Part shown: positions 1 to 64,000 of the stretch, piece by piece
Position numbering within the stretch: position 1 is the stretch's first letter
How the letters are laid out: every line of letters begins with the position of its first letter
From: Myxococcota bacterium
GTDB lineage: Bacteria; Myxococcota_A; SURF-8; G963663525
Reading direction: 5' to 3'
DNA: 64,000 bases
NCBI GenBank assembly: GCA_963676915.2
Contig: CAXXVK010000043.1
Location: forward strand, 224,001 to 288,000
Translations under genes and position numbers: made by a program
Notes under the pieces: model-generated
The model's database searches: none
What the model was told of the DNA's origin: nothing
What the model saw: only the letters and a program-made list of their open reading frames with translations

Positions 1-640
1 GTAGCCGCGCGACGCCCTCGATGCCACCTCCGGCGCTCATCACGTTGACCATGCCGATCAGTGAAAACGTGAACAAAAAGATCCAAAAATGGAACTCGTC
101 GGTCATGACGGAATAAAGGATTTCTCCTGTGCCTACGGTTGCGCCGGTCAGAGGTCCGAAGGTTGAGCCGTCCACGCCGTTCAATAACGCCCCGATGCAC
201 AAACCACCAAATAAGGAAAGCAACAGGCGACGGGTGGCGATAGCCAGCGCGACGGCCAGTAGTGCAGGAATCAAAGCGCTCCAATGGGCTTGTGTAATTG
301 TTGCGCCGATCCGTTCGTCATCTTGAGAGTCTGGGATTTTCAGCGGGATTTTTTCCAAACTCAGGCGATTTCCCACTTGTTTCAGAGAGAGCATCACGTG
401 CCCTTCAACCGTGCGCGACGTGTTGCACTGACGCTCGATTTCTTTGGACAGCGGGGCGAGATCCGTGGGGGAGTCGATGACCAGCCGGGGACCGTCTTCG
501 CCACACAAGGGCAGGGAATCCACCAGGCGGCGGGCCTCGTGCTCGTTCAATCGTGCGGAATTTACCGGAATCTGCGATAGCAGTAGAAAGAAAGCGAACA
601 AAACCGCACAAACCAGTCCGACGCGACGGAAAAGACTCAT
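1..640 (-). CDS. Na+/H+ antiporter NhaC-family membrane protein, 3' end outside window
   Basis: Manual translation from ATG 640: signal-like N-terminus, then WSALIPALLAVALAIATRR...IFLFTFSLIGMVNVMSAGGGIEG, typical of the NhaC-like N-terminal helices. Open to the window edge. Confidence 0.7.
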   Translation of the reverse strand, partial: MSLFRRVGLVCAVLFAFFLLLSQIPVNSARLNEHEARRLVDSLPLCGEDGPRLVIDSPTDLAPLSKEIERQCNTSRTVEGHVMLSLKQVGNRLSLEKIPLKIPDSQDDERIGATITQAHWSALIPALLAVALAIATRRLLLSLFGGLCIGALLNGVDGSTFGPLTGATVGTGEILYSVMTDEFHFWIFLFTFSLIGMVNVMSAGGGIEGVARL

Positions 641-761
641 TGGGTTCCCTTTAGGCAGGTTCAAATAGAATTATTATAGATCGTTTTTTGACGTTCAATG
701 AACGAATTTTTAAAAGGAGATGTCGAGGTTCTCCCATTCTTTCAAATATTTGTACGCAAAA

Positions 762-2340
762 TCATTGAATCAAATTGGCGAAAAATCGTTCATTTTCATG
801 GAATGCACGGCGGCTGTCGAGACCGGTTTGACCATCGAGCGGGTAGGTAATATGGAGATGCTTTCCTGAGATCGCAGACGGTTCCCCGTTTTGTATGGGA
901 CCGAGGGCAATCTCGAAATAAGAGGTTTCATTGGCCCAGGTTAAAAGAACCAACTGATGGTTTTTGCGTGTCAGTCGTATCAAAGTATGATTGCTAGGCA
1001 ACCTGTTGGCTTGAAGGATAAACGGTCTGAATGTATGAAGAATGCGGGCCAAAAGGACCGGGAACCGGATATCGCCTTCTTCTTCCGCTTGTTGTTTGGC
1101 TTGTTTGATTGAAGCTAGAAGTCCGTTTCTTCCAAGATTTCTATCTTTGGGTTCCGGCCGTGACGAAGGAGGGGAGATGCTGCGATTTTCTTGCTGAGGT
1201 TCTTCTTCCTCTGGGACGTAATCCTTTTTTCTATCCATAGCGTAGCTGACGACGCGGTCGGTCGGTTTGGGAATCTTATCGAAGTGGTCGCCGATGATGT
1301 CGGAAACGGCACTTTTTTCGTGATTTTGCAAGGCGTCGGGTGGGTCGGTAACGAGGGGTGTCATGTGCCGGGAACACCAATCGCAGCCGGGACAGTTCCA
1401 GTCGCATCGCTCCAGTTTGTCGATACTGTTTGCCGATTCCCTGTATCGATATCGCGGGTGGATGTCGGACTCCATCCGTACGTAATCTGCGAGAGTTCGC
1501 AGGTTTTCTTCGGTGCTGGCCATTCGGTCGCAAAGTTTTACGAGATCGACTGCTCCTGCGTATTGGGGCAAGTGAAACGGCAGAACTTCTTTTTTCAGCA
1601 TGTGCCAGAGTTCCAGGCGTTCTTTGATGAAACGGCAGAACGAATCGGTACAGAAAAAGCGTGGGTCCCAGTTCTTCGGCCGATGAAGCCGCCGCAGCGA
1701 TCCAGTGGTTGATTTCCGCAGGACAAGAGGGCATACAGCCATCGGAAACCACGAGTTTTACTTTGAAACCGGCTTTGGAAATTTGCCGAAGAATATGAGG
1801 CTTTTTGTTGATGTTGCGATCCACGGTGACGGTATTGGAGCCTATGTGTCGGCTCCAATACATGGCTTTGAAAGAACTGTCGATTTTCGCAATAACCGAC
1901 ATGTCGATAGGTAGGTTTGCATAGCGATTTCTCAGACGGTGCGCCCAAACGAAATCGGACACTGAAATTCGGATATCCGCGACATCCAACAGGCGGTCGA
2001 GGTGGTCGAACAAAAGATTCTCGTCCACGCGCCAGGGTAGAGGCTGAAGGTTCAGAACGACATTCAGGGCTACATTGTCCGAGGTCAGTTGCTGGCCGAG
2101 AGAAAGTAGTTGTTGCAAGTGTTCTTCAGGGGTTAGAGGGTCCACCAGCACCCGTGCCGAAGGGAAAACGTCATGATGCAGTGAGGCGTAGACTTCTTCG
2201 ATCAAAGCGCGATAAGGTCGTACTTTTTCCCACATTTCCGGGTCCATGTTCCCCGGAAAGCTGACACGGAACCCGAGATCCAGAAAACGTCGAATGGTTT
2301 CGGGGGTAAGGTTGATGCTCTCTGCATGAAGAGTCGGCAT
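762..2340 (-). CDS. Peptidase U32-like (Fe-S) protein, split by a frameshift near 1690
   Basis: ORF 1276..2340 has U32-like segments (LNVVLN, DMSVIAKI, VTVDRNINK, LVVSDGCMPSCP). ORF 762..1742 continues with VDLVKLCDR and CDWNCPGCDWC. Confidence 0.6.
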
Positions 2341-2658
2341 GAGAGTTCCTCAAAGAACGACGCGATCCGGGGAAATACCGATTTCGAAAAATCGAGTTGA
2401 ATGTGGAAAGGGTTCGAAATTCAGGAAAATCTCATCCGAAAAATGACCTTTCCCGTTCACAACGATGACATCGTGTTGCATGTTTCCACAGGCAGCACCA
2501 AACCACAGTGACCTTCCCCTGAGGCGTGGTTGTTTTCTATAGGATGCATGAATAAAATGTATGAATTGTATTATATTGCGATAAGCAAAAAAAACAAGTG
2601 AAAAGTTATTACCTTTTTACGAAAATCCAATGTTACATGATGGAATAAAGTAAAGAGA

Positions 2659-2856
2659 TCAACTGCTTATACTATTATTTTTGTTTTTTGTTAGGATCTT
2701 CTTCGCTAATTTCGGGAGACGTTTCAGGAGGATAACAGCCCCATTATCATCTATCTGAACAAACCTTGCTGCATCCGCTTGACAGATGGGGCAAGGAACG
2801 TCTGGGGTGTCGCCTTCGTTGGTGTATCCGCAGATTGTGCACAGCCAGTAAGCCAC
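2659..2856 (-). CDS. Rubredoxin-like small protein
   Basis: WLCTICGY...PCPICQA, two CxxC knuckles; probable GTG start at 2856. Confidence 0.75.
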   Translation of the reverse strand: MAYWLCTICGYTNEGDTPDVPCPICQADAARFVQIDDNGAVILLKRLPKLAKKILTKNKNNSISS

Positions 2857-3017
2857 GGGATTTTCTTTCGAATGGTATGAACCTCTCCCTATGTAACCCG
2901 ATAAGCGATGAGTCGTCAAGGTTTTATCCCGACGTTTCATAGGCTCAACCGGTTGTCAATTGCATAGAACGATGATATCGTTTTGTATCTTTGGTGGTTG
3001 AAGGGCAGGGGGAAAAC

Positions 3018-3511
3018 ATGGCCGAATCCCAGGGAACCTTGAATCTTGTAGATATCCTCGATATTGCCGTCCAGATGGAGAAAAAAGCCGTAATATTTTA
3101 CCGTGAAGCCAGCGAACGTTTCGAAGATATTTCGAAAAAAAGTAGCTTGCTTGCCATGAGTAAAATGGAAGAAGAACATGTTCGTCTTTTTTGCGATTTG
3201 AGAGAAAGTGCAGCGAATTTGACAGGAAACGAAATCGAAGATGACGAAGAGTTCGTTGAAATCGATTATGCATTCTGGTTCGATAAAAGCCTTTTCGAAA
3301 TGAACGACGATCTGTCGAAGATTCTGGACTCGTTGAAAACGTTTAAAGATATTGTACTTTTCGCCATCGAAATGGAAAACCGTTCCATCCTGTTTTACTC
3401 GGGTTTGCGAAAGTTTGTGGGAGTAGTGCCGCATGGAATGTCATCAACCAGATCGTCAAAGAAGAATACCGCCACGGTCGCGATCTTGTTGGGATGTTGC
3501 CGAAAGAATAA
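3018..3511 (+). CDS. Ferritin-like (rubrerythrin-type diiron) protein, frameshift near 3420
   Basis: AVQMEKKAVIFY...MEEEH and AIEMENRSILFY. The second ExxH (KEEYRH) is in the shifted frame, which ends TAA at 3511. Confidence 0.75.
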
Positions 3512-3541
3512 AAGACGTTTCACTTGCCTGAAAGGATAATC

Positions 3542-4803
3542 ATGTCGGTTCTATATGATGCCTCACGGCCCAAAGCCTGGGTGCTTGCCATCGGTGAAGA
3601 GATTCTGCGTGGTGAATTGGTGGATACCAACACGGCGTTTTTGTCTGAACGATTGGAAAAGCTCGGGTTTTCGGTACGGCGTCAACTGACGATAGGGGAT
3701 GATCGGTGCGAGCTGATGGAAATTCTTCGGGAAGCCGCTCGCATGGCTCGGGTTGTTGTTTGTACGGGCGGATTGGGACCGACCGGCGACGACATAACCG
3801 CTGCCAGTGCCGCCGAAGCTTTTGGGAGAACAACGAAGCTCGACGAACAAGCCCGCCGCATGGTGGAAGAACGGATCGCCGTGTACGGTCTCAAGCCGGA
3901 TGCCGCCAATCTGAAACAGGCGGAAATTCCCGAGGGTGCGCGAATCGTACCCAATCCTCTGGGAACTGCTCCGGGAATCGAAATGGACGAGAATGGGTGC
4001 ACATTGTTTTTCCTACCGGGCGTTCCTCGGGAAATGAAACCCATGTTCCAGGAAACGGTTGAAACGAAACTGAAAGAGATTTCAGGGGGGGCGGAGGCTG
4101 GGACATCGGTGAAACTGTCGTTTTTCGCATCGGGGAATCTCGCGTTGCCAAAGCGGTTGCCGATTTGGAGCAGGCAAACCCGGATATCGCATTTCGATAC
4201 CGTTTTACATTTCCGGTAAATCATCTGACGTTGCAGGCTACCGAAGGACGGGCCGACGCAAAATTGACCGAGATTGTTGAAACAATTGCGGAACGACTCG
4301 AAAAATACCTGTTTAGTCGGAATGGAAAAAGCCACCCAGAGGTGGTGTTCGAGTTGCTTCGGCAGCACGGGAATACTCTCGCTACGGCGGAATCCTGTAC
4401 GGGGGGCTGGATTGCCAAGCTGATCACGGATCTTCCGGGGTCTAGTGATGTATTTCACGAAGGTGTGGTGACGTATTCCAACGAAGCTAAAATGCGCCTG
4501 TTAGGGGTTCCCGAGGCGATGATTGCAGAGCACGGGGCCGTCTCCGAGCCTGTGGTTCGTGCGATGGCCGAAGGAATGAAGAGTCGAGTGGGAACGGATT
4601 TTGCCGTGGCGGTCAGCGGTGTGGCAGGTCCGGGAGGTGGGTCCGAAGAAAAGCCGGTCGGGACCGTCTGGTTGGGGATGGCGCATCCCGAAGGCGTTGT
4701 AAGCACGTGCAGGCGCTTTCCCGGTTCGAGAGAAGCGGTGCGGTTGTTGTCGGCCCATGCCGCCTTGGAGTTGGTTCGTCGCCATTTGAAAGGTTTTTTG
4801 TAA
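3542..4803 (+). CDS. cinA: CinA/PncC competence-damage inducible protein (NMN deamidase), frameshift near 4120-4135
   Basis: IGEEILRGELVDTN, TGGLGPTGDDIT and LPGVPREM in the first ORF; ATAESCTGG, HGAVSE and SGVAGPGGGSEEKPVG in the second. Confidence 0.88.
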
Positions 4804-4874
4804 CACGTGAGGATTTATAAAACTAAGGAATGTGGCGAAAGTCAGGGCGGTTTTTCAAAACAAGCGAAAATTTC

Positions 4875-4903
4875 TTGACAGCGGAAACGGCTTGGAGTAC
4901 AAA
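4875..4903 (+). promoter_or_regulatory. Sigma70-type promoter of the tRNA-Gly/tRNA-Cys pair
   Basis: TTGACA-N17-TACAAA, ending about 25 bp upstream of tRNA-Gly. Confidence 0.55.
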
Positions 4904-4928
4904 CCGGACCGTCTCGTTCTTTGAATAC

Positions 4929-5002
4929 GCGGGAATAACTCAGTGGTAGAGTGCGACCTTGCCAAGGTCGAAGTCGCGGGTTCAAATCCGTTTCCCGCTC
5001 CA
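4929..5002 (+). tRNA. tRNA-Gly(GCC)
   Basis: GCGGGAA acceptor stem, anticodon loop TTGCCAA, GGTTCAAATCC T-arm (apparently one C short), CCA end. Confidence 0.93.
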
Positions 5003-5059
5003 TACGAACGCAAGTGGCGGACTCTTGAGTCCGCCCTTTCCTTGTGGTTCTCCCAAGGG

Positions 5060-5133
5060 GGCGCCGTGGCCAAGTGGTAAGGCAGAGGTCTGCAAAATCT
5101 CCATCACCGGTTCGAATCCGGTCGGCGCCTCCA
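5060..5133 (+). tRNA. tRNA-Cys(GCA)
   Basis: GGCGCCG/CGGCGCC acceptor stem, anticodon loop CTGCAAA, GGTTCGAATCC, CCA end. Confidence 0.95.
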
Positions 5134-5967
5134 ATTTTTCCTTTACATTCCGAAAGTGGACACGTTAGGACAATCATCGTCCCATACGAGGTCGTCCCTT
5201 CGCTTGTTGGCTAGGAGAGAAGAAAAACACGCAAAATCCAAAATGGGGGAAATGCTTCCGGGTTGATCTGTACGTGAGGATAAACCCAGAAGGGGTGTGT
5301 CGTTTTTTGACGGGAAACGGATCGAAAAATGACGGTAGGAAGAACTTTTTTCTTTTTTTCCTGTTTTCTGAAGCTGTGCAACAAATCCGGTGAGCTTTCG
5401 GTTTCTGTTGTAACGGCCTTTCATGTTTGTGCATTTTCTCAAGGAAGCCTGCTTTTTAGAAATATTGAATAGAATTATTCTAAGCGTTTGAAATAATAAA
5501 GAATCTTCCAAAGTTTGGAGCATCTAATACAAAAAGGGTCATATGCCTAAGTTTTGTATTGTTTCTAAATGTGTAAAAATGTGTGTTACGAAATTGAAAA
5601 CAGTATGCTAGGCGACTTTTTGGACCGAAAAAAGTTAGGTGTCTATAATAAATCACGCCTCTGTCCCAGCCGGGAACCTGTGCAAAACTCTTGTTTAACC
5701 TAGGACTTTATGGTACTCCTTTCAGTCGGTGGCATCGTGGTGGCTGCCTGCAAAGATAGAGTGCTGAAACCCCGTTGATACGACAGTTTTCGACGGGCGA
5801 CCCAAAGGTTCCTGCTAACTGCGGGTTTACATAGTCAAGGTTATATGGCGTCGTTAGGTGATTCATAACTGGATCTTTACCGGAGAAAGCGTCGTAGTGC
5901 GTCAAAAGACGGCGTGCGTTCCGGCGAGGATCGAAATTTCCGATGGGTAAGCAAAGGAGATCCCGAA

Positions 5968-6186
5968 ATGATTGAAACCAAGGAAAAGAAAAAAGACTGG
6001 AAAGGCGATGAAGTGGAGGTTCTTGGTGCGACCTATGAAGAGGGTGTCGCCAAAGATGCCGACCGCTGGCGCGGAAAAATGCGGAACCGCGAAGAGATGA
6101 TGAGTTATATCAAAAGCAGCTTCCGCTATTGGTATGCCAAGGACGAGGAAGTTTTCGGCAGCGAGAAACGCAAAACTCCTGCGTAA
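5968..6186 (+). CDS. Small hypothetical protein leading the acs operon
   Basis: AAGGAGA RBS before ATG 5968; 72 aa, Trp/Tyr-containing; 65 bp upstream of acsD. Confidence 0.7.
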   Translation: MIETKEKKKDWKGDEVEVLGATYEEGVAKDADRWRGKMRNREEMMSYIKSSFRYWYAKDEEVFGSEKRKTPA

Positions 6187-6251
6187 GAACCCGTACTTGT
6201 CAAGAGTAAGAAACCGAAACTAATTCCAAACTTTACCTGTGGAGTGAATAT

Positions 6252-7762
6252 ATGGCTGTTGAAATTCCCAAATCTTCCTATTCGGGATCGATACGGGAAA
6301 TCGCTGTGAAAGGCGATAAAGGGTTTACCGTTGGTGGCGAAACCACTATGCCCTTTTACTCTTTCGAAGGCGAGATGCCCCATAAGACCCGAATTGCAAT
6401 CGAAATCAACGATATCGTCCCCGAGGAATGGGCACCCGAACTGAACAACGTTTGGGGTGATGTCTACAAAGATCCGGTAGCCTGGGCCAAAAAAGCGCAG
6501 GACGAATTCCACGCGGATATGATTCACCTCGAATTGGTCGGTACCGATCCCAACGGCAAAAACCTTGGACCGGAGCACGCAGCGGAAGTCGCCAAAAAAG
6601 TGGCGGATGCCATCGACGTGCCGTTGACGGTCTGGGGATCGTCCAACCAACCCAATGACATCAAGATTCTTCGCGCCGTGGCGGAAGCGATCACGGATCG
6701 TCAAGTTCTCATCGGACCGATCCAGGACGAGAATTACAAGCAGATCGGCGCAGGCGTCATGGCGTACAACCATATTGCCGTGGCCAACTCTCCCATTGAC
6801 ATCAACCTGGCCAAACAGCTTAATATTTTGCTGAGCCAATTGGGTGTCAAGGATGATCAGATCATTATCGATCCGACCATCGGTGGCTTGGGATACGGCC
6901 TGGAATATGCCTATTCGGTCATGGAACGCGCACGTCTGGCCGCTCTGGTCCAACAGGACGATAAACTCCAGTACCCGATTTATGCCAACCTGGGTCGGGA
7001 AGCCTGGAAGTCCAAAGAAGTCAAGCAGACCATCGAAGAAGCTCCCGAACTGGGCGATCCCGTTACTCGGGGTATCCTCGTCGAAGCCGTAACCGCCGTG
7101 GCCTGCCTGGTTTCCGGTGCGAACGTGCTGGTTCTGCGCCATCCCAAAACCATCGAACTGATTCGGCAATTCACCGACGAACTGACGTCGGACGAAGCGC
7201 CGGTGTATGTAAAGCTTCCCGAAGCCTCTGGTGCTGTGGAAGTGAAGTTGGATGCCAAGGCTGCGCCGAAGCCCGCAAAGAAAGCCGCGCCGAAACCGGC
7301 CGCCAAACCGGCAGCAGACGACGACAAGAAGAAGAAAGAAGCCGAGGCGAAAGCCAAAGCGGATGCCGAAGCCAAGAAGAAGGCCGAGGCGGAAGCGAAG
7401 GCAAAGGCAGAAGCCGAAGCAAAAGCCAAGGCGGAAGAAGATAAGAAAAAGCCGAAGAAGCGGCCAAAGTAAAGGCCATGGAAGAAGCCAAGGCCAAAGA
7501 AGAAGCCAAACCCGCACCGACGGCGGCTCCTGTGGTGGAAGCCAAGGAAGAAACCGTCACGCTTTCTGCGGATGCGGCCAGTGTAGACGTTGCGAAGTCC
7601 ATCAGTCTTCCCGGATCGGCCAGTGGTCCCGTGACAATCGTCATCACCGTTGGTGAGGAAGAAGAAGACGATGCGGATATTGCCGCACTTCGCGCCATTG
7701 TAGAACAGCAACAGGCTGCTATTAAAGCTCTCAAGGAGCAACTGAAAAGGAGAATGTCGTGA
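6252..7762 (+). CDS. acsD: Corrinoid Fe-S protein small (delta) subunit with long K/A/E/P-rich C-terminal extension; frameshift near 7450
   Basis: VGGETTMPFYSFEG, SPIDINLAKQLN, GGLGYGLEYAYSVMER and LVLRHP motifs. One added A in the 7446-7450 A-run joins ORF 6252..7472 to ORF 7478..7762. Confidence 0.9.
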
Positions 7763-9901
7763 AAATTGAAATCAAAGTCGGAGAAGAGAAAAAGGGATCA
7801 GGGATTGCCTCGAATCTGAAAGCTCTGATCGAGCAACAGAAGGCTGAATTGGCCGAGTTGCGCAATCTCATCGAAGGTGCTCCCGCTGCTCCCGCCGCCG
7901 CTGCAGCTCCTGCTGCTGCCAAGCCCGCTGCGGCGAAAGTCGTGGCCGCCAAGCCCAAACCGAAAAAGCCGGCTGGTCCGAAAAGCGTAGATTCCACCGC
8001 GTTGGAGACGTTGGATATCGCAAAAGACCTCAATGTCATGACCGCTTGGGATCGTCTCGAAAAACAAACTCCTCAATGCTCCTTCGGTTCGGGCGGCATC
8101 TGCTGCCGTATCTGCTCGATGGGTCCATGCCGGATCAAGAAGACCAAAGAAGGCGAACCCGAAAGCCGAGGCGTTTGCGGTGCGACCGCCGACGTTATCG
8201 CCGCTCGTAACTTCGTTCGTATGATCGCTGCCGGTGCATCGGCTCACTCCGACCACGGACGCGCCGTGGCCGAAACTCTGGTGTTGACCGCCAAGGGTGA
8301 AGCTCCCGGTTACGAAATCAAGGACGAGCAGAAACTTCTGATGATCGCTCTGGACTTCGGTATCGAAATCGAAGGTCGCACGATCAATGAAATCGCTCTG
8401 GATGTCGGCGAAACAGCCCTGGCCGAGTTCGGCAAGCAGAGTGGCGAATTGCTGTTCCTCAAGCGTGCCCCGCTGAAACGTCAGCAAATCTGGCGTGAAA
8501 ACAACATGGCTCCGCGTGGTGTGGACCGTGAGATCGTCGAAATCATGCACCGTACCCACATGGGTGTGGACCAGGAAATGCACAGCCTGATGGAGCAAGG
8601 CTCCCGCGCCGCCATCGGCGACGGCTGGGGCGGATCGATGATCGGCACCGAGCTGCAGGACATCCTGTTCGGTACCCCCCGTTCCGATCATGGGCGAAGC
8701 CAACCTCGGTATCCTAAAAGAGGATCAGGTCAATATCATTATTCATGGTCACGAACCTATTCTTTCCGAGCAGATCGTTGCCGCAGCGCAAGATCCCGAA
8801 TTGCTCGAATATGCGAAATCCAAAGGTGCCAATGGCATCAACCTGGGTGGTATCTGCTGCACCGCCAACGAAATTCTGATGCGCCACGGCGTGAACGTAG
8901 CCGGTGACTTCCTGCAACAGGAACTGGCCATCGTGACGGGTGCTGTGGAAGCCATGGTCGTGGATGTACAGTGCATTATGTGCTCGCTACCCAACGTGGC
9001 GGAGAAATTCCACACCAAGATCATCACCACCAGCCCGCGTGCCAAGATGAACGATGCCGAGCACATCGAATTCCACGAGCACGATGCGGTCAACACGGCG
9101 AAGAAGGTCGTCAAAATGGCGATCGACAACTTCCCGAATCGTGGCGAAAACATCAAGATTCCGAAGAAAACCCAGAAACTGGTCGCCGGATTCTCCCACG
9201 AAACCGTCAGCTACCTTCTCGGTGGTGTCTTCCGCTCCTCCTATCGTCCGTTGAACGACAACATCATCAACGGAAAGATTCGCGGTATTGGCGGCGTCGT
9301 CGGTTGCAACAACCCGAAAGCCACCCATGACCGGTATCACATCGATATGGTCAAAGAACTGATCAAGAACGACGTTATCGTTCTTATGACCGGTTGCGGT
9401 GCGTTGGCTCTGGCCAAAGAAGGTCTGTTGGTGCCTGAAGCGGCGAAGGAATTCGCAGGTCCGGGGCTGGCGGAAGTTTGCGAGACCGTCGGTATCCCGC
9501 CGGTGCTCCATATGGGTTCTTGTGTAGACAACTCCCGCATCCTTATGGCGGCCACGGCTGTCGTCAAGGAAGGTGGACTGGGCGACGACATCAGCGACCT
9601 TCCGGCTGCCGGTGCCGCTCCCGAGTGGATGAGCGAAAAAGCCATTTCGATCGGCCAGTACTTCGTGGCATCCGGTGTGTACACCATTTTCACCACGGCA
9701 TTCCCGACCCTGGGTTCCCAGAAATTCACCGACTTCCTGTTCAAAGATTACGAGAACATCGTCGGCGGTATGTGGGACTACGAGGAAGATCCGGTGGAAG
9801 CAGCCCGCAAGATGATCGCCCACATCGACAAGAAGCGCAAAGCGTTGGGTATCGATAAAGCCCGCGAGCGTGTCCTGGTCGGTATGGAAGACCGCATCTA
9901 A
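7759..9901 (+). CDS. cooS: Anaerobic Ni-CO dehydrogenase catalytic subunit; frameshift in C-run 8675-8680
   Basis: QCSFG..GICCRICSMGPC, AHSDHGR, HGHEP, GICCT, DVQC, GCNN, GSCVD and EWMSEKA cluster ligands. Removing one C restores FGTPVPIMGEANLG. Confidence 0.93.
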
Positions 9902-9953
9902 ACAGGCTATCGTGTATACGAGTAATTCTCTTGACTCATAAAGGAGTATTTCG

Positions 9954-12161
9954 ATGTCGAAAATCATTGCTTCTGCTGGTATTCGCGGGGCTTACAAGAT
10001 TGTAGCCCGCGCTGAAGAAGCCTGGAAAAAGGCGATGGACAGCAACAATCCCAACACGGAAGTGGGGCTGCCCAACACCGGTTACTACCTGCCGATCATC
10101 TACGCACTGTTGGGCCACAAGGTCGAAACTCTGGACGATATGGCTTTTGTAATCGATCGCTGCAAAAGCCTGCTTCCGCCGCAGGTTTACGAAACCTATC
10201 ACCTGCCCTATCTCGGACCGGTACTCGATGCCGGTATGGCGACCCTGTTTGCCGAAGAGATATTTGAAAGCCTTCGTTATCTGAATGAGCCGGATTTTTA
10301 TCTCCAGAGTGAAGATCCCACGGCCGACAAGCTGTGGTTGGGTGCTGCGGACGACGTTATCATGCGTAAACGTGGCGTCGAGTTCGTCGATGGTTCCGCC
10401 CCCGGTTTCGCCGCTATTCTCGGTGCGGCCCCGACTGCGCAGATCGCCGCCGATATCGCGCTCGAACTGCAAAAGAAGAACCTCTACACCTTTATGGCAG
10501 GCAGTTATCAGGGAAAAACCTTCTCCGAGCAGCTCGTCGAAGCCGGTGTGGAAGTCGGTTGGAACACTCGTCTCGTTCCCTTCGGACCGGACACTTCCGC
10601 CGCCATCTTCGCCGTCGGTTTCGCGACCCGCGCCGCCATGTCCTTCGGTGGTATCGAACCCGGACGTGCCCGCGACATTCTGATTTACAACAAAGACCGC
10701 GTGTTCGCCTTTGCGCTGACCTTCGGTGAAGTCACCGACGAATGGTACGCCAACGGCGCCGGAATCATCAACTACGGCTTCCCGGTCATCGCCGATACGC
10801 CGATTCCCGAGATTCTGCCCACCGGTGTTTGCACCTACGAGCATGTCGTATCCAACGTGGATTACGAAAGCATCGTTCAGAAAGCCATCGAGGTTCGCGG
10901 CCTGAAGGTCACGATTACCGAGGTTCCGGTTCCCGTCGCTTACGGTCCCGCGTTCGAAGGCGAGCGCGTACGTGGCGAAGACATCTACTACGAAGCGGGC
11001 GGTGGTCGCACCCAGGCGGTCGAACTCGTCGTTTCGAAGGAAATGGACGAAATCGAGGATGGAAAAATCACCCTCGTCGGTCCCGACCTCAAGGATCTCG
11101 GACCCGGAAAGCGCACTCCGCTGGCGATCTTCGTCGAAGTGGCCGGACGCCAGATGCAACCGGACTTCGAGCCGATTCTCGAACGTCAGATTCACCACTT
11201 GATCAACTTCGCCCAAGGTATGATGCATATCGGACAGCGTGACATTGCGTGGGTCCGCATCGCGAAGGGCGCGGTAGAAAAGGGCTTGAGCCTGAGCCAC
11301 ATCGGAAGCATCCTGCACGCCAAGTTGCATCAGGACTTCGGTACGATTCTGGATAAGGTGCAAGTGACGGTCTACACCGAGGAAGAGGAAGCGACCAAGA
11401 TTCTCAAACTGGCTCGCGCCAAATACAAAGAACGTGACGAGCGTGTCGAAGGTATGCGGGACGAAGATACCGAAACCTTCTATTCCTGCACGCTGTGTCA
11501 GTCCTTTGCACCTACCCACGTTTGTGTGGTTACACCCGAACGTGCCGGTCTGTGCGGTGCCTATTCCTGGCTGGATTGCAAAGCTTCCAACGAAATCAAC
11601 CCCACCGGTCCGAACCAGCCGATCGAAAAGGGCGAAACTATCGACGAGCGCCTCGGTCAGTGGTCTGGTGTCAATGATTTCGTTTCCAAGGCTTCACGCG
11701 GAAACGTTGGTAGCTACAACGCATACTCCATCATGGACAACCCGATGACGAGTTGCGGTTGCTTCGAAGCCATCGCGGCGTTCTTGCCGACTTGCAACGG
11801 TATCATGATCGTGGATCGTGATTATCGTGGCATGACCCCCTCGGGCATGAAGTTCACGACGCTGGCCGGTTCCGTCGGTGGTGGCGCGATTACCCCCGGC
11901 TTCGTTGGACACAGTAAGCTGTACATCACCTCCCGCAAATTCGTCAGCGCGGATGGTGGTTTGAAGCGTATCGTCTGGATGCCTAAAGCTCTGAAAGAGG
12001 AAATCTCCGACCGCTTCAACAAGCGTGCCGAGGAAGAAGGTATACCGGATCTGCTCGACAAGATCGCCGATGAGACGGTCGGAACGACCGAAGACGAAAT
12101 CTATGCCTGGCTGGAAGAACAAGGACATCCGGCGCTGAGTATGGATTCGATGATGGGATAA
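9954..12161 (+). CDS. acsB: Acetyl-CoA synthase (ACS)
   Basis: PNTGYYLP, SCTLCQSFAPTHVC, GLCGA and MTSCGCFE A-cluster motifs; 735 aa. Confidence 0.96.
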   Translation: MSKIIASAGIRGAYKIVARAEEAWKKAMDSNNPNTEVGLPNTGYYLPIIYALLGHKVETLDDMAFVIDRCKSLLPPQVYETYHLPYLGPVLDAGMATLFAEEIFESLRYLNEPDFYLQSEDPTADKLWLGAADDVIMRKRGVEFVDGSAPGFAAILGAAPTAQIAADIALELQKKNLYTFMAGSYQGKTFSEQLVEAGVEVGWNTRLVPFGPDTSAAIFAVGFATRAAMSFGGIEPGRARDILIYNKDRVFAFALTFGEVTDEWYANGAGIINYGFPVIADTPIPEILPTGVCTYEHVVSNVDYESIVQKAIEVRGLKVTITEVPVPVAYGPAFEGERVRGEDIYYEAGGGRTQAVELVVSKEMDEIEDGKITLVGPDLKDLGPGKRTPLAIFVEVAGRQMQPDFEPILERQIHHLINFAQGMMHIGQRDIAWVRIAKGAVEKGLSLSHIGSILHAKLHQDFGTILDKVQVTVYTEEEEATKILKLARAKYKERDERVEGMRDEDTETFYSCTLCQSFAPTHVCVVTPERAGLCGAYSWLDCKASNEINPTGPNQPIEKGETIDERLGQWSGVNDFVSKASRGNVGSYNAYSIMDNPMTSCGCFEAIAAFLPTCNGIMIVDRDYRGMTPSGMKFTTLAGSVGGGAITPGFVGHSKLYITSRKFVSADGGLKRIVWMPKALKEEISDRFNKRAEEEGIPDLLDKIADETVGTTEDEIYAWLEEQGHPALSMDSMMG

Positions 12162-12164
12162 GTC

Positions 12165-12199
12165 CGGATTTACCCGGCCCGATAAGGGCCGGGATTCGG
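12165..12199 (+). other. Intra-operon stem-loop between acsB and acsC
   Basis: CCCGGCCC-GATAA-GGGCCGGG core stem with flanking pairing and no U-tract. Confidence 0.45.
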
Positions 12200-12243
12200 A
12201 ACCTCGTTCATTGAACAGCTCTAAGGAGTGAAGGAGCCAACAC

Positions 12244-13587
12244 ATGGGCTTAAGTGGTATCCAAATTTTTAAAATGCTCCCCAAGACGAATTGTGGAGAT
12301 TGCGGTGTGCCGACCTGTCTTGCCTTCGCCATGAATCTGGCCTCCGGCAAGGCGGAACTCGATTCCTGTCCTCACGTTTCCGACGAAGCGCGAGAAAAAC
12401 TGGAGTCGTCGTCTGCTCCACCGATCCGCACGGTAAAGATGGGGGAAGGTAACAACGAACTTTCCGTTGGTGGCGAGACGGTTTCTTATCGTCACGAAAA
12501 AACCTTTTTCAATCCTCCCGGACTCGCCGTTCTGGTAGCGGATGATGAAGCCGAGGATTCGGTCAAAGGCAAACTCGAACGGCTGATGAAGCTGCAATTC
12601 GAGCGTGTCGGAGTGAATCTGCGCGCCGAATGCGTAGCGCTCAAATCCAATACGGGCGATGCTGGCAAATTCAAAGCGCTGGCGGAAGTGGTCAAAGAAA
12701 ACTCCGACGCCGTGCCGATCCTGATGGGCGAAGCGGATGTGATCGCAGACGCTCTGGAAGTGCTCAAAGAGCGCCGCCCGATTCTGTACGCCGCACACCG
12801 TGCGAACGCCCAGGCCATGGCGGAGTTGGCGCAGAAATACGATGCGCCGCTGGCCGTGGTAGGGGAAAACCTTGACGAAGTGGCCGATCTGACTCAGAAA
12901 TTGACCGATGCAGGTCTGAAAGATCTGTTGATCGACGGCGGTTGCCGCAGCATCAAGCAAGCGCTTTTCGATCAAGTCGCCATGCGTCGTCTGGCCACCC
13001 AGCAGACCTTCCGTCCGATGGGCTTCCCTTCCATTGTGTTCCCCTGCGAGATGACCGATGATTTCCTGATGGAAAACGTCTATGCCTCGCTGTTCATCGC
13101 CAAGTATGCCGGAATCATCGTCATGAGCGATCTTCGGGGCGAGAACCTCTATCCGCTGACCGTCGAACGCCTCAATATCTACACCGACCCGCAACGGCCG
13201 ATGAAGACCACCGAGGGCATTTACGAGTTGAACAACCCGACGGAAGAATCTCCGGTGCTGATTACCTCGAACTTCTCGTTGACCTACTTTGTGGTGTCCG
13301 GCGAAATCGAGGCCAGCCGCGTTCCCACCTGGCTGCTCGTGCTCGATACCGATGGATTGTCGGTACTAACTGCTTGGGCTGCCGGAAAATTCGTCGGCGA
13401 TACGGTAGGTGCGCTCGTCAAGAAGTGTGGCATCGAGGACAAAGTCAAAACCAAAAAGCTGGTACTGCCTGGATACGTTGCCGTGTTGACCGGTGACGTC
13501 GAAGAAGAACTTCCCAATTGGGAAGTGATCGTCGGTCCGCGGGAAAGTGCTCACATTCCCGCTTTCCTGAAGCAGAATTACGCTTAA
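12244..13587 (+). CDS. acsC: Corrinoid Fe-S protein large (gamma) subunit
   Basis: LPKTNCGDCGVPTCLAFA...CP [4Fe-4S] motif, NIYTDPQRP, SNFSLTYF, GLSVLTAWAAGKF. Confidence 0.96.
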   Translation: MGLSGIQIFKMLPKTNCGDCGVPTCLAFAMNLASGKAELDSCPHVSDEAREKLESSSAPPIRTVKMGEGNNELSVGGETVSYRHEKTFFNPPGLAVLVADDEAEDSVKGKLERLMKLQFERVGVNLRAECVALKSNTGDAGKFKALAEVVKENSDAVPILMGEADVIADALEVLKERRPILYAAHRANAQAMAELAQKYDAPLAVVGENLDEVADLTQKLTDAGLKDLLIDGGCRSIKQALFDQVAMRRLATQQTFRPMGFPSIVFPCEMTDDFLMENVYASLFIAKYAGIIVMSDLRGENLYPLTVERLNIYTDPQRPMKTTEGIYELNNPTEESPVLITSNFSLTYFVVSGEIEASRVPTWLLVLDTDGLSVLTAWAAGKFVGDTVGALVKKCGIEDKVKTKKLVLPGYVAVLTGDVEEELPNWEVIVGPRESAHIPAFLKQNYA

Positions 13588-13613
13588 TGGTAAAAAGTTT
13601 GGTTTGCGAATCA

Positions 13614-13654
13614 CCCGACTTCTCCTATACTGCTAGGGGGAGTCGGGCTCTTTT
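13614..13654 (+). terminator. Terminator-like hairpin after acsC
   Basis: CCCGACTTCTCCTA...TAGGGGGAGTCGGG followed by CTCTTTT. Confidence 0.5.
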
Positions 13655-13686
13655 GTTCTAACCTCATAGATGGAAGGGAAGGGAAA

Positions 13687-14577
13687 ATGCTTTTTGTTGC
13701 CGAGAACATCAACGTGATGTCGAAATCCTTGGGACCGGCCATGCGCAACCGCGAAGCCGGACCGATCGAGAACATGGCGAAAATCCTTGCCGCAAACGGC
13801 GCGGATTATCTCGATGTCAACGTCGGTCCTGCCCGTAAAAACGGTGCGGAAATGGTCGAGTGGGTCGTCAAAACGGTTCAGGGTGCGGTAGACAAACCTC
13901 TGTGGGTCGATACCACCAATATCGAAGCCATGGAAGCCGGACTGAAAGCCCACAACAACAGTTGGGGACAACCGGTGATCAACTCCATCGACGCCACCGA
14001 GGCTCGTATGGAAAAAATGATCCCGATGGTCGCCAAGTACAACACCAAAATGGTCGCATTGCTGTACGGAGTGGACGGTATCCCCCGCGACGAAAACGAG
14101 CGTGGTCTGATGGCCGCCGACCTGCTGATGAAGACCATGGAAGCCGGGATTCCTGCCGAGGACATTTTCTACGATCCGATCGTTGTTCCCGTTTCTTCGC
14201 AGCAGAACCAGGTTGTGGCCTGCACGGCGTTCATGGAAATGCTCGGTGACATCGCCCCCGGTGCCGGAAGCACCTGCGGCCTGTCGAATATTTCCAACGG
14301 TTCTCCCGAAGAACTGCGCCACGTTCTCAATCATGCCTATGTGATCATGCTCAAGCATCGTGGCATGAGCTCGGCTATCCTCGACGGCCTCGACAAGACC
14401 ATTATGGATATCGCCAAAGATCGTCGCGCCGACTTGGAAGAAGCCGTGACGAAGGCCGAATCCGGCGAATGGAATGCCAGCACGACGGGCCTGTCCGAAG
14501 AACAGATGAACATGGTCAAGTCGGTGAAAGTTCTCACCAACAACGCCCTGTACTCCGATTCCTGGCTCGAACTGTAA
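13687..14577 (+). CDS. acsE: Methyl-THF:corrinoid Fe-S protein methyltransferase (pterin-binding barrel)
   Basis: AENINV, GADYLDVN, PLWVDTTN, INSI, FYDP and CGLSNISNG motifs; operon context. Confidence 0.88.
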   Translation: MLFVAENINVMSKSLGPAMRNREAGPIENMAKILAANGADYLDVNVGPARKNGAEMVEWVVKTVQGAVDKPLWVDTTNIEAMEAGLKAHNNSWGQPVINSIDATEARMEKMIPMVAKYNTKMVALLYGVDGIPRDENERGLMAADLLMKTMEAGIPAEDIFYDPIVVPVSSQQNQVVACTAFMEMLGDIAPGAGSTCGLSNISNGSPEELRHVLNHAYVIMLKHRGMSSAILDGLDKTIMDIAKDRRADLEEAVTKAESGEWNASTTGLSEEQMNMVKSVKVLTNNALYSDSWLEL

Positions 14578-14600
14578 ACGACAATATAAGAAGGAATGCG

Positions 14601-15275
14601 ATGACCTCGGAGGATAAACGCCCCGAACTCGTCAAGCAGACCAACCTCGAAACAGCCTTGCAGTTGGCGCTGGATATCCTGCGCCAACGCAGGGCTGTTG
14701 ATTTTTCCGAGCGTTGCGGGGTGGATGTATACGAAATCGACGGAAAAACCGTCGTAGACCTGCCATATTTCAACGAGCATTGCCGGTTCACACTGCCGGA
14801 TTGGGATGCTGAAATCGACAACGGGCGACCGCTCTATCTGTACGAAAAAATCTTTTTGCTGCACTATCTTGCATCGGAAGGCTACGAAACGGACAAAGAA
14901 GGGTTGATCGCCTTCAGCGAAATTCCCGACGGTCGGTTTTACGAAGACGCTTTTCGTCGTCGAGCCAAAGTGCCTTTGGTGGGAATATTCGGCGAAATTC
15001 CGGATCGTTTGCTGGAAGCGGCAACGAAATATCTCGATGCCGAGCCGACCCAGGATGCGGATGTGGCTTTTCGGGTACGTGTTTTTCCGAAAGTTCCCGT
15101 AACGGTGCAACTGTGGAGAGGTGACGATGAATTCCCGCCGGAAGGGAATTTTTTATTCAAACCTGATATCAATCACTTCCTTTCGGCGGAAGACGTTGCC
15201 ATTTTAACGGGTATGGTATTGGGTAAACTGAAATTCGCGCTCAAGCAGTTGGATGAGGAAGGAGAACTGACGTGA
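14601..15275 (+). CDS. DUF3786-like protein
   Basis: IFLLHYL, FSEIPDG..Y..AF, FPKVPV..LWRGDDEFPP..FLF and LSAEDVA pattern; family commonly sits near acs genes. Confidence 0.75.
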   Translation: MTSEDKRPELVKQTNLETALQLALDILRQRRAVDFSERCGVDVYEIDGKTVVDLPYFNEHCRFTLPDWDAEIDNGRPLYLYEKIFLLHYLASEGYETDKEGLIAFSEIPDGRFYEDAFRRRAKVPLVGIFGEIPDRLLEAATKYLDAEPTQDADVAFRVRVFPKVPVTVQLWRGDDEFPPEGNFLFKPDINHFLSAEDVAILTGMVLGKLKFALKQLDEEGELT

Positions 15276-16048
15276 GTCTCAAACTGGCGATTGGTGGCAA
15301 AGGCGGAGTAGGGAAAACGACGGTTTCGGCCCTGTTGTCGAGAATTCTGGCAAGCAGGGGGCAGCGGGTGATCGCCATCGATGCCGATCCCGTGACGAAT
15401 CTTGCGGCAGGTCTGGGGATCCCCGAAGACGAGCCGATTACACCGATTGCCGAGTTGTCCGAACTCATCGAAGAACGCACCGGAGCGAAACCCGGCACGA
15501 TGGGCGGCTTTTTTACGCTCAATCCTAAAGTGGACGATATTCCCGACCGCTTCAGCCGGGAACGCGATGGCGTCAAGCTGCTGGTGATGGGAACGATCCA
15601 AACCGGTGGGATGGGATGTATTTGTCCCGAAAGCACGATTCTAAAAGCCCTGATGCAGCATCTTGTCCTGTATCGGGACGACATCGTGATCATGGATATG
15701 GAAGCAGGTGTCGAGCACCTTGGGCGGGCGACATCTCGTTCGGTGGATGCCCTGCTGATCGTCGTCAACCCCGGCGCACGCAGTCGGATGGCAGCTCACC
15801 GCATTCGTAAACTGGCCACCGATATCGGTATTCAGCACGTTATGGTGTTGGGAAATCGGTTTCGTGGTCCCGAGGACGAAGCCTTGTTGAGAGAATCTCT
15901 GCCGGACTTCGAAGTCATCGGCACGATTCCCGAGATGGAAGATGTGATTCAGGCCGACAGAGATGCGAAACGCCCGTTCGAAAACATCGAAGAGGCTCCG
16001 AAACCTCTGTTCGACCTGGCGGAAAGGGTGCTTACTCTGTCCCGCTGA
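15272..16048 (+). CDS. cooC: CooC/AcsF Ni-insertion ATPase
   Basis: GKGGVGKTT, IDADP, GCICPE and DMEAGVEHLGR. Confidence 0.92.
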   Translation: MSLKLAIGGKGGVGKTTVSALLSRILASRGQRVIAIDADPVTNLAAGLGIPEDEPITPIAELSELIEERTGAKPGTMGGFFTLNPKVDDIPDRFSRERDGVKLLVMGTIQTGGMGCICPESTILKALMQHLVLYRDDIVIMDMEAGVEHLGRATSRSVDALLIVVNPGARSRMAAHRIRKLATDIGIQHVMVLGNRFRGPEDEALLRESLPDFEVIGTIPEMEDVIQADRDAKRPFENIEEAPKPLFDLAERVLTLSR

Positions 16049-16226
16049 ACACGATGCGGTTCGACATATAGTTGATCTCGGTGATGGTCCCGGATACTTC
16101 CAGACTGTCACCGAGAATTCCGCGCAGCATGAATTTTCCGCCTTCCAACGGCAGAACCTTCGCGACGCTTTCCATGACCAACTCTTCTTTTTCGCCCTTT
16201 TTCACGTAAGCAGCCGATTCACACAT
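16032..16226 (-). CDS. cooT: CooT-family nickel-binding protein
   Basis: 64 aa with N-terminal MCESAAY and ILGD..EV.G.I.EIN..SNRI pattern; next to cooC. Confidence 0.78.
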   Translation of the reverse strand: MCESAAYVKKGEKEELVMESVAKVLPLEGGKFMLRGILGDSLEVSGTITEINYMSNRIVFSGTE

Positions 16227-16557
16227 CTTTCCTTCTCCATCCTGTATTGTAGCCGGATTCGTTTTCTACGCCGGAATCCGTCAAAAGTGAATGTCTCGCA
16301 CCAATCAAGCGATCATTACAAGTTATTGTAGGATTCGATGATGGGTGGGTCAAGACGTAGCCGTGGGGTTCCACGAAAATTTCCGGTACATTTGGATGAA
16401 TTTTTCACAAAAGATGACCTTATTGTGCGAGTTGTTTGTTTGATAATGCCTGATCTTATCGATCCTCCGAAGCTTCTTGAATCTCGCACGAAAATCAGTA
16501 CAATGAATCTGTGACGAAAATCATCGAAGGCACGTATTTCTACGAAAGAAGGCCGGT

Positions 16558-18231
16558 ATGTTCAGAAAATTTTTGGTGGGGTTGTGGGTCGTTTTGTGCG
16601 TTACTGCGCTCGAAGCGAAAGCCGAAGAAATCTGGGTGATCGGCGCCGGTTCCGAAAGCACGATATGGAAGGCCCTCGGGGGAGATGCTACGCTTTCGGG
16701 AGGTTGGAAGCTGGATAGTGTGTCCATCGAGCGCAGCCAGGTGAAAGCCTGCTACAAACAAAAATCTTCGAAACCGTTTTGCTTGACCGTGGTACATCCC
16801 GATCAAGCGGAGAAAAACGCCCATAAAGCCGGAGCCGCCTCGGTTGTGTGTGATAAAAAAGACGTCGATGCTTCCAAGAAAAAACTGCTTGATGTCGTGG
16901 CGACCCGCTTGAAACGAAGTGGGTGGGCCAACGTATGGACTCGTTCGAAAAAAGAGGGTAGCTCGATGGGAAAAGAAGATTCCCCTCGCGTGGCGCACCT
17001 CCTTGAAATTACGGACTATTTGATGTCTCAAGAGAGATTCGATCTCAGCCGGATTGCTTGGAACATGGCGGCGGAAATCGATCCTGATAATCCTGAACTG
17101 CAAATACGGAAAATCCGACAGGATATTCTGGAATCCAAACTCAAAAGTGTAAGGAAATGGATCGAAGAAAACGAAAAACGTTTTCCCGACTTGAAAGCGA
17201 AATTTTCCGTGGAAAAAGCGAAAATCTTCGCGCTCGAGGAAAATTTCCCGGAAGCTTTCAAAGTCCTTGAATCGATTGCTGAAAAGGGAAAAATCTCCAT
17301 CGATGCCTGCAACGGTGTGGTGGATATTTCAAAGCTTGTCGGAAAGAAAATCAGTCCCAAAATGCAACTTGAGTTTTTGTTGAAATCGCTCAATTCCTTC
17401 GATTTTTGCGATGATGTCTGGAAGCTGTTCTCCGATAAAATGCTGGAAGCGGGTCGGGCGTTGCAATTTCTGGAACGATTGGAGCAAAAGATTGCACAAC
17501 AACCTGAAAAACCGGAATGGCTGCGACTGAAAGCCATGGCATTGTGGCGTTTGAAGAGGTTCCGCGAAACACTCGCTGTCTGGGAAAAACTGTACGATCT
17601 TTCTCCCGATCCGACGCTGGTCGATCGGCATACCTCGTTGATTACCCGGTTGGCGGATGAAAAAGACCTGTACGATCAAATGGTTCGGCGTCTGAATGAA
17701 AAGCCGGGCGATATGCTGGCTCGTCATGCGATAGCCATTCTGAATTACTATCATCGAAATTACGAGACATGTCGGACGATGGTGGACGAACTTATTAAAG
17801 TGCTGCCGGAAGATCCTCGCCTGTATATCTACGGGGCGATGAGTCGGTATGAGCTTGGCGATTGGGATGGTGCTCGCCAGTGGTTGTTCGAGCTGGACAA
17901 CAAAGGTTTCGGCGATGGCGATTTGTATTATTGCAAAGCCGTGATCTGGCATCGCAAAGATCCGGCTAAGGCGTTGGAAAACCTCGACATTTTTATCGGT
18001 CGTCCGGTAGGTCCGGAAGATCACTTGCCCAAGCACGCCCACGCCGTAGAGATTCGCGAACAGCTTGCACGGGGTGAAACCATTTGGGAATGGCTGCCGG
18101 ACAACGAGTATCCCATCGATCCGTTCATTATTCCTTACCTGATCGATTACGGCATTCCGGTTGCTATAGCGGTGCTGTTGTTGTTTGTATTGTCGATAGT
18201 CCTTTTCGCGAAAAAGCGGAAAAAGTCGTAA
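16558..18231 (+). CDS. TPR-like exported protein with C-terminal membrane anchor
   Basis: Signal peptide, TPR-like helical repeats, C-terminal hydrophobic helix followed by KKRKKS. Confidence 0.7.
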   Translation: MFRKFLVGLWVVLCVTALEAKAEEIWVIGAGSESTIWKALGGDATLSGGWKLDSVSIERSQVKACYKQKSSKPFCLTVVHPDQAEKNAHKAGAASVVCDKKDVDASKKKLLDVVATRLKRSGWANVWTRSKKEGSSMGKEDSPRVAHLLEITDYLMSQERFDLSRIAWNMAAEIDPDNPELQIRKIRQDILESKLKSVRKWIEENEKRFPDLKAKFSVEKAKIFALEENFPEAFKVLESIAEKGKISIDACNGVVDISKLVGKKISPKMQLEFLLKSLNSFDFCDDVWKLFSDKMLEAGRALQFLERLEQKIAQQPEKPEWLRLKAMALWRLKRFRETLAVWEKLYDLSPDPTLVDRHTSLITRLADEKDLYDQMVRRLNEKPGDMLARHAIAILNYYHRNYETCRTMVDELIKVLPEDPRLYIYGAMSRYELGDWDGARQWLFELDNKGFGDGDLYYCKAVIWHRKDPAKALENLDIFIGRPVGPEDHLPKHAHAVEIREQLARGETIWEWLPDNEYPIDPFIIPYLIDYGIPVAIAVLLLFVLSIVLFAKKRKKS

Positions 18232-18234
18232 TGG

Positions 18235-18434
18235 GGTGCATCACAAAATAGTGCGACTTTCGTAAAATCCTCTTTTTTCGTAGCGGCGAGGCGTAAGCCC
18301 GCCGTTTTTGCCTTTTGAAAGTTGCTTTTATACCCCCAATTTCCCTTTTCGGCGGGCTTACGCCTCGCCGCTACAACCAAACGAATGAATGCTTCAATAG
18401 TATTGGGCCTATTCGCACCATTTTGTGATGCACC
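18235..18434. mobile_element. 200-bp MITE/REPIN-like element, copy 1
   Basis: 22-bp terminal inverted repeats starting GGTGCATCACAAAA; internal perfect 25-bp inverted repeat 18280-18304/18350-18374; near-identical copy at 21326. Confidence 0.8.
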
Positions 18435-18463
18435 TGGTCGTAATGATTCGGGTTAGCAAATTC

Positions 18464-18492
18464 TTGACAAGGGTGCCGTTGCGGGGCATAGT
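18464..18492 (+). promoter_or_regulatory. Sigma70-type promoter of tRNA-Gly(CCC)
   Basis: TTGACA-N17-CATAGT, ending 15 bp before the tRNA. Confidence 0.6.
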
Positions 18493-18507
18493 TTCCGGGT
18501 CTTGCAT

Positions 18508-18583
18508 GCGGGCGTAACTCAGTTGGTAGAGTGGCAGCTTCCCAAGCTGCAAGTCGCGGGTTCGAGTCCCGTTGCCCGCTCCA
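18508..18583 (+). tRNA. tRNA-Gly(CCC)
   Basis: GCGGGCG/TGCCCGC acceptor stem, anticodon loop TTCCCAA, GGTTCGAGTCCC, CCA end; 76 nt. Confidence 0.96.
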
Positions 18584-18620
18584 AATAAAAAACCACCGCA
18601 CGTGCGGTGGTTTTTTATTT
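18584..18620. terminator. Bidirectional intrinsic terminator (tRNA-Gly / lemA)
   Basis: Palindrome AATAAAAAACCACCGCACGTGCGGTGGTTTTTTATT between convergent genes. Confidence 0.85.
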
Positions 18621-18635
18621 GGAGTATCTCATTCG

Positions 18636-19193
18636 TCAGAATTTGACCTTCGGTGCTTGCTTGGCGGCTTCTTCTACCTCGAAGTACTCCGCTTTCTCCA
18701 CGCCTGCCATATCGGCCCACCATTTGCCTGGAATTCCCCGGACGTAGGTGTTCAGTTGCTTGACGGCTTCGTTGTACCTCTTGCGTTCTACGGCGATACG
18801 GTTTTCGGTGCCTTCGATCTGATCTTGAAGCTTCAAAAAGCCTTGGTTGGCCTTGAGTTGGGGATAGGTTTCCTTGAGCATCAATAGCCGTGACAGCGCC
18901 CGTTCCATTCCTTGTGCCGCCTGAACTTTTTCGTCGCGTCCTTTGGCCTGAAAATACGATTCCCTGGCGTGCGCGATTTCACTGAAAATCTCTTTTTCGT
19001 GGGTGGCATAACCTTTGACGGTCTCGACGAGATTCGGGATCAGATCGTAGCGACGTTTCAATTGGTTTTCCACCTGGGCCCATTGACTTTCCACCTGTTC
19101 TTCGTAGGAGATCGCGGTGTTGTACCCGCAACCCTGGGCTGCAATGGTTACGAAAAATAGGAAGAAAACGACGAAAATCGTGGAAGTTTTCAA
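18636..19193 (-). CDS. lemA: LemA family protein
   Basis: WAQVENQLKRRYDLIPNLVETVKGYA, YPQLKANQGF, EGTENRIAVERKRYN. Confidence 0.93.
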   Translation of the reverse strand: MKTSTIFVVFFLFFVTIAAQGCGYNTAISYEEQVESQWAQVENQLKRRYDLIPNLVETVKGYATHEKEIFSEIAHARESYFQAKGRDEKVQAAQGMERALSRLLMLKETYPQLKANQGFLKLQDQIEGTENRIAVERKRYNEAVKQLNTYVRGIPGKWWADMAGVEKAEYFEVEEAAKQAPKVKF

Positions 19194-19395
19194 GGGTTTT
19201 CCTTTCCTTTTACTATCATATTGCTGGTTTCGTACTTTCGATACGTCAACCTAACAAAGCCTATTGAAACAGGCAAGCTCAAGACAAAACATGCTCCATC
19301 CTATTTTAGGGTTCCCGAGAGGGTTTTCAAGAACCGATCTATGAATTTGAAGGTTGCGCTTTTTGTTACAATGGCGCAGTTTTTAGCAAAAACAT

Positions 19396-20904
19396 TCAGG
19401 AAATGATTGGAATGGGACCGGATAACCCGGACGTTTTAATGGGTGCCGGGCGCTTGTGCCAATGCGTGAGATCCTGGTACATCACTCCGCATTGAAGCAA
19501 GAAATCTTCGCGGAATGGAGCCGCCATCAGTTGCATGCCGATCGGCAGGCCCGAAGGGGTTCTTCCGCAGGGCAGACTCATGGCGCAGATCCCCGCGAGA
19601 TTCGCCGGAACTGTATACATATCGGCAAGATAGGATGTCAACGGATCGTCGGGGATCTCGTCCGGTCTGGGAGGTAGAAACGGTGATACGGGGGCTAGGA
19701 TTACGTCGCAGGAGTCGAAAGCTTCCATGAAATCCCGACGAATCAATTCCCGAACTTGTGCCGCTTTCCGGTAATAATCTTTGAAAGCGCTCTCGGTCAG
19801 GGCAAAAGTACCCATCAGAATCCGTCGTCGGACTTCTTCTCCGAATCCCTCGCGTCGGGTGGCTTTGTAGGTGGCTTGCAGATTGTCCTTGCTTACACGC
19901 TTTCCGTAACGCATGCCATCGAAACGCGACAGGTTGGATGACGCCTCCGACATAGCGATCACATAATATGTCGCTACGGCATGTTGCAAATGAGGAAGCT
20001 CGATGTTCACTACTTCTGCACCCAGCTTTTCGAAAACCGTTCGGGTGTTTTCCAGGGACTGACGGATGTTTTCGTCCAGCTCGTTTCCGAAACTTTCCGG
20101 GCACCAGCCAACACGAAGATTGTCGAGTTCTCCTTCGGCCAGCAGGGAAAAATCTTCGTTTGCCCACTTGTGGTGGGTTGAGTCGTTGGAATCGGGGTTG
20201 GTCATGGCGTCCAGCATGAATGCGGCGTCTTTGACCGTACGAGTCAGCGGTCCGATCTGTTCCAGGCTCGAACCATACGCCACGTTTCCGAAACGAGAGA
20301 CGTTGCCGTAGGTGGGCAAGAATCCGACGGCGTTGCAAAACGCGGCCGGTTGCCGGATGCTTCCCCCGGTGTCGGAACCTAGCGCCGCCGCGACACAGCC
20401 GGACATCACGGCAGAGGCGGAACCTCCCGAGGAACCTCCCGAAACCCGTTGGAAATCCCAAGGGTTTTTTGCTCCGCCATGCACCGAGGTCTGGCAGGTG
20501 TTGCCCATGGCAAATTCGTCCATATCGGTCAAACCCATGACAATGGCCCCACATTCGCGTAGGTTGTGAACCGCTTCGGCGTCGTAGGGTGCAAGATATC
20601 CTTCGAGAACGGCGGAAGAGCAGTCGTTGGGCATGTCTTTTACGGCGATGGAACTTTTGACGGCAATGGGGATGCCTGTTAGCACGCCTGCCCGTCCGGT
20701 TCGTAGCCAGTCGTCGGCGTCATCGGCTTGGATCATCAGTTCCCGAATCGGCATTTGGTGGACGAACGGACGAAATTGCCCCTGAACATGTTGAATTCGT
20801 TCGTAAAAAGAATAAACGACTTCTTTGGCGGTTACGTCGCCGTTGTCCAGCATCTGGCGCAATTCGATCAATGGGGTTTCACAAATTTCCATCGGCTCGC
20901 TCAC
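19396..20904 (-). CDS. gatA: Asp/Glu-tRNA amidotransferase subunit A
   Basis: Amidase signature GGSSGGSA, LGSDTGGSIRQPA; EASSNLSRFDG, GFGEEVRRRILMGT. Confidence 0.92.
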   Translation of the reverse strand: MSEPMEICETPLIELRQMLDNGDVTAKEVVYSFYERIQHVQGQFRPFVHQMPIRELMIQADDADDWLRTGRAGVLTGIPIAVKSSIAVKDMPNDCSSAVLEGYLAPYDAEAVHNLRECGAIVMGLTDMDEFAMGNTCQTSVHGGAKNPWDFQRVSGGSSGGSASAVMSGCVAAALGSDTGGSIRQPAAFCNAVGFLPTYGNVSRFGNVAYGSSLEQIGPLTRTVKDAAFMLDAMTNPDSNDSTHHKWANEDFSLLAEGELDNLRVGWCPESFGNELDENIRQSLENTRTVFEKLGAEVVNIELPHLQHAVATYYVIAMSEASSNLSRFDGMRYGKRVSKDNLQATYKATRREGFGEEVRRRILMGTFALTESAFKDYYRKAAQVRELIRRDFMEAFDSCDVILAPVSPFLPPRPDEIPDDPLTSYLADMYTVPANLAGICAMSLPCGRTPSGLPIGMQLMAAPFREDFLLQCGVMYQDLTHWHKRPAPIKTSGLSGPIPIIS

Positions 20905-21185
20905 TCCATGACTTTCGGTACGCGAAGGTAGGAATTTTCGCGCTCTGACAGCGTTTGTTCCACCATTTTTCGGTCCAGTCCTTCTTTTACTTCGTCGTCT
21001 CTTAAGGGAAGACTTTCGTTGTTGGGATGAAACAGTGGAGGAACGTTGCTTGTATCGACGGCTTCCAGACTGGACATAAACTCCAGAATCCGTTCGAGTT
21101 CTTTGCTCAGTGTATCGCGTTCCATGTCGCGTAGATCGATTTGAGCCAGTTTCGCCAGTTTTTCGAGATCGAATTGCGGGGACAT
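20901..21185 (-). CDS. gatC: Asp/Glu-tRNA amidotransferase subunit C
   Basis: LAKLAQI, VDTSNVPP, LRDD, RVPKV; overlaps the gatA start. Confidence 0.88.
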   Translation of the reverse strand: MSPQFDLEKLAKLAQIDLRDMERDTLSKELERILEFMSSLEAVDTSNVPPLFHPNNESLPLRDDEVKEGLDRKMVEQTLSERENSYLRVPKVME

Positions 21186-21325
21186 GTCCGATTTCCTCCG
21201 TTTTTCACGATGCGCGAAAGTATACCTCGAAGATGCCACCGGGTCCATGGATCTTCTTGCAGAAAAATTTGCGGATCGTGTGGGGGATCGATTGTCATGA
21301 AAACCTGGGATAATTCCGTTCATAG

Positions 21326-21526
21326 GGTGCATCACAAAAAATAGCGACTTTCGTAAAATCCTATTTTTTCGTAGCGGCGAGGCGTAAGCCCGCCGTTTTT
21401 GCCTTTTGAAAGTTGCTTTTATGCCCCCAATTTCCCTTTTCGGCGGGCTTACGCCTCGCCGCTACAACCAAATGAATGAATGCTTCAATATTATTGGGCC
21501 AATTCGCTACATTTTGTGATGCAACC
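21326..21526. mobile_element. 200-bp MITE/REPIN-like element, copy 2
   Basis: Same structure and orientation as copy 1; internal inverted repeat 21371-21395/21441-21465. Confidence 0.8.
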
Positions 21527-21629
21527 CCGTTCATACTCTGCCAAAAACTTTCATTGCAGGACCGGCTTTTCCCGTGGTACGTTCGGACGCTTTGTGTGTT
21601 TTCGGGGTACTTTTTTCGGATCGAACGAG

Positions 21630-22718
21630 ATGACTTCGCAACAGCGACAACCTGTGTTCCGAGTAGCGGCAATTGGCTGCGGGAAGGTCTTCCGGCACCA
21701 TCTCGATGCGTTATCGGAATGCCCTAACCTGCAACTCGTCGGAGTTTGCGACCGACAAAAAGAACGTGCCCAGGATGTCGCCGACAAAGTCGGAATCTCG
21801 GCTTACGACCGGATCGAAAACCTGTTGGACGCGCAACGGCCGGATATCGTTGCCGTGTTGACTCCTTCGGGGGATCATGTAGAAACGGCGCTAAAAGCCG
21901 TTGGACGTACGCAAGCCGTAGTGGTCGAAAAACCCATGGCTCTTTCCACTCGGGACGCCGACCGCCTGATTTACGCCTGCAAAGAGGCGGGAACCCGGCT
22001 GTTTGTCGTTAAGCCGCTGCGTTTCAGTCCACCTGTGACCGCTTTACGGCAGGCGTTGGAAGATGGCCGATTCGGTCGGATGGTTTCCGGCTCGATTCGG
22101 GTGTATTTCAAGCGTCCTGCCGAGTACTACCGCCGGGATTCCTGGCGTGGAACACTGGATCTTGATGGCGGAGTGATGGCCAATCAGGCCATACATTATA
22201 TCGATTTGTTGCAATGGATGATGGGACCGGTGGCGGCGGTTCAAGCCTATCAAGCTCGGAGGCTTGCCGACACCGAAGCGCCCGACACGGGATGCGCCGT
22301 GCTGCGTTTCGAAAACGGTGCGCTGGGAACGATTGAAGCTACGACGGCGACGCGTCCTTTCGCTCTGGGTGGTTCGCTGACTCTACTTGGGGAAACCGGT
22401 TCGGTGGAGATCGAGGGTTTCGCCGCCGAGCGGCTGAAAACCTGGAATTTCACGAGGACTCAGCCCGGCGATGACGGTCTGTTCGAACGTGTGCGGCGAG
22501 AAGTCGAGATATCACCCGGCGGACATCGCGCCTTTTACCGGCACGTTGTCGAATGCCTTTCGACAGGTGGCGAAACGCTGCTTGCCGGGGAGGAAGGCCG
22601 AAAATCCGTGGCTCTTGTCGAAGCTATTGCGCGCTCTGCTTCCACGGGGCGGGAAGTTCGATTGCCGCCGATTACCGAAGAATTTCAACCTGCCGTTCGA
22701 GGCAAGCCTGCCGTTTAA
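21630..22718 (+). CDS. Gfo/Idh/MocA oxidoreductase (WlbA/WbpB/GnnA-like nucleotide-sugar 3-dehydrogenase)
   Basis: IGCGKV, LTPSGDH, VEKPMA, WRGT...DGGVMANQAIHYIDL. Confidence 0.85.
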   Translation: MTSQQRQPVFRVAAIGCGKVFRHHLDALSECPNLQLVGVCDRQKERAQDVADKVGISAYDRIENLLDAQRPDIVAVLTPSGDHVETALKAVGRTQAVVVEKPMALSTRDADRLIYACKEAGTRLFVVKPLRFSPPVTALRQALEDGRFGRMVSGSIRVYFKRPAEYYRRDSWRGTLDLDGGVMANQAIHYIDLLQWMMGPVAAVQAYQARRLADTEAPDTGCAVLRFENGALGTIEATTATRPFALGGSLTLLGETGSVEIEGFAAERLKTWNFTRTQPGDDGLFERVRREVEISPGGHRAFYRHVVECLSTGGETLLAGEEGRKSVALVEAIARSASTGREVRLPPITEEFQPAVRGKPAV

Positions 22719-22732
22719 TGAAGGATTTGTCG

Positions 22733-23851
22733 ATGACCGCACCCGTGATCCCCCTTGTCGATTTGAAAGCCCAATACGAAACGATCCGAAACGATATCGA
22801 TCGTGCCATATCACGCACGGTCGCGAATTGTTCTTTCGTTTTAGGACCGGAAGTCGAGCGATTCGAGCAGGCGTTCGCCTCTTTTTGCGGCGTTCGGCAC
22901 GCGATCGGTTGCGCCAACGGCACCGATGCGCTGGTCCTGGCTCTACATGCTTTAGGGATCGGTGAAGGGGACGAGGTGATCGTTCCGGCCTTTACCTTCG
23001 TTGCGACGGCGGAAGCCGTGCTTCGTACCGGAGCGCGTCCGGTATTCGCAGATGTGAACGAAAGGGATTTGATTCTCGATGCCGAAACCGTTGAAAAAGC
23101 CTGGACCGAGCACACGCGGGCGGTGATCCCCGTCCATCTTTTCGGTCGTATGGCCGATGTAGATGTTTTGCAGGAAATGGCCGAAAAACGAGGGGCTTTG
23201 TTGATCGAGGATGCCGCTCAGGCGCATGGTGCAACCTGGAAAGATAGAAAAGCCGGTTCGATGGGGAAGGCTGGGTGCTTCAGTTTCTATCCCGGAAAAA
23301 ATCTCGGGGCATATGGAGACGCTGGAGCTGTGGTCACGAATGACGACGATCTGGCGCACTGGCTCAAGAAAGCACGTAACCATGGACGCTCTACGAAAAA
23401 CGGCCACGATTTTCCCGGGTGGAACAGTCGCTTGGACGGATTGCAGGCCGCCGTATTGAACGTCAAACTTCCCCATTTGGATACCTGGAACGCCCGCCGG
23501 AGGGAACTGGCTGCCCGTTACGAAAAACGCTTGTTCGAAGTGCCGGGCGTTCGAACTCTAACCACGGCGAAGGACACCGTTCCGGCACCACATCACTGGG
23601 TGGTGCGTTTGCCGGATCGCGACCGGGTGGCGCGTCAACTTGCCGAGCGCGGCATAATGGCAGCGATTCATTACCCGCGTCCGCTGCATCGTCTCCCGGC
23701 TTTTTCGGATGTCATCGCTTCGGATCTTTCTCTTCCCAACTGTGACCAGGCCGCTAGGGAGGTGCTTTCACTGCCTTTGTATCCCGAACTGGGCGAGGAA
23801 GGTGTAGACCGAGTCGTGAATGAATTGGCGACAGTACTTAAAGACCTATGA
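22733..23851 (+). CDS. DegT/DnrJ/EryC1/StrS aminotransferase
   Basis: ANGTDAL, PAFTFVATAE, EDAAQAHGA, SFYPGKNLGAYGDAG, NSRLDGLQAA. Confidence 0.92.
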   Translation: MTAPVIPLVDLKAQYETIRNDIDRAISRTVANCSFVLGPEVERFEQAFASFCGVRHAIGCANGTDALVLALHALGIGEGDEVIVPAFTFVATAEAVLRTGARPVFADVNERDLILDAETVEKAWTEHTRAVIPVHLFGRMADVDVLQEMAEKRGALLIEDAAQAHGATWKDRKAGSMGKAGCFSFYPGKNLGAYGDAGAVVTNDDDLAHWLKKARNHGRSTKNGHDFPGWNSRLDGLQAAVLNVKLPHLDTWNARRRELAARYEKRLFEVPGVRTLTTAKDTVPAPHHWVVRLPDRDRVARQLAERGIMAAIHYPRPLHRLPAFSDVIASDLSLPNCDQAAREVLSLPLYPELGEEGVDRVVNELATVLKDL

Positions 23852-23915
23852 GATAAAGAAAAAACTCCTGAAATATCAATCGGTTCAATGGAAAGGGTAG
23901 CGACTGTGATTGAAG

Positions 23916-25022
<1,107 letters not shown>

Positions 25023-25224
25023 CATTTTACCACAACAAACACCTGAAAACTGACACAATAAAGATCATACAAGGTCGGGTAAGTTTTTTGCCTGACACCC
25101 ATCTGATGGTTCAGTATTGTAAACTGAACCAAAACGTTGAAGAGCAGGATTCAATCCTGCTCCATCGAGGACGAACCAAGGGAAATGACAGGAATCATGC
25201 TCTAGTAAAAGACAAAACCGAAGC

Positions 25225-25251
25225 GTCGGGCAAGAAATTTGCCCGACCTAC
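25225..25251 (-). repeat. GTAG-type REP palindrome
   Basis: Minus strand GTAG-GTCGGGCAA-ATTTC-TTGCCCGAC; inverted partner of the REP interrupted by the IS. Confidence 0.7.
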
Positions 25252-25255
25252 TAAT

Positions 25256-25288
25256 AAAAAAGCCGTCTCGGGATTCGAGACGGCTTTT
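25256..25288. terminator. Bidirectional intrinsic terminator
   Basis: AAAAAGCCGTCTCG-GGATT-CGAGACGGCTTTT. Confidence 0.75.
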
Positions 25289-25310
25289 ATCATGAAATTT
25301 ATCAGAAATT

Positions 25311-26444
25311 TTAGAAACTGACCGCGACTTCGCCCTGTACTCCTAAGGACGGCAGGTCTTCCCCAATGATCGGAGCTACTGCGCTCAACCCGGCTTCGAA
25401 TATCGTATGACGGAAGCGGTATCCGCCACCGACTTCGAGTTTATTGGTGGGGTGGACTTCACGATTGAGCCACGTTCGCATCTGGTCGGTCGTAGCGGCT
25501 TCCGCATCGTAGAACAGCATGGTGTACTCGGCGTGCAGACCTATGTAGTGAGTCATCTTTGCGCCGTCCTGGAAGCGCAATGCAGGCCAGGCTCGGGCGT
25601 AAACGCCGGGGATGTATTGGTCGTCGCCTTTCTTTTTCGCTTTCTGAACCAGCAGTTTCGGGGCCGCGTCGATTTCGAAGGTGAACCAGCTACTTGCATC
25701 GACGAACCACAGCAGGTGCAGCGAAAGGTCCAGCAGATCGGGTTTCATGCGGTCGTCCCGTCCGGTCTGACCTTCCAGAGCGCGTTGGTAAGGAATACGA
25801 ATATCGATCGGCAGCGCCAAGGTGAACCAGGTCCAGTCGTTCTCAACCACTCGATATTTGGGCGTAAACCGAATCGAAATCTTGTTCATGCCGTAGTCGT
25901 CGTAGTGAGTCTCGGTGCCGTCCGAACTCAAGGTGTTGTTGCGAGGATCGTTTGCCCGTTGCCATTCGGTGGCGATTTCCAAGGCCAAAAGTTTTTCACC
26001 AGGAGAGGCAAGTTGGAAAGCAAAGAAAAAGCTGTTGGTATCGGTCGTTACGAGGTTCGTCCGTAGCGTGTCCTGATTGGTCTCTTTATTCGTGGTGTAA
26101 TAATTGATTTCCGCATCGTCGCCACGCTGAACGAGAAAGCCGAAGTGGGCGTGACTGTCCATGCGCGAATTGACTTTCTGGCCGAAAACCGGGCTGTACC
26201 GTCGGTTGAACCACTTTTCCTCCTGCGGAATATTTACGGCAGGCATCGACTGGCCAACGGCGGGAGTTTCGGACGCAACGGGCTTAGCGCCTTCCGCCGT
26301 ATCGGTTTCGATTTCCGCTAATTGTTGTTCCATTTGTTTCATAAACGCTTCGTTTTCGTCCGTTTCTGTATTTTCCGCATTGGCGGGAAGGACGAACAAC
26401 GTCACGATCATCAGTGCGCATCCAAGGTTACACAGCCATTTCAT
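25311..26444 (-). CDS. Hypothetical exported protein, probable outer-membrane beta-barrel
   Basis: Signal peptide MKWL...ANA, amphipathic strands, C-terminal GVQGEVAVSF (terminal Phe). Confidence 0.6.
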   Translation of the reverse strand: MKWLCNLGCALMIVTLFVLPANAENTETDENEAFMKQMEQQLAEIETDTAEGAKPVASETPAVGQSMPAVNIPQEEKWFNRRYSPVFGQKVNSRMDSHAHFGFLVQRGDDAEINYYTTNKETNQDTLRTNLVTTDTNSFFFAFQLASPGEKLLALEIATEWQRANDPRNNTLSSDGTETHYDDYGMNKISIRFTPKYRVVENDWTWFTLALPIDIRIPYQRALEGQTGRDDRMKPDLLDLSLHLLWFVDASSWFTFEIDAAPKLLVQKAKKKGDDQYIPGVYARAWPALRFQDGAKMTHYIGLHAEYTMLFYDAEAATTDQMRTWLNREVHPTNKLEVGGGYRFRHTIFEAGLSAVAPIIGEDLPSLGVQGEVAVSF

Positions 26445-26671
26445 AAGGGCTTCTCCACATCGTTTTGACGGATACAAAGACTGCTATCTAAGTACCCAAA
26501 GGAGGGAGCGGATGTCAAGAATTTTGTTATTTTTCAAGTAGTTAAAGCATACGAAACCCCGTTGAAAAACCTTGACTTGCCCAAATTCGTCATGGTATGA
26601 AACCAATGCTGGACCCAATCCAGAATAGGCTGATTTACCTTGCTTCCGCTTTGATTTTCGGAGGATTTCCT

Positions 26672-28603
26672 ATGAAATTTTCAGCAGTTTGGCTGGTTGC
26701 AGCCCTGCTTTGTCTCGTCGCTTCCCCCGTTTTTGCCCAGGATGGTGCATCAACCGACGACGGCTTTGCTCCTCCTGCAGAAAAAAACGATGGCTTCGAA
26801 CCTCCTGCCTATCCCCCTGAAGGCCAGGAAGGCGAAATGCCCTCTGATGCTTTTGCCGTCGAGCCGACCGAGGAACTTTCCCTCGACGACTTGGAGAAGC
26901 TGGAATCCCTGGAAAATGCGGAAGCCATCGAAAAGGAACAGCTCAACTTTTTCGAATTGAACGGCTATTTCCGGGTGCGCGCCGACATGTTCCACAACCT
27001 GGACATGGGTGTTTACAATGAATTGCGTCCCTTGCGCGATCTCGGCACCGCCGATTCGGACTCAAATCTCCGCGCCCAGGACGACACCATCGGCAGCGCC
27101 AACATGCGCTTGCGGCTGATGCCCACCTTGAACGTTTCGGAAGATATCCAGATTCATATGCAACTGGACGTTTTCGACAATCTCGTGCTCGGTAGCACCC
27201 CGGATACCATCAACTGGACCCAGAACGGGCCGACGGCAACGGGTATTCAAGCCTTTTCCGCTTCTACCGAACCCATGCGGCAAGGTGTCAACAGCACGAA
27301 AAACTCCGTTGAATTCAAGCGGGTATGGGCGCAGGTACGTACGCCCTTCGGTATCATTCGCTTCGGCCGGATGCCATCCCACTGGGGCTTGGGCATGTAT
27401 GTCAACGACGGTAATGCCATCGACGCCGACTACGGCGACACCATCGACCGTATCCTGTTCGGTACGAAACTGATGGAGCATACCCTGTTCGTGTCCATGG
27501 ACTTCCCCAACGAAGGACTTACCAACGAAGACAACTTCGAGTTCGGCGGTCAGGCCAAAGACGCCACGCAGATGGACGACGTAAACCAGTGGGTGTTCGG
27601 CTTTGCCCGAAAGGACAACGACGTTCAGATCAAAGAACTGCTGGAAAGCGGTGAAGTCAGCGTAAACTACGGATTGTACAATGTTTTCCGCTGGCAGTCC
27701 TACTCGATCGAGAACTGGGATATCGCCAACGAAAGCCACCTGCCCGCCGCAGGAAACTGGGCCAGTCGGGATGGTCTTCGTAACGATATGATCCGTCGGG
27801 ACATGAATATTTATGTCGGTGACGTCTGGTTCCGTCTGTTGTACGAACACTTCCATATGGAATTGGAAGCCGCTTGGATTACGGGTTCTATGGATAACGC
27901 CACCGTCAGTCCTACCGACGTGGACAACGAGGGCATATCCATCGACCAATACGGTCTGGTCGTTCAGTTCGATTACAAATTCCTCAACGAATCCCTGTTC
28001 TTAGGCTTCGAATACGGACTGGCTTCGGGCGATCCCTACCCCGGAGACGATTATACCGAAGGCTTTGGCGTATATCCCAGCCAGGACAGCCAGTTCGGTT
28101 CCTACTATCGAACGAAAAACGGACCGGAAATCAACGATCGAGCGGTCACGAACTTCCGTTTCGACCGGGATTATCATGTGGACTTGATTCTGTTCCGGGA
28201 GATTCTCGGTTGCGTGACCGACGCCATGTACTTCAAGTGGATGTTCCAGTATCTGTTCACTCCCGACATCGGCTTCAAATTCGACCTGATTTATTCCCGT
28301 GCGATGGAAGCCGATTCCACGCCGAGCTACGACCATCAGACGCTCGAAAACAAGGACGACGCCCTGCCGATCAAACGTAAGACCGATCCGAACCTCGGTG
28401 TTGAGTTGGATCTCGACGTGTTCTACACCTCTGTGGATGGCTTCGGGATCGGATTGCAATACGGTGTCTTGTTCCCGTTGGGTGGTTTCGGATATTGGGA
28501 TCCCAACCATTACAGCAATACGTATGGTCAGATCGTTCCTACCTGGTTCGAAGCTCCGGACGTAGCCCAGACGGTGCAATTACGGATGTTCGTGGAATTC
28601 TAA
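26672..28603 (+). CDS. TIGR04551-like outer-membrane beta-barrel protein (Myxococcota-type)
   Basis: FELNGYFRVRADMFHNLD, SANMRLRL.PT..VSED, FGRMPSHWGLG, NFRFDRDYHVDLILFREI; terminal Phe; GGAGG RBS. Confidence 0.72.
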   Translation: MKFSAVWLVAALLCLVASPVFAQDGASTDDGFAPPAEKNDGFEPPAYPPEGQEGEMPSDAFAVEPTEELSLDDLEKLESLENAEAIEKEQLNFFELNGYFRVRADMFHNLDMGVYNELRPLRDLGTADSDSNLRAQDDTIGSANMRLRLMPTLNVSEDIQIHMQLDVFDNLVLGSTPDTINWTQNGPTATGIQAFSASTEPMRQGVNSTKNSVEFKRVWAQVRTPFGIIRFGRMPSHWGLGMYVNDGNAIDADYGDTIDRILFGTKLMEHTLFVSMDFPNEGLTNEDNFEFGGQAKDATQMDDVNQWVFGFARKDNDVQIKELLESGEVSVNYGLYNVFRWQSYSIENWDIANESHLPAAGNWASRDGLRNDMIRRDMNIYVGDVWFRLLYEHFHMELEAAWITGSMDNATVSPTDVDNEGISIDQYGLVVQFDYKFLNESLFLGFEYGLASGDPYPGDDYTEGFGVYPSQDSQFGSYYRTKNGPEINDRAVTNFRFDRDYHVDLILFREILGCVTDAMYFKWMFQYLFTPDIGFKFDLIYSRAMEADSTPSYDHQTLENKDDALPIKRKTDPNLGVELDLDVFYTSVDGFGIGLQYGVLFPLGGFGYWDPNHYSNTYGQIVPTWFEAPDVAQTVQLRMFVEF

Positions 28604-28622
28604 GAAAAGATCAATAACGAAC

Positions 28623-28658
28623 AAAGGCCGGAATTTCTTACTGAAATCCGGCCTTTTT
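28623..28658. terminator. Bidirectional terminator between the OM-protein gene and the che operon
   Basis: AAAGGCCGGA...TCCGGCCTTTTT. Confidence 0.7.
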
Positions 28659-28679
28659 CTTTGCTTTCAAAATAAAAAA

Positions 28680-29144
28680 TCAGTCTTCGTCGGATTCCCT
28701 TCCCACGAAAAGAGTGAATTCCCCGACATCCGGCAGATCGAAAGCGATGGCGAATCGGTCGAGGTTTTCGGGAATGGATTCAATCGACGTATTGCCGGAG
28801 GTGGTGGAAGGGATCGTCAAGTCAAGTTGATGGTCCCGGAGAAATCCTTTGACGTTTCCCCCGATGATGTTGATGACTTCTCCGATGGCGTCGCAGAGTT
28901 CTTCTTCTGTCACGGTTGATCCCTCTGCCAGAGTCGTTTCGACAATAATTTGGGCCGCTTCTCGGCTCAAGCATAAAGCGGTATGGATTTTCAGGTGTCC
29001 ACCGACCAGATCCAGCGATGTGACGATGTGGGATGGATCGATTTCAAACGAGGCGTTAGGATCTTTTACATCGGGTTCCACCTGCATCATGGTCATGAAG
29101 CAGTTTATCGTGGCTTGAATGAAAGGTCGTTTCAGGTCTTCCAT
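28680..29144 (-). CDS. cheX: CheX-family phosphatase
   Basis: PFIQAT..., DAIGEVINIIGGNVK (ExxN), LTIPS; ATG 29144 after AGGAG. Confidence 0.82.
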   Translation of the reverse strand: MEDLKRPFIQATINCFMTMMQVEPDVKDPNASFEIDPSHIVTSLDLVGGHLKIHTALCLSREAAQIIVETTLAEGSTVTEEELCDAIGEVINIIGGNVKGFLRDHQLDLTIPSTTSGNTSIESIPENLDRFAIAFDLPDVGEFTLFVGRESDED

Positions 29145-29180
29145 GGTCGGGGATCTCCTTGGCCCGGTGATTGGTTGCAA

Positions 29181-29555
29181 TCAGGCTCCCATGCCCAGAC
29201 ATTCGGCGATTTTGCTGGCCAACTCTTCGGTGGTGAAAGGTTTCGTAATGTAATGTTGAGCGCCGGCTTTGATGGCTCGAACGATGCTTTGGCGTTCGGT
29301 GTCTGAGGTAACCATCATCACGGGGATGTGTTTCAATTTACTGTCTTGCTTGATTTTCGTAAGCAAGGTGAAGCCATCCATTACGGGCATGTTGATGTCG
29401 AGCGTGATTAGCTCGATACCCTCCGGATTGACTTGCAAAAACTCCAATGCCTGTAAACCGTTTTGAGCCTGAATCGTTTCGTATCCCAAAACGGCTGCGG
29501 CTTGCGAAATAAGTTTTCGCATCATGGAAGAGTCGTCTACTGCGAGCATTTTCAT
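29181..29555 (-). CDS. cheY: Single-domain response regulator CheY
   Basis: AVDDS, LDINMPVMDG, VT, YITKPF. Confidence 0.85.
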   Translation of the reverse strand: MKMLAVDDSSMMRKLISQAAAVLGYETIQAQNGLQALEFLQVNPEGIELITLDINMPVMDGFTLLTKIKQDSKLKHIPVMMVTSDTERQSIVRAIKAGAQHYITKPFTTEELASKIAECLGMGA

Positions 29556-29567
29556 CGTGTTCCCCTG

Positions 29568-30413
29568 TTACTGCAACCGATAATAGACAGCGGAATCATG
29601 GATATGGGTCTGAAAGGTTTCATTGTAGCCTCTCATTGTTTCTGCTGAACCCAGGAATAAATACCCGGGGGAGATCAGGCTTTTGGAGAGCTTATCAAAA
29701 AGTTCTCTTTTGAAGGAATCCGAGAAATAGATGGCAACGTTGCGGCATAGGATAACATCGAAACGGCCCAATCGTGCAAACTCTTTTTGCAAATTAAACT
29801 GTTCGAACGTCACCATTTTTCGCAATTCCTCGGAAATCACCCAAACCGGTCCTTGCTTCGTAAAATAGCGATTTGCATATTCTTCTCGCATTCCTCGATT
29901 CATCGAGATTCGGTTGTATCGGCCCGTTTTTGCAATGAACAGGGCCGAAGGGGAAATATCGGTAGCGTGAATCTGAAACTGGCCGGGATGTATTCCTTTA
30001 AAGGAGTTTTTTCGAACGGCCTGGTCGATCAACATGGCCAAGGAATACGGTTCTTGCCCCGTGGAACAAGCGGCTGACCAGATTCGGACTTTGTACTTTT
30101 TGCCTTGGGACAAAAGGTCGATCATTTCCGGCAAAATCACTTCTTCAAAGACCTTGAACGGAGAATCGTCTCTAAACCACAGGGTCTCGTTCGTGGTCAT
30201 GGCGTCGATGATTTTTTCGGTAAGTTTCGGATCGTTTTTTCTGACAATCAACTGATAAAACGATCCGAAATCTTCACAGCCGTTTTCCAGCATCAGAGTC
30301 GTCAGTCGGTTTTCGATAAGGTAGGATTTTTCCTCGCCCAATGAAATTCCGCACTGTTCCTCGATGTAGTCCCGTATGGGTTGGAATTCTTCTTTTTTCA
30401 AGGATACGCTCAT
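29568..30413 (-). CDS. cheR: Chemotaxis methyltransferase CheR
   Basis: TTNETLWFRD, IWSAACSTGQEPYS, ATDIS, FDVILCRNVAIYF. Confidence 0.95.
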   Translation of the reverse strand: MSVSLKKEEFQPIRDYIEEQCGISLGEEKSYLIENRLTTLMLENGCEDFGSFYQLIVRKNDPKLTEKIIDAMTTNETLWFRDDSPFKVFEEVILPEMIDLLSQGKKYKVRIWSAACSTGQEPYSLAMLIDQAVRKNSFKGIHPGQFQIHATDISPSALFIAKTGRYNRISMNRGMREEYANRYFTKQGPVWVISEELRKMVTFEQFNLQKEFARLGRFDVILCRNVAIYFSDSFKRELFDKLSKSLISPGYLFLGSAETMRGYNETFQTHIHDSAVYYRLQ

Positions 30414-31645
30414 GGAACGTCTCCCGGATTTCGAACGAGTTGGGTGATTCGGTCTGCGATATCGCCCAGAGGCAGGCTTTCGTCGGAAAGTCCGGCACTG
30501 TCAATGGCTTGTGGCATACCGTACACGACACAGGTGTCTTCGCTTTGAGTCAAGCAATAACAGCCTTTCTTTTTGAGAGCTTGCACGCCGTTGAGACCAT
30601 CCGCTCCCATGCCGGTCATGATCGTCGCCAGCACGTTGCCCCCATATTGAACCGCCATCGAGCGGAACAGGACATCTACGGACGGACGGCAACTGTTTTC
30701 GGGCGGGTTCTCGTTCAAGCCGACCATATATTCCATCTTGCCGTTTTCCACTCTTTTTCGAATGGTCATGTGTTTGCCACCCGGAGCCAGGTAAACGACG
30801 TTGGGTAGGATCGGACTATCTTCTTCAGCCTCACAGACCTTGATTTTCGATTTGTGGTTGAGGCTTTTTGCCAACGACGAAGTAAAAAGCGGAGGCATAT
30901 GCTGAACGATCAAAACAGGGACACCAAGATTTTCCGGTAGTTTGGGAAGCAATTCGACCAGTGCGTTCGGACCGCCAGTGGAAATACCGATTCCCACCAC
31001 TTCGAGTTTTTTCGGAATCGGGGCATAGGATAACCGGTGCCGATGAGGCTCCGCTGTAACGGGCGGTCGGGCAACGGCAGCGGGTCGAACGGGTTCGGGT
31101 TTCGGAGCTTTGGCTTTCGTGATTTTCCGGGTCTTTTCGAGAATGATTTTTCCCGATTCCTGAACCGCTGTGACTTTGCTCAGGATGATTTTTCCCGATT
31201 CTCTGATTTTTCGCAGATTTCGGCGGATGTTGAACTGTTTGATCAACCCGCCGAGTTGTCGGATCAACTCATCCCGGTTTTGTTCCGGTGTGGCAAGACC
31301 CGGCTTGGTGATGAAGTCCAACGCGCCGCGTTCGAGTGCCTGCATGGTGATGTCGGCGGCGTCGAGGTTGATTCCACTGACCATCACCACACCGATATCC
31401 GGGTAACGACGAGCGATGCGCTCCATGGTTTCGAGACCGTTCATTACCGGCATTTCCACGTCCAGCAGGACGAAATCCACCGGAATCTGCTCGATTTTGG
31501 TCAGTGCGAGCTTGCCATGCGCAGCGACACCGACGACTTCGCATTCTCGAAAGGATTCCACCACTTCCCGAAGAATACGGCGATAGACCACAGAGTCATC
31601 AACAATAAGGATTTTCAACGGATCATTGGTCAACGTCGCCTCCAT
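30410..31645 (-). CDS. cheB: Chemotaxis methylesterase CheB with receiver domain
   Basis: Receiver domain plus GISTGGP, VQHMP, RPSVD, MTGMGADG. Confidence 0.95.
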   Translation of the reverse strand: MEATLTNDPLKILIVDDSVVYRRILREVVESFRECEVVGVAAHGKLALTKIEQIPVDFVLLDVEMPVMNGLETMERIARRYPDIGVVMVSGINLDAADITMQALERGALDFITKPGLATPEQNRDELIRQLGGLIKQFNIRRNLRKIRESGKIILSKVTAVQESGKIILEKTRKITKAKAPKPEPVRPAAVARPPVTAEPHRHRLSYAPIPKKLEVVGIGISTGGPNALVELLPKLPENLGVPVLIVQHMPPLFTSSLAKSLNHKSKIKVCEAEEDSPILPNVVYLAPGGKHMTIRKRVENGKMEYMVGLNENPPENSCRPSVDVLFRSMAVQYGGNVLATIMTGMGADGLNGVQALKKKGCYCLTQSEDTCVVYGMPQAIDSAGLSDESLPLGDIADRITQLVRNPGDVP

Positions 31646-31677
31646 GAGAAGGAAGGAGAACGGGAAAAATCAAGGAC

Positions 31678-33846
31678 TTAGACTGTGAAATCATCCAACG
31701 AGCGATGAAGCTGCGTGGAAATTTCCTTGAGAATATTCGAGGCTTCTCGGGTGTCTCCCGCGCCTTTTTCACTTTCTTTGGCCGCATTGCTGACACTTTC
31801 GACGCTGTGCGCGACTTCGTTCATGCCGTTGGCCGCTTCCGCCGAGCTATGCGAAATCTCCGAAGCGCCTCGGGCCAGTTCGGATACGTTTTTGGCAATT
31901 TCGTTCACGCCCATGGCCGCTTCCTGCACGTTGCGAGACACTTCATTGGCGCCTTTGGCGGCATGTTGCACGTTTTGGGCGACTTCGTTGGCTCCACGTG
32001 CGGTATTGCCGAGATTGTGTGAAATCTCGTTGGTGGTGGAGGTCTGTTCTTCCACGGCGGCGGCAATCACCCCTGAAATCGAGTTGATCTCCGAAATTAC
32101 CTGAACGATGTTGTTGATCGCCTCGATCGCGTTGTCCGAACTTTCCTGGATTTCTTCCACCTGGTCGCGGATGTCCTCGGTGGCCGAAGCGGTCTGTTTG
32201 GCCAGTTCCTTGACTTCGTTGGCTACGACCGCGAATCCTTTGCCTGCTTCACCGGCGGAGGCGGCTTCGATGGTGGCGTTGAGGGCCAGCAAGTTGGTCT
32301 GGGAGGCGATGCCTTTGATCATCTCCACGACTTTCCCAATGGATTTCGCGGACTTGCCGAGCTTGTCCATGATGCCCGATGCCATGGTTGCAGCACTTGT
32401 GGCGTCGTTGGCGATAGAGGCCGCTTCGCTGGAGTTCTTCGCGACTTCGTTCAGGGAGGCCGACATTTCTTCGATGGCCGTTGCCACCGAGTTGACGGAA
32501 CCGGTCATTTCCTCTGTCGAACCGGCGATTTCACTCATGTTGGAGCTGATTTCCTCCACAGCGGCCCCAACCGTATCGAGATTCGCCGAGACTTCCTCGG
32601 ACGACGAAGCGATGGTATTGGACTGTGCGCTGATCTCTTCGATGCCGACGGCAATCGTCTTGATGGAACTGGAGGCTTCTTCCGTCGCGGCAGCAGCCGT
32701 ATTGGCCATGTTGGTCACTTCTTCAGCTCCGCTAGCCATGTTATTGGCTGTGTTAAGTAATTCCTCGGAAGCTGCGGCAAGGCTGGTCGCCTGATTTTTG
32801 TTTTCCGTGACCGTTTCGTTAAGCTTTTTGGACATTTGGTTGAACTTGTCGCTGATCAAGTAGAAGACCTTTGCGGCGACGAGTTCGTCATTGTCTTTGG
32901 CTTCGGTGGCGTCGTACTGGACGGTCAGGTCGCCATCGGCCATTTTTTCGAGAACTCCCAATAGACGGTCGGTTTCATTCGAGCGGTATGCAACCTGTTT
33001 GGCTTCGTAGTCCAGGATATTGTTGACTTTTTCGATGATGGAACGGAATTCGCCTTTATGGGCTTCCGCATCGGCGCGCTTGTCGTAGTCATTGGTGACG
33101 ACAGCCTCGGCGAGTTCTCCGATATCCGTAGTGACTTGGATCAGATTGCCTCGGATCGTGTCGATGATCTCGTTGAGAATGATCTGCTTGCCGGGAAGCT
33201 TTTCAATCGTCTGTTCGAAATCGCCGTCCGCGTAGAATTTGAGAAGGTCGATGATTTTCAAAATGACGTTGATGTGGATTTTCATGCTGGTGTTGAAGCC
33301 ATCCGCCATGGTGCCGTAAGCTCCGGGGAAGATATCGTCTTCGATGAATTTTTCGATATCTCCGGCAAGCTGTCCTTCGGTGACGCTTTCCATCTCCCCA
33401 AGAATGGCTCCCAGCATCTCCACGACCATCGCCATGTGGCCGTTGAGGTCGGTCAATCTTTCCTGCACGCTTTGCAGAGCCGGATTGTCGATTTCTCCAA
33501 CATCGATATCGATGTCCAGGTTGCCTTCCGCCAGGTTGCTAAGATTTCCGATGACCCTTTCCAACTCCGCTTCCAGGAACTGGATGGCTTTTTGCGCTTC
33601 GGCATCGCCTTCGGTGTCTTGAGCGGGAGTTTCCTGAGAGGAGAGGTCATCCAGCATTTTATTGAACGAATTCACCAGCTTTTTATTTTTTGCTACGTAG
33701 CCTTTGACGTCGAGTCTGGCGGACAAATCGCCATCGTTGACTTGCTCAACGACTTTGATGAGGTCATCGACGATACTTTTCTTGGGCAGTTTGACCTTTC
33801 CGTTTCCGGGAGAGGTTTCTTCTGGCATCGGGTGTTGATCGGTCAT
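31678..33846 (-). CDS. Cytoplasmic methyl-accepting chemotaxis protein (HAMP-like repeats, elongated signalling domain)
   Basis: [37 protein letters not shown] hairpin; no transmembrane segment visible. Confidence 0.93.
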
Positions 33847-33916
33847 GTTATCGCTCCTTTTGGTGTTGCTTTCGCAAACATTTCAATTCAAATCGGCCAT
33901 TATGAAAAAAATGGAA

Positions 33917-34393
33917 TCAGTGTTCCGTTTTCAGCAACTCTTTTACGTTGATCGCCAGCAGGAGCTGATGATCGAGCATCACCACGCCGGACAGGTATCT
34001 GCCGTCGATGTCGTTGATATTGGCGGGTGGCGGTTGAATGCGGCTGGAATCGACTTCGATCACATCGCCGATGGAATCGACGAGCAATCCTACCGTTTCC
34101 CAACCGCAATATAGATCATCCCGATTTTCTCTGGCTCGGATCGGTGCCAGTTCCTCTTCGGATTTCAAAATGATATTGTGCGCGTTCTCGGTGATTTTGC
34201 ATGAACCAAGACCCAGTCGGTAACTGAGATCGAAGATCGTGACGATCTGACCGCGCAGGTTGATCAATCCACGTATGTAATCCGGAGCTTTCTGAACGTA
34301 GGTGATGTCCATCTGCTGGTTGATTTCCCGAACGAGAAGGACTTCGATCCCGAAAAGCTGATCGCGGACCTTAAAGGTAGTGTATAGCGTCAT
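33917..34393 (-). CDS. cheW: CheW
   Basis: FGIEVLLVREI, APDYIRGLINLRGQIV, GLLVDSIGDV. Confidence 0.93.
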   Translation of the reverse strand: MTLYTTFKVRDQLFGIEVLLVREINQQMDITYVQKAPDYIRGLINLRGQIVTIFDLSYRLGLGSCKITENAHNIILKSEEELAPIRARENRDDLYCGWETVGLLVDSIGDVIEVDSSRIQPPPANINDIDGRYLSGVVMLDHQLLLAINVKELLKTEH

Positions 34394-37152
34394 AATGCCT
34401 CCCTGTCGCCAGCCTCGAAATCACAGGCAATTCCCGCCGATGCGAGGATTTCCTGGGGGCTGAGGAAAGAGGTGAGCTTGTCGTGAATAATGGCCGAACC
34501 TACCATGCCCGGCCCGTCGATCAGAGGAGGCTGCAATTCGACATCCACGTCCAAAGCATCGATGATGTTGGTTACGATGATGCCCGCCTGGGCTTGCTTT
34601 TTGCTGTCGCTTCCACCGCATTTGGGAATCAGCAGGAAAACGTCCTCGGTATCCTCGGGCATGGGATCGACCGAGATGTATTCATCCAGACGGACGACCG
34701 GTAAGCCTTTTCCGAGGTAGTGAATGAAGGATTTCTGGCCCATCGTTCGAATGTCCGATTTGGCCACACGCTCCAACCGTAGGATTTTTTCCTGCTCGAC
34801 GGCGAAAATCTCCTCGGGATTGTTGGTGAACATGATTACCGAGCGGATGCGGTCCTCTTGAAGCTTGGTTTCGGAATCGAATTTTTCCTTGCTGAGTTTG
34901 TCTTCTTCGATGAACTCGTTGAAGTTCAGTCTGGCTTTTGTGGCGATTCCCGCAGCATCGAGAATCATGATGACGCTGCCGTCACCAAGAATCGTGGTTC
35001 CGGCGAACATCTTGATGTCTTTCAAGTAAGTGGACAACGGCTTGACCACGATTTCCTCACCATCGAAGAGCTTATCCACGATGATGCCGAACAGGTTCTG
35101 CCCATTTTTCAACACCAGGATGTTGCAGTCGCTGTGCCAGCTTTCCCGCCGATCGTCATCGTTTCGGCGGTTGGAGGAGTCTCCTGAGCGATCGAAATAT
35201 TTCGGACCGCGTCGGTCGCCGATACGTTCGCGTCGGTCGACTTTCTCCTCGCCGGTTTCCGGGTCGATGTACGTCCGTTCGATTCCCAGAACATCGGCCA
35301 GCCGGACCAGAGGGAGCAGTCGTCCCCGCAAACGGAGCACCGGAGCACCGCGGATGGTATCCATACGGTCGGCGAATTCGTGGGCGCGAACCCATACCAG
35401 CTCTTTGATACTGACTTGTGGAACCGCGAAACGGGAGTTTCCTACACCGATAATCAAGGACGGAATGATGGCCAAGGTCAAAGGCAGACGCAAAAGGATG
35501 GTTGTGCCTTTGCCAAGTTCGGATTCCAACTCGATATGCCCGCCCAGTTTTTCGATGTTCGTCTTGACGACATCCATTCCCACGCCGCGCCCGGAAATGT
35601 CAGAAACTTCCTTGGCTGTGGAAAAACCGGGAGCGAAAATCAGGTTGAGGATTTCCCGCTCGCCCATTTTGTCCAATTGCTGCGAGTCGTACATTCCCCG
35701 TTCGATGGCTTTTTGCATCACTTTTCGTTTGTCGATGCCATTGCCGTCGTCGGAAATCGAAATGTTGACCTGCCCGCCTTCATGGTATGCGACCAAATGG
35801 ACGTGTCCGGTTTTCGGCTTGTGTTTGACCAGCCGTTCGTCTGGAAGTTCGATGGCATGATCCACACAATTGCGGATGATGTGCGTCAAGGGATCGGAAA
35901 GCATTTCGACGATGGATTTGTCCAGTTCGACTTCGGCTCCCTGGATGTCCAATTTGATATCTTTTCCCAATTTTCGGGAAAGATCGCGAACAAGGCGGGG
36001 AAATTTGCCAAAGAGTACACCGACGGCCTGCATTCGCGTTTGCATGATGCCTTCTTGCAATTCGCTGGTCACACGATCGATGTTCTGCAAAATACCTAGC
36101 AATCCCGGTACGTTATCCACGACGTTTTCCAGGGCGCGCATCAACTGATTGCGTCCCAGCACCAATTCTCCGGCGGTGTTCATAAGCTGCGTGAGCAAAT
36201 CCACTCGAACACGCAAGGTTTCTGCCACGTCGTGTTTCGATGCGCTGACGTTCTTTTTAGACTTGCTGGGTTTTTCCTCGATTTCTTTTGTGATTACAGA
36301 GGTTTCCGCCATGACCTCTTCTTTGTCTCGGACCATCCAGACGCGCATACTTTCCTTGGGAATCTGCTCGATGGTTACATCCGTGACCGACAGACCCGTG
36401 GGAAACATGTCCATGTCGAGAACGGAGGCTGCGCAGAACTCTTTCTTGTTTCCGGGAATGTCCCGCGAACCCAGCAATTTCCCCAATGATTTCAACTCTT
36501 CAGCCAACGCATCGGCTTGATCCGGGGTGCTTGTGGTAATCAGGAAAAAGAACATGCCATGGCGAATGGCGTCTTCCAATGGAACGTGATCGATAGCGAA
36601 TGAACTGATTTTGTCCATCCAATTGGTTTGGGCCGGATCGGTTTCTGGTTCTGTCACCGGTTCGGGTTTGTTTGCGGGTTCAGGTGCCGTTTCTTGTGCG
36701 ATTTCAACACTTTGTTCCGCAGATTGTTTGGGTTCGGGAGCCTTGGCGGGAACATCTACCGGCAGACCTTCCACAATTTGATTCAGTTGCCGGATTTCTT
36801 CCTGGCATTCGATATTGTCCGATTCCTGCACGTCGTCCAGCATCGCTCGGAGAACATCGACCGAACGCAGAAGAACGTCCATGATTTCCTGAGTGATTTG
36901 AAGCTTTTCGTTGCGAATCAACATCAGCACGTTTTCCATGGCGTGGCTGAGTTGCTTCAACGATTCGAGCGATAGGAACGACGATCCGCCTTTGATGGAA
37001 TGGATAGCCCGAAAGACTCTGTTGACGATTTCCTTGGGAACATCGTTTTGCTGTTCTTCCAGGGTCAGCAGGTCCGGTTCGATGGCGTTGAGGTGATCGC
37101 GACATTCCGCCACGAAATCGCTCATCAGGCTTTCATCGGCATATTGGCTCAT
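34390..37152 (-). CDS. cheA: CheA histidine kinase with two CheW-like domains
   Basis: FRAIHSIKG (HPt), HIIRNCVDH, DDGNG, FAPGFST, SGRGVGMDVV, LPLTLAII. Confidence 0.95.
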   Translation of the reverse strand: MSQYADESLMSDFVAECRDHLNAIEPDLLTLEEQQNDVPKEIVNRVFRAIHSIKGGSSFLSLESLKQLSHAMENVLMLIRNEKLQITQEIMDVLLRSVDVLRAMLDDVQESDNIECQEEIRQLNQIVEGLPVDVPAKAPEPKQSAEQSVEIAQETAPEPANKPEPVTEPETDPAQTNWMDKISSFAIDHVPLEDAIRHGMFFFLITTSTPDQADALAEELKSLGKLLGSRDIPGNKKEFCAASVLDMDMFPTGLSVTDVTIEQIPKESMRVWMVRDKEEVMAETSVITKEIEEKPSKSKKNVSASKHDVAETLRVRVDLLTQLMNTAGELVLGRNQLMRALENVVDNVPGLLGILQNIDRVTSELQEGIMQTRMQAVGVLFGKFPRLVRDLSRKLGKDIKLDIQGAEVELDKSIVEMLSDPLTHIIRNCVDHAIELPDERLVKHKPKTGHVHLVAYHEGGQVNISISDDGNGIDKRKVMQKAIERGMYDSQQLDKMGEREILNLIFAPGFSTAKEVSDISGRGVGMDVVKTNIEKLGGHIELESELGKGTTILLRLPLTLAIIPSLIIGVGNSRFAVPQVSIKELVWVRAHEFADRMDTIRGAPVLRLRGRLLPLVRLADVLGIERTYIDPETGEEKVDRRERIGDRRGPKYFDRSGDSSNRRNDDDRRESWHSDCNILVLKNGQNLFGIIVDKLFDGEEIVVKPLSTYLKDIKMFAGTTILGDGSVIMILDAAGIATKARLNFNEFIEEDKLSKEKFDSETKLQEDRIRSVIMFTNNPEEIFAVEQEKILRLERVAKSDIRTMGQKSFIHYLGKGLPVVRLDEYISVDPMPEDTEDVFLLIPKCGGSDSKKQAQAGIIVTNIIDALDVDVELQPPLIDGPGMVGSAIIHDKLTSFLSPQEILASAGIACDFEAGDREAL

Positions 37153-37288
37153 GGTGTTTCCTCTTGCATCCGGTACAATCGGCGGCTTTCGACATTGCTG
37201 GTCCGAGCCTAAAAGTTCTCATCTTAAATAACGGGAATTTATCGGGGAACTGAACTGCTCCCCGATAAAAATCCCTTCATAAGTCGGA

Positions 37289-37882
37289 TTAGACTGGAGT
37301 AATGATGAACTCTCCATAGTCGTCCCCGCATTCGATGCCTTTGACCTGCTCGCATTGGAAGGTTCCGTTGCCGTCCGGGTAGGGTTTGCCATACGCCAGA
37401 TCCATGAACGCGGCGCAAACGCCTTGAATCATGTAGGCGGACGGCACCTTGGAGGCACCGAGTTCCACGATGTCGGATTCGTAGTAGTCGTACGCTCTGA
37501 CGACCATTTTCTTCTCGGGAACCAATTCCACGATTTCGGCTTTGGCCCAACCCCAGGCGGTGAACACGGCGAAGGCACCATGCAGCACGTCTTCGGGGGC
37601 GTTTTCGATCATCGGTTCCACGACGGCTTTCCATTCCTCGCTGGTGATGATGCCGTACCCCGTGTTGTATCCGCAGGAATTCGCGGCGTTGTACAGCAGG
37701 TACTGTGCAGCTTCGAGCATGTCGGCGGAAACCGATTTTGTGATCAATTCCGAGAAGTTATTCCAGAACGACGCCGGCAGTTGGTTGACGAGAACGTTGA
37801 AGCCGGGGATCAAACCGTCATCGTTGGATTGGACTTGAAGCTTCGACAGGGAGTCGATGATTTTCTTTCGATCGATGGCCAT
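37289..37882 (-). CDS. V4R (4-vinyl reductase/H-NOX-like fold) protein
   Basis: AWGWA, ..AYMIQGVCAAFMDL and CEQVK.IE.GD.YGEF pattern of V4R-like domains. Confidence 0.65.
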   Translation of the reverse strand: MAIDRKKIIDSLSKLQVQSNDDGLIPGFNVLVNQLPASFWNNFSELITKSVSADMLEAAQYLLYNAANSCGYNTGYGIITSEEWKAVVEPMIENAPEDVLHGAFAVFTAWGWAKAEIVELVPEKKMVVRAYDYYESDIVELGASKVPSAYMIQGVCAAFMDLAYGKPYPDGNGTFQCEQVKGIECGDDYGEFIITPV

Positions 37883-37897
37883 AGGTCACTCCTTTCC

Positions 37898-38434
37898 TTA
37901 AGCGCGAACGATGGCGAATTTGGAGGTTTCGGCACCGGAAACGATGCTCTGCACTTCGTTGACCTTGTAGCTTCCCATGGGAAGATCATAGATGGCCGCC
38001 ATGGCCGCCGAAAGGTAGCCCTGGCCGACGAAGTTGACGGCTTTGTCCCGTTTGCCCCACTTTTTGACCCAGCCTTCATCCACATGGCTGTGAGCCATTT
38101 CAGCGGTGGCGGACAGTTTGCCGACATGCTCGAAATGAAGCAGTCCCATGCCGCAGACTTTCCAGTATTCCTCCGCAAGTGCCACACGCTCTACAAGCTC
38201 GTTGACCTGGTGCTTTTTGAAATAATCTTTCAGAACTTTGGTAAAGCTCAGTTCGGCGGCCTGACGCATCAACCCCTTTCCATCCACCATTTCGGCATCA
38301 TCCGCCAATTGGCAGTAAAGCGTAATGTAGTGGTGGCAGTGCAGGACCGTTACGGCATCGTTGTTGTAGTGACGTGTGGTTTTCGGGTCGAACCGATGAT
38401 CGATCTCCCATTCCACTTTTTTGAATTTTGCCAT
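37898..38434 (-). CDS. V4R-fold protein with HCHH motif
   Basis: VLHCHHY, CGMG, VNFVGQGYLSAA, EVQSIVSGAETSKF. Confidence 0.62.
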   Translation of the reverse strand: MAKFKKVEWEIDHRFDPKTTRHYNNDAVTVLHCHHYITLYCQLADDAEMVDGKGLMRQAAELSFTKVLKDYFKKHQVNELVERVALAEEYWKVCGMGLLHFEHVGKLSATAEMAHSHVDEGWVKKWGKRDKAVNFVGQGYLSAAMAAIYDLPMGSYKVNEVQSIVSGAETSKFAIVRA

Positions 38435-38446
38435 AAGGAACCTCCT

Positions 38447-38638
38447 TTACAGTTTCGGGGCGTCGGCGCCCAGGACTTCTTTTGCAATTTCATAGGCTTT
38501 GGCGAGAACTTCCGGCGTGTCTTCCGCGTCACCTGCCTTATTGGAGGGAACGTTGGTTTTCATCGCCATCCGCATTTTCGCCTTTAAGCCTCCTTTCGCT
38601 TCCACCAGTTCGTAATACTTCTTCAGTTTGTCTCCCAT
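38447..38638 (-). CDS. Small hypothetical protein (63 aa)
   Basis: AAGGAG RBS; GGLKAKMRMAMKT..PS.KA; tightly packed in the operon. Confidence 0.72.
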   Translation of the reverse strand: MGDKLKKYYELVEAKGGLKAKMRMAMKTNVPSNKAGDAEDTPEVLAKAYEIAKEVLGADAPKL

Positions 38639-38930
38639 GGAGTTCTCCTTTCTCTATGAGTTGTTTCACATCCTCCAAAATGGAAGATGCGGCGGTCCGG
38701 GATAGAGTTACCCGCATCGTGTTGTTGCCAAGCACTCCTTGAATGGTGCATATTTTTTGATAGGTAAGTTTGAAATAAGGTCTGGGAAAATCCTTGAAAT
38801 ATTCAAGGTTTCCAAAGTTGCCCAAGGTTAAAATCAAGCTTTCGTCAGCCGGTTGATCGAGAACGATTTCCCGCATCAGATCTTCATCGAAGCAGTCTTC
38901 TACCGTTCGGATGTCGAGAACTCGTGTCAT
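38538..38930 (-). CDS. Hypothetical protein (EDCFD motif), translationally coupled to the desulfurase
   Basis: ATGA overlap at 38927-38930; VEDCFD...LEYF.DFPRPYF...GVLG. The 3' end is uncertain because it overlaps the next gene by about 100 bp. Confidence 0.6.
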   Translation of the reverse strand: MTRVLDIRTVEDCFDEDLMREIVLDQPADESLILTLGNFGNLEYFKDFPRPYFKLTYQKICTIQGVLGNNTMRVTLSRTAASSILEDVKQLIEKGELHGRQTEEVLRTGGSERRLKGENADGDENQRSLQ

Positions 38931-40075
38931 GGTTTCACCAGCCTTTTCAGGGCGTCGGAAAACTCGAACACCTCTTTTTCCGTATTGAAAGCGCTGACAC
39001 TCGCACGGATGTTTCCGTCGGGGGCTGTTCCGATGGTGTCGTGAATCAGCGGTGCGCAATGCAGTCCGTGACGGGTTTCAAAGCCGAAGGATTCTGACAG
39101 GATGAACCCAAGTTCTTCCGGTGACCATCCCTTGGCCTGAAACGACACGACACCCGCCCGGCCGTCGGATTTGGCGAGAGGGGAGAGGGAAATCCCTTCG
39201 ATTTCTTTGAGATTTTTCCGCATTAGCTGCACGAGAGTGTTTCGGTGTTTTCCCAAAGCACCTACACCACGTTCCAGCACAAATTCGACTCCTGCCGCCA
39301 GCCCGGCGATCCCCGGAAGGTTGGGGGTTCCGGCTTCGTAACGAATCGGTAGCGAGGAAGGTTGCAGCAGGCTTTCGCTTTGAATACCGGTTCCTCCCGT
39401 CAGAACCGGTTCGAGACTGTTGTCCGGCAGGATCAGTCCACCGGTTCCCATCGGTCCGAAAAGCCCTTTGTGCCCGGCAAAAGCAACATATGTTTGTCCG
39501 GGAAGCTTTTCATAATTCAACTCGACGCTGCCCGCCGATTGCGCGGCATCGATCAGAAATGGAATTCGGTGCTTCGCTGCGATATCAGCGATTTCCTCAA
39601 CCGGTTGGATGCAGCCGGTTACATTCGAAGCATGGGTGACTACGATCAGTCGAGTATCCGAGTCGATAGATTCTTGTAAAGTCTTGGGGAGTACACGACC
39701 GTCTTTTTCCGGATTCAGGTAAACAATACGAGTTCCGAATCGTTGGCTGCCATGTTCGAGAGGGCGGATAACTGAGTTGTGCTCAAGGCGTGTCGTAACG
39801 CAATTTCCACCGGGAGATTGCCGTAAGTACCCTGTAATGACTAGGTTTAAGGCAATCGTAGCCGAAGGTGTCAAAATAACTTGAGAGGGAGTGGGAACGT
39901 GAAAGAGAAGGGCTAGTCGTTTTCGACAGGGGAGGGTTGGATCTTGTTGTTGATGGGATCTACCTGGTTCACTTGGAGGCAACAGTAAACTCTGTCTGAC
40001 TGCCTCTGTGACGCGCTTTGGCTTAGGAAAGCTGGTCGCAGCGTTATTCAGGTATATGAAGTGGCTCTGATCCAT
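38927..40075 (-). CDS. Class V aminotransferase, cysteine desulfurase family (group II-like)
   Basis: YLNNAATSFPKP, LEHNSV, HASNVTG, DAAQSAG, GHKGL (PLP Lys), EAGTPN, RHGLHCAP (catalytic Cys). Confidence 0.88.
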   Translation of the reverse strand: MDQSHFIYLNNAATSFPKPKRVTEAVRQSLLLPPSEPGRSHQQQDPTLPCRKRLALLFHVPTPSQVILTPSATIALNLVITGYLRQSPGGNCVTTRLEHNSVIRPLEHGSQRFGTRIVYLNPEKDGRVLPKTLQESIDSDTRLIVVTHASNVTGCIQPVEEIADIAAKHRIPFLIDAAQSAGSVELNYEKLPGQTYVAFAGHKGLFGPMGTGGLILPDNSLEPVLTGGTGIQSESLLQPSSLPIRYEAGTPNLPGIAGLAAGVEFVLERGVGALGKHRNTLVQLMRKNLKEIEGISLSPLAKSDGRAGVVSFQAKGWSPEELGFILSESFGFETRHGLHCAPLIHDTIGTAPDGNIRASVSAFNTEKEVFEFSDALKRLVKP

Positions 40076-40891
40076 CCTAGATCTTTCCCCTGTCCTAAAA
40101 TTTCAATAGCCAGTGCTTTTTCGCAATTCCGAGATCAACAAATAGCGTTTTTGTTACACTTTCCTTGCCAGTTACAAGCGGCTGAAAGCTCCATCTCGTT
40201 CCGGAGATGATGAACCTTAGGTTGATAGAACGAGATGGAACGAAAATTCAGCCTTCAGAAAGCGAGGAATTCGTCTGCCCCCCCATTGCAACATGATGCT
40301 GAACCTGATGCATGTAATAGTCAGGTGACTATTCCTGCTTTCTGTTTATTTGAATCGGTTACATGAAACGTGACTTGAGAGAAAAAAAGAAAAAATCAAT
40401 AAAGTCATATATGTATGAATATTGAGGCAGTAGCTGTCGAAAAGTGTGCTCTTAAATGCACGGCTCGGGAGGGGGTGGAGTGCATTCGGTTTTTGTAATA
40501 TTTTGATGAAAAAAGGCGACATTCGAATGAGGATATGAAATCGTTTTTATTCGCCTTCAGCCCTCAAGTGACTAAGAACGACTCTATTATTGCATAGATG
40601 TAATAAAGTATTTGTTTGGGTGATAATATTAAAATACGTCAAGCTAGAGAGTAAGATCGTCGGATTGGAACGGTGGAGAGGAAAGAGGTAGTGTCTTGAG
40701 TACATCTCGGTAACTACATGGTTTAAAACATTGGCTTTAATGACGAAAATCTGCTCTGTCGAATCTCCTCGTCAGGCACTCAAACCTGAAATAACTTGCT
40801 TCGAAGGGTGCCCCTCTGTTATTTACTGAGTACGGTTCGGTAAGGTCTTCATACGGCCTTTGCATGAGATAAAACACGAGTGAGGTCAATT

Positions 40892-42994
40892 ATGCCGGAG
40901 ATTTCGACAGGTGAATGGATTGCTTTTATCTTGATGTTCCTTGTGGGCATCGTCACGTTTCTGTACGTCGCCTATAGCCGAATTCAACTGCTGCTTCTGG
41001 CTCAGCCCGAAAATCGCTTCGACAACCTGCCCAAACGGGTGCTGTTGGCGATCAAGTACGGCTTCGGACAGTACAAAATGCCGGATGAAGTCTCGGCGGG
41101 ATTGTTGCACATCACGATTTTCGCGGGTTTCATGACCGTTTCCCTGCGGACCATCATGCTTTTTGCACAAGGCTTGATCGGTGACTACCACTTCCATCTC
41201 TGGGTGTTGGGACCGGAGCAGCCGCTTGGCATGCTGTACGCTTTCGTCAAGGATTTCATCTCCTTGTTCGTCATCGTCGCCTGTTTTGGTTTCATGTACC
41301 GGCGGATGATCAGCAAGCCCGTACGGATGCAGAACATCGTGGTTTGGGAACCGGTCGTGATTCTCTTCTGGATCTCCGGCCTGATGCTGACGGACTTCTT
41401 CATTGAAGGCGCGTTGTTGCATGTGTCCAACGGTGGATTGACCTTCCTGCCAGCTCCCATCACCTACATTGCGGCGCATTTGATCAGCCCAGAATCCGTT
41501 ACCGGATGGTTGAAGGTCAATTTCTGGATTCACACCGCGATGATCTTGATTTTCCTCAACTATCTCCCCTTCGGAAAGCACTTCCACGTGTTGACGGCTA
41601 TCCCTAATATCTTCCTTGGACGCCTGGGCCCTCCGGGAAAAATCAAGTCCATCGACAACCTGGAAGAACTGTTCGAGAAAATGGAAGAAGAAGAAGTGGT
41701 CATCGGCGTGGCCGAGCCGGAGCACTTCACCTGGAAAACCCTGCTTGACGTGTACACCTGCACCCAATGTGGTCGTTGCGTGCCGTTTTGTCCGGCCTGG
41801 AGCACGGACAAACCCTTGAGCCTGCGGCAGGTGAATAAAGACATCCGCCACCATCTGATGGATAAATCCGCTTATCTGCTGGAAACCAACGGCAAACCGA
41901 GTGGCGAGAAAAAGGAATGGGAACACGAACCCATGACCGGCACGACGTTGTCCACCGATACGATCTGGGCTTGCACGATGTGCCGCGACTGCGAAGAGCG
42001 TTGCCCGGTGTTGATCGAGCAGGTGTCGAAGATTACCGAAATGCGTCGTTATCTCAATATGATCGAGGGCAATATTCCCGACGAACTGACGCAGATGTTC
42101 CGTGGTCTGGAACGCAACTCCAACCCTTGGGGCTTGGGCTATGACCAGCGTGGCAAATGGATCGATGACAACCCCGACTTGGGTGTCCAGCGTTTCGCCG
42201 AAGTGGAAAATCCCGAGGAAATCGAGTACTTGTTCTTCGTCGGTTGCATGGGTAGTTTCGATGATCGCTCCGTGCGCGTGTCCAAAGCGTTGTGCAAGAT
42301 CATGAACGAAGCCGGAATCAAGTTTGCCGTATTGGGCGAAGAAGAACAATGCAGTGGTGATACCGCCCGCCGACTGGGTAACGAATATCTGGCCCAGATG
42401 CAGATGCAGATGAACCTCACCGCGATGAAAATGTACGGTGTAAAGAAAGTCGTCACCAACTGCCCGCACTGCTTCAACACGCTGAAAAACGAGTATGCCG
42501 ACATCATCGTAACGGATGAAGAAACCGAAGAAACCTTTAAGTATTCCTTCGATGAAGTCATCCACGGTCAGGTGCTTGTCAAACGTCTGCTGGACGAAGG
42601 CCGGATCTCGATCAATAGCGAAGCTTTGGGTGAGATCGCCTATCACGACAGTTGTTTCATGGGACGCTACAACGACATTTACGATGAGCCGCGCCAGTTG
42701 ATCGAAGCCTGCGGCGGCAAAGTCGTTAACCCGAGCCTGCATCACAACCATTCGTTCTGCTGTGGCGCGGGCGGTGGCCGGATGTGGATGGAAGAAGAAC
42801 AACCCCGCGTCAACGACAAACGCTTCAAAGAAATCATGGAAACCACGAACGATCCCGAACTGATCGGCGTGTCCTGTCCCTTCTGTATGACGATGATCAC
42901 CGACGGCAGCAAGAATGCCAACCGTGACGAAGACGTGAAAATCAAGGACGTGATCGAACTCGTTGCCGACGCCCTCGTGGTCCGGGAAAAGTAG
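40892..42994 (+). CDS. Membrane-bound Fe-S oxidoreductase, FadF/HdrDE-like (NarI-like membrane domain, 2x[4Fe-4S], two CCG domains)
   Basis: N-terminal TM helices with GKHFH, CTQCGRC...CP, CTMCRDCEERCP, FVGC, CPHC, YHDSC, CCGAGGG, CPFC. Confidence 0.85.
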   Translation: MPEISTGEWIAFILMFLVGIVTFLYVAYSRIQLLLLAQPENRFDNLPKRVLLAIKYGFGQYKMPDEVSAGLLHITIFAGFMTVSLRTIMLFAQGLIGDYHFHLWVLGPEQPLGMLYAFVKDFISLFVIVACFGFMYRRMISKPVRMQNIVVWEPVVILFWISGLMLTDFFIEGALLHVSNGGLTFLPAPITYIAAHLISPESVTGWLKVNFWIHTAMILIFLNYLPFGKHFHVLTAIPNIFLGRLGPPGKIKSIDNLEELFEKMEEEEVVIGVAEPEHFTWKTLLDVYTCTQCGRCVPFCPAWSTDKPLSLRQVNKDIRHHLMDKSAYLLETNGKPSGEKKEWEHEPMTGTTLSTDTIWACTMCRDCEERCPVLIEQVSKITEMRRYLNMIEGNIPDELTQMFRGLERNSNPWGLGYDQRGKWIDDNPDLGVQRFAEVENPEEIEYLFFVGCMGSFDDRSVRVSKALCKIMNEAGIKFAVLGEEEQCSGDTARRLGNEYLAQMQMQMNLTAMKMYGVKKVVTNCPHCFNTLKNEYADIIVTDEETEETFKYSFDEVIHGQVLVKRLLDEGRISINSEALGEIAYHDSCFMGRYNDIYDEPRQLIEACGGKVVNPSLHHNHSFCCGAGGGRMWMEEEQPRVNDKRFKEIMETTNDPELIGVSCPFCMTMITDGSKNANRDEDVKIKDVIELVADALVVREK

Positions 42995-42997
42995 CCT

Positions 42998-43729
42998 ATG
43001 AAACGGATTGATTCAATACGTCTCCTTTGTGTGTTGCTTATCACGATTTTTGTGACAGCGGGTTGTTGCGAGTCGGACGATTGCGACTGCGGTAATATAA
43101 CGCCTTCCGGGGACGACGAAGTATCTGCCGATGGCGAGACGACCTGTGAAAACAACAGCTTCAGTTGCTCCGAGGACGCAGAAACCGTATTGAAGTGCGT
43201 AAACGGACAGTGGGTGGAGCACGAGCTTTGCGGGTGTCCGACCTGTAAAAAAGGACGCTGCTGGGACATCGCCGACTATTGTCACTACATGCCGGATTCC
43301 TGTGAGGATGGCCGGTTGACACTCAAACGGCAGGTGGACGAGGAATGCTGCGAAGTGTACCAATCCATGACCTGTCCGTCTTCGACGTCCTGTTCTCCGA
43401 TGCTGGGCTGCGTGTTTTCCCAGGTTGATAACTGTGAGGAAAACACCACGGCTTGCGCCAGCGATGGCAAAACCGTGCGGATCTGTCGCAATGGCAAATT
43501 CGCGGTGCTCAATGAGTGTCCCTGTGGCTGTCGCAACGGTGGATGCATCACGAACGATGGGCTTCGTTGCACCTACAGTTTCCATAGCTGCAAGTCCAAC
43601 GGTGTGGAAGTTCTTTCGCTGGAAGGCGATAACGGTGCATGTTGTCAGGCCGGAATGGAAGGCTATTGCGAAGCTTTCGAAGAAGCCTGCTACCCGGATC
43701 GGGGATGCTCGCCGTTGATCCTTGAATAG
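42998..43729 (+). CDS. Cys-rich lipoprotein with two internal repeats
   Basis: Lipobox-like TAGC and a duplicated Cys pattern. Confidence 0.7.
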   Translation: MKRIDSIRLLCVLLITIFVTAGCCESDDCDCGNITPSGDDEVSADGETTCENNSFSCSEDAETVLKCVNGQWVEHELCGCPTCKKGRCWDIADYCHYMPDSCEDGRLTLKRQVDEECCEVYQSMTCPSSTSCSPMLGCVFSQVDNCEENTTACASDGKTVRICRNGKFAVLNECPCGCRNGGCITNDGLRCTYSFHSCKSNGVEVLSLEGDNGACCQAGMEGYCEAFEEACYPDRGCSPLILE

Positions 43730-43816
43730 CGTGAAGAAGGTTTGACAAAACCTCTACGATCCTAGTACGGTCCTTACATAACGTAAGGGCCGTTTTTTTA
43801 TCGAGAATCACGTTTT

Positions 43817-44839
43817 ATGACTTCATCTACTCCCCGAAAACCGATCAAGCGCCGCCGATTGAGCGTGGAAGACTACGAGCGAGGCGTGCTTGCCGGTGAC
43901 AAGTCCATCCTGGCGCGGGCGATCACGCTTGTGGAAAGCGAACGTCCCGAACATCAGGAAAATGCTCAGGAATTGCTCGTCCGGTTGCTGCCCCATGCGG
44001 GGAACGCGCACCGAATCGGCATTACCGGTGTTCCTGGCGTCGGAAAAAGCACGCTGATCGAAACGTTCGGCAAGCAATTGACCGCCAAGGGACATCGGGT
44101 GGCGGTGCTGGCGGTCGATCCCACAAGCCGGGTCAGTGGTGGCAGCATTCTGGGAGATAAAACCCGCATGGAAACGCTGGCGACCGACGAAAACGCCTTT
44201 ATTCGTCCTTCTCCCACCGGAGGGCATTTGGGAGGCGTTGGGCGAAAAACCCGTGAAACGTCCATCGTTTGTGAAGCTGCCGGGTACGATGTCATCCTCG
44301 TTGAAACCGTGGGAGTGGGGCAATCGGAGACTGTGGTTGCCGGAATGGTGGATATCTTTCTGGTGCTGATGTTGCCTGGTGCAGGGGATGAGTTACAGGG
44401 CATCAAGCGCGGGATTCTCGAATTGGCGGACCTTATCGTGGTCAACAAGGCCGATGGTGATCGCAAAAAAGCCCTGTTGGCGCGTCAGGAATATATGTCC
44501 GCCCTGAAATACACCCGTTCGGCCAGTCGTCATTGGAAACCGCCGGTTACGACGTGTAGCGGATTGACCGGCGAAGGGTTGGACGAGCTTTGGCGGCTGA
44601 TTCTCGAACATCGCAAGACCCTGGAACAAAACGGAGAATGGGACGAAAAGCGTTCCCGGCAGCGACTCGAATGGATGTGGAACACGGTCGAGCAACGCCT
44701 GATGGCTGCGCTAAAAAACCATCCCGACGTTCGCAACCATTTGAAAGAATTGGAACATCTTGTGTTGAAGGGGGAAATCACTCCCACACTCGCCGCTGAA
44801 GATCTTTTGCGCAAATTCGGATTGCATCACGACGAATAG
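43817..44839 (+). CDS. meaB: Methylmalonyl-CoA mutase-associated GTPase MeaB
   Basis: GITGVPGVGKST, AVDPTS..SGGSILGDKTRM, ETVGVGQSE, GDELQGIK, NKAD. Confidence 0.95.
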   Translation: MTSSTPRKPIKRRRLSVEDYERGVLAGDKSILARAITLVESERPEHQENAQELLVRLLPHAGNAHRIGITGVPGVGKSTLIETFGKQLTAKGHRVAVLAVDPTSRVSGGSILGDKTRMETLATDENAFIRPSPTGGHLGGVGRKTRETSIVCEAAGYDVILVETVGVGQSETVVAGMVDIFLVLMLPGAGDELQGIKRGILELADLIVVNKADGDRKKALLARQEYMSALKYTRSASRHWKPPVTTCSGLTGEGLDELWRLILEHRKTLEQNGEWDEKRSRQRLEWMWNTVEQRLMAALKNHPDVRNHLKELEHLVLKGEITPTLAAEDLLRKFGLHHDE

Positions 44840-45544
44840 CAGGCGTAAATCCACTGGTTGAGGACGTTGGCCAGTCCGTGAAAAAGGATCGGTGCGGCGA
44901 CGCCGCCGGTTTTTGCACGCAGCCAGCCGAACACCAGCGATGGAAAGAACACGGCCAGCCGGAAAGGGTGCGGCGTCAGAGCGAGGTGTCCAACGGCGAA
45001 CAGCAGGCTGGTCAGCACGATTCCCCACCCAATGGAAACTCCCAGGAACGAAAACCAGGGTTTGAAATGTTTTTCGAATACCGGTTGCATCCAACCCCGG
45101 TAAAAAACCTCTTCCGGGAGGGCAACCACGAAAATTTGTGTCGCCAGTAGCAGAAGCAGGTTTTCTTTGGGGAAGGTAAAAGCGAAAGATTGCCCGAATC
45201 CGTAGCTGAACCAGCCGTGTGCGCCGAGAATGAACGGTGGGAAAATCACCAGCACCGCGAGCAGTCCCCAGCCGAGATCCCGAAACAGGTGTTTAACGTG
45301 CAATCCCCACGTCGCCAAAGTTCCTTGCGTCGGTCGATGAAAACGATCGGGAGGTAGACCATCGCTGCAAGCAGCAGAGATACACATATTCCTGCACTGC
45401 CGAGGGTAGCAGGTGGGCGGTAATCGCAATCGATAGGCTGATTCCTGCAAATGGCAGCAGAACGAGACGCAATTCGGGAGGCGGTAGCTCCTCCCGTAGG
45501 GAACTTTCGGTTAAAACTGGCGGAGTCTCCGTCACCGCTTCCAC
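44827..45544 (-). CDS. CPBP-family intramembrane glutamic protease, myxosortase (MrtC)-like; frameshifted 5' part
   Basis: VVALPEEVFYRG, LFAVGH, RLAVFFPSLVFGWLR.KTG, HGLAN. The N-terminus is split across ORFs 45293..45544 and 44827..45450. Confidence 0.7.
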
Positions 45545-47048
45545 CGATCGAAAATCTCTAAAACCGTCTCGACCATTTTGTCTCGATTTACTTCCATCTG
45601 GGCGGGTTGATCTTTGCGCCAGGTTTCGTGATCCTCGATTTCACTGGATAATTCGGCCCCCATGCGAAGATCCTTGATCGAGATCCGACCGTTTTCGAAT
45701 TCATTCGAACCCATGATGACCGCAACCGGACAGCCGCGTTGGTCGGCGTATTTCAACTGCTTTTTGAAATTTCCGCCGCCATGGAACATTTCCGCCCGGA
45801 TGCCGTGACCACGCAGTTCGAACACCAGTTTCTGATATTCTTCCGTCAGCGATTTATCCATCGTCGTAATCAAGACCGGGGGTAGGGGGGCGTCCGTTTC
45901 TTTGGATTCGATCAACTTCAGTGCTTCGATCAATCGATCTACTCCGATGGAAGCGCCGGTAGCCGGGACTTTCTCCCCGGTGAAGCGTTGAATCAAGGTA
46001 TCGTAGCGTCCTCCGCCGCCGACCGAACCGAAACGGACGCTTCGGCCTTTTTCATCCACGGTTTCGAGAGTCAGCTCCGCTTCGAATACGGGGCCGGTAT
46101 AATATCCCAGGCCACGGATGATCGTGGGGTCGAGTCCGACCCGTTCTTCGTCGTATCCCGCTGCGGTTAACAAGGCATCGATCTGGCGTAATTCGTCGAT
46201 GCCTTCCGCACCGTTTTTTCGTGGATCCCACCTGTCGGTCCAGTGCTTCCAGAACTTCCGCACGGCTGGAAGCTTTCATGGAGAGGTCAAGGTAATCGAG
46301 GATCGGTCGGCGTTCGTCCGCTGTCAGTCCCGCACCCTTGATGAATGCGCCGGATTCGTCTTTGCGACCATCGCCGAGCAGCAGCTCGACGCCCTGGCGT
46401 CCGAGGCGGTCGAGTTTGTCCAGTGTTCGCATGACGATCACTGCCACTTCGACGGGTTTTTCGTTGATGAGGAGGGTTCGTCCTCCTTCGAGGGGAAGAC
46501 CGGCTTTTTCGAGCAAGCCGTTGATAATTTTACGGTTGTTGACGTTCATGCGGTACCCGCCACGAGGCAGTCCGATGGCTTCGAAGGCATCGCACAGCGC
46601 ACAGAGGATTTCTACATCCGCCGACATTTTCGCTGCGCCGACCGTGTCCAGATCGCATTGGGTGAACTGGCGAAAACGGCCCGGTCCCGGTTTTCGTAGC
46701 GGCAGACCGTGCCGATCTGGTAGCGCCGGAAAGGAGTGGGAAGGTCACGGCGGTTGGCGGCGAACATCCGGGAAAGCGGTGCGGTCAGGTCGTAGCGAAG
46801 CGCGATCCACTCCTCGTCATCGGGATTGCGAAAGGAAAACACGCCTTCTTCAGGGGTATCGGTATCCGCAGGTGTTTACCGAGCACGTCCAGGTATTCGA
46901 TCAGCGGCGTTTCGAGAGGAATGAAGCCGTACAGGTCGTATACGCCACGAATCTGCGAAATCATTCGTTCGCGATCCACGACGCTTTGGCCCATTACATC
47001 TCGGAATCCTTTGACAAGTCTCGGTTTCAACCGCTTTTGCTTCGCCAT
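45532..47048 (-). CDS. hisS: Histidyl-tRNA synthetase, several apparent frameshifts
   Basis: KGFRD, LETPLIEY, LRYDLTAPL, RRYQIG, IIRGLGYYTG.VFE, GGGGRYD and KKQLKYAD distributed over four or more frames. Confidence 0.9.
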
Positions 47049-47350
47049 GCCGACCTCCCGTGCCAAGCTGATTTCTTTCAGGGATTATGCATTAAATGTC
47101 CTGACTGGCAATGAAAAGAATGCAGGAAAGTGGCCAATTTTACGTGGACTGGCTCTTGTTTGGAGGTTCGTTGATGGTTTCGTCGCTTTTTTTGAATGTA
47201 CAGCTTTGGGTGGGAATTGTTCACAATCGGACCAAAGCTTGACAGATTCCGTCAAACCGCCAACAATCGGAAAAAATCGTAACGATGCAAATCAATCGAC
47301 ATCCGATACGTCTAATGGAAAAAGCATCCATTTCATATGAGGCGAGAAAT

Positions 47351-50300
47351 ATGTCACACGGGAAATGTTTCGTGATTTCGCTCCTTTTATTGTTTGCAAT
47401 CCTATTGGTTGGTTGCGATTCCGGGGTCGTCTTCATTCTTTTTCGGAGATTCGGAAGAGTCGGATGACCTAAGTTGTACGCCCGGCCAGCACGCCGAGTG
47501 CGACCGTTCCGGCGGGAACTGGTTGTGTTCGGCGGATGGGGAATGCATCGAGATCGGCGATTGTACCAGCGACGAGCAATGCCGCTCCTGGCGTACCGAT
47601 GCCACTCAGTCCGTATGTATTTTAGGAATCTGTAGCTGGACTGGCGATGTCGTTCCGGCGGATGAGGATGACACGGAGTCGGATTTTGCCGATGAAAACG
47701 TTGATTCCGACCCCGAAAGCCTGCTGGGTTGCAGCGACTGGAAGAGGATCTACCAAGGGGATTTGTGCGGGCAGACGGTACGGCTTTACATCGATCTGGA
47801 TGAAGATTGCGAAGGTGTGGTGTCGATTCCCGAGTTGATCGCTTCGGGGGAAGCCGATACTTCGGGGTATCTTGAATTTTCCAATGGATGCACCGGACAA
47901 CGGGTTCCGGGTGGTGTGAACCTGACCTGCGGGGATTGCCAGACGTTTCTTTCGCCGCTTCAAAGCTCTCACGAAGGCCGCTTGATCGCTTCTTCCGATA
48001 GGCTCGACTTCGGAAGCGTGCCTTTCGGAAACTCGCAGTTTAAAACCCTCTTTTTGAATGTCGAGAACGGTTCGGTGGAAATTCTTTCATGGAAGATTGT
48101 TTCCGAAGCGGATTTCGATCTGTACGAAGCTTCCGATAGTGACTTGCCGGTGTTGATCGAAGAGAACGATTCGTTCGGTCTCAACGTGATGTATTCCAAC
48201 AGTCGTCACCCTGTAACGAAGAAACCGGAGTTCTATGGATTTACACGTCTTCTTCCGAAACGCCGGTTCTTTCCATCGTTTTGATGGCTCGTGACTACAG
48301 TGCAGATTGTCACGAGTTGAATGTCGAACCCACGGCTCTCGATTTCGGTACGCTCAGTTCTGCCTCTCCCCAGGAAAGAGAGTTCGTTCTGGCGAAGGAA
48401 AGACCAGACTCCGGAGAATTTTTGACTGTCGTGTCCGTAGAATTCGTACCGGTTCCGGATAGTGATGACCTGGAAAATGCCGGTGGTGCTTTCACGTTGC
48501 TGCTGTTTACGTCAACGAATCAGCCACCCCAAAATGTGTATAACGAGTCCCTTACTTATACGGTTCGTTGCCAGCCGATTCCTTCGTTGCACCAACCCGA
48601 AGAAATTCTCACCGGACGGATCCGTGTCACTTACACCTACGGATATAATTTCGTTGAAATGGACCTCGAAATCGATCTCGTCGCTCAGGTTGAAGCTTAT
48701 CGCCCTGCGTGCATCGATATCAACCCTGACGAGGGAATTCCTAACGTCTGGTCGGAGGTCGAGCCGGGACCGGGGATCGATTTCGGCGTTCGGACGGTAG
48801 GAGAAACGGTATCAAGGACACTGGAAATCGTCAACTGCGGTGATGAAACATTGGCTGTTTCCGGAATTATTTACAACGGGTCTGTCATGCCTTCCGTTCC
48901 CAATCCTTTTATGGTGGAGGTTGCCGGTTCCTTCGAAGTGCCTCCACGGCAAACCAAAGAGATTCCCGTGAAATTTTATCCCACAGAGGATGATCCTACG
49001 GAAACTTACGGCAAAGTACATCGTTCAATCCAATGCGGTCGAAGCCGCTGGTATCGAACCTACACGTTTGGGAAATTGTTTTACAGACTCGGATTGCGAC
49101 GTGTTCGAGCAATATTGCACCTGTGAAGAGCAGACGTGCGCCTGCGTCGATGTGGAAAAGTAGAATTCGGCTTGAGGGGGGCGTGGAGGCTCGCGGGGAG
49201 ATCCGAATCGAGCCATCGGAGATCGATTGCGGAGTCATTGGGGTCGGTGTGTTCGTCCGTGGAATACGATGTGACCGTATTAGTATGGGAAGCCTTCCGT
49301 TTACGATCGAAAACATAGGTTTCGGGAATGAACAGACACCGAATTTCAGCTTGTACGGCTTGCCGCAATTGCCGTTGACGTTGAGCGAAAACGCTTCTCC
49401 CGATAGTGCGACATTCCATGTCATCTGCCATCCACAGGATGTCGGAAACCATGAGACGACGGTTCAGGTCGTTTCAAATCAAGGGGCAGATCACTACGAT
49501 ATCGGGGTGAAGGCCGAAGGAGTCATCCGTAGGAGTCGTATGGACCGCTTCGTCGTTCCGACGTCCCGATGGTGGATATGCTCTGGGTGATCGACGATTC
49601 CGGGTCGATGAGCGATGAGCAGTCCGCTTTGGCCACCAATTCCGAGGCGTTTATCGACAGGCCGTGCAATCCGGCGCGGACGTTCAAATCGCAATCACGA
49701 CCATGAGCATCGGCTATGGAGGAGGAGAACTGGTAGGCGATCGGGAATCATACGCTTCGGTGCCCCGGACAACTCCGGCATGTCGGCGAACGAGGCGGTG
49801 GAAGCATTCAATGCCAACGTGCAGGGAACCATTGGTGGTGGAGGTGGGTCCGAACGCGGGTTCGACGTAGCCATCTCGGCGTTGGGTGTGCCGCGTCCCG
49901 GTGACAATCAGGAGCCGTTGATTCGCGAAAACGCTGTGTTATCGGTCGTGTTCGTGTCCGACGAGGATGACCAGTCGATAGGTGATGTTGATTTTTATAT
50001 AGATTATTTCAAGTCGTTCAAAGGTGCACAAGATGCTGAAATGCTTCAGTTTTTCGCAATTGTAGGTGATGGTAATCCGCTTGGAGGTTGTGCGAATCTT
50101 CAAACCGGTTCTACAGCGAAGTGCCGGAGATCGATACATTGAGGTGGCCGACCAATGCAACACCCATCCGGGAAGTCACTTCATGTCTATCTGTGAAGAT
50201 GATTGGACGGAGGTGTTCCAGAACATCAGCGACGTGCTGTTTTCATTCACTTACGTTCACTTGCGACTGTATTTCCTCGGACAGGTTCCCGTGACCGGAA

Positions 50301-50452
50301 CGTTGGCGATTCTCGTGGACGGAGCCGGTTGGAATCCGGACTGGTGGAGCTACGATGCTACCAACAACGCCATTCGTTTCGAACAGGGGCACCATCCGGC
50401 ACCGGGTTCTACCGTGCTTGTTTCCTATCAAGCCGATTCGTGCTCGCCGTAA
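47351..50452 (+). CDS. Large lipoprotein: Cys-rich N-terminus, Ig-like (ASH/choice-of-anchor D-like) repeats, C-terminal VWA; multiple frameshifts
   Basis: Lipobox LVGC; repeated LDFG/IDFG starts; MIDAS-like VDMLWVIDDSGSM near 49570-49610; VVFVSDEDDQS; WSYDATNNAIRF. Confidence 0.62.
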
Positions 50453-50633
50453 TTTTAGCCCGCATACTTCATGAGGATCGTAGCGAGACGCCGAAAACCG
50501 AAGAACTTTCATGAAGTTGGAGTGATTTTTTTACGGAAGCATACTTGACAGTATGTTGAGTATAAAAAATCGGGAAACGAGTGAAAGATCAAAAGTTTTC
50601 AAGTCGTAGGTGATTCTTCATGAATTATGCGGG

Positions 50634-51260
50634 TTAGCTTTTAGCAAGATTTTCGGTGCCGTACTTTTCGACGATGGCCGCCATCATTCGTTCCAGGGGA
50701 AGGTCGTTTTCCGGCTCGAAGTAGCGTAGATATTCGAAATGGGGACGTCCGGCAAGATCGGTGGAAGGCAAGAGGGCGTCGTGGCGTCCGTCGAAGTCTA
50801 TCGTTCGAAACCCTTGAGAATCACAGAGCTTTTTCTCGAAAGCCGGGGTGGCTTTTAGCCATTTTCCTTCAATCAGAACTTCATTGTATCCGTGGTAAAC
50901 GAATACGTCGGTTCCCATCAGTGCGTACAGAGCCGGAGACATCCTATGGCTGCGGATGTTGGCGAAGCGCAGACGACAGGGGAGTCCTGCCGCTCTGCAA
51001 AGGGCCGAAAAAACCAAGGCTTTTTGCACGCAGAAGCCGTACCCTTCTTTCAAGGTTGAACTGGCTTTGAATTTTGAGGGGTCATCCAAGGGAACCATCG
51101 GCGTGTAAACGATGCCATCCCTTACCCGTAAAAAGATCTTTGCGGCTTTCTCGTGGTCAGGCAGACCGCTGAGATTCAACGTTGCGACCTCTTCACGGAC
51201 CCGCTCGTGCTCGGTGTCGATGTAAAATGTCGCCGCAAGACTGGGATTGTCGGGATTCAT
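50634..51260 (-). CDS. Transglutaminase-like protein
   Basis: VRDGIVY, GFCVQKA (catalytic Cys), YHGYNEV..EGKWLKATP. Confidence 0.82.
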   Translation of the reverse strand: MNPDNPSLAATFYIDTEHERVREEVATLNLSGLPDHEKAAKIFLRVRDGIVYTPMVPLDDPSKFKASSTLKEGYGFCVQKALVFSALCRAAGLPCRLRFANIRSHRMSPALYALMGTDVFVYHGYNEVLIEGKWLKATPAFEKKLCDSQGFRTIDFDGRHDALLPSTDLAGRPHFEYLRYFEPENDLPLERMMAAIVEKYGTENLAKS

Positions 51261-51285
51261 GGACGAAATTCCGAAAGTGTCCCCA

Positions 51286-52107
51286 TTATCGTTTCTTTTT
51301 CTTGGCTTTGATGACGGGGGCTTCGGTGTTGCCGAGGATCAACGGCAGGCCGTCCTTTCCGCCACCGACGACGACGATTTTGGAGTTCTCGCTTTCCGCC
51401 AACTTCAACGTCGCTTCGATGCCTTTCCAGCGAAGTAGATTCTCGGTGATGCCGGTCGAGACGATGGCCTGGAAATCGGCGATACCTTTGGCTTCCACTT
51501 TTTTCCGTTCGGCTTCCCGTTTTTCCTTTTCGAGAACGAAAAGCATCCGTTCGGCTTCCTGCTTTTCGGAAAGCTTTCGCTGGATGGCATCCTCGACCAC
51601 TTTCGGGAAATCCATGTTGCGGAGCAGAATCTGCTGTACTTCAAAGAACTTGCTGGGCAGGTTCTCGCTGAGTTTGGATTGAATGTCCACCTGGATTTGC
51701 GGTCGGTTCATGTAGGCTTCGGTACTCTCGTAGGCTGCGATCACCTCCCGCGCAACGTTACGTAGTGTCGGTCGGATAATGGTGTCCTCGTACACCGGAC
51801 CGAGTTCCTTGTGCAGCATGCCGACACGATCGGGGATCACGCGGAAGCGGATGGACACCTCGACGTTGATATTGAGCTGGTCTTTCGTGAGGATTTTCAG
51901 GTTTTCTTTGACGTCCTGGATACGGGAACTGTAGGAAATCACTCGGTTCCAAGGCGCGACGAGGTGAAAACCTTCGTGCAGGACGTTTTCCGTGTCGGTA
52001 CCGGTGCGCCAGTTGAAATATGCGCCGACGTGCCCAGACTCGACAACCGTACAACCGGTGGCCGAAAGAACCATCACTGCCAGAAATACCGCCAAAGACC
52101 TATGCAT
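51286..52107 (-). CDS. SPFH/prohibitin family membrane protein
   Basis: EGFHLVAPWN, LTKDQL, EAERK.VEAKGIADFQ, LLRWKGIEAT. Confidence 0.88.
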   Translation of the reverse strand: MHRSLAVFLAVMVLSATGCTVVESGHVGAYFNWRTGTDTENVLHEGFHLVAPWNRVISYSSRIQDVKENLKILTKDQLNINVEVSIRFRVIPDRVGMLHKELGPVYEDTIIRPTLRNVAREVIAAYESTEAYMNRPQIQVDIQSKLSENLPSKFFEVQQILLRNMDFPKVVEDAIQRKLSEKQEAERMLFVLEKEKREAERKKVEAKGIADFQAIVSTGITENLLRWKGIEATLKLAESENSKIVVVGGGKDGLPLILGNTEAPVIKAKKKKR

Positions 52108-52398
52108 GGGTGCCTCTTTCCATGTTTATCGTTCTTTTGTAACAGTTTGGCGAATCGATTTCCCCCGAATTCGCCACAATGGGGAGGTTGTATCAAATCC
52201 TCAAAGCAAAGCCAAGGGGAAAGGGCGAAAAAAGTAACGAATTCCGGGGGAACTGTTGGGTAAACGGAGGTCGGTCTCCTGCATCGTGTGGGACATGGTC
52301 CCGCCTGAAGGCAAAGGCACGATTTTCCTTGAACTTTTGTCGGGTTCGTTCTATTTTTCCTACCCAGTCGAACCTAGCAACGAATAAGGAGAATGGCC

Positions 52399-53551
52399 AT
52401 GAATCGCTTTTCGATAATCCTTTCCATGTGCCTCTTATCCCTGATTTTTTTGGGATGCAGCGACGATGGCGGCAACAATGATGGTAACAACAATAACAAT
52501 CAGCCGGATGCTTCTGACGATGTGCAGGTGCTCCCGACGGGTACCGAGACCTCGGAACACAGCTACCAGTTTCCGATGCCGATCGAGGATGACGGCAAAC
52601 CTGATTCTGGGGTATCTGGATCGTGAAACAACCACAGGGATCTATACCTATAACACAGCCCAGAAAGAGCACACCACGCTGATTCGTGGACAATACGAGC
52701 TTTCCGTTGGAACCTATGCGGCGACCAACCAGTATTTCGTCTGGCAGTCTGGTGCCACCGAGTTGACCCGGCATTGGGTGACCGGAACCGTTGTACCGTT
52801 GACGACCCACGGCAGCCCGGTGTCCGGGATGTGCATCCTTTTGGAATCCCAGTTCGACAACATTTACGAGGATAGCCTCGTATATGCCACCGAAGATCGC
52901 CAATTCGCCAGGGTTTCACTGACAACCTTTGCCGAAATCGACAATTCCTGGCCTTTGATCGATCCTGGAAGCGAAGAGCGGGAGCGCATCGAACCGGCGG
53001 CGATGGCTTGCGATACCCGCGAAGGGCGGGCCGTGATCGTTACCGAGGATGGTCGTTTGTTCGGCTTGGATCTCGACACGTCCGATGGTCCCGAGTTGGA
53101 ATTGCTGGTCGATTCCGGAATGCGCAATATCGAGCAACTTCAGTATGTCCATCCCTGGGTGGTCTGGACGAATCTCGATGGCGACATCATCGCCGACAAC
53201 CTCGACCAGACGGCGGGTCAGCGCCGAATCGCCAAGGTCGATCCGCCCGATACGGGAACGGTTTCCAAAGTGACCGATATGCGGCTTTTCCCCGCTTACG
53301 AGGGCGACACCCTGCACGGACCATTTGTTACGTGGTCGAGCGATCTGAACGTCAAATACGATGTATTCTGGCTGGATCTGATGGCTTTCGAAACCGATAC
53401 CAAATACAACACGCTGCTTGAGTTGCCCGGTGATGAGCACGACCCGGCCATTTACGGCGATGCCGCCACGCAGACCTACACCATCTACTGGAGCGGCAAG
53501 GAAACCGACAGCGACCTTTACAAGATCATGTCCCGTACATTGATCGAATGA
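52399..53551 (+). CDS. Hypothetical lipoprotein (beta-rich), frameshift near 52590
   Basis: AAGGAG RBS, lipobox FLGC in ORF 52393..52626, body in ORF 52466..53551; paralogous to the next gene. Confidence 0.65.
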
Positions 53552-53555
53552 TGCA

Positions 53556-54794
53556 ATGAAAACAGGTATTTCTATGACCGGACCCCAACGGCTAGTCTGT
53601 CTTGGACTGTTCCTCTTGTTGGCAGGATGCGGAGGTTCTTCCTCTGATGGCGGTAGTGCAGGCGACGCTTGCCAGTCCGTCGATGACTGCGGCGGCGACC
53701 TCGTTTGCTATCAAAGTGTTTGCACCGATCCTGCCGACGTACCCCAGGACAACGACGACCTGAGCCGTTCATTGCTGATTTCCGAAGAAAACATCGATGC
53801 ATCTGCGGATCTGCTGTTTCCTTTCGAAGCGACCAAAAGTGGTGAAACGGTTGTCTATTTCCTCGAAAACGTTTCGGGAAGTTCTACGCTAAAAGCTTAT
53901 TTTCCAGACGACGGCAGTGTGGAAGAACTCAGTACTTCCGGGTTCGAATCCGCTGTGGGACAGGTTGTGGCCGGTGACAAGGAAATCGCCTGGAAGACCG
54001 ACACCAAAAGCCTCTCCCGCTATGCCTGGCTGGATCGTACGTTGGAATCCTACGAGTCCGAACGTCAGACGGTGCCGGGAATCTGCATTCGCAAAAAGCC
54101 GGGAACCGCAGGACAGACCCGCGAAGTGATGGTGTTGACCGACAACAGCAAAATTCACTTGTTGGATACGAACGGTTTCGATCAGGTCGAGTCGGTCGAT
54201 CTGGATGACCCGGAAAGCGATGACAAGCGCGACCTCGGACCGCTGGCTTTTGCCTGCGACGTCGAAGAAGAAATCGCCGTGATTTTCGGCAAAGATGGCC
54301 GGGTGTATTCCATGGATCTGTCGACCGATGATTTCGCGCCGCAAGTGCTTGATTCCGAACTGAATATCGTGGATGGTGGCCTGGCCGAAATCGACCAGCT
54401 TCAAGTCGTGTATCCCTGGGCAGTCTGGATGGATCGCCGGGGAGATATCTGGGGAATCGATCTGGAAAACGGAACCGAAGCGATAAAGCTGGCTGTTCCC
54501 GATCCCCAAACGGTTGGGATCGTCCGCGTGGAAGATATGCGGCTTTCTAAAGAGGTGGCCGGTCAGGGGCCGTTCGTGACCTGGACCAGCAATCTGGGGG
54601 GTAGCATTGACGTTTACGTTCAGGATCTCGCAACACGCACGAGCGAAACCGATTATCGGAAAATCCACCTGGTCGGTGTAGAGAAATGGCCTGCGGTGAT
54701 ATCCTCGACTTCGGGACCGGAGTTGATCTGGTGCGGCAGGGAAGACGATACGGACGTGTACCGTATCTATCGGGCATTGTTGGGGAATCCGTGA
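53556..54794 (+). CDS. Hypothetical lipoprotein (Cys knot plus beta-rich domain)
   Basis: Lipobox LAGC; C..VDDCGGDLVCYQSVC; paralogous to the preceding gene. Confidence 0.7.
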   Translation: MKTGISMTGPQRLVCLGLFLLLAGCGGSSSDGGSAGDACQSVDDCGGDLVCYQSVCTDPADVPQDNDDLSRSLLISEENIDASADLLFPFEATKSGETVVYFLENVSGSSTLKAYFPDDGSVEELSTSGFESAVGQVVAGDKEIAWKTDTKSLSRYAWLDRTLESYESERQTVPGICIRKKPGTAGQTREVMVLTDNSKIHLLDTNGFDQVESVDLDDPESDDKRDLGPLAFACDVEEEIAVIFGKDGRVYSMDLSTDDFAPQVLDSELNIVDGGLAEIDQLQVVYPWAVWMDRRGDIWGIDLENGTEAIKLAVPDPQTVGIVRVEDMRLSKEVAGQGPFVTWTSNLGGSIDVYVQDLATRTSETDYRKIHLVGVEKWPAVISSTSGPELIWCGREDDTDVYRIYRALLGNP

Positions 54795-54825
54795 TTTTTA
54801 CCGCTTGACGGGAGGGGACGAATTC

Positions 54826-55761
54826 ATGCCGGGAATCGGCGTCATCAACAATCCGCGTTCTCGTCAGAACGTCAATCATCCGGATCGAATTCGGAAACTG
54901 GGGTACTATCTGGGGCAGGATGGCGCCAGCAAATCCACGTTTTCGTTTAGCGATATCGAGTCCTGTGCGAGAGATTTCAAAAAACGGGGTATCGATATTT
55001 TGGCGCTCAACGGTGGAGACGGCACCAACCACGTAACGTTGACCAAATTCATCGAAGTATACGGTGACGATCCTCTGCCGAAAATCGCCCTGTTGCGAGG
55101 TGGGACGCTCAATACCATCGCCGACGGGTTCCGAATCAAAGGCAAACCCCAGTATTTGATGTTCAATCTCGTCGAGAAATATCACAACGGTCTGCCGTTC
55201 GAGATCGTCAAACGCCGACCGATGCGCATTGGGGATAAATACGGGTTCATTTTCGGCAATGGGTTGGTCGCCAACTTTATGGATACCTATTACGAAACCG
55301 GAACCCCTTCGACGTGGCAAGGCATTAAAACACTGGTTCGCGGTATTGGCAGCACGTTGGTGAAAGGAAAACTTGCTCGGCAATGGATGCGCCCGGTTCG
55401 TGCGAAGGTGACCGTAGACGGAGAAGAAATCGAGTTGAATGAATTTTCCTCGATTCTTTCCGGTACCACGATGGGTATCGGCGTAGGATTCGATATCTAC
55501 TATCGTTGTGCGGAAGATCACGACCGGATGCACGCCATGTTTTTCACATGTTCACCTTTTGGGATTGTGCGGGAACTTCCTGCATTTTACAAAGGGCGTC
55601 AGGGATTGCATCCGAGGGTGGGATTCGAAACCACCTGTAAGGAATACATCATCGACGCGCAAGAGCCGTTCAGCTATACTATAGATGGAGACATGTACCG
55701 CTGTGAAAGCGGTAAACTGGAGGTTGGTTTGGGGCCGCTACTGGATATCATCATCCGATGA
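54826..55761 (+). CDS. Diacylglycerol/lipid kinase family protein
   Basis: INNPRS, GGDGT, LRGGTLN, YTIDGD. Confidence 0.85.
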   Translation: MPGIGVINNPRSRQNVNHPDRIRKLGYYLGQDGASKSTFSFSDIESCARDFKKRGIDILALNGGDGTNHVTLTKFIEVYGDDPLPKIALLRGGTLNTIADGFRIKGKPQYLMFNLVEKYHNGLPFEIVKRRPMRIGDKYGFIFGNGLVANFMDTYYETGTPSTWQGIKTLVRGIGSTLVKGKLARQWMRPVRAKVTVDGEEIELNEFSSILSGTTMGIGVGFDIYYRCAEDHDRMHAMFFTCSPFGIVRELPAFYKGRQGLHPRVGFETTCKEYIIDAQEPFSYTIDGDMYRCESGKLEVGLGPLLDIIIR

Positions 55762-56555
55762 GTACTTCGGAGCTTTGGCGCATCGAAGCCGAAGGACTGA
55801 CGCACGTCGGTATGAAGCGGGAGCAGAACGAGGACGATCTCGCTCTGGTTCCGGAAGTCGACTTGTATCTCGTCGCCGACGGGATGGGCGGGCACAACTC
55901 GGGTGAAATCGCCAGCCAGCTTGCCACCAAAACGATCGCCAATTTCGTAAAAGCCACTCTCAAAGACGATGAGATCACCTGGCCGTTTTCTTTGGAAAAG
56001 AAGCATACGCTTGCAGAAAACCGTCTTATCATTGCCGCAAAACTCGCCAACGAACGAATCTGGCACCAAAGTCGCCGAAACAATTTGTACCTGGGAATGG
56101 GAACGACGCTCGTCGGTCTTCAACTGATCGACAACAAGATTCATGTGCTCAACGTCGGAGATAGTCGCTGCTATCGTTTTCGCAAGGGAAGTTTGGAGCA
56201 GCTTACCGTCGATCACAGTTTGCTCAATAGTATGATCCAGTTGCACCGCATTCGTCCCGAGGATGCTGCGAGCTTCCCCCATAAAAACGTCATCATGCGT
56301 GCGCTGGGTATTCAGGCGAGTGTCAAGCCGGATGTGTTTTGCTACGAACCCCAGGAAGAAGATGTCTTCCTGTTGTGCTCGGACGGCTTGAGCGATCTGG
56401 TAAAAGATTTTGAAATTCAAGGAGTTTTGGATAATTCGCCCAGTTTGGTACAAGCGTTGAAAAATCTCATTCGTTTTGCGAATCAAAGAGGCGGCAAGGA
56501 CAATATTACCGTCGTGGCGCTCAAACTGCATCGCAAAGACGAGGGCGATTCGTAA
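55758..56555 (+). CDS. PP2C-family Ser/Thr phosphatase (Stp1/Pph1-like)
   Basis: G.KREQNED, VADGMGGH, GMGTT, NVGDSR, LCSDGL, GG.DNIT. Confidence 0.93.
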   Translation: MSTSELWRIEAEGLTHVGMKREQNEDDLALVPEVDLYLVADGMGGHNSGEIASQLATKTIANFVKATLKDDEITWPFSLEKKHTLAENRLIIAAKLANERIWHQSRRNNLYLGMGTTLVGLQLIDNKIHVLNVGDSRCYRFRKGSLEQLTVDHSLLNSMIQLHRIRPEDAASFPHKNVIMRALGIQASVKPDVFCYEPQEEDVFLLCSDGLSDLVKDFEIQGVLDNSPSLVQALKNLIRFANQRGGKDNITVVALKLHRKDEGDS

Positions 56556-56742
56556 GAAACTCCTTAGAACCAGAGGGAAAATAAACATACGGAGAATTTG
56601 TAGAATCCCAACCTGAAATTTCTGAAAACCGGGTGGAATAGAAATCGGATTTGCGAAAAAGAAGGAAAATGCAGCTTCTTTTTGCAAACTGTCGTTCGTT
56701 TGATATAAAATCACCCATCACCGGAAGGAAAGGGCGGTACAC

Positions 56743-57474
56743 ATGCGAACGGGTATCATTTCCGATCTACATAGTAATTTACAGGCAACCGAAAAAGTTT
56801 TGGAATACATGCAGACGTTGAGTATCGACCGCTGCATTTGCCTGGGCGATCTCGTAGGCTATGGTGGAAACCCGGAAGAGGTCATGAATCTCGTGACCCC
56901 GGTAACTCAATTCACCGTAATGGGTAATCACGACGCGGCAGTTGCCGGACAGATGGATTACAACTATTACTACGAAGCCGCCAAACAGGCGCTGGACTGG
57001 ACACGAGCGGCTTTAAGTGAGAAAAATCTCAATACTCTCAACAAGTTGCCCTACTTCCGCAATGAAGATAACGTCTGTTACGTACACGGCGAGCCGATCA
57101 ACCCGGAAGTGTTCAACTACGTTTACACGCTGGAGCAGGCCGAGAAACTGGTGCTCGATTATGACAGCATCAAGAACGTAACTTTCGTCGGACACTCGCA
57201 TTTGCGGCGCATTTATGAAATCCGACCGTCCAACGCGGTGGAATACTCCGTCGAAAACATCAAGCTCGATCCCAACAAAAAATACGTCATCGCCGTGGGA
57301 AGTGTCGGACAACCCCGCGATTTCGACACCCGCTCCAGTATGGTGGTTTGGGACGACGAAACCCGGATGATCGAATGGCACCGTGTGGAATACGACATCG
57401 ACGCCGCCGTTGAGGCGATTTTGAAAGCGGGACTTCCCGAGTATTTCGCGGCGCGGTTGTACTCCGGTTCCTAG
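56743..57474 (+). CDS. Calcineurin-like metallophosphoesterase
   Basis: SDLHSN, LGDLVGYG, GNHD, VHG, GHSH, GSVGQPRD. Confidence 0.9.
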   Translation: MRTGIISDLHSNLQATEKVLEYMQTLSIDRCICLGDLVGYGGNPEEVMNLVTPVTQFTVMGNHDAAVAGQMDYNYYYEAAKQALDWTRAALSEKNLNTLNKLPYFRNEDNVCYVHGEPINPEVFNYVYTLEQAEKLVLDYDSIKNVTFVGHSHLRRIYEIRPSNAVEYSVENIKLDPNKKYVIAVGSVGQPRDFDTRSSMVVWDDETRMIEWHRVEYDIDAAVEAILKAGLPEYFAARLYSGS

Positions 57475-57478
57475 GAAC

Positions 57479-58186
57479 TTGTTCGACGTGAAATGGAGCT
57501 ACGTTCCCAATCTTCCCTATAACCGAGCATGGGCCTGGCAGCGCAATCTCCAGCGTCGTTTGTCCGAACATCGCGATATTGCCGGATATCTTCTGCTGAC
57601 CACTCATCCGCCAACCTTAACTTGTGGGCGGCGGATTTCCCCCGAACAACTGCCGTTTTCCGTCGAAGAATACGCTCGCCGGGGTATGGCGGTCGTGCAG
57701 TCGGATCGTGGGGGACTCGCGACCTACCACGGTCCCGGTCAACTGGTGGGATACCCGGTGGTTCGGCTTTCCAGTGTGGGAGCGCAAGGGGCGAGAGCGT
57801 TGGTCGAAATGTTGGAAAACGTGTTGGAAAAAACCTGTGAGTGCTGCGGAGTGGTAACGCACCGTGACCCGGAACATCCCGGAGCCTGGGTGGAAAATCG
57901 CAAAATCGGTGCGTTGGGACTGCGTATCCGGCAGGGGATTTCGATGCACGGGTTTTCGCTCAACGTGAACAACGATCTCGATGTGTACGATTGGTTCACG
58001 CCTTGCGGTATTGCCGATCGGGGTGTTACAACGCTTCGTCAATGCGGTAGTTCCTGTGGGATGGAAGAAGTCCTGAACCACACGATTGCAAGTCTTGCCG
58101 AGGTTTTCGGCGTAAGGCTGGAGAACGATTCCTTACCCGGATGTCCTTCGATGAACGAAAAGGATTGGATCGAACATGAGAATTGA
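57479..58186 (+). CDS. lipB: Lipoyl(octanoyl) transferase
   Basis: HPPTLT.GR, DRGGLATYHGPGQLVGYP, RKIGALG, HGFSLN, TPCGI. Confidence 0.92.
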   Translation: MFDVKWSYVPNLPYNRAWAWQRNLQRRLSEHRDIAGYLLLTTHPPTLTCGRRISPEQLPFSVEEYARRGMAVVQSDRGGLATYHGPGQLVGYPVVRLSSVGAQGARALVEMLENVLEKTCECCGVVTHRDPEHPGAWVENRKIGALGLRIRQGISMHGFSLNVNNDLDVYDWFTPCGIADRGVTTLRQCGSSCGMEEVLNHTIASLAEVFGVRLENDSLPGCPSMNEKDWIEHEN

Positions 58187-58817
58187 ACGAAATACACGCT
58201 TCCTGCTCTTGATAATGGGCTTGTTCCTCCTGCTAGGGAATGCGTGTTCGGAAGGACGTTCGTTGAACGAGGAAGGGCTGTTTTCTCAGAAGGATCGGGA
58301 GGAACTGGATTCTCCGATGCTTCAAGACGAGGACGCTCCACCCGTTGAGCGTTACATGCCGCTGAACCTTGGAAATTCCTGGATTTACGACATGAAAAAG
58401 CCCGACTCCAAGGGTGTCATGAAAGTGATGATCGAGAAAAAGCAGAGTGGTTTTTTCGTCGATAATCTGGGCGGGATGCTTCGCCTCGACGCCCGAGGCT
58501 TGCGTGATCCGAGACGCTATCTGATACAAGCTCCCATTGTTCGAGGGGCGACCTGGCAGGTGCAGACATCGATCACGCGCCGCGAACAGTTCGAAATCGT
58601 CGATCTGCACCATGCGATCGAAGTTCCCGCCGGAAGGTTTACCGATTGTCTGCTGGTACGGTGCAAGAGTAGGATCGGCCCGGAGATCTACGAAATCATG
58701 GATTTCGTGTACGCTCCCGGTGTGGGAATGGTGCAAATGAAAACCAGCATCGCCAAAGGAGAAAACCCACCCGAAACGCTGGCCGAAATGCTGCTCAAGG
58801 CGTATCAGATCCCGTAA
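58176..58817 (+). CDS. Hypothetical lipoprotein
   Basis: Lipobox-like GNAC; YMPLNLGNSWIY, VPAGRF.DC, YAPGVG.V. Confidence 0.65.
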   Translation: MRIERNTRFLLLIMGLFLLLGNACSEGRSLNEEGLFSQKDREELDSPMLQDEDAPPVERYMPLNLGNSWIYDMKKPDSKGVMKVMIEKKQSGFFVDNLGGMLRLDARGLRDPRRYLIQAPIVRGATWQVQTSITRREQFEIVDLHHAIEVPAGRFTDCLLVRCKSRIGPEIYEIMDFVYAPGVGMVQMKTSIAKGENPPETLAEMLLKAYQIP

Positions 58818-58976
58818 CGGAAAAACGCTTTTATCTGACAAACCGCGAAACATTGCGCCAAATCCGATTCCTTCGCTCCAAAAACCTCCATTCCCGTTGT
58901 TGAACGCCGCGCCTGATGGTACAGTCGAGGTCGTGGCGCATCGAAGGGGTGCGGCGTTCGAAACGGCAGGTGGATT

Positions 58977-61900
58977 ATGCGGTTGTTTTTGCTTTTTTGT
59001 GGTGTGATTTCGATGTTGTGGCTGATTCCGGCGGCGGGAGCCTCCGAATCACCTGCGATGTGGGAGTCTTGCGACGTGACGCTGGATGGCGCTGTGTTGC
59101 GCACCTGGCTACCGAAGGGCATCGAGTTGTCCGAGTTCGTACAGACGAAAGCGGGCGTCCGGGCGCGTTTGAACGGCGCTGTGGAACTTCTGCGGAACGA
59201 TTTCGTGGCGGACCGGGTGGTGGGTAACCTCGCGCTTCTCAATGGTGGTGTGGGCCGGGTCGATGTAGAGATTCGTTGGGATAATCGTTGGATTCCCTTG
59301 CAGGATTGGCAGGTTGTGCAGGTCGTACCGGAAAGAAACAAGCAGGCGAGAGATACCGCCGCCGAGGATTTCCGCATTGCTGACGAACTGGGTGTTTACC
59401 CCTACGAAGGGCCGTTGTCCGGTCTGACGATTGCCTTGTCTCCGGGGCATGGCTGGACCTGGGACAACGGCGCGTGGCAAACCCAACGTTCATTGATCAA
59501 TTACGTGGTGGAGGATCACTCCAACGCTAGGCTGGTTAATTGGCACGTGATACCGCAATTGATTCGCGCCGGAGCACGGGTGTTTTCGGTGCGCGAGGCC
59601 GATTCGATGACGGAAGAGGTGTTGATTGACAACGATATACCGGCGGAGGGCTATGCTTCCGAAACCGGGTGGTCCGAAGGATCGGGATTGGGTTGGGATG
59701 GTGGAACCTACGATGTCTGTCCTACGACGCAGAACGTTTTGGAACAGGCTTGGGCGACCTATACACCTCATTTTGCCAAGAGCGGCATTCGTGCGGTGTA
59801 TATCTTTTTCCGGGCGGGTGAAAACCGCGTCACCGATGCTCTCGTAGAAATCCGGCATGCGGGTATTACGACACGGCTGGAAGTCAACCAGGAGCGCAAC
59901 GACAACCGCTGGTTGTACCTGGGGTATTTTTATTTCGATGCCGAAGACGACGAGCAGTACCTGAGAATCTCCAACTATTCCGAGCAGGAAGGTTATGTTA
60001 TCGCCGATGCCGTGCGTTTCGGTGGTGGGATGGGAACGCAAACCGGCTACGATCCTCCGGGAACGAATGTTTCGGGGTATCCACGATGGCAGGAAGCCTC
60101 TCGTTATTATTGCAGTTACAATCAGGGACCGGACTGGGCTTGCCGTACGGACACCGACGACCGTACCGGAGACATTACTACCCGCCCGCTGTATTCCCGC
60201 TGGCGAGGTGCGGATCTTTACATCAGTTGGCATTCCAACGCCTTCGATGGGTCCGCCACGGGAACCCGAACGATATCTTATTTGTACGACAGCTCGAACG
60301 CGCTGGCCGATCTCAACCAGGATCTTCGCGACGGAGCCAACGACGCGATGGTGGAAGCGATCCGGGGTGTGTTCGATTCGTCGTGGTTTGGCGCAACCAT
60401 GGAAATGAATCTGGGAGAAGTTCGGGAACTGGCCGACGAAATCCCAGGTTTTCTGATCGAAACCGCCTTTCACGACAATCCCGATGACGCGCTCTACATC
60501 GTCAACCCGGCTTTTCGTTCTCTGGTGGCGCGGGCGGTAATCAAATCGCTGATCGATCACTATTCCCCGGATTCCGGGCTGTATCCTCTTCCCGTACGGC
60601 GCGTTCGTTTGCGGCAGGTGGGCGATTTACGTGTCAGGCTCGAATGGGACGACACCTCCGACCCGGTGTGGCCGGCGATCAGTCAACCCGAGGCCTACCG
60701 GATCTACACGGCGCGAAATCGGGGGCTGGCTTTCGATCACGGAGCCGTTCTCGTCGATGAAAATGCCTACGAAACCGAACTGAATCCTGGAGAAACGACC
60801 TGCTTCAACGTAGCGGCCCTCAACAGCGGCGGCGAAAGCCTTCCTTCCGAAGTGCTGTGCGCTCGCCTGTTCGAGGATTTTTCGGCCAACGGTTTGTTGA
60901 TCAACGGTTTCGACCGCTATGACCGAAGCGTGCAGGCTTCGGACAACACCCGCAACTATCTTGCACGACACGCCGAGGCTATCGCCGCTTCGGGGCGTTT
61001 TTCCTTCGTTTCGAGTTCGAACGAGGCGGTTCGGGATGGTCTGATCGACCTTGCCGATTACGAATTCGTGGATTGGGCGTTGGGCGAGGAAAGCACGGCG
61101 AATCATACCTTCGACGATCTGGAGCGTAGCAAACTCGGAGTGTTTCTGAATGGTGGCGGAAAACTGTTTGTCAGCGGTGCGGAGCAGGGCTGGGATCTCG
61201 TCGAGAAGGGTAACGATGACACCACAGCCTGGTACGAGTCGAGGTTGTCCACGCAGTACGAATCGGATGATGCCGGAACGTATTATTTCCAAGGAGCCTC
61301 TTCGGGTCCGTATCGCGATGTTGGTATCGCGTCGTTCGATGGCGCGAGGACGGCGAGACCTACGATGTGGACTGGCCGGATGTCGTTTCCGCAAAAGATG
61401 GAGCGCAAACCTGTCTCGTGTACTCCGCGTCTTCCGGTGGGGCGGGCGTCTGTCGTGCGGAGGCACCGGCGGTCGTGCACTGGGGATTTCCTTTCGAAAC
61501 GGTGACGGGACGGCTTCGCCGCGCCGCATTGATGCAGCGAACTTTGCATTATCTGGCGGTTTCCGAAGCCTCTGCGGCACAGCCGGAAAGCGAATTGGAA
61601 GGCGACAGCGACGAGGAAGCGGAAGAAATGGAAGTGGAGTGGATCGAAACCGAATGGGCGGAAGAAATACCCGAACCGGATGGTGACGACGACCTCGACG
61701 AGGACAAATACATTCCACCTGCCGATGCCGATCCCGACGATGGGGAAGGAGATTTGATTCCCTGGCCCGAAAGCGAAAATCCTGCCGAAACGGACAGTTC
61801 GGATGTTGTTGAAGAAAAGCCGGACGAGCGGACCTGTCCCGAAGGATTTTACCTCGAAGGCTCGAACTGCGTCCGGGAGGAAACACCTGGAACTAAAGGC

Positions 61901-61996
61901 GGTTGCCGGAGTTTGTCAACATCGAGTGCCTGCTGGCCTCTGGTGTTTCTATTGCTTTCCTTTGTGATCGTGAGGCGGGTTAGAAACAAGGCATGA
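58977..61996 (+). CDS. N-acetylmuramoyl-L-alanine amidase (Amidase_3) with golvesin-like insert, FN3-like domain and MYXO-CTERM-like tail; frameshift near 61350
   Basis: LSPGHG, WHSNA, LIETAFHDN; VIADAVRFGGG; ALNSGGES.PSE; acidic linker then GGC...hydrophobic helix-RRVR. Confidence 0.78.
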
Positions 61997-64000
61997 GACG
62001 AATCCGGCAGGCGGCGCGGTATTCGCAGTACGTGCAATCCAGAGGCGTAACCTGAAAATCTCCTGCCCGCATAGCCTGAACGAGATTGTCCAGCCGGTCG
62101 GCAAAATTGTTTTCAGAAAATTTAGGGTGCTGTTCCTGACGATGCTCAAGGTCCGTTTGCCAGAACGGATCTTGCTCTTTGGCTGCACAAGGGATGTTCA
62201 ACACGGCGGCGTTGTCCGCTCCCAAAGGTAAAAATGCGAACAGAACGTTTTCGAACGAAGCTTCGGAGTTTGGAAGCCGTTCGGATTGCAGCGCCGAAAG
62301 CAGGTAGATCGGCGCTTGAAAGGCGTTTTTCAAAAAGTTTTCCACCTTGAGATGCCGTTTGTAGCGGGCGAGATCGGACGATGTCTTGTAATCGATGATC
62401 ACCAGCGTTGTGCCTTGGCGGTCGATGCGGTCGATGCGTCCTTTGAGCCGGAGCGTTCCTCCGGTTCGAAGCGGAATTTCCGGACCGTCGCGGTTTTCCT
62501 CCATGCCGAACGAAGCTTCCACCTGCATGGGAACGGAATCTTTTAGAAGATCCGGTGGGTTGGCTAGTAGGCGGTCCGTTGCTTCGGCCCAGCGTGTCGC
62601 TTTGAGGAGGGCAAGCTTGCGGCGTTCTTCCGACCAATGACGAGAGCGTTTCTCGAAAGCGGCCTTGAAACAGGCGAAAAGCTCCTTGCGTTGGTCGGGT
62701 CCGTAGGCGGTCAAAGGTTTTCCCAAGCGTGGCTTGTAAAACGTCTCCAGCGCTTCATGTACTGCCGTGCCGGTATCGAGCGGGGAAGGGTCGGGTTGAA
62801 CGTCGCTTGGTACCTGCACGTTGTAGATGCGTTCCAGCAAAAAACGAAACGGGCAGGTGGCGTAGGTTTCGAGAGCGCTGGCGCTGAGTGATTCGAAGGC
62901 AGCAAGCCGCTTTCGGAGCGGAGTGGGACAGGCGGTTGCAATCGATCCGGTAAATTCGTTGGCCTGATCTCGCCTGAAACATGGATCGGTGGTCAGGTAA
63001 AAATGCCTGGCTCGGTCCATGTCGTGCAATTTGGACAGAAGGCGGTCGTGGGATTCCGGGGGAACCGAAAGCTCCATCTCCGGCGCATCGGTCGTCTCGA
63101 AGTGCAGATCCTCTCCGAAGACATCCTCCAGTACCGGTGAGGGGCGACAAGGCTCGCCGTTTTCATCCGTTTCCGGGTGGCTGAGGTATAGATGTTGACA
63201 GGTGGCGCGTCCCAGTCGGAGGCGGTACAACCAACGGCTGGTATGTTCCTTGGCGTTTGGAAAAAGGGGCAGAGCATGGGTGCGATTGAGTTCGTTCAAC
63301 GTGGCTTCCCCGACGATGGCGGCTGGTGTCGGCGGCGGGAAGGCTTCTTGTGTCGTTCCCGGAAGGAAGAGATGCATGAAGGGTCGGGAACCGATTTCCA
63401 CCGGCTCGAAGATTTCGGCGGCGTCCGGGTCGGGTACGGCGCGGCGACTAAGACGAAGATCGAGCAGGGAAAACAGTTCCCGCAAAAAAGCTTTTCCTTC
63501 CCATTCGCGTGTACCGTCCGTGACCGCTTCCCATTCTTCCAGCAGGGCGATGGACGTTTTTCGGGCGTTCCATTCCAGGGCGAAACGTTCCTCATCTTCT
63601 GTAGAGAGAGCCTTGGGCCACGAAACCTCGGAAACGAGGGATTTCAACCCGTTCAGCCATCTGGAAAAAGGTTGGCGGGTCTGGAAGTTGCGAACGACAT
63701 CCAGCCGTTTTCTTGCAATGTGCAGGGTTTTGTTGATCGCAACTTGGTCCGCCAGCGTGTTTTTTTGTGCCTGTTCGGTGAACTCGGCTTCCCAATCCCC
63801 CTCGAATCGGTCGATTCCCGCCAGCAGAAATCGTCGTCGTGCTTGGACCGCTTCTCCCGGTGGATCGATATCGAAAGGCGGTGGCCAACTCAACAGAAGA
63901 TCCGGAGTGGGATCGTCCAGAGATTCCAACAGAGCGGGAAGCCAGCGCCATAACGGGGCGTGTCGTAAATCCTCGGAATGTTCCCAGGCGAGCGGAACGC
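61980..64000 (-). CDS. AddB/RexB-like PD-(D/E)XK nuclease, 5' end outside window
   Basis: LSASALETYATCPFRF, GTAVH, GRIDRID, IIDYKT, CTYCEYRAAC (Fe-S staple); the frame stays open to the window end. Confidence 0.82.
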   Translation of the reverse strand, partial: VPLAWEHSEDLRHAPLWRWLPALLESLDDPTPDLLLSWPPPFDIDPPGEAVQARRRFLLAGIDRFEGDWEAEFTEQAQKNTLADQVAINKTLHIARKRLDVVRNFQTRQPFSRWLNGLKSLVSEVSWPKALSTEDEERFALEWNARKTSIALLEEWEAVTDGTREWEGKAFLRELFSLLDLRLSRRAVPDPDAAEIFEPVEIGSRPFMHLFLPGTTQEAFPPPTPAAIVGEATLNELNRTHALPLFPNAKEHTSRWLYRLRLGRATCQHLYLSHPETDENGEPCRPSPVLEDVFGEDLHFETTDAPEMELSVPPESHDRLLSKLHDMDRARHFYLTTDPCFRRDQANEFTGSIATACPTPLRKRLAAFESLSASALETYATCPFRFLLERIYNVQVPSDVQPDPSPLDTGTAVHEALETFYKPRLGKPLTAYGPDQRKELFACFKAAFEKRSRHWSEERRKLALLKATRWAEATDRLLANPPDLLKDSVPMQVEASFGMEENRDGPEIPLRTGGTLRLKGRIDRIDRQGTTLVIIDYKTSSDLARYKRHLKVENFLKNAFQAPIYLLSALQSERLPNSEASFENVLFAFLPLGADNAAVLNIPCAAKEQDPFWQTDLEHRQEQHPKFSENNFADRLDNLVQAMRAGDFQVTPLDCTYCEYRAACRIRLMPCF

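Follow-up and report, generated by a model that had tools for sequence, protein, structure and literature searches.

How the methyl carrier of the Wood-Ljungdahl pathway, the corrinoid Fe-S protein (CoFeSP), finds CODH/ACS is still an open point, and the contacts seen so far between the bacterial partners are transient. The acs cluster analyzed here raises this question in a particular form. In the window, the whole 64,000-nucleotide stretch of a Myxococcota genome that was studied, the C-terminus of the CoFeSP small subunit (AcsD) and the N-terminus of the CODH encoded next to it (CooS) carry similar short modules at the ends of long linkers. The earlier note on this DNA took them for a heterospecific docking pair or, alternatively, for a shared scaffold or targeting signal. 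Are both modules genuine parts of their proteins, are they related, and what might they do together?

All the features described below are encoded on the plus strand. The catalytic core of AcsD (residues 1 to about 314; 6252–7193) starts at once, without an N-terminal extension. It matches the Pfam family CdhD (PF03599) over residues 22–303 (E 1e-42, 146.7 bits for a cut-off of 24.8) and is 93% identical to the core encoded by G001, a genome of the same genus. An arm of about 140 aa (7194–7624), continuous in the relatives, leads to the C-terminal module (7625–7762, including the TGA stop codon at 7760–7762). CooS opens with its own module, initiated at a GTG codon (7759–7878), and continues with a 35-aa Ala/Pro/Lys linker identified by its composition (7879–7983); together they form an N-terminal extension of 75 aa. 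The canonical CODH N-terminus (SVD...) begins after this arm. The CODH core of CooS/AcsA (7984–9901) is deposited as two ORFs that both match Prismane (PF03063), at profile positions 1–192 and 196–512, and thus cover the family over its full length. Its linkage to ACS is given by acsB, the next gene (9954–12161), whose product matches PF18537 and has an N-terminal CODH-binding domain. Pfam searches also identified AcsB itself, AcsC (12244–13587), and an AcsE-like pterin-binding methyltransferase (13687–14577). Three further Prismane genes occur in the genome to which the window belongs (G000), none of them among the module matches. The peptides were found where the earlier note placed them (7625–7759 and 7759–7878) and, as it held, outside the known cores: the CdhD match ends at residue 303 and the Prismane match starts at residue 114. 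The GTGA overlap between the acsD stop and the cooS start is present at 7759–7762, and such an overlap occurs in four of the five module-bearing genomes.

The earlier note assigned the tail to the AcsD frame. In the window as deposited this is not so: a TAA codon at 7470–7472 ends AcsD and the tail belongs to a separate 94-aa ORF (7478–7762) in another frame. A protein atlas search with this ORF gave no usable match. An additional G after position 7450 joins the two frames in G001 and in a contig derived from the reads of run X1, which is otherwise identical to the window over 7349–7498; the X2 contig has the G inserted at the same place. Intact AcsD ORFs are 500 aa long in G001 and 491–513 aa in G005, G007, and G004. 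As the read-derived contig and all relatives carry this G, the AcsD break is an assembly error, a one-base deletion. An extra C splits CooS in turn; it lies in a run of C at about 8672–8677, which has six C in the window and five in G001. The X2 contig has one base fewer at 8677, and CooS is undivided in G001, G005, G007, G004, and P0024. The CooS split, at a site that run X1 leaves uncovered, is probably the same sort of assembly error.

A second doubt concerned the start of CooS, which the earlier note allowed might lie downstream of the module. Comparison of G000 with G001 excludes this: omega is 0.12 in the frame of the extension, compared with 0.72 and 3.1 in the two alternative frames. 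The GTG is preceded, 6 nt upstream and inside the end of acsD, by an AGGAG Shine-Dalgarno sequence (7748–7752), and the CooS of the relatives have an ATG at the same residue. Between these two genomes, the AcsD module has an omega of 0.10 and the CooS module one of 0.12, with values of 0.7–11.7 in other frames. Both copies are under purifying selection.

The shared module spans approximately 45 residues. In it, a loop joins an amphipathic beta-strand to an amphipathic helix of three heptads, in the middle of which a Gln is conserved. In AcsD, the strand VTIVITVG is followed by an acidic loop and by the helix, which ends in RR-x-S; in CooS, the strand is KIEIKVG. The gapless match reported between the two was recovered by BLASTP, with 13 of 33 positions identical and 22 of 33 positive (E 5e-5), and 13 of 42 positions are identical in an alignment of ten modules. 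For each of the five genome pairs, none of 2000 composition-preserving shuffles reached the observed ungapped score. A profile built from the AcsD side of the other genomes and run against the six-frame translation of the genome (97,522 ORFs) retrieved the CooS N-terminus of the window as its best non-self match (E 8.4e-5; next match, E 2). The reverse search, from the CooS side to the AcsD side, gave E 0.074, the next match standing at 14. The similarity exceeds chance, and the AcsD and CooS modules are paralogous copies.

The heptad pattern holds in both copies: alignment columns 28, 31, 35, 38, 42, 45, and 49 are hydrophobic except for the Gln at column 38, and the hydrophobic face of the helix is the same in AcsD and CooS. 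With hydrophobic a and d positions over at least three heptads, conserved in homologues, the helix is a canonical coiled coil, and profile matches of the module in the PDB are coiled coils only (e.g., GCN4, COMP, and spike HR1). Of the charge complementarity proposed for the loops, one half stands: the loop of AcsD has a negative charge in every genome (−2 to −7), but the CooS loop is not basic, with a net charge of 0 in the window and of −1 to +1 in relatives. Judged by eye on the columns of the ten-module alignment, the e and g positions of the helix show no preference for hetero over homo pairing either. AF2 monomer models were used for secondary structure only, their confidence being too low for fold searches. 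For CooS residues 1–130 of the window (mean pLDDT 49.7) the strand was not drawn and the arm was disordered at low confidence, and the model of the G001 AcsD was likewise of low confidence (mean pLDDT 52.7). Complex prediction with alignments of the CooS and AcsD modules, run without controls and counting neither for nor against binding, gave scores of 0.18 and 0.17, the mark being 0.32. The module also recalls a p53-type strand-turn-helix tetramerization domain, a resemblance that we presume may serve as a lead only; in p53-type domains, a strand-Gly-helix unit forms a dimer of dimers.

The two copies vary together. Mean identity between the AcsD and CooS modules is 0.356 within genomes and 0.245 across genomes, and the true pairing scores best among the 24 possible, which with four independent lineages is the best attainable result (1/24). 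In G004 the AcsD and CooS modules share 39% identity, against only 18–29% with their orthologues, and both have changed together, VG being replaced by LP and a KLTE motif being present. Recent gene conversion was considered as the source of this covariation and is not supported: we found no long identical DNA tracts, and within-genome DNA identity is only 44–53%. Module pairs of one genome have three to nine identical codons at 13–20 identical residues. Old gene conversion is a possible source.

The co-occurrence check proposed in the earlier note bore its expectation out. Among the seven acsD-bearing genomes of the order, both modules occur in five and neither in two (G003 and G009), that is, joint presence or absence in all seven. 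An HMM matches the AcsD module of the window with E 6.9e-19 and the CooS module with E 7.7e-19. Within the genome of the window, only the AcsD and CooS sites reach E ≤ 10 in this HMM search, which identified no third carrier. Full matches, two per genome, were obtained in four of the ten genomes of the order, and G004 has a further, divergent pair. The search of 401 genomes of the phylum returned full-length matches in the same four genomes only; its nine other matches are helix-only and fall in unrelated coiled-coil proteins. Among 1.84 billion representatives there was one full-length match, a CooS fragment. The remaining 19 match by the helix alone or in multiple stretches, and the five inspected are unrelated coiled-coil or repeat proteins. 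In a set of 5.8 billion proteins, all six matches are AcsD or CooS of this clade. Judged by these searches, the modules appear to be lineage-specific, restricted to AcsD and the ACS-linked CODH of a small group of uncultured Myxococcota. In a tree of AcsD cores, G009 falls in an unresolved fork with tail-bearing genomes, a position that does not separate loss from primary absence. The two copies lie head to tail, 128 nt apart; because they are neighbors in the DNA, a single duplication and a single deletion could explain why they are present or absent together, without any functional dependence.

The Ala/Pro/Lys/Glu linkers described in the earlier note were found again, with about 129–151 aa on AcsD and 25–40 aa on CooS. 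The AcsD arm is roughly 80% Ala, Glu, Lys, Pro, and Asp, with an (AEAKAK)n run flanked by Pro/Ala/Lys stretches. AF2 draws a single helix over residues 363–413 of the G001 AcsD, at low confidence (block pLDDT 50–66). This run may form a single stiff helix, a spacer of the ER/K type.

Paralogy, restriction to two proteins, co-occurrence, selection, and covariation together fit a shared role in assembly or tethering. On this point the docking proposal of the earlier note is retained, but not the acidic/basic heterospecificity, which is not conserved. On balance, and going by sequence patterns, we favor the view that the modules are a putative co-assembly hub on flexible arms, which would leash CoFeSP to CODH/ACS and be the bacterial equivalent of the ACDS scaffold of archaea. 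In such a hub, the AcsD and CooS copies would assemble together, pairing strand to strand and helix to helix, and the natural stoichiometry would combine two AcsD copies with the CooS pair of the CODH dimer. The arms would still leave CoFeSP free to visit both the methyltransferase and the A-cluster, at the far ends of the complex. Owing to the overlapping stop and start codons, both modules would be made in immediate succession from the same mRNA, and we propose that this favors assembly during synthesis. A more specific version seems to us doubtful as a whole. It holds that a strand-helix unit was copied across the acsD-cooS boundary to give a 2+2 or larger hub on the two-fold axis of CODH, which is assembled during coupled translation and holds two CoFeSP on arms of ~140 residues that reach both ACS ends; it would be convergent with the archaeal scaffold, with a different fold and at the opposite terminus of the small subunit.

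CODH is a dimer in known structures, and this also suggests a different role, in which each kind of module associates only with itself. The CooS copies, already at high local concentration in the dimer, would then aid CODH dimerization and the AcsD copies would dimerize CoFeSP, their likeness being a legacy of the duplication and involving no AcsD-CooS contact. Indeed, the two CooS copies of one dimer could pair together and leave AcsD out unless a higher-order assembly forms. Such separate self-association agrees with the e/g and loop charges, which are without preference for hetero pairing, and with the fact that orthologous modules are mostly closer (40–51% identical) than within-genome paralogues (29–41%), as seen in four of the five genomes. 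We nevertheless consider it unlikely given the within-genome covariation, including the joint change in G004, and the joint presence or absence in seven of seven genomes; a 140-aa arm would also be hard to account for by mere dimerization of CoFeSP.

Equally improbable, in our view, is that both modules bind a third component, whether a scaffold protein, a membrane complex, or a compartment, and not each other. Bacterial microcompartment cargo is addressed by terminal amphipathic helices on flexible linkers, an arrangement that the modules resemble, and the same hydrophobic face is kept in both copies. Such an address label, the targeting signal of the earlier note, is weakened by several observations. 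The module is on no other protein of the genome, although a partner devoid of the module would be invisible to these searches. In this genome, which is 90.8% complete, we found no match to the BMC shell family PF00936, for which a control search was positive in two of 14 known genomes, nor to the family-1 encapsulin PF04454, the one shell family of that kind searched. Moreover, the helix is by eye neutral to acidic, unlike membrane-targeting helices. Finally, it is very improbable that the 94-aa ORF is a stand-alone protein and both gene breaks are genuine, the modules being relics in a decaying acs cluster: the deposited window does have the stop at 7470 and a split CooS, whose break lies outside the coverage of the run identical to the window, but the missing G is present in that run, each break is an indel of one base (at a run of two G in AcsD and at the C-run in CooS), a third gene, CinA, is also split in the window, both modules are under purifying selection, and the genes are intact in all five other genomes or proteins.

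The co-assembly hub that we favor has its closest parallel in archaeal ACDS. According to the text of Zimmer et al. (bioRxiv 2026, PMC13370988), the N-terminal region of CdhD is disordered but contains a short coiled-coil helix through which CoFeSP oligomerizes, with hexa- to octameric self-assembly measured on GFP fusions, and the conserved disordered termini of CdhA (N-terminal) and CdhC (C-terminal) are put forward as tethers that link CODH and ACS to the CoFeSP hub. As far as that text describes the archaeal system, both cases involve the same pathway, the same three partners, and a short Leu-zipper-like helix near an end of the CoFeSP small subunit and near the N-terminus of CODH, within stretches that here, too, may be otherwise disordered. 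They differ in that the enzymes here are of the bacterial type, a CooS-type CODH and an AcsB with an N-terminal CODH-binding domain, in that the AcsD module is C-terminal whereas that of CdhD is N-terminal, so that AcsD lacks a module of the CdhD type, and in that the module has a beta-strand besides the helix. Furthermore, the copies on CODH and CoFeSP are clearly paralogous here; the archaeal region was compared by architecture. Disorder of the 75-aa CooS extension, a possible counterpart of the archaeal disordered CODH N-terminus, is only predicted, with low confidence, and so is its contact with a hub. A literature search found no description of C-terminal modules on bacterial AcsD or of N-terminal modules on CooS; it left aside the supplements and extended-data figures of PMC13370988, which perhaps include bacterial AcsD models.

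The Myxococcota arms also resemble those of AcsD from Desulfobacterota (L043–L046 and L053–L056), in which the same core leads into an arm of comparable length, again with Ala/Pro/Lys and (AEAKAK)n stretches. The end-peptide of the latter is another conserved helix (...EQEKIL.MLNRFHKR), without a strand, and the search for its twin, on CooS or anywhere else in roughly 6–7 kb of each of these eight loci, gave only low-complexity self-matches. An AcsD arm alone therefore needs no matching CooS module. In polyketide and non-ribosomal peptide synthases, short C- and N-terminal docking domains on flexible linkers join consecutively encoded enzymes, the partners being usually unlike each other. The modules, too, are helical and strand elements that end one protein and begin the protein encoded next, but they are paralogous copies; the enzymes are unrelated and no homology is expected. 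The swinging arms of 2-oxoacid dehydrogenase E2 have Ala/Pro-rich linkers and a small binding domain, and their cofactor domain visits several active sites. The AcsD arm is likewise a long Ala/Pro/charged linker with a small, putative binding module, but differs by the (AEAKAK)n run, perhaps a stiff helix (at low confidence), and by ending in a strand plus a helix and not in a peripheral-subunit-binding domain.

This clade provides a bacterial, genetically compact case of putative CoFeSP-CODH/ACS organization, and, should the modules bind each other, engineered C1-fixation enzymes could be fitted with them as a small self-matching tether. AcsD C-terminal arms are not confined to it: they are present in 10 of the 19 judgeable loci from other lineages, with at least three different end-pieces. 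That such arms are common and their end-pieces varied points to a general, undescribed organizational layer in bacterial acetyl-CoA synthesis.

The window carries a complete bacterial-type acetyl-CoA synthase (acs) cluster on the forward strand (5914–14577, from ORFs and Pfam matches); the closest named relatives of this lineage carry the label Myxococcales or Myxococcota. The cluster encodes the CoFeSP small subunit AcsD (6252–7472; Pfam CdhD at residues 22–303), a 94-aa ORF without Pfam family (7478–7762), the CODH CooS as two overlapping ORFs (7759–8907 and 8690–9901, covering Prismane profile positions 1–192 and 196–512) and, identified by Pfam, AcsB (9954–12161), AcsC (12244–13587), and a pterin-binding methyltransferase (acsE, 13687–14577). 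Downstream of the latter, on the same strand, lie a DUF3786 gene (14469–15275), whose ORF overlaps the end of acsE, and a CbiA/ParA-type P-loop ATPase gene (15272–16048), probably encoding a Ni-insertion accessory protein of the cluster. Just upstream of acsD, a 90-aa ORF without Pfam family (5914–6186) is homologous to the end of an extension fused to AcsD elsewhere (E 3e-11, 22/66 identical). In two Thermodesulfobacteriota MAGs (L042 and L050), the match covers the final ~65 residues of the ~190 aa by which AcsD is extended at its C-terminus, ending ...YWYG.GYGSERRKKPA. Through this fusion the small protein is functionally linked to AcsD.

The earlier note had placed a docking-like tail in the AcsD frame. 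The tail peptide exists, as the 94-aa ORF, but in the deposited sequence AcsD stops at a TAA (7470–7472) and the tail starts from an ATG at 7478 in a different frame. In G001, a genome of the same genus, AcsD is a single 500-aa ORF running through the tail. DNA alignment with G001 (84% identity) reveals that one G is missing in the window after 7450 (AAAAAG-CC vs AAAAAGGCC) and that the C-run near 8672–8677 has six C instead of five. We also aligned read-derived contigs over positions 7200–9000. The contig from read run X1 spans 7349–7498 and differs from the window solely by an added G behind 7450; that from run X2, a ~92%-identical relative, has this G and one base fewer at 8677. As 8677 is outside X1 coverage, the CooS break is judged from relatives alone: CooS is unbroken in G001, in the genomes G005, G007, and G004 of the same order, and in protein P0024. 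Judged from these alignments, both breaks are assembly errors; AcsD with its tail would thus be one protein of ~500 aa and CooS one of ~715 aa. The upstream CinA gene (3524–4219 and 4165–4803, overlapping at 4165–4219) is likewise split, between its MoCF_biosynth and CinA Pfam domains. With three single-base frameshifts in the window (7450–7451, 8672–8677, and 4165–4219), the assembly is apparently affected by indel errors in homopolymers, which calls for caution with other split genes of this genome.

A CooS start further downstream, near 8038, had been considered possible. It is excluded by an AGGAG 6 nt 5' of GTG 7759, by an ATG at the equivalent residue in G007 and G004, and by purifying selection on the extension: between the window's genome and G001 we counted 13.2 synonymous versus 7.8 non-synonymous differences (omega 0.12), with omega at 0.72 and 3.1 in the two alternative frames. 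From these sequence signals we place the CooS start at GTG 7759. For the AcsD module, omega is 0.10.

The gapless likeness noticed between the AcsD tail (module at 7625–7759) and the CooS N-terminus (7759–7878) was recovered by BLASTP of the 94-aa ORF against the first 94 CooS residues (13/33 identical, 22/33 positive, E 5e-5). None of 2000 shuffled CooS modules reached the observed ungapped score in any of five genomes. Among the 97,522 six-frame ORFs of the whole genome, an AcsD-side profile built from other genomes only retrieved the window CooS N-terminus as top non-self match (E 8.4e-5; next E 2), and the reverse CooS-side profile found the AcsD tail at E 0.074 (next 14). By these sequence comparisons the likeness is real once the frame is corrected.

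According to an alignment of 10 modules, each consists of an alternating strand (V-T/R-I-V-I-T-V-G in AcsD, M-K-I-E-I-K-V-G in CooS) with one Ile/Ile/Val face in both copies, a loop of 8–17 residues, and a helix. The helix is hydrophobic at columns 28, 31, 35, 42, 45, and 49, a 3-4-3-4 spacing across three heptads; Gln occupies column 38 almost invariably, and column 34 and in part column 48 are also hydrophobic, which widens the apolar face. AcsD ends in RR-x-S in 4/5 genomes. Both modules are borne on long linkers, as previously noticed: the AcsD arm has 129–151 aa (79–86% Ala/Glu/Lys/Pro/Asp) and the CooS arm 25–40 aa rich in Ala/Pro/Lys. The supposed opposition of an acidic and a basic loop is not conserved, the AcsD loop having a net charge of −2 to −7 everywhere and the CooS loop of −1 to +1. 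AF2 models were used for secondary structure only, owing to their low confidence. For G001 AcsD (5-row alignment, mean pLDDT 52.7), a core to residue 312 would be followed by disorder, a single long helix (363–413) falling in an (AEAKAK)n run, then disorder, short strands, and a helix at 471–499; for the CooS N-terminus (mean pLDDT 49.7), a helix at 17–39 would precede a disordered linker. A profile search of PDB sequences matched coiled coils only, on the helix part (GCN4, COMP, spike HR1, and Cep85).

In the window's own genome the two module sites are the only profile matches at E ≤ 10. Three further Prismane-family genes (L068–L070, on contigs C6, C44, and C58; open frames of 544–581 aa), probably hybrid-cluster or stand-alone CODH-like proteins, all lack the module. 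Among 10 genomes of the order, 7 have an AcsD core, and exactly two full-length matches each occur in the window's genome, G001, G005, and G007. G004 carries a divergent pair barely detected by the profile (strands V-T-F-S-F-S-V-T-L-P in AcsD and M-E-F-K-I-N-L-P in CooS, with a KLTE motif common to both helices). Co-occurrence on the two proteins holds throughout: all five genomes with the AcsD module have the CooS module. G003 (315-aa AcsD) and G009 lack the AcsD module and have a short CooS N-terminus. Over 401 genomes of the phylum, full-length matches were restricted to the same four genomes; nine others (E ≤ 0.01) were helix-only. Eight of these fall in real but unrelated proteins, coiled-coil or otherwise; the ninth, L037, falls in an extended Arg-rich open frame and probably does not mark a gene. 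Of 1.84 billion cluster representatives, 20 matched at E ≤ 0.001. One, P0001, a frameshifted CooS fragment, is full-length; the remaining 19 match the profile partially, mostly on the helix and in several stretches, and the five inspected are unrelated coiled-coil or repeat proteins. A search of 5.8 billion proteins, scoring the 7998 candidates with most words in common, returned six at E ≤ 0.001: three CooS, two AcsD, and the window's own ORF. Neither AcsD tail nor CooS extension is present in the nearest named relatives, a Myxococcales-labelled MAG (L040, 71% AcsD identity) and a Myxococcota-labelled MAG (L041, 58%). As far as these searches reach, the pair occurs only in a few uncultured Myxococcota.

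Orthologous modules are 40–51% identical, and the two copies inside one genome usually 29–41%, so the AcsD and CooS copies separated long ago. The copies nevertheless co-vary. Mean AcsD/CooS identity is 0.356 within versus 0.245 across genomes, and the true pairing scores highest of 24, for only four lineages, of which related ones are not independent. The G004 copies are 39% identical mutually and 18–29% to their orthologues, and lineage-specific states are common to both copies (VG to LP, SSDV and SEL helix starts, and EIAEL). Recent gene conversion was ruled out as the cause, since copies within a genome share 44–53% DNA identity and no long identical tracts; an ancient conversion or selection acting on a shared interface is possible. 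In the AcsD-core tree, tail-less G003 is outside the clade of six and tail-less G009 inside it, at an unresolved fork. As the modules are adjacent in DNA, one deletion could take both, and the all-or-none pattern is weaker evidence than it appears.

The best available reading of the sequences, although unproven, is a tether or hub: we propose that by assembling with each other the modules keep CoFeSP leashed to CODH/ACS. This proposal relies on the presence of the module on only these two proteins of one pathway, on the conservation and covariation of both copies, on their arms, and on the stop/start overlap. This overlap of acsD and cooS holds in 4/5 genomes (~14 nt separate the genes in G004), so that, on one mRNA, the AcsD module would be complete at the moment when the CooS module appears. 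In solved CODH structures the N-termini are near the dimer axis. Two CooS copies would then come together at this axis, where two AcsD copies could join in. An AcsD arm of this length would suit the distance to be bridged, both to the methyltransferase and to the ACS A-cluster at the far ends of the elongated complex. Charge as the basis of the heterospecific docking put forward in the earlier note is not supported, loop charges not being complementary across genomes. Helix and loop charges give no preference for hetero pairing, as expected if AcsD modules and CooS modules self-associate separately, but this is made unlikely by the length of the AcsD arm and by G004, where both copies changed together. 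It is equally improbable that the modules are a common address label for a third partner: such a partner could lack the module, yet the genome, 90.8% complete, has no third module carrier, and searches of it for genes of a BMC shell or a family-1 encapsulin found none. That the breaks are genuine, leaving pseudogenes or a real 94-aa protein, conflicts with the X1 contig and with the observed purifying selection and can be given very little credence.

The closest precedent to co-assembly of the two modules is the scaffold of the archaeal CODH/ACS complex (ACDS). There, a CdhD helix within a disordered N-terminal region assembles as a hexa- to octameric coiled coil, to which conserved disordered CdhA and CdhC termini are proposed to tether CODH and ACS (PMC13370988). 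By analogy the Myxococcota module would work alike but is not a member, differing by its opposite terminus, its strand plus helix architecture, and its bacterial-type enzymes. Of 19 judgeable loci found with G001 AcsD, 10 carry long AcsD extensions, which fall into two kinds. In eight loci from Desulfobacteraceae, Desulfobulbaceae, and relatives (L043–L046 and L053–L056), AcsD has a ~200-aa C-terminal arm composed of (AEAKAK)n and Ala/Pro/Lys stretches; for its conserved end peptide (...TPAA.QK.EQEKIL.MLNRFHKR), no twin was found in the roughly 6–7 kb covered at each locus. The literature searched does not describe modules of this sort in bacteria. Enzymes are known to be tethered by coiled-coil modules at their termini, carried on flexible arms; the Myxococcota pair would be a new and readily testable variant.
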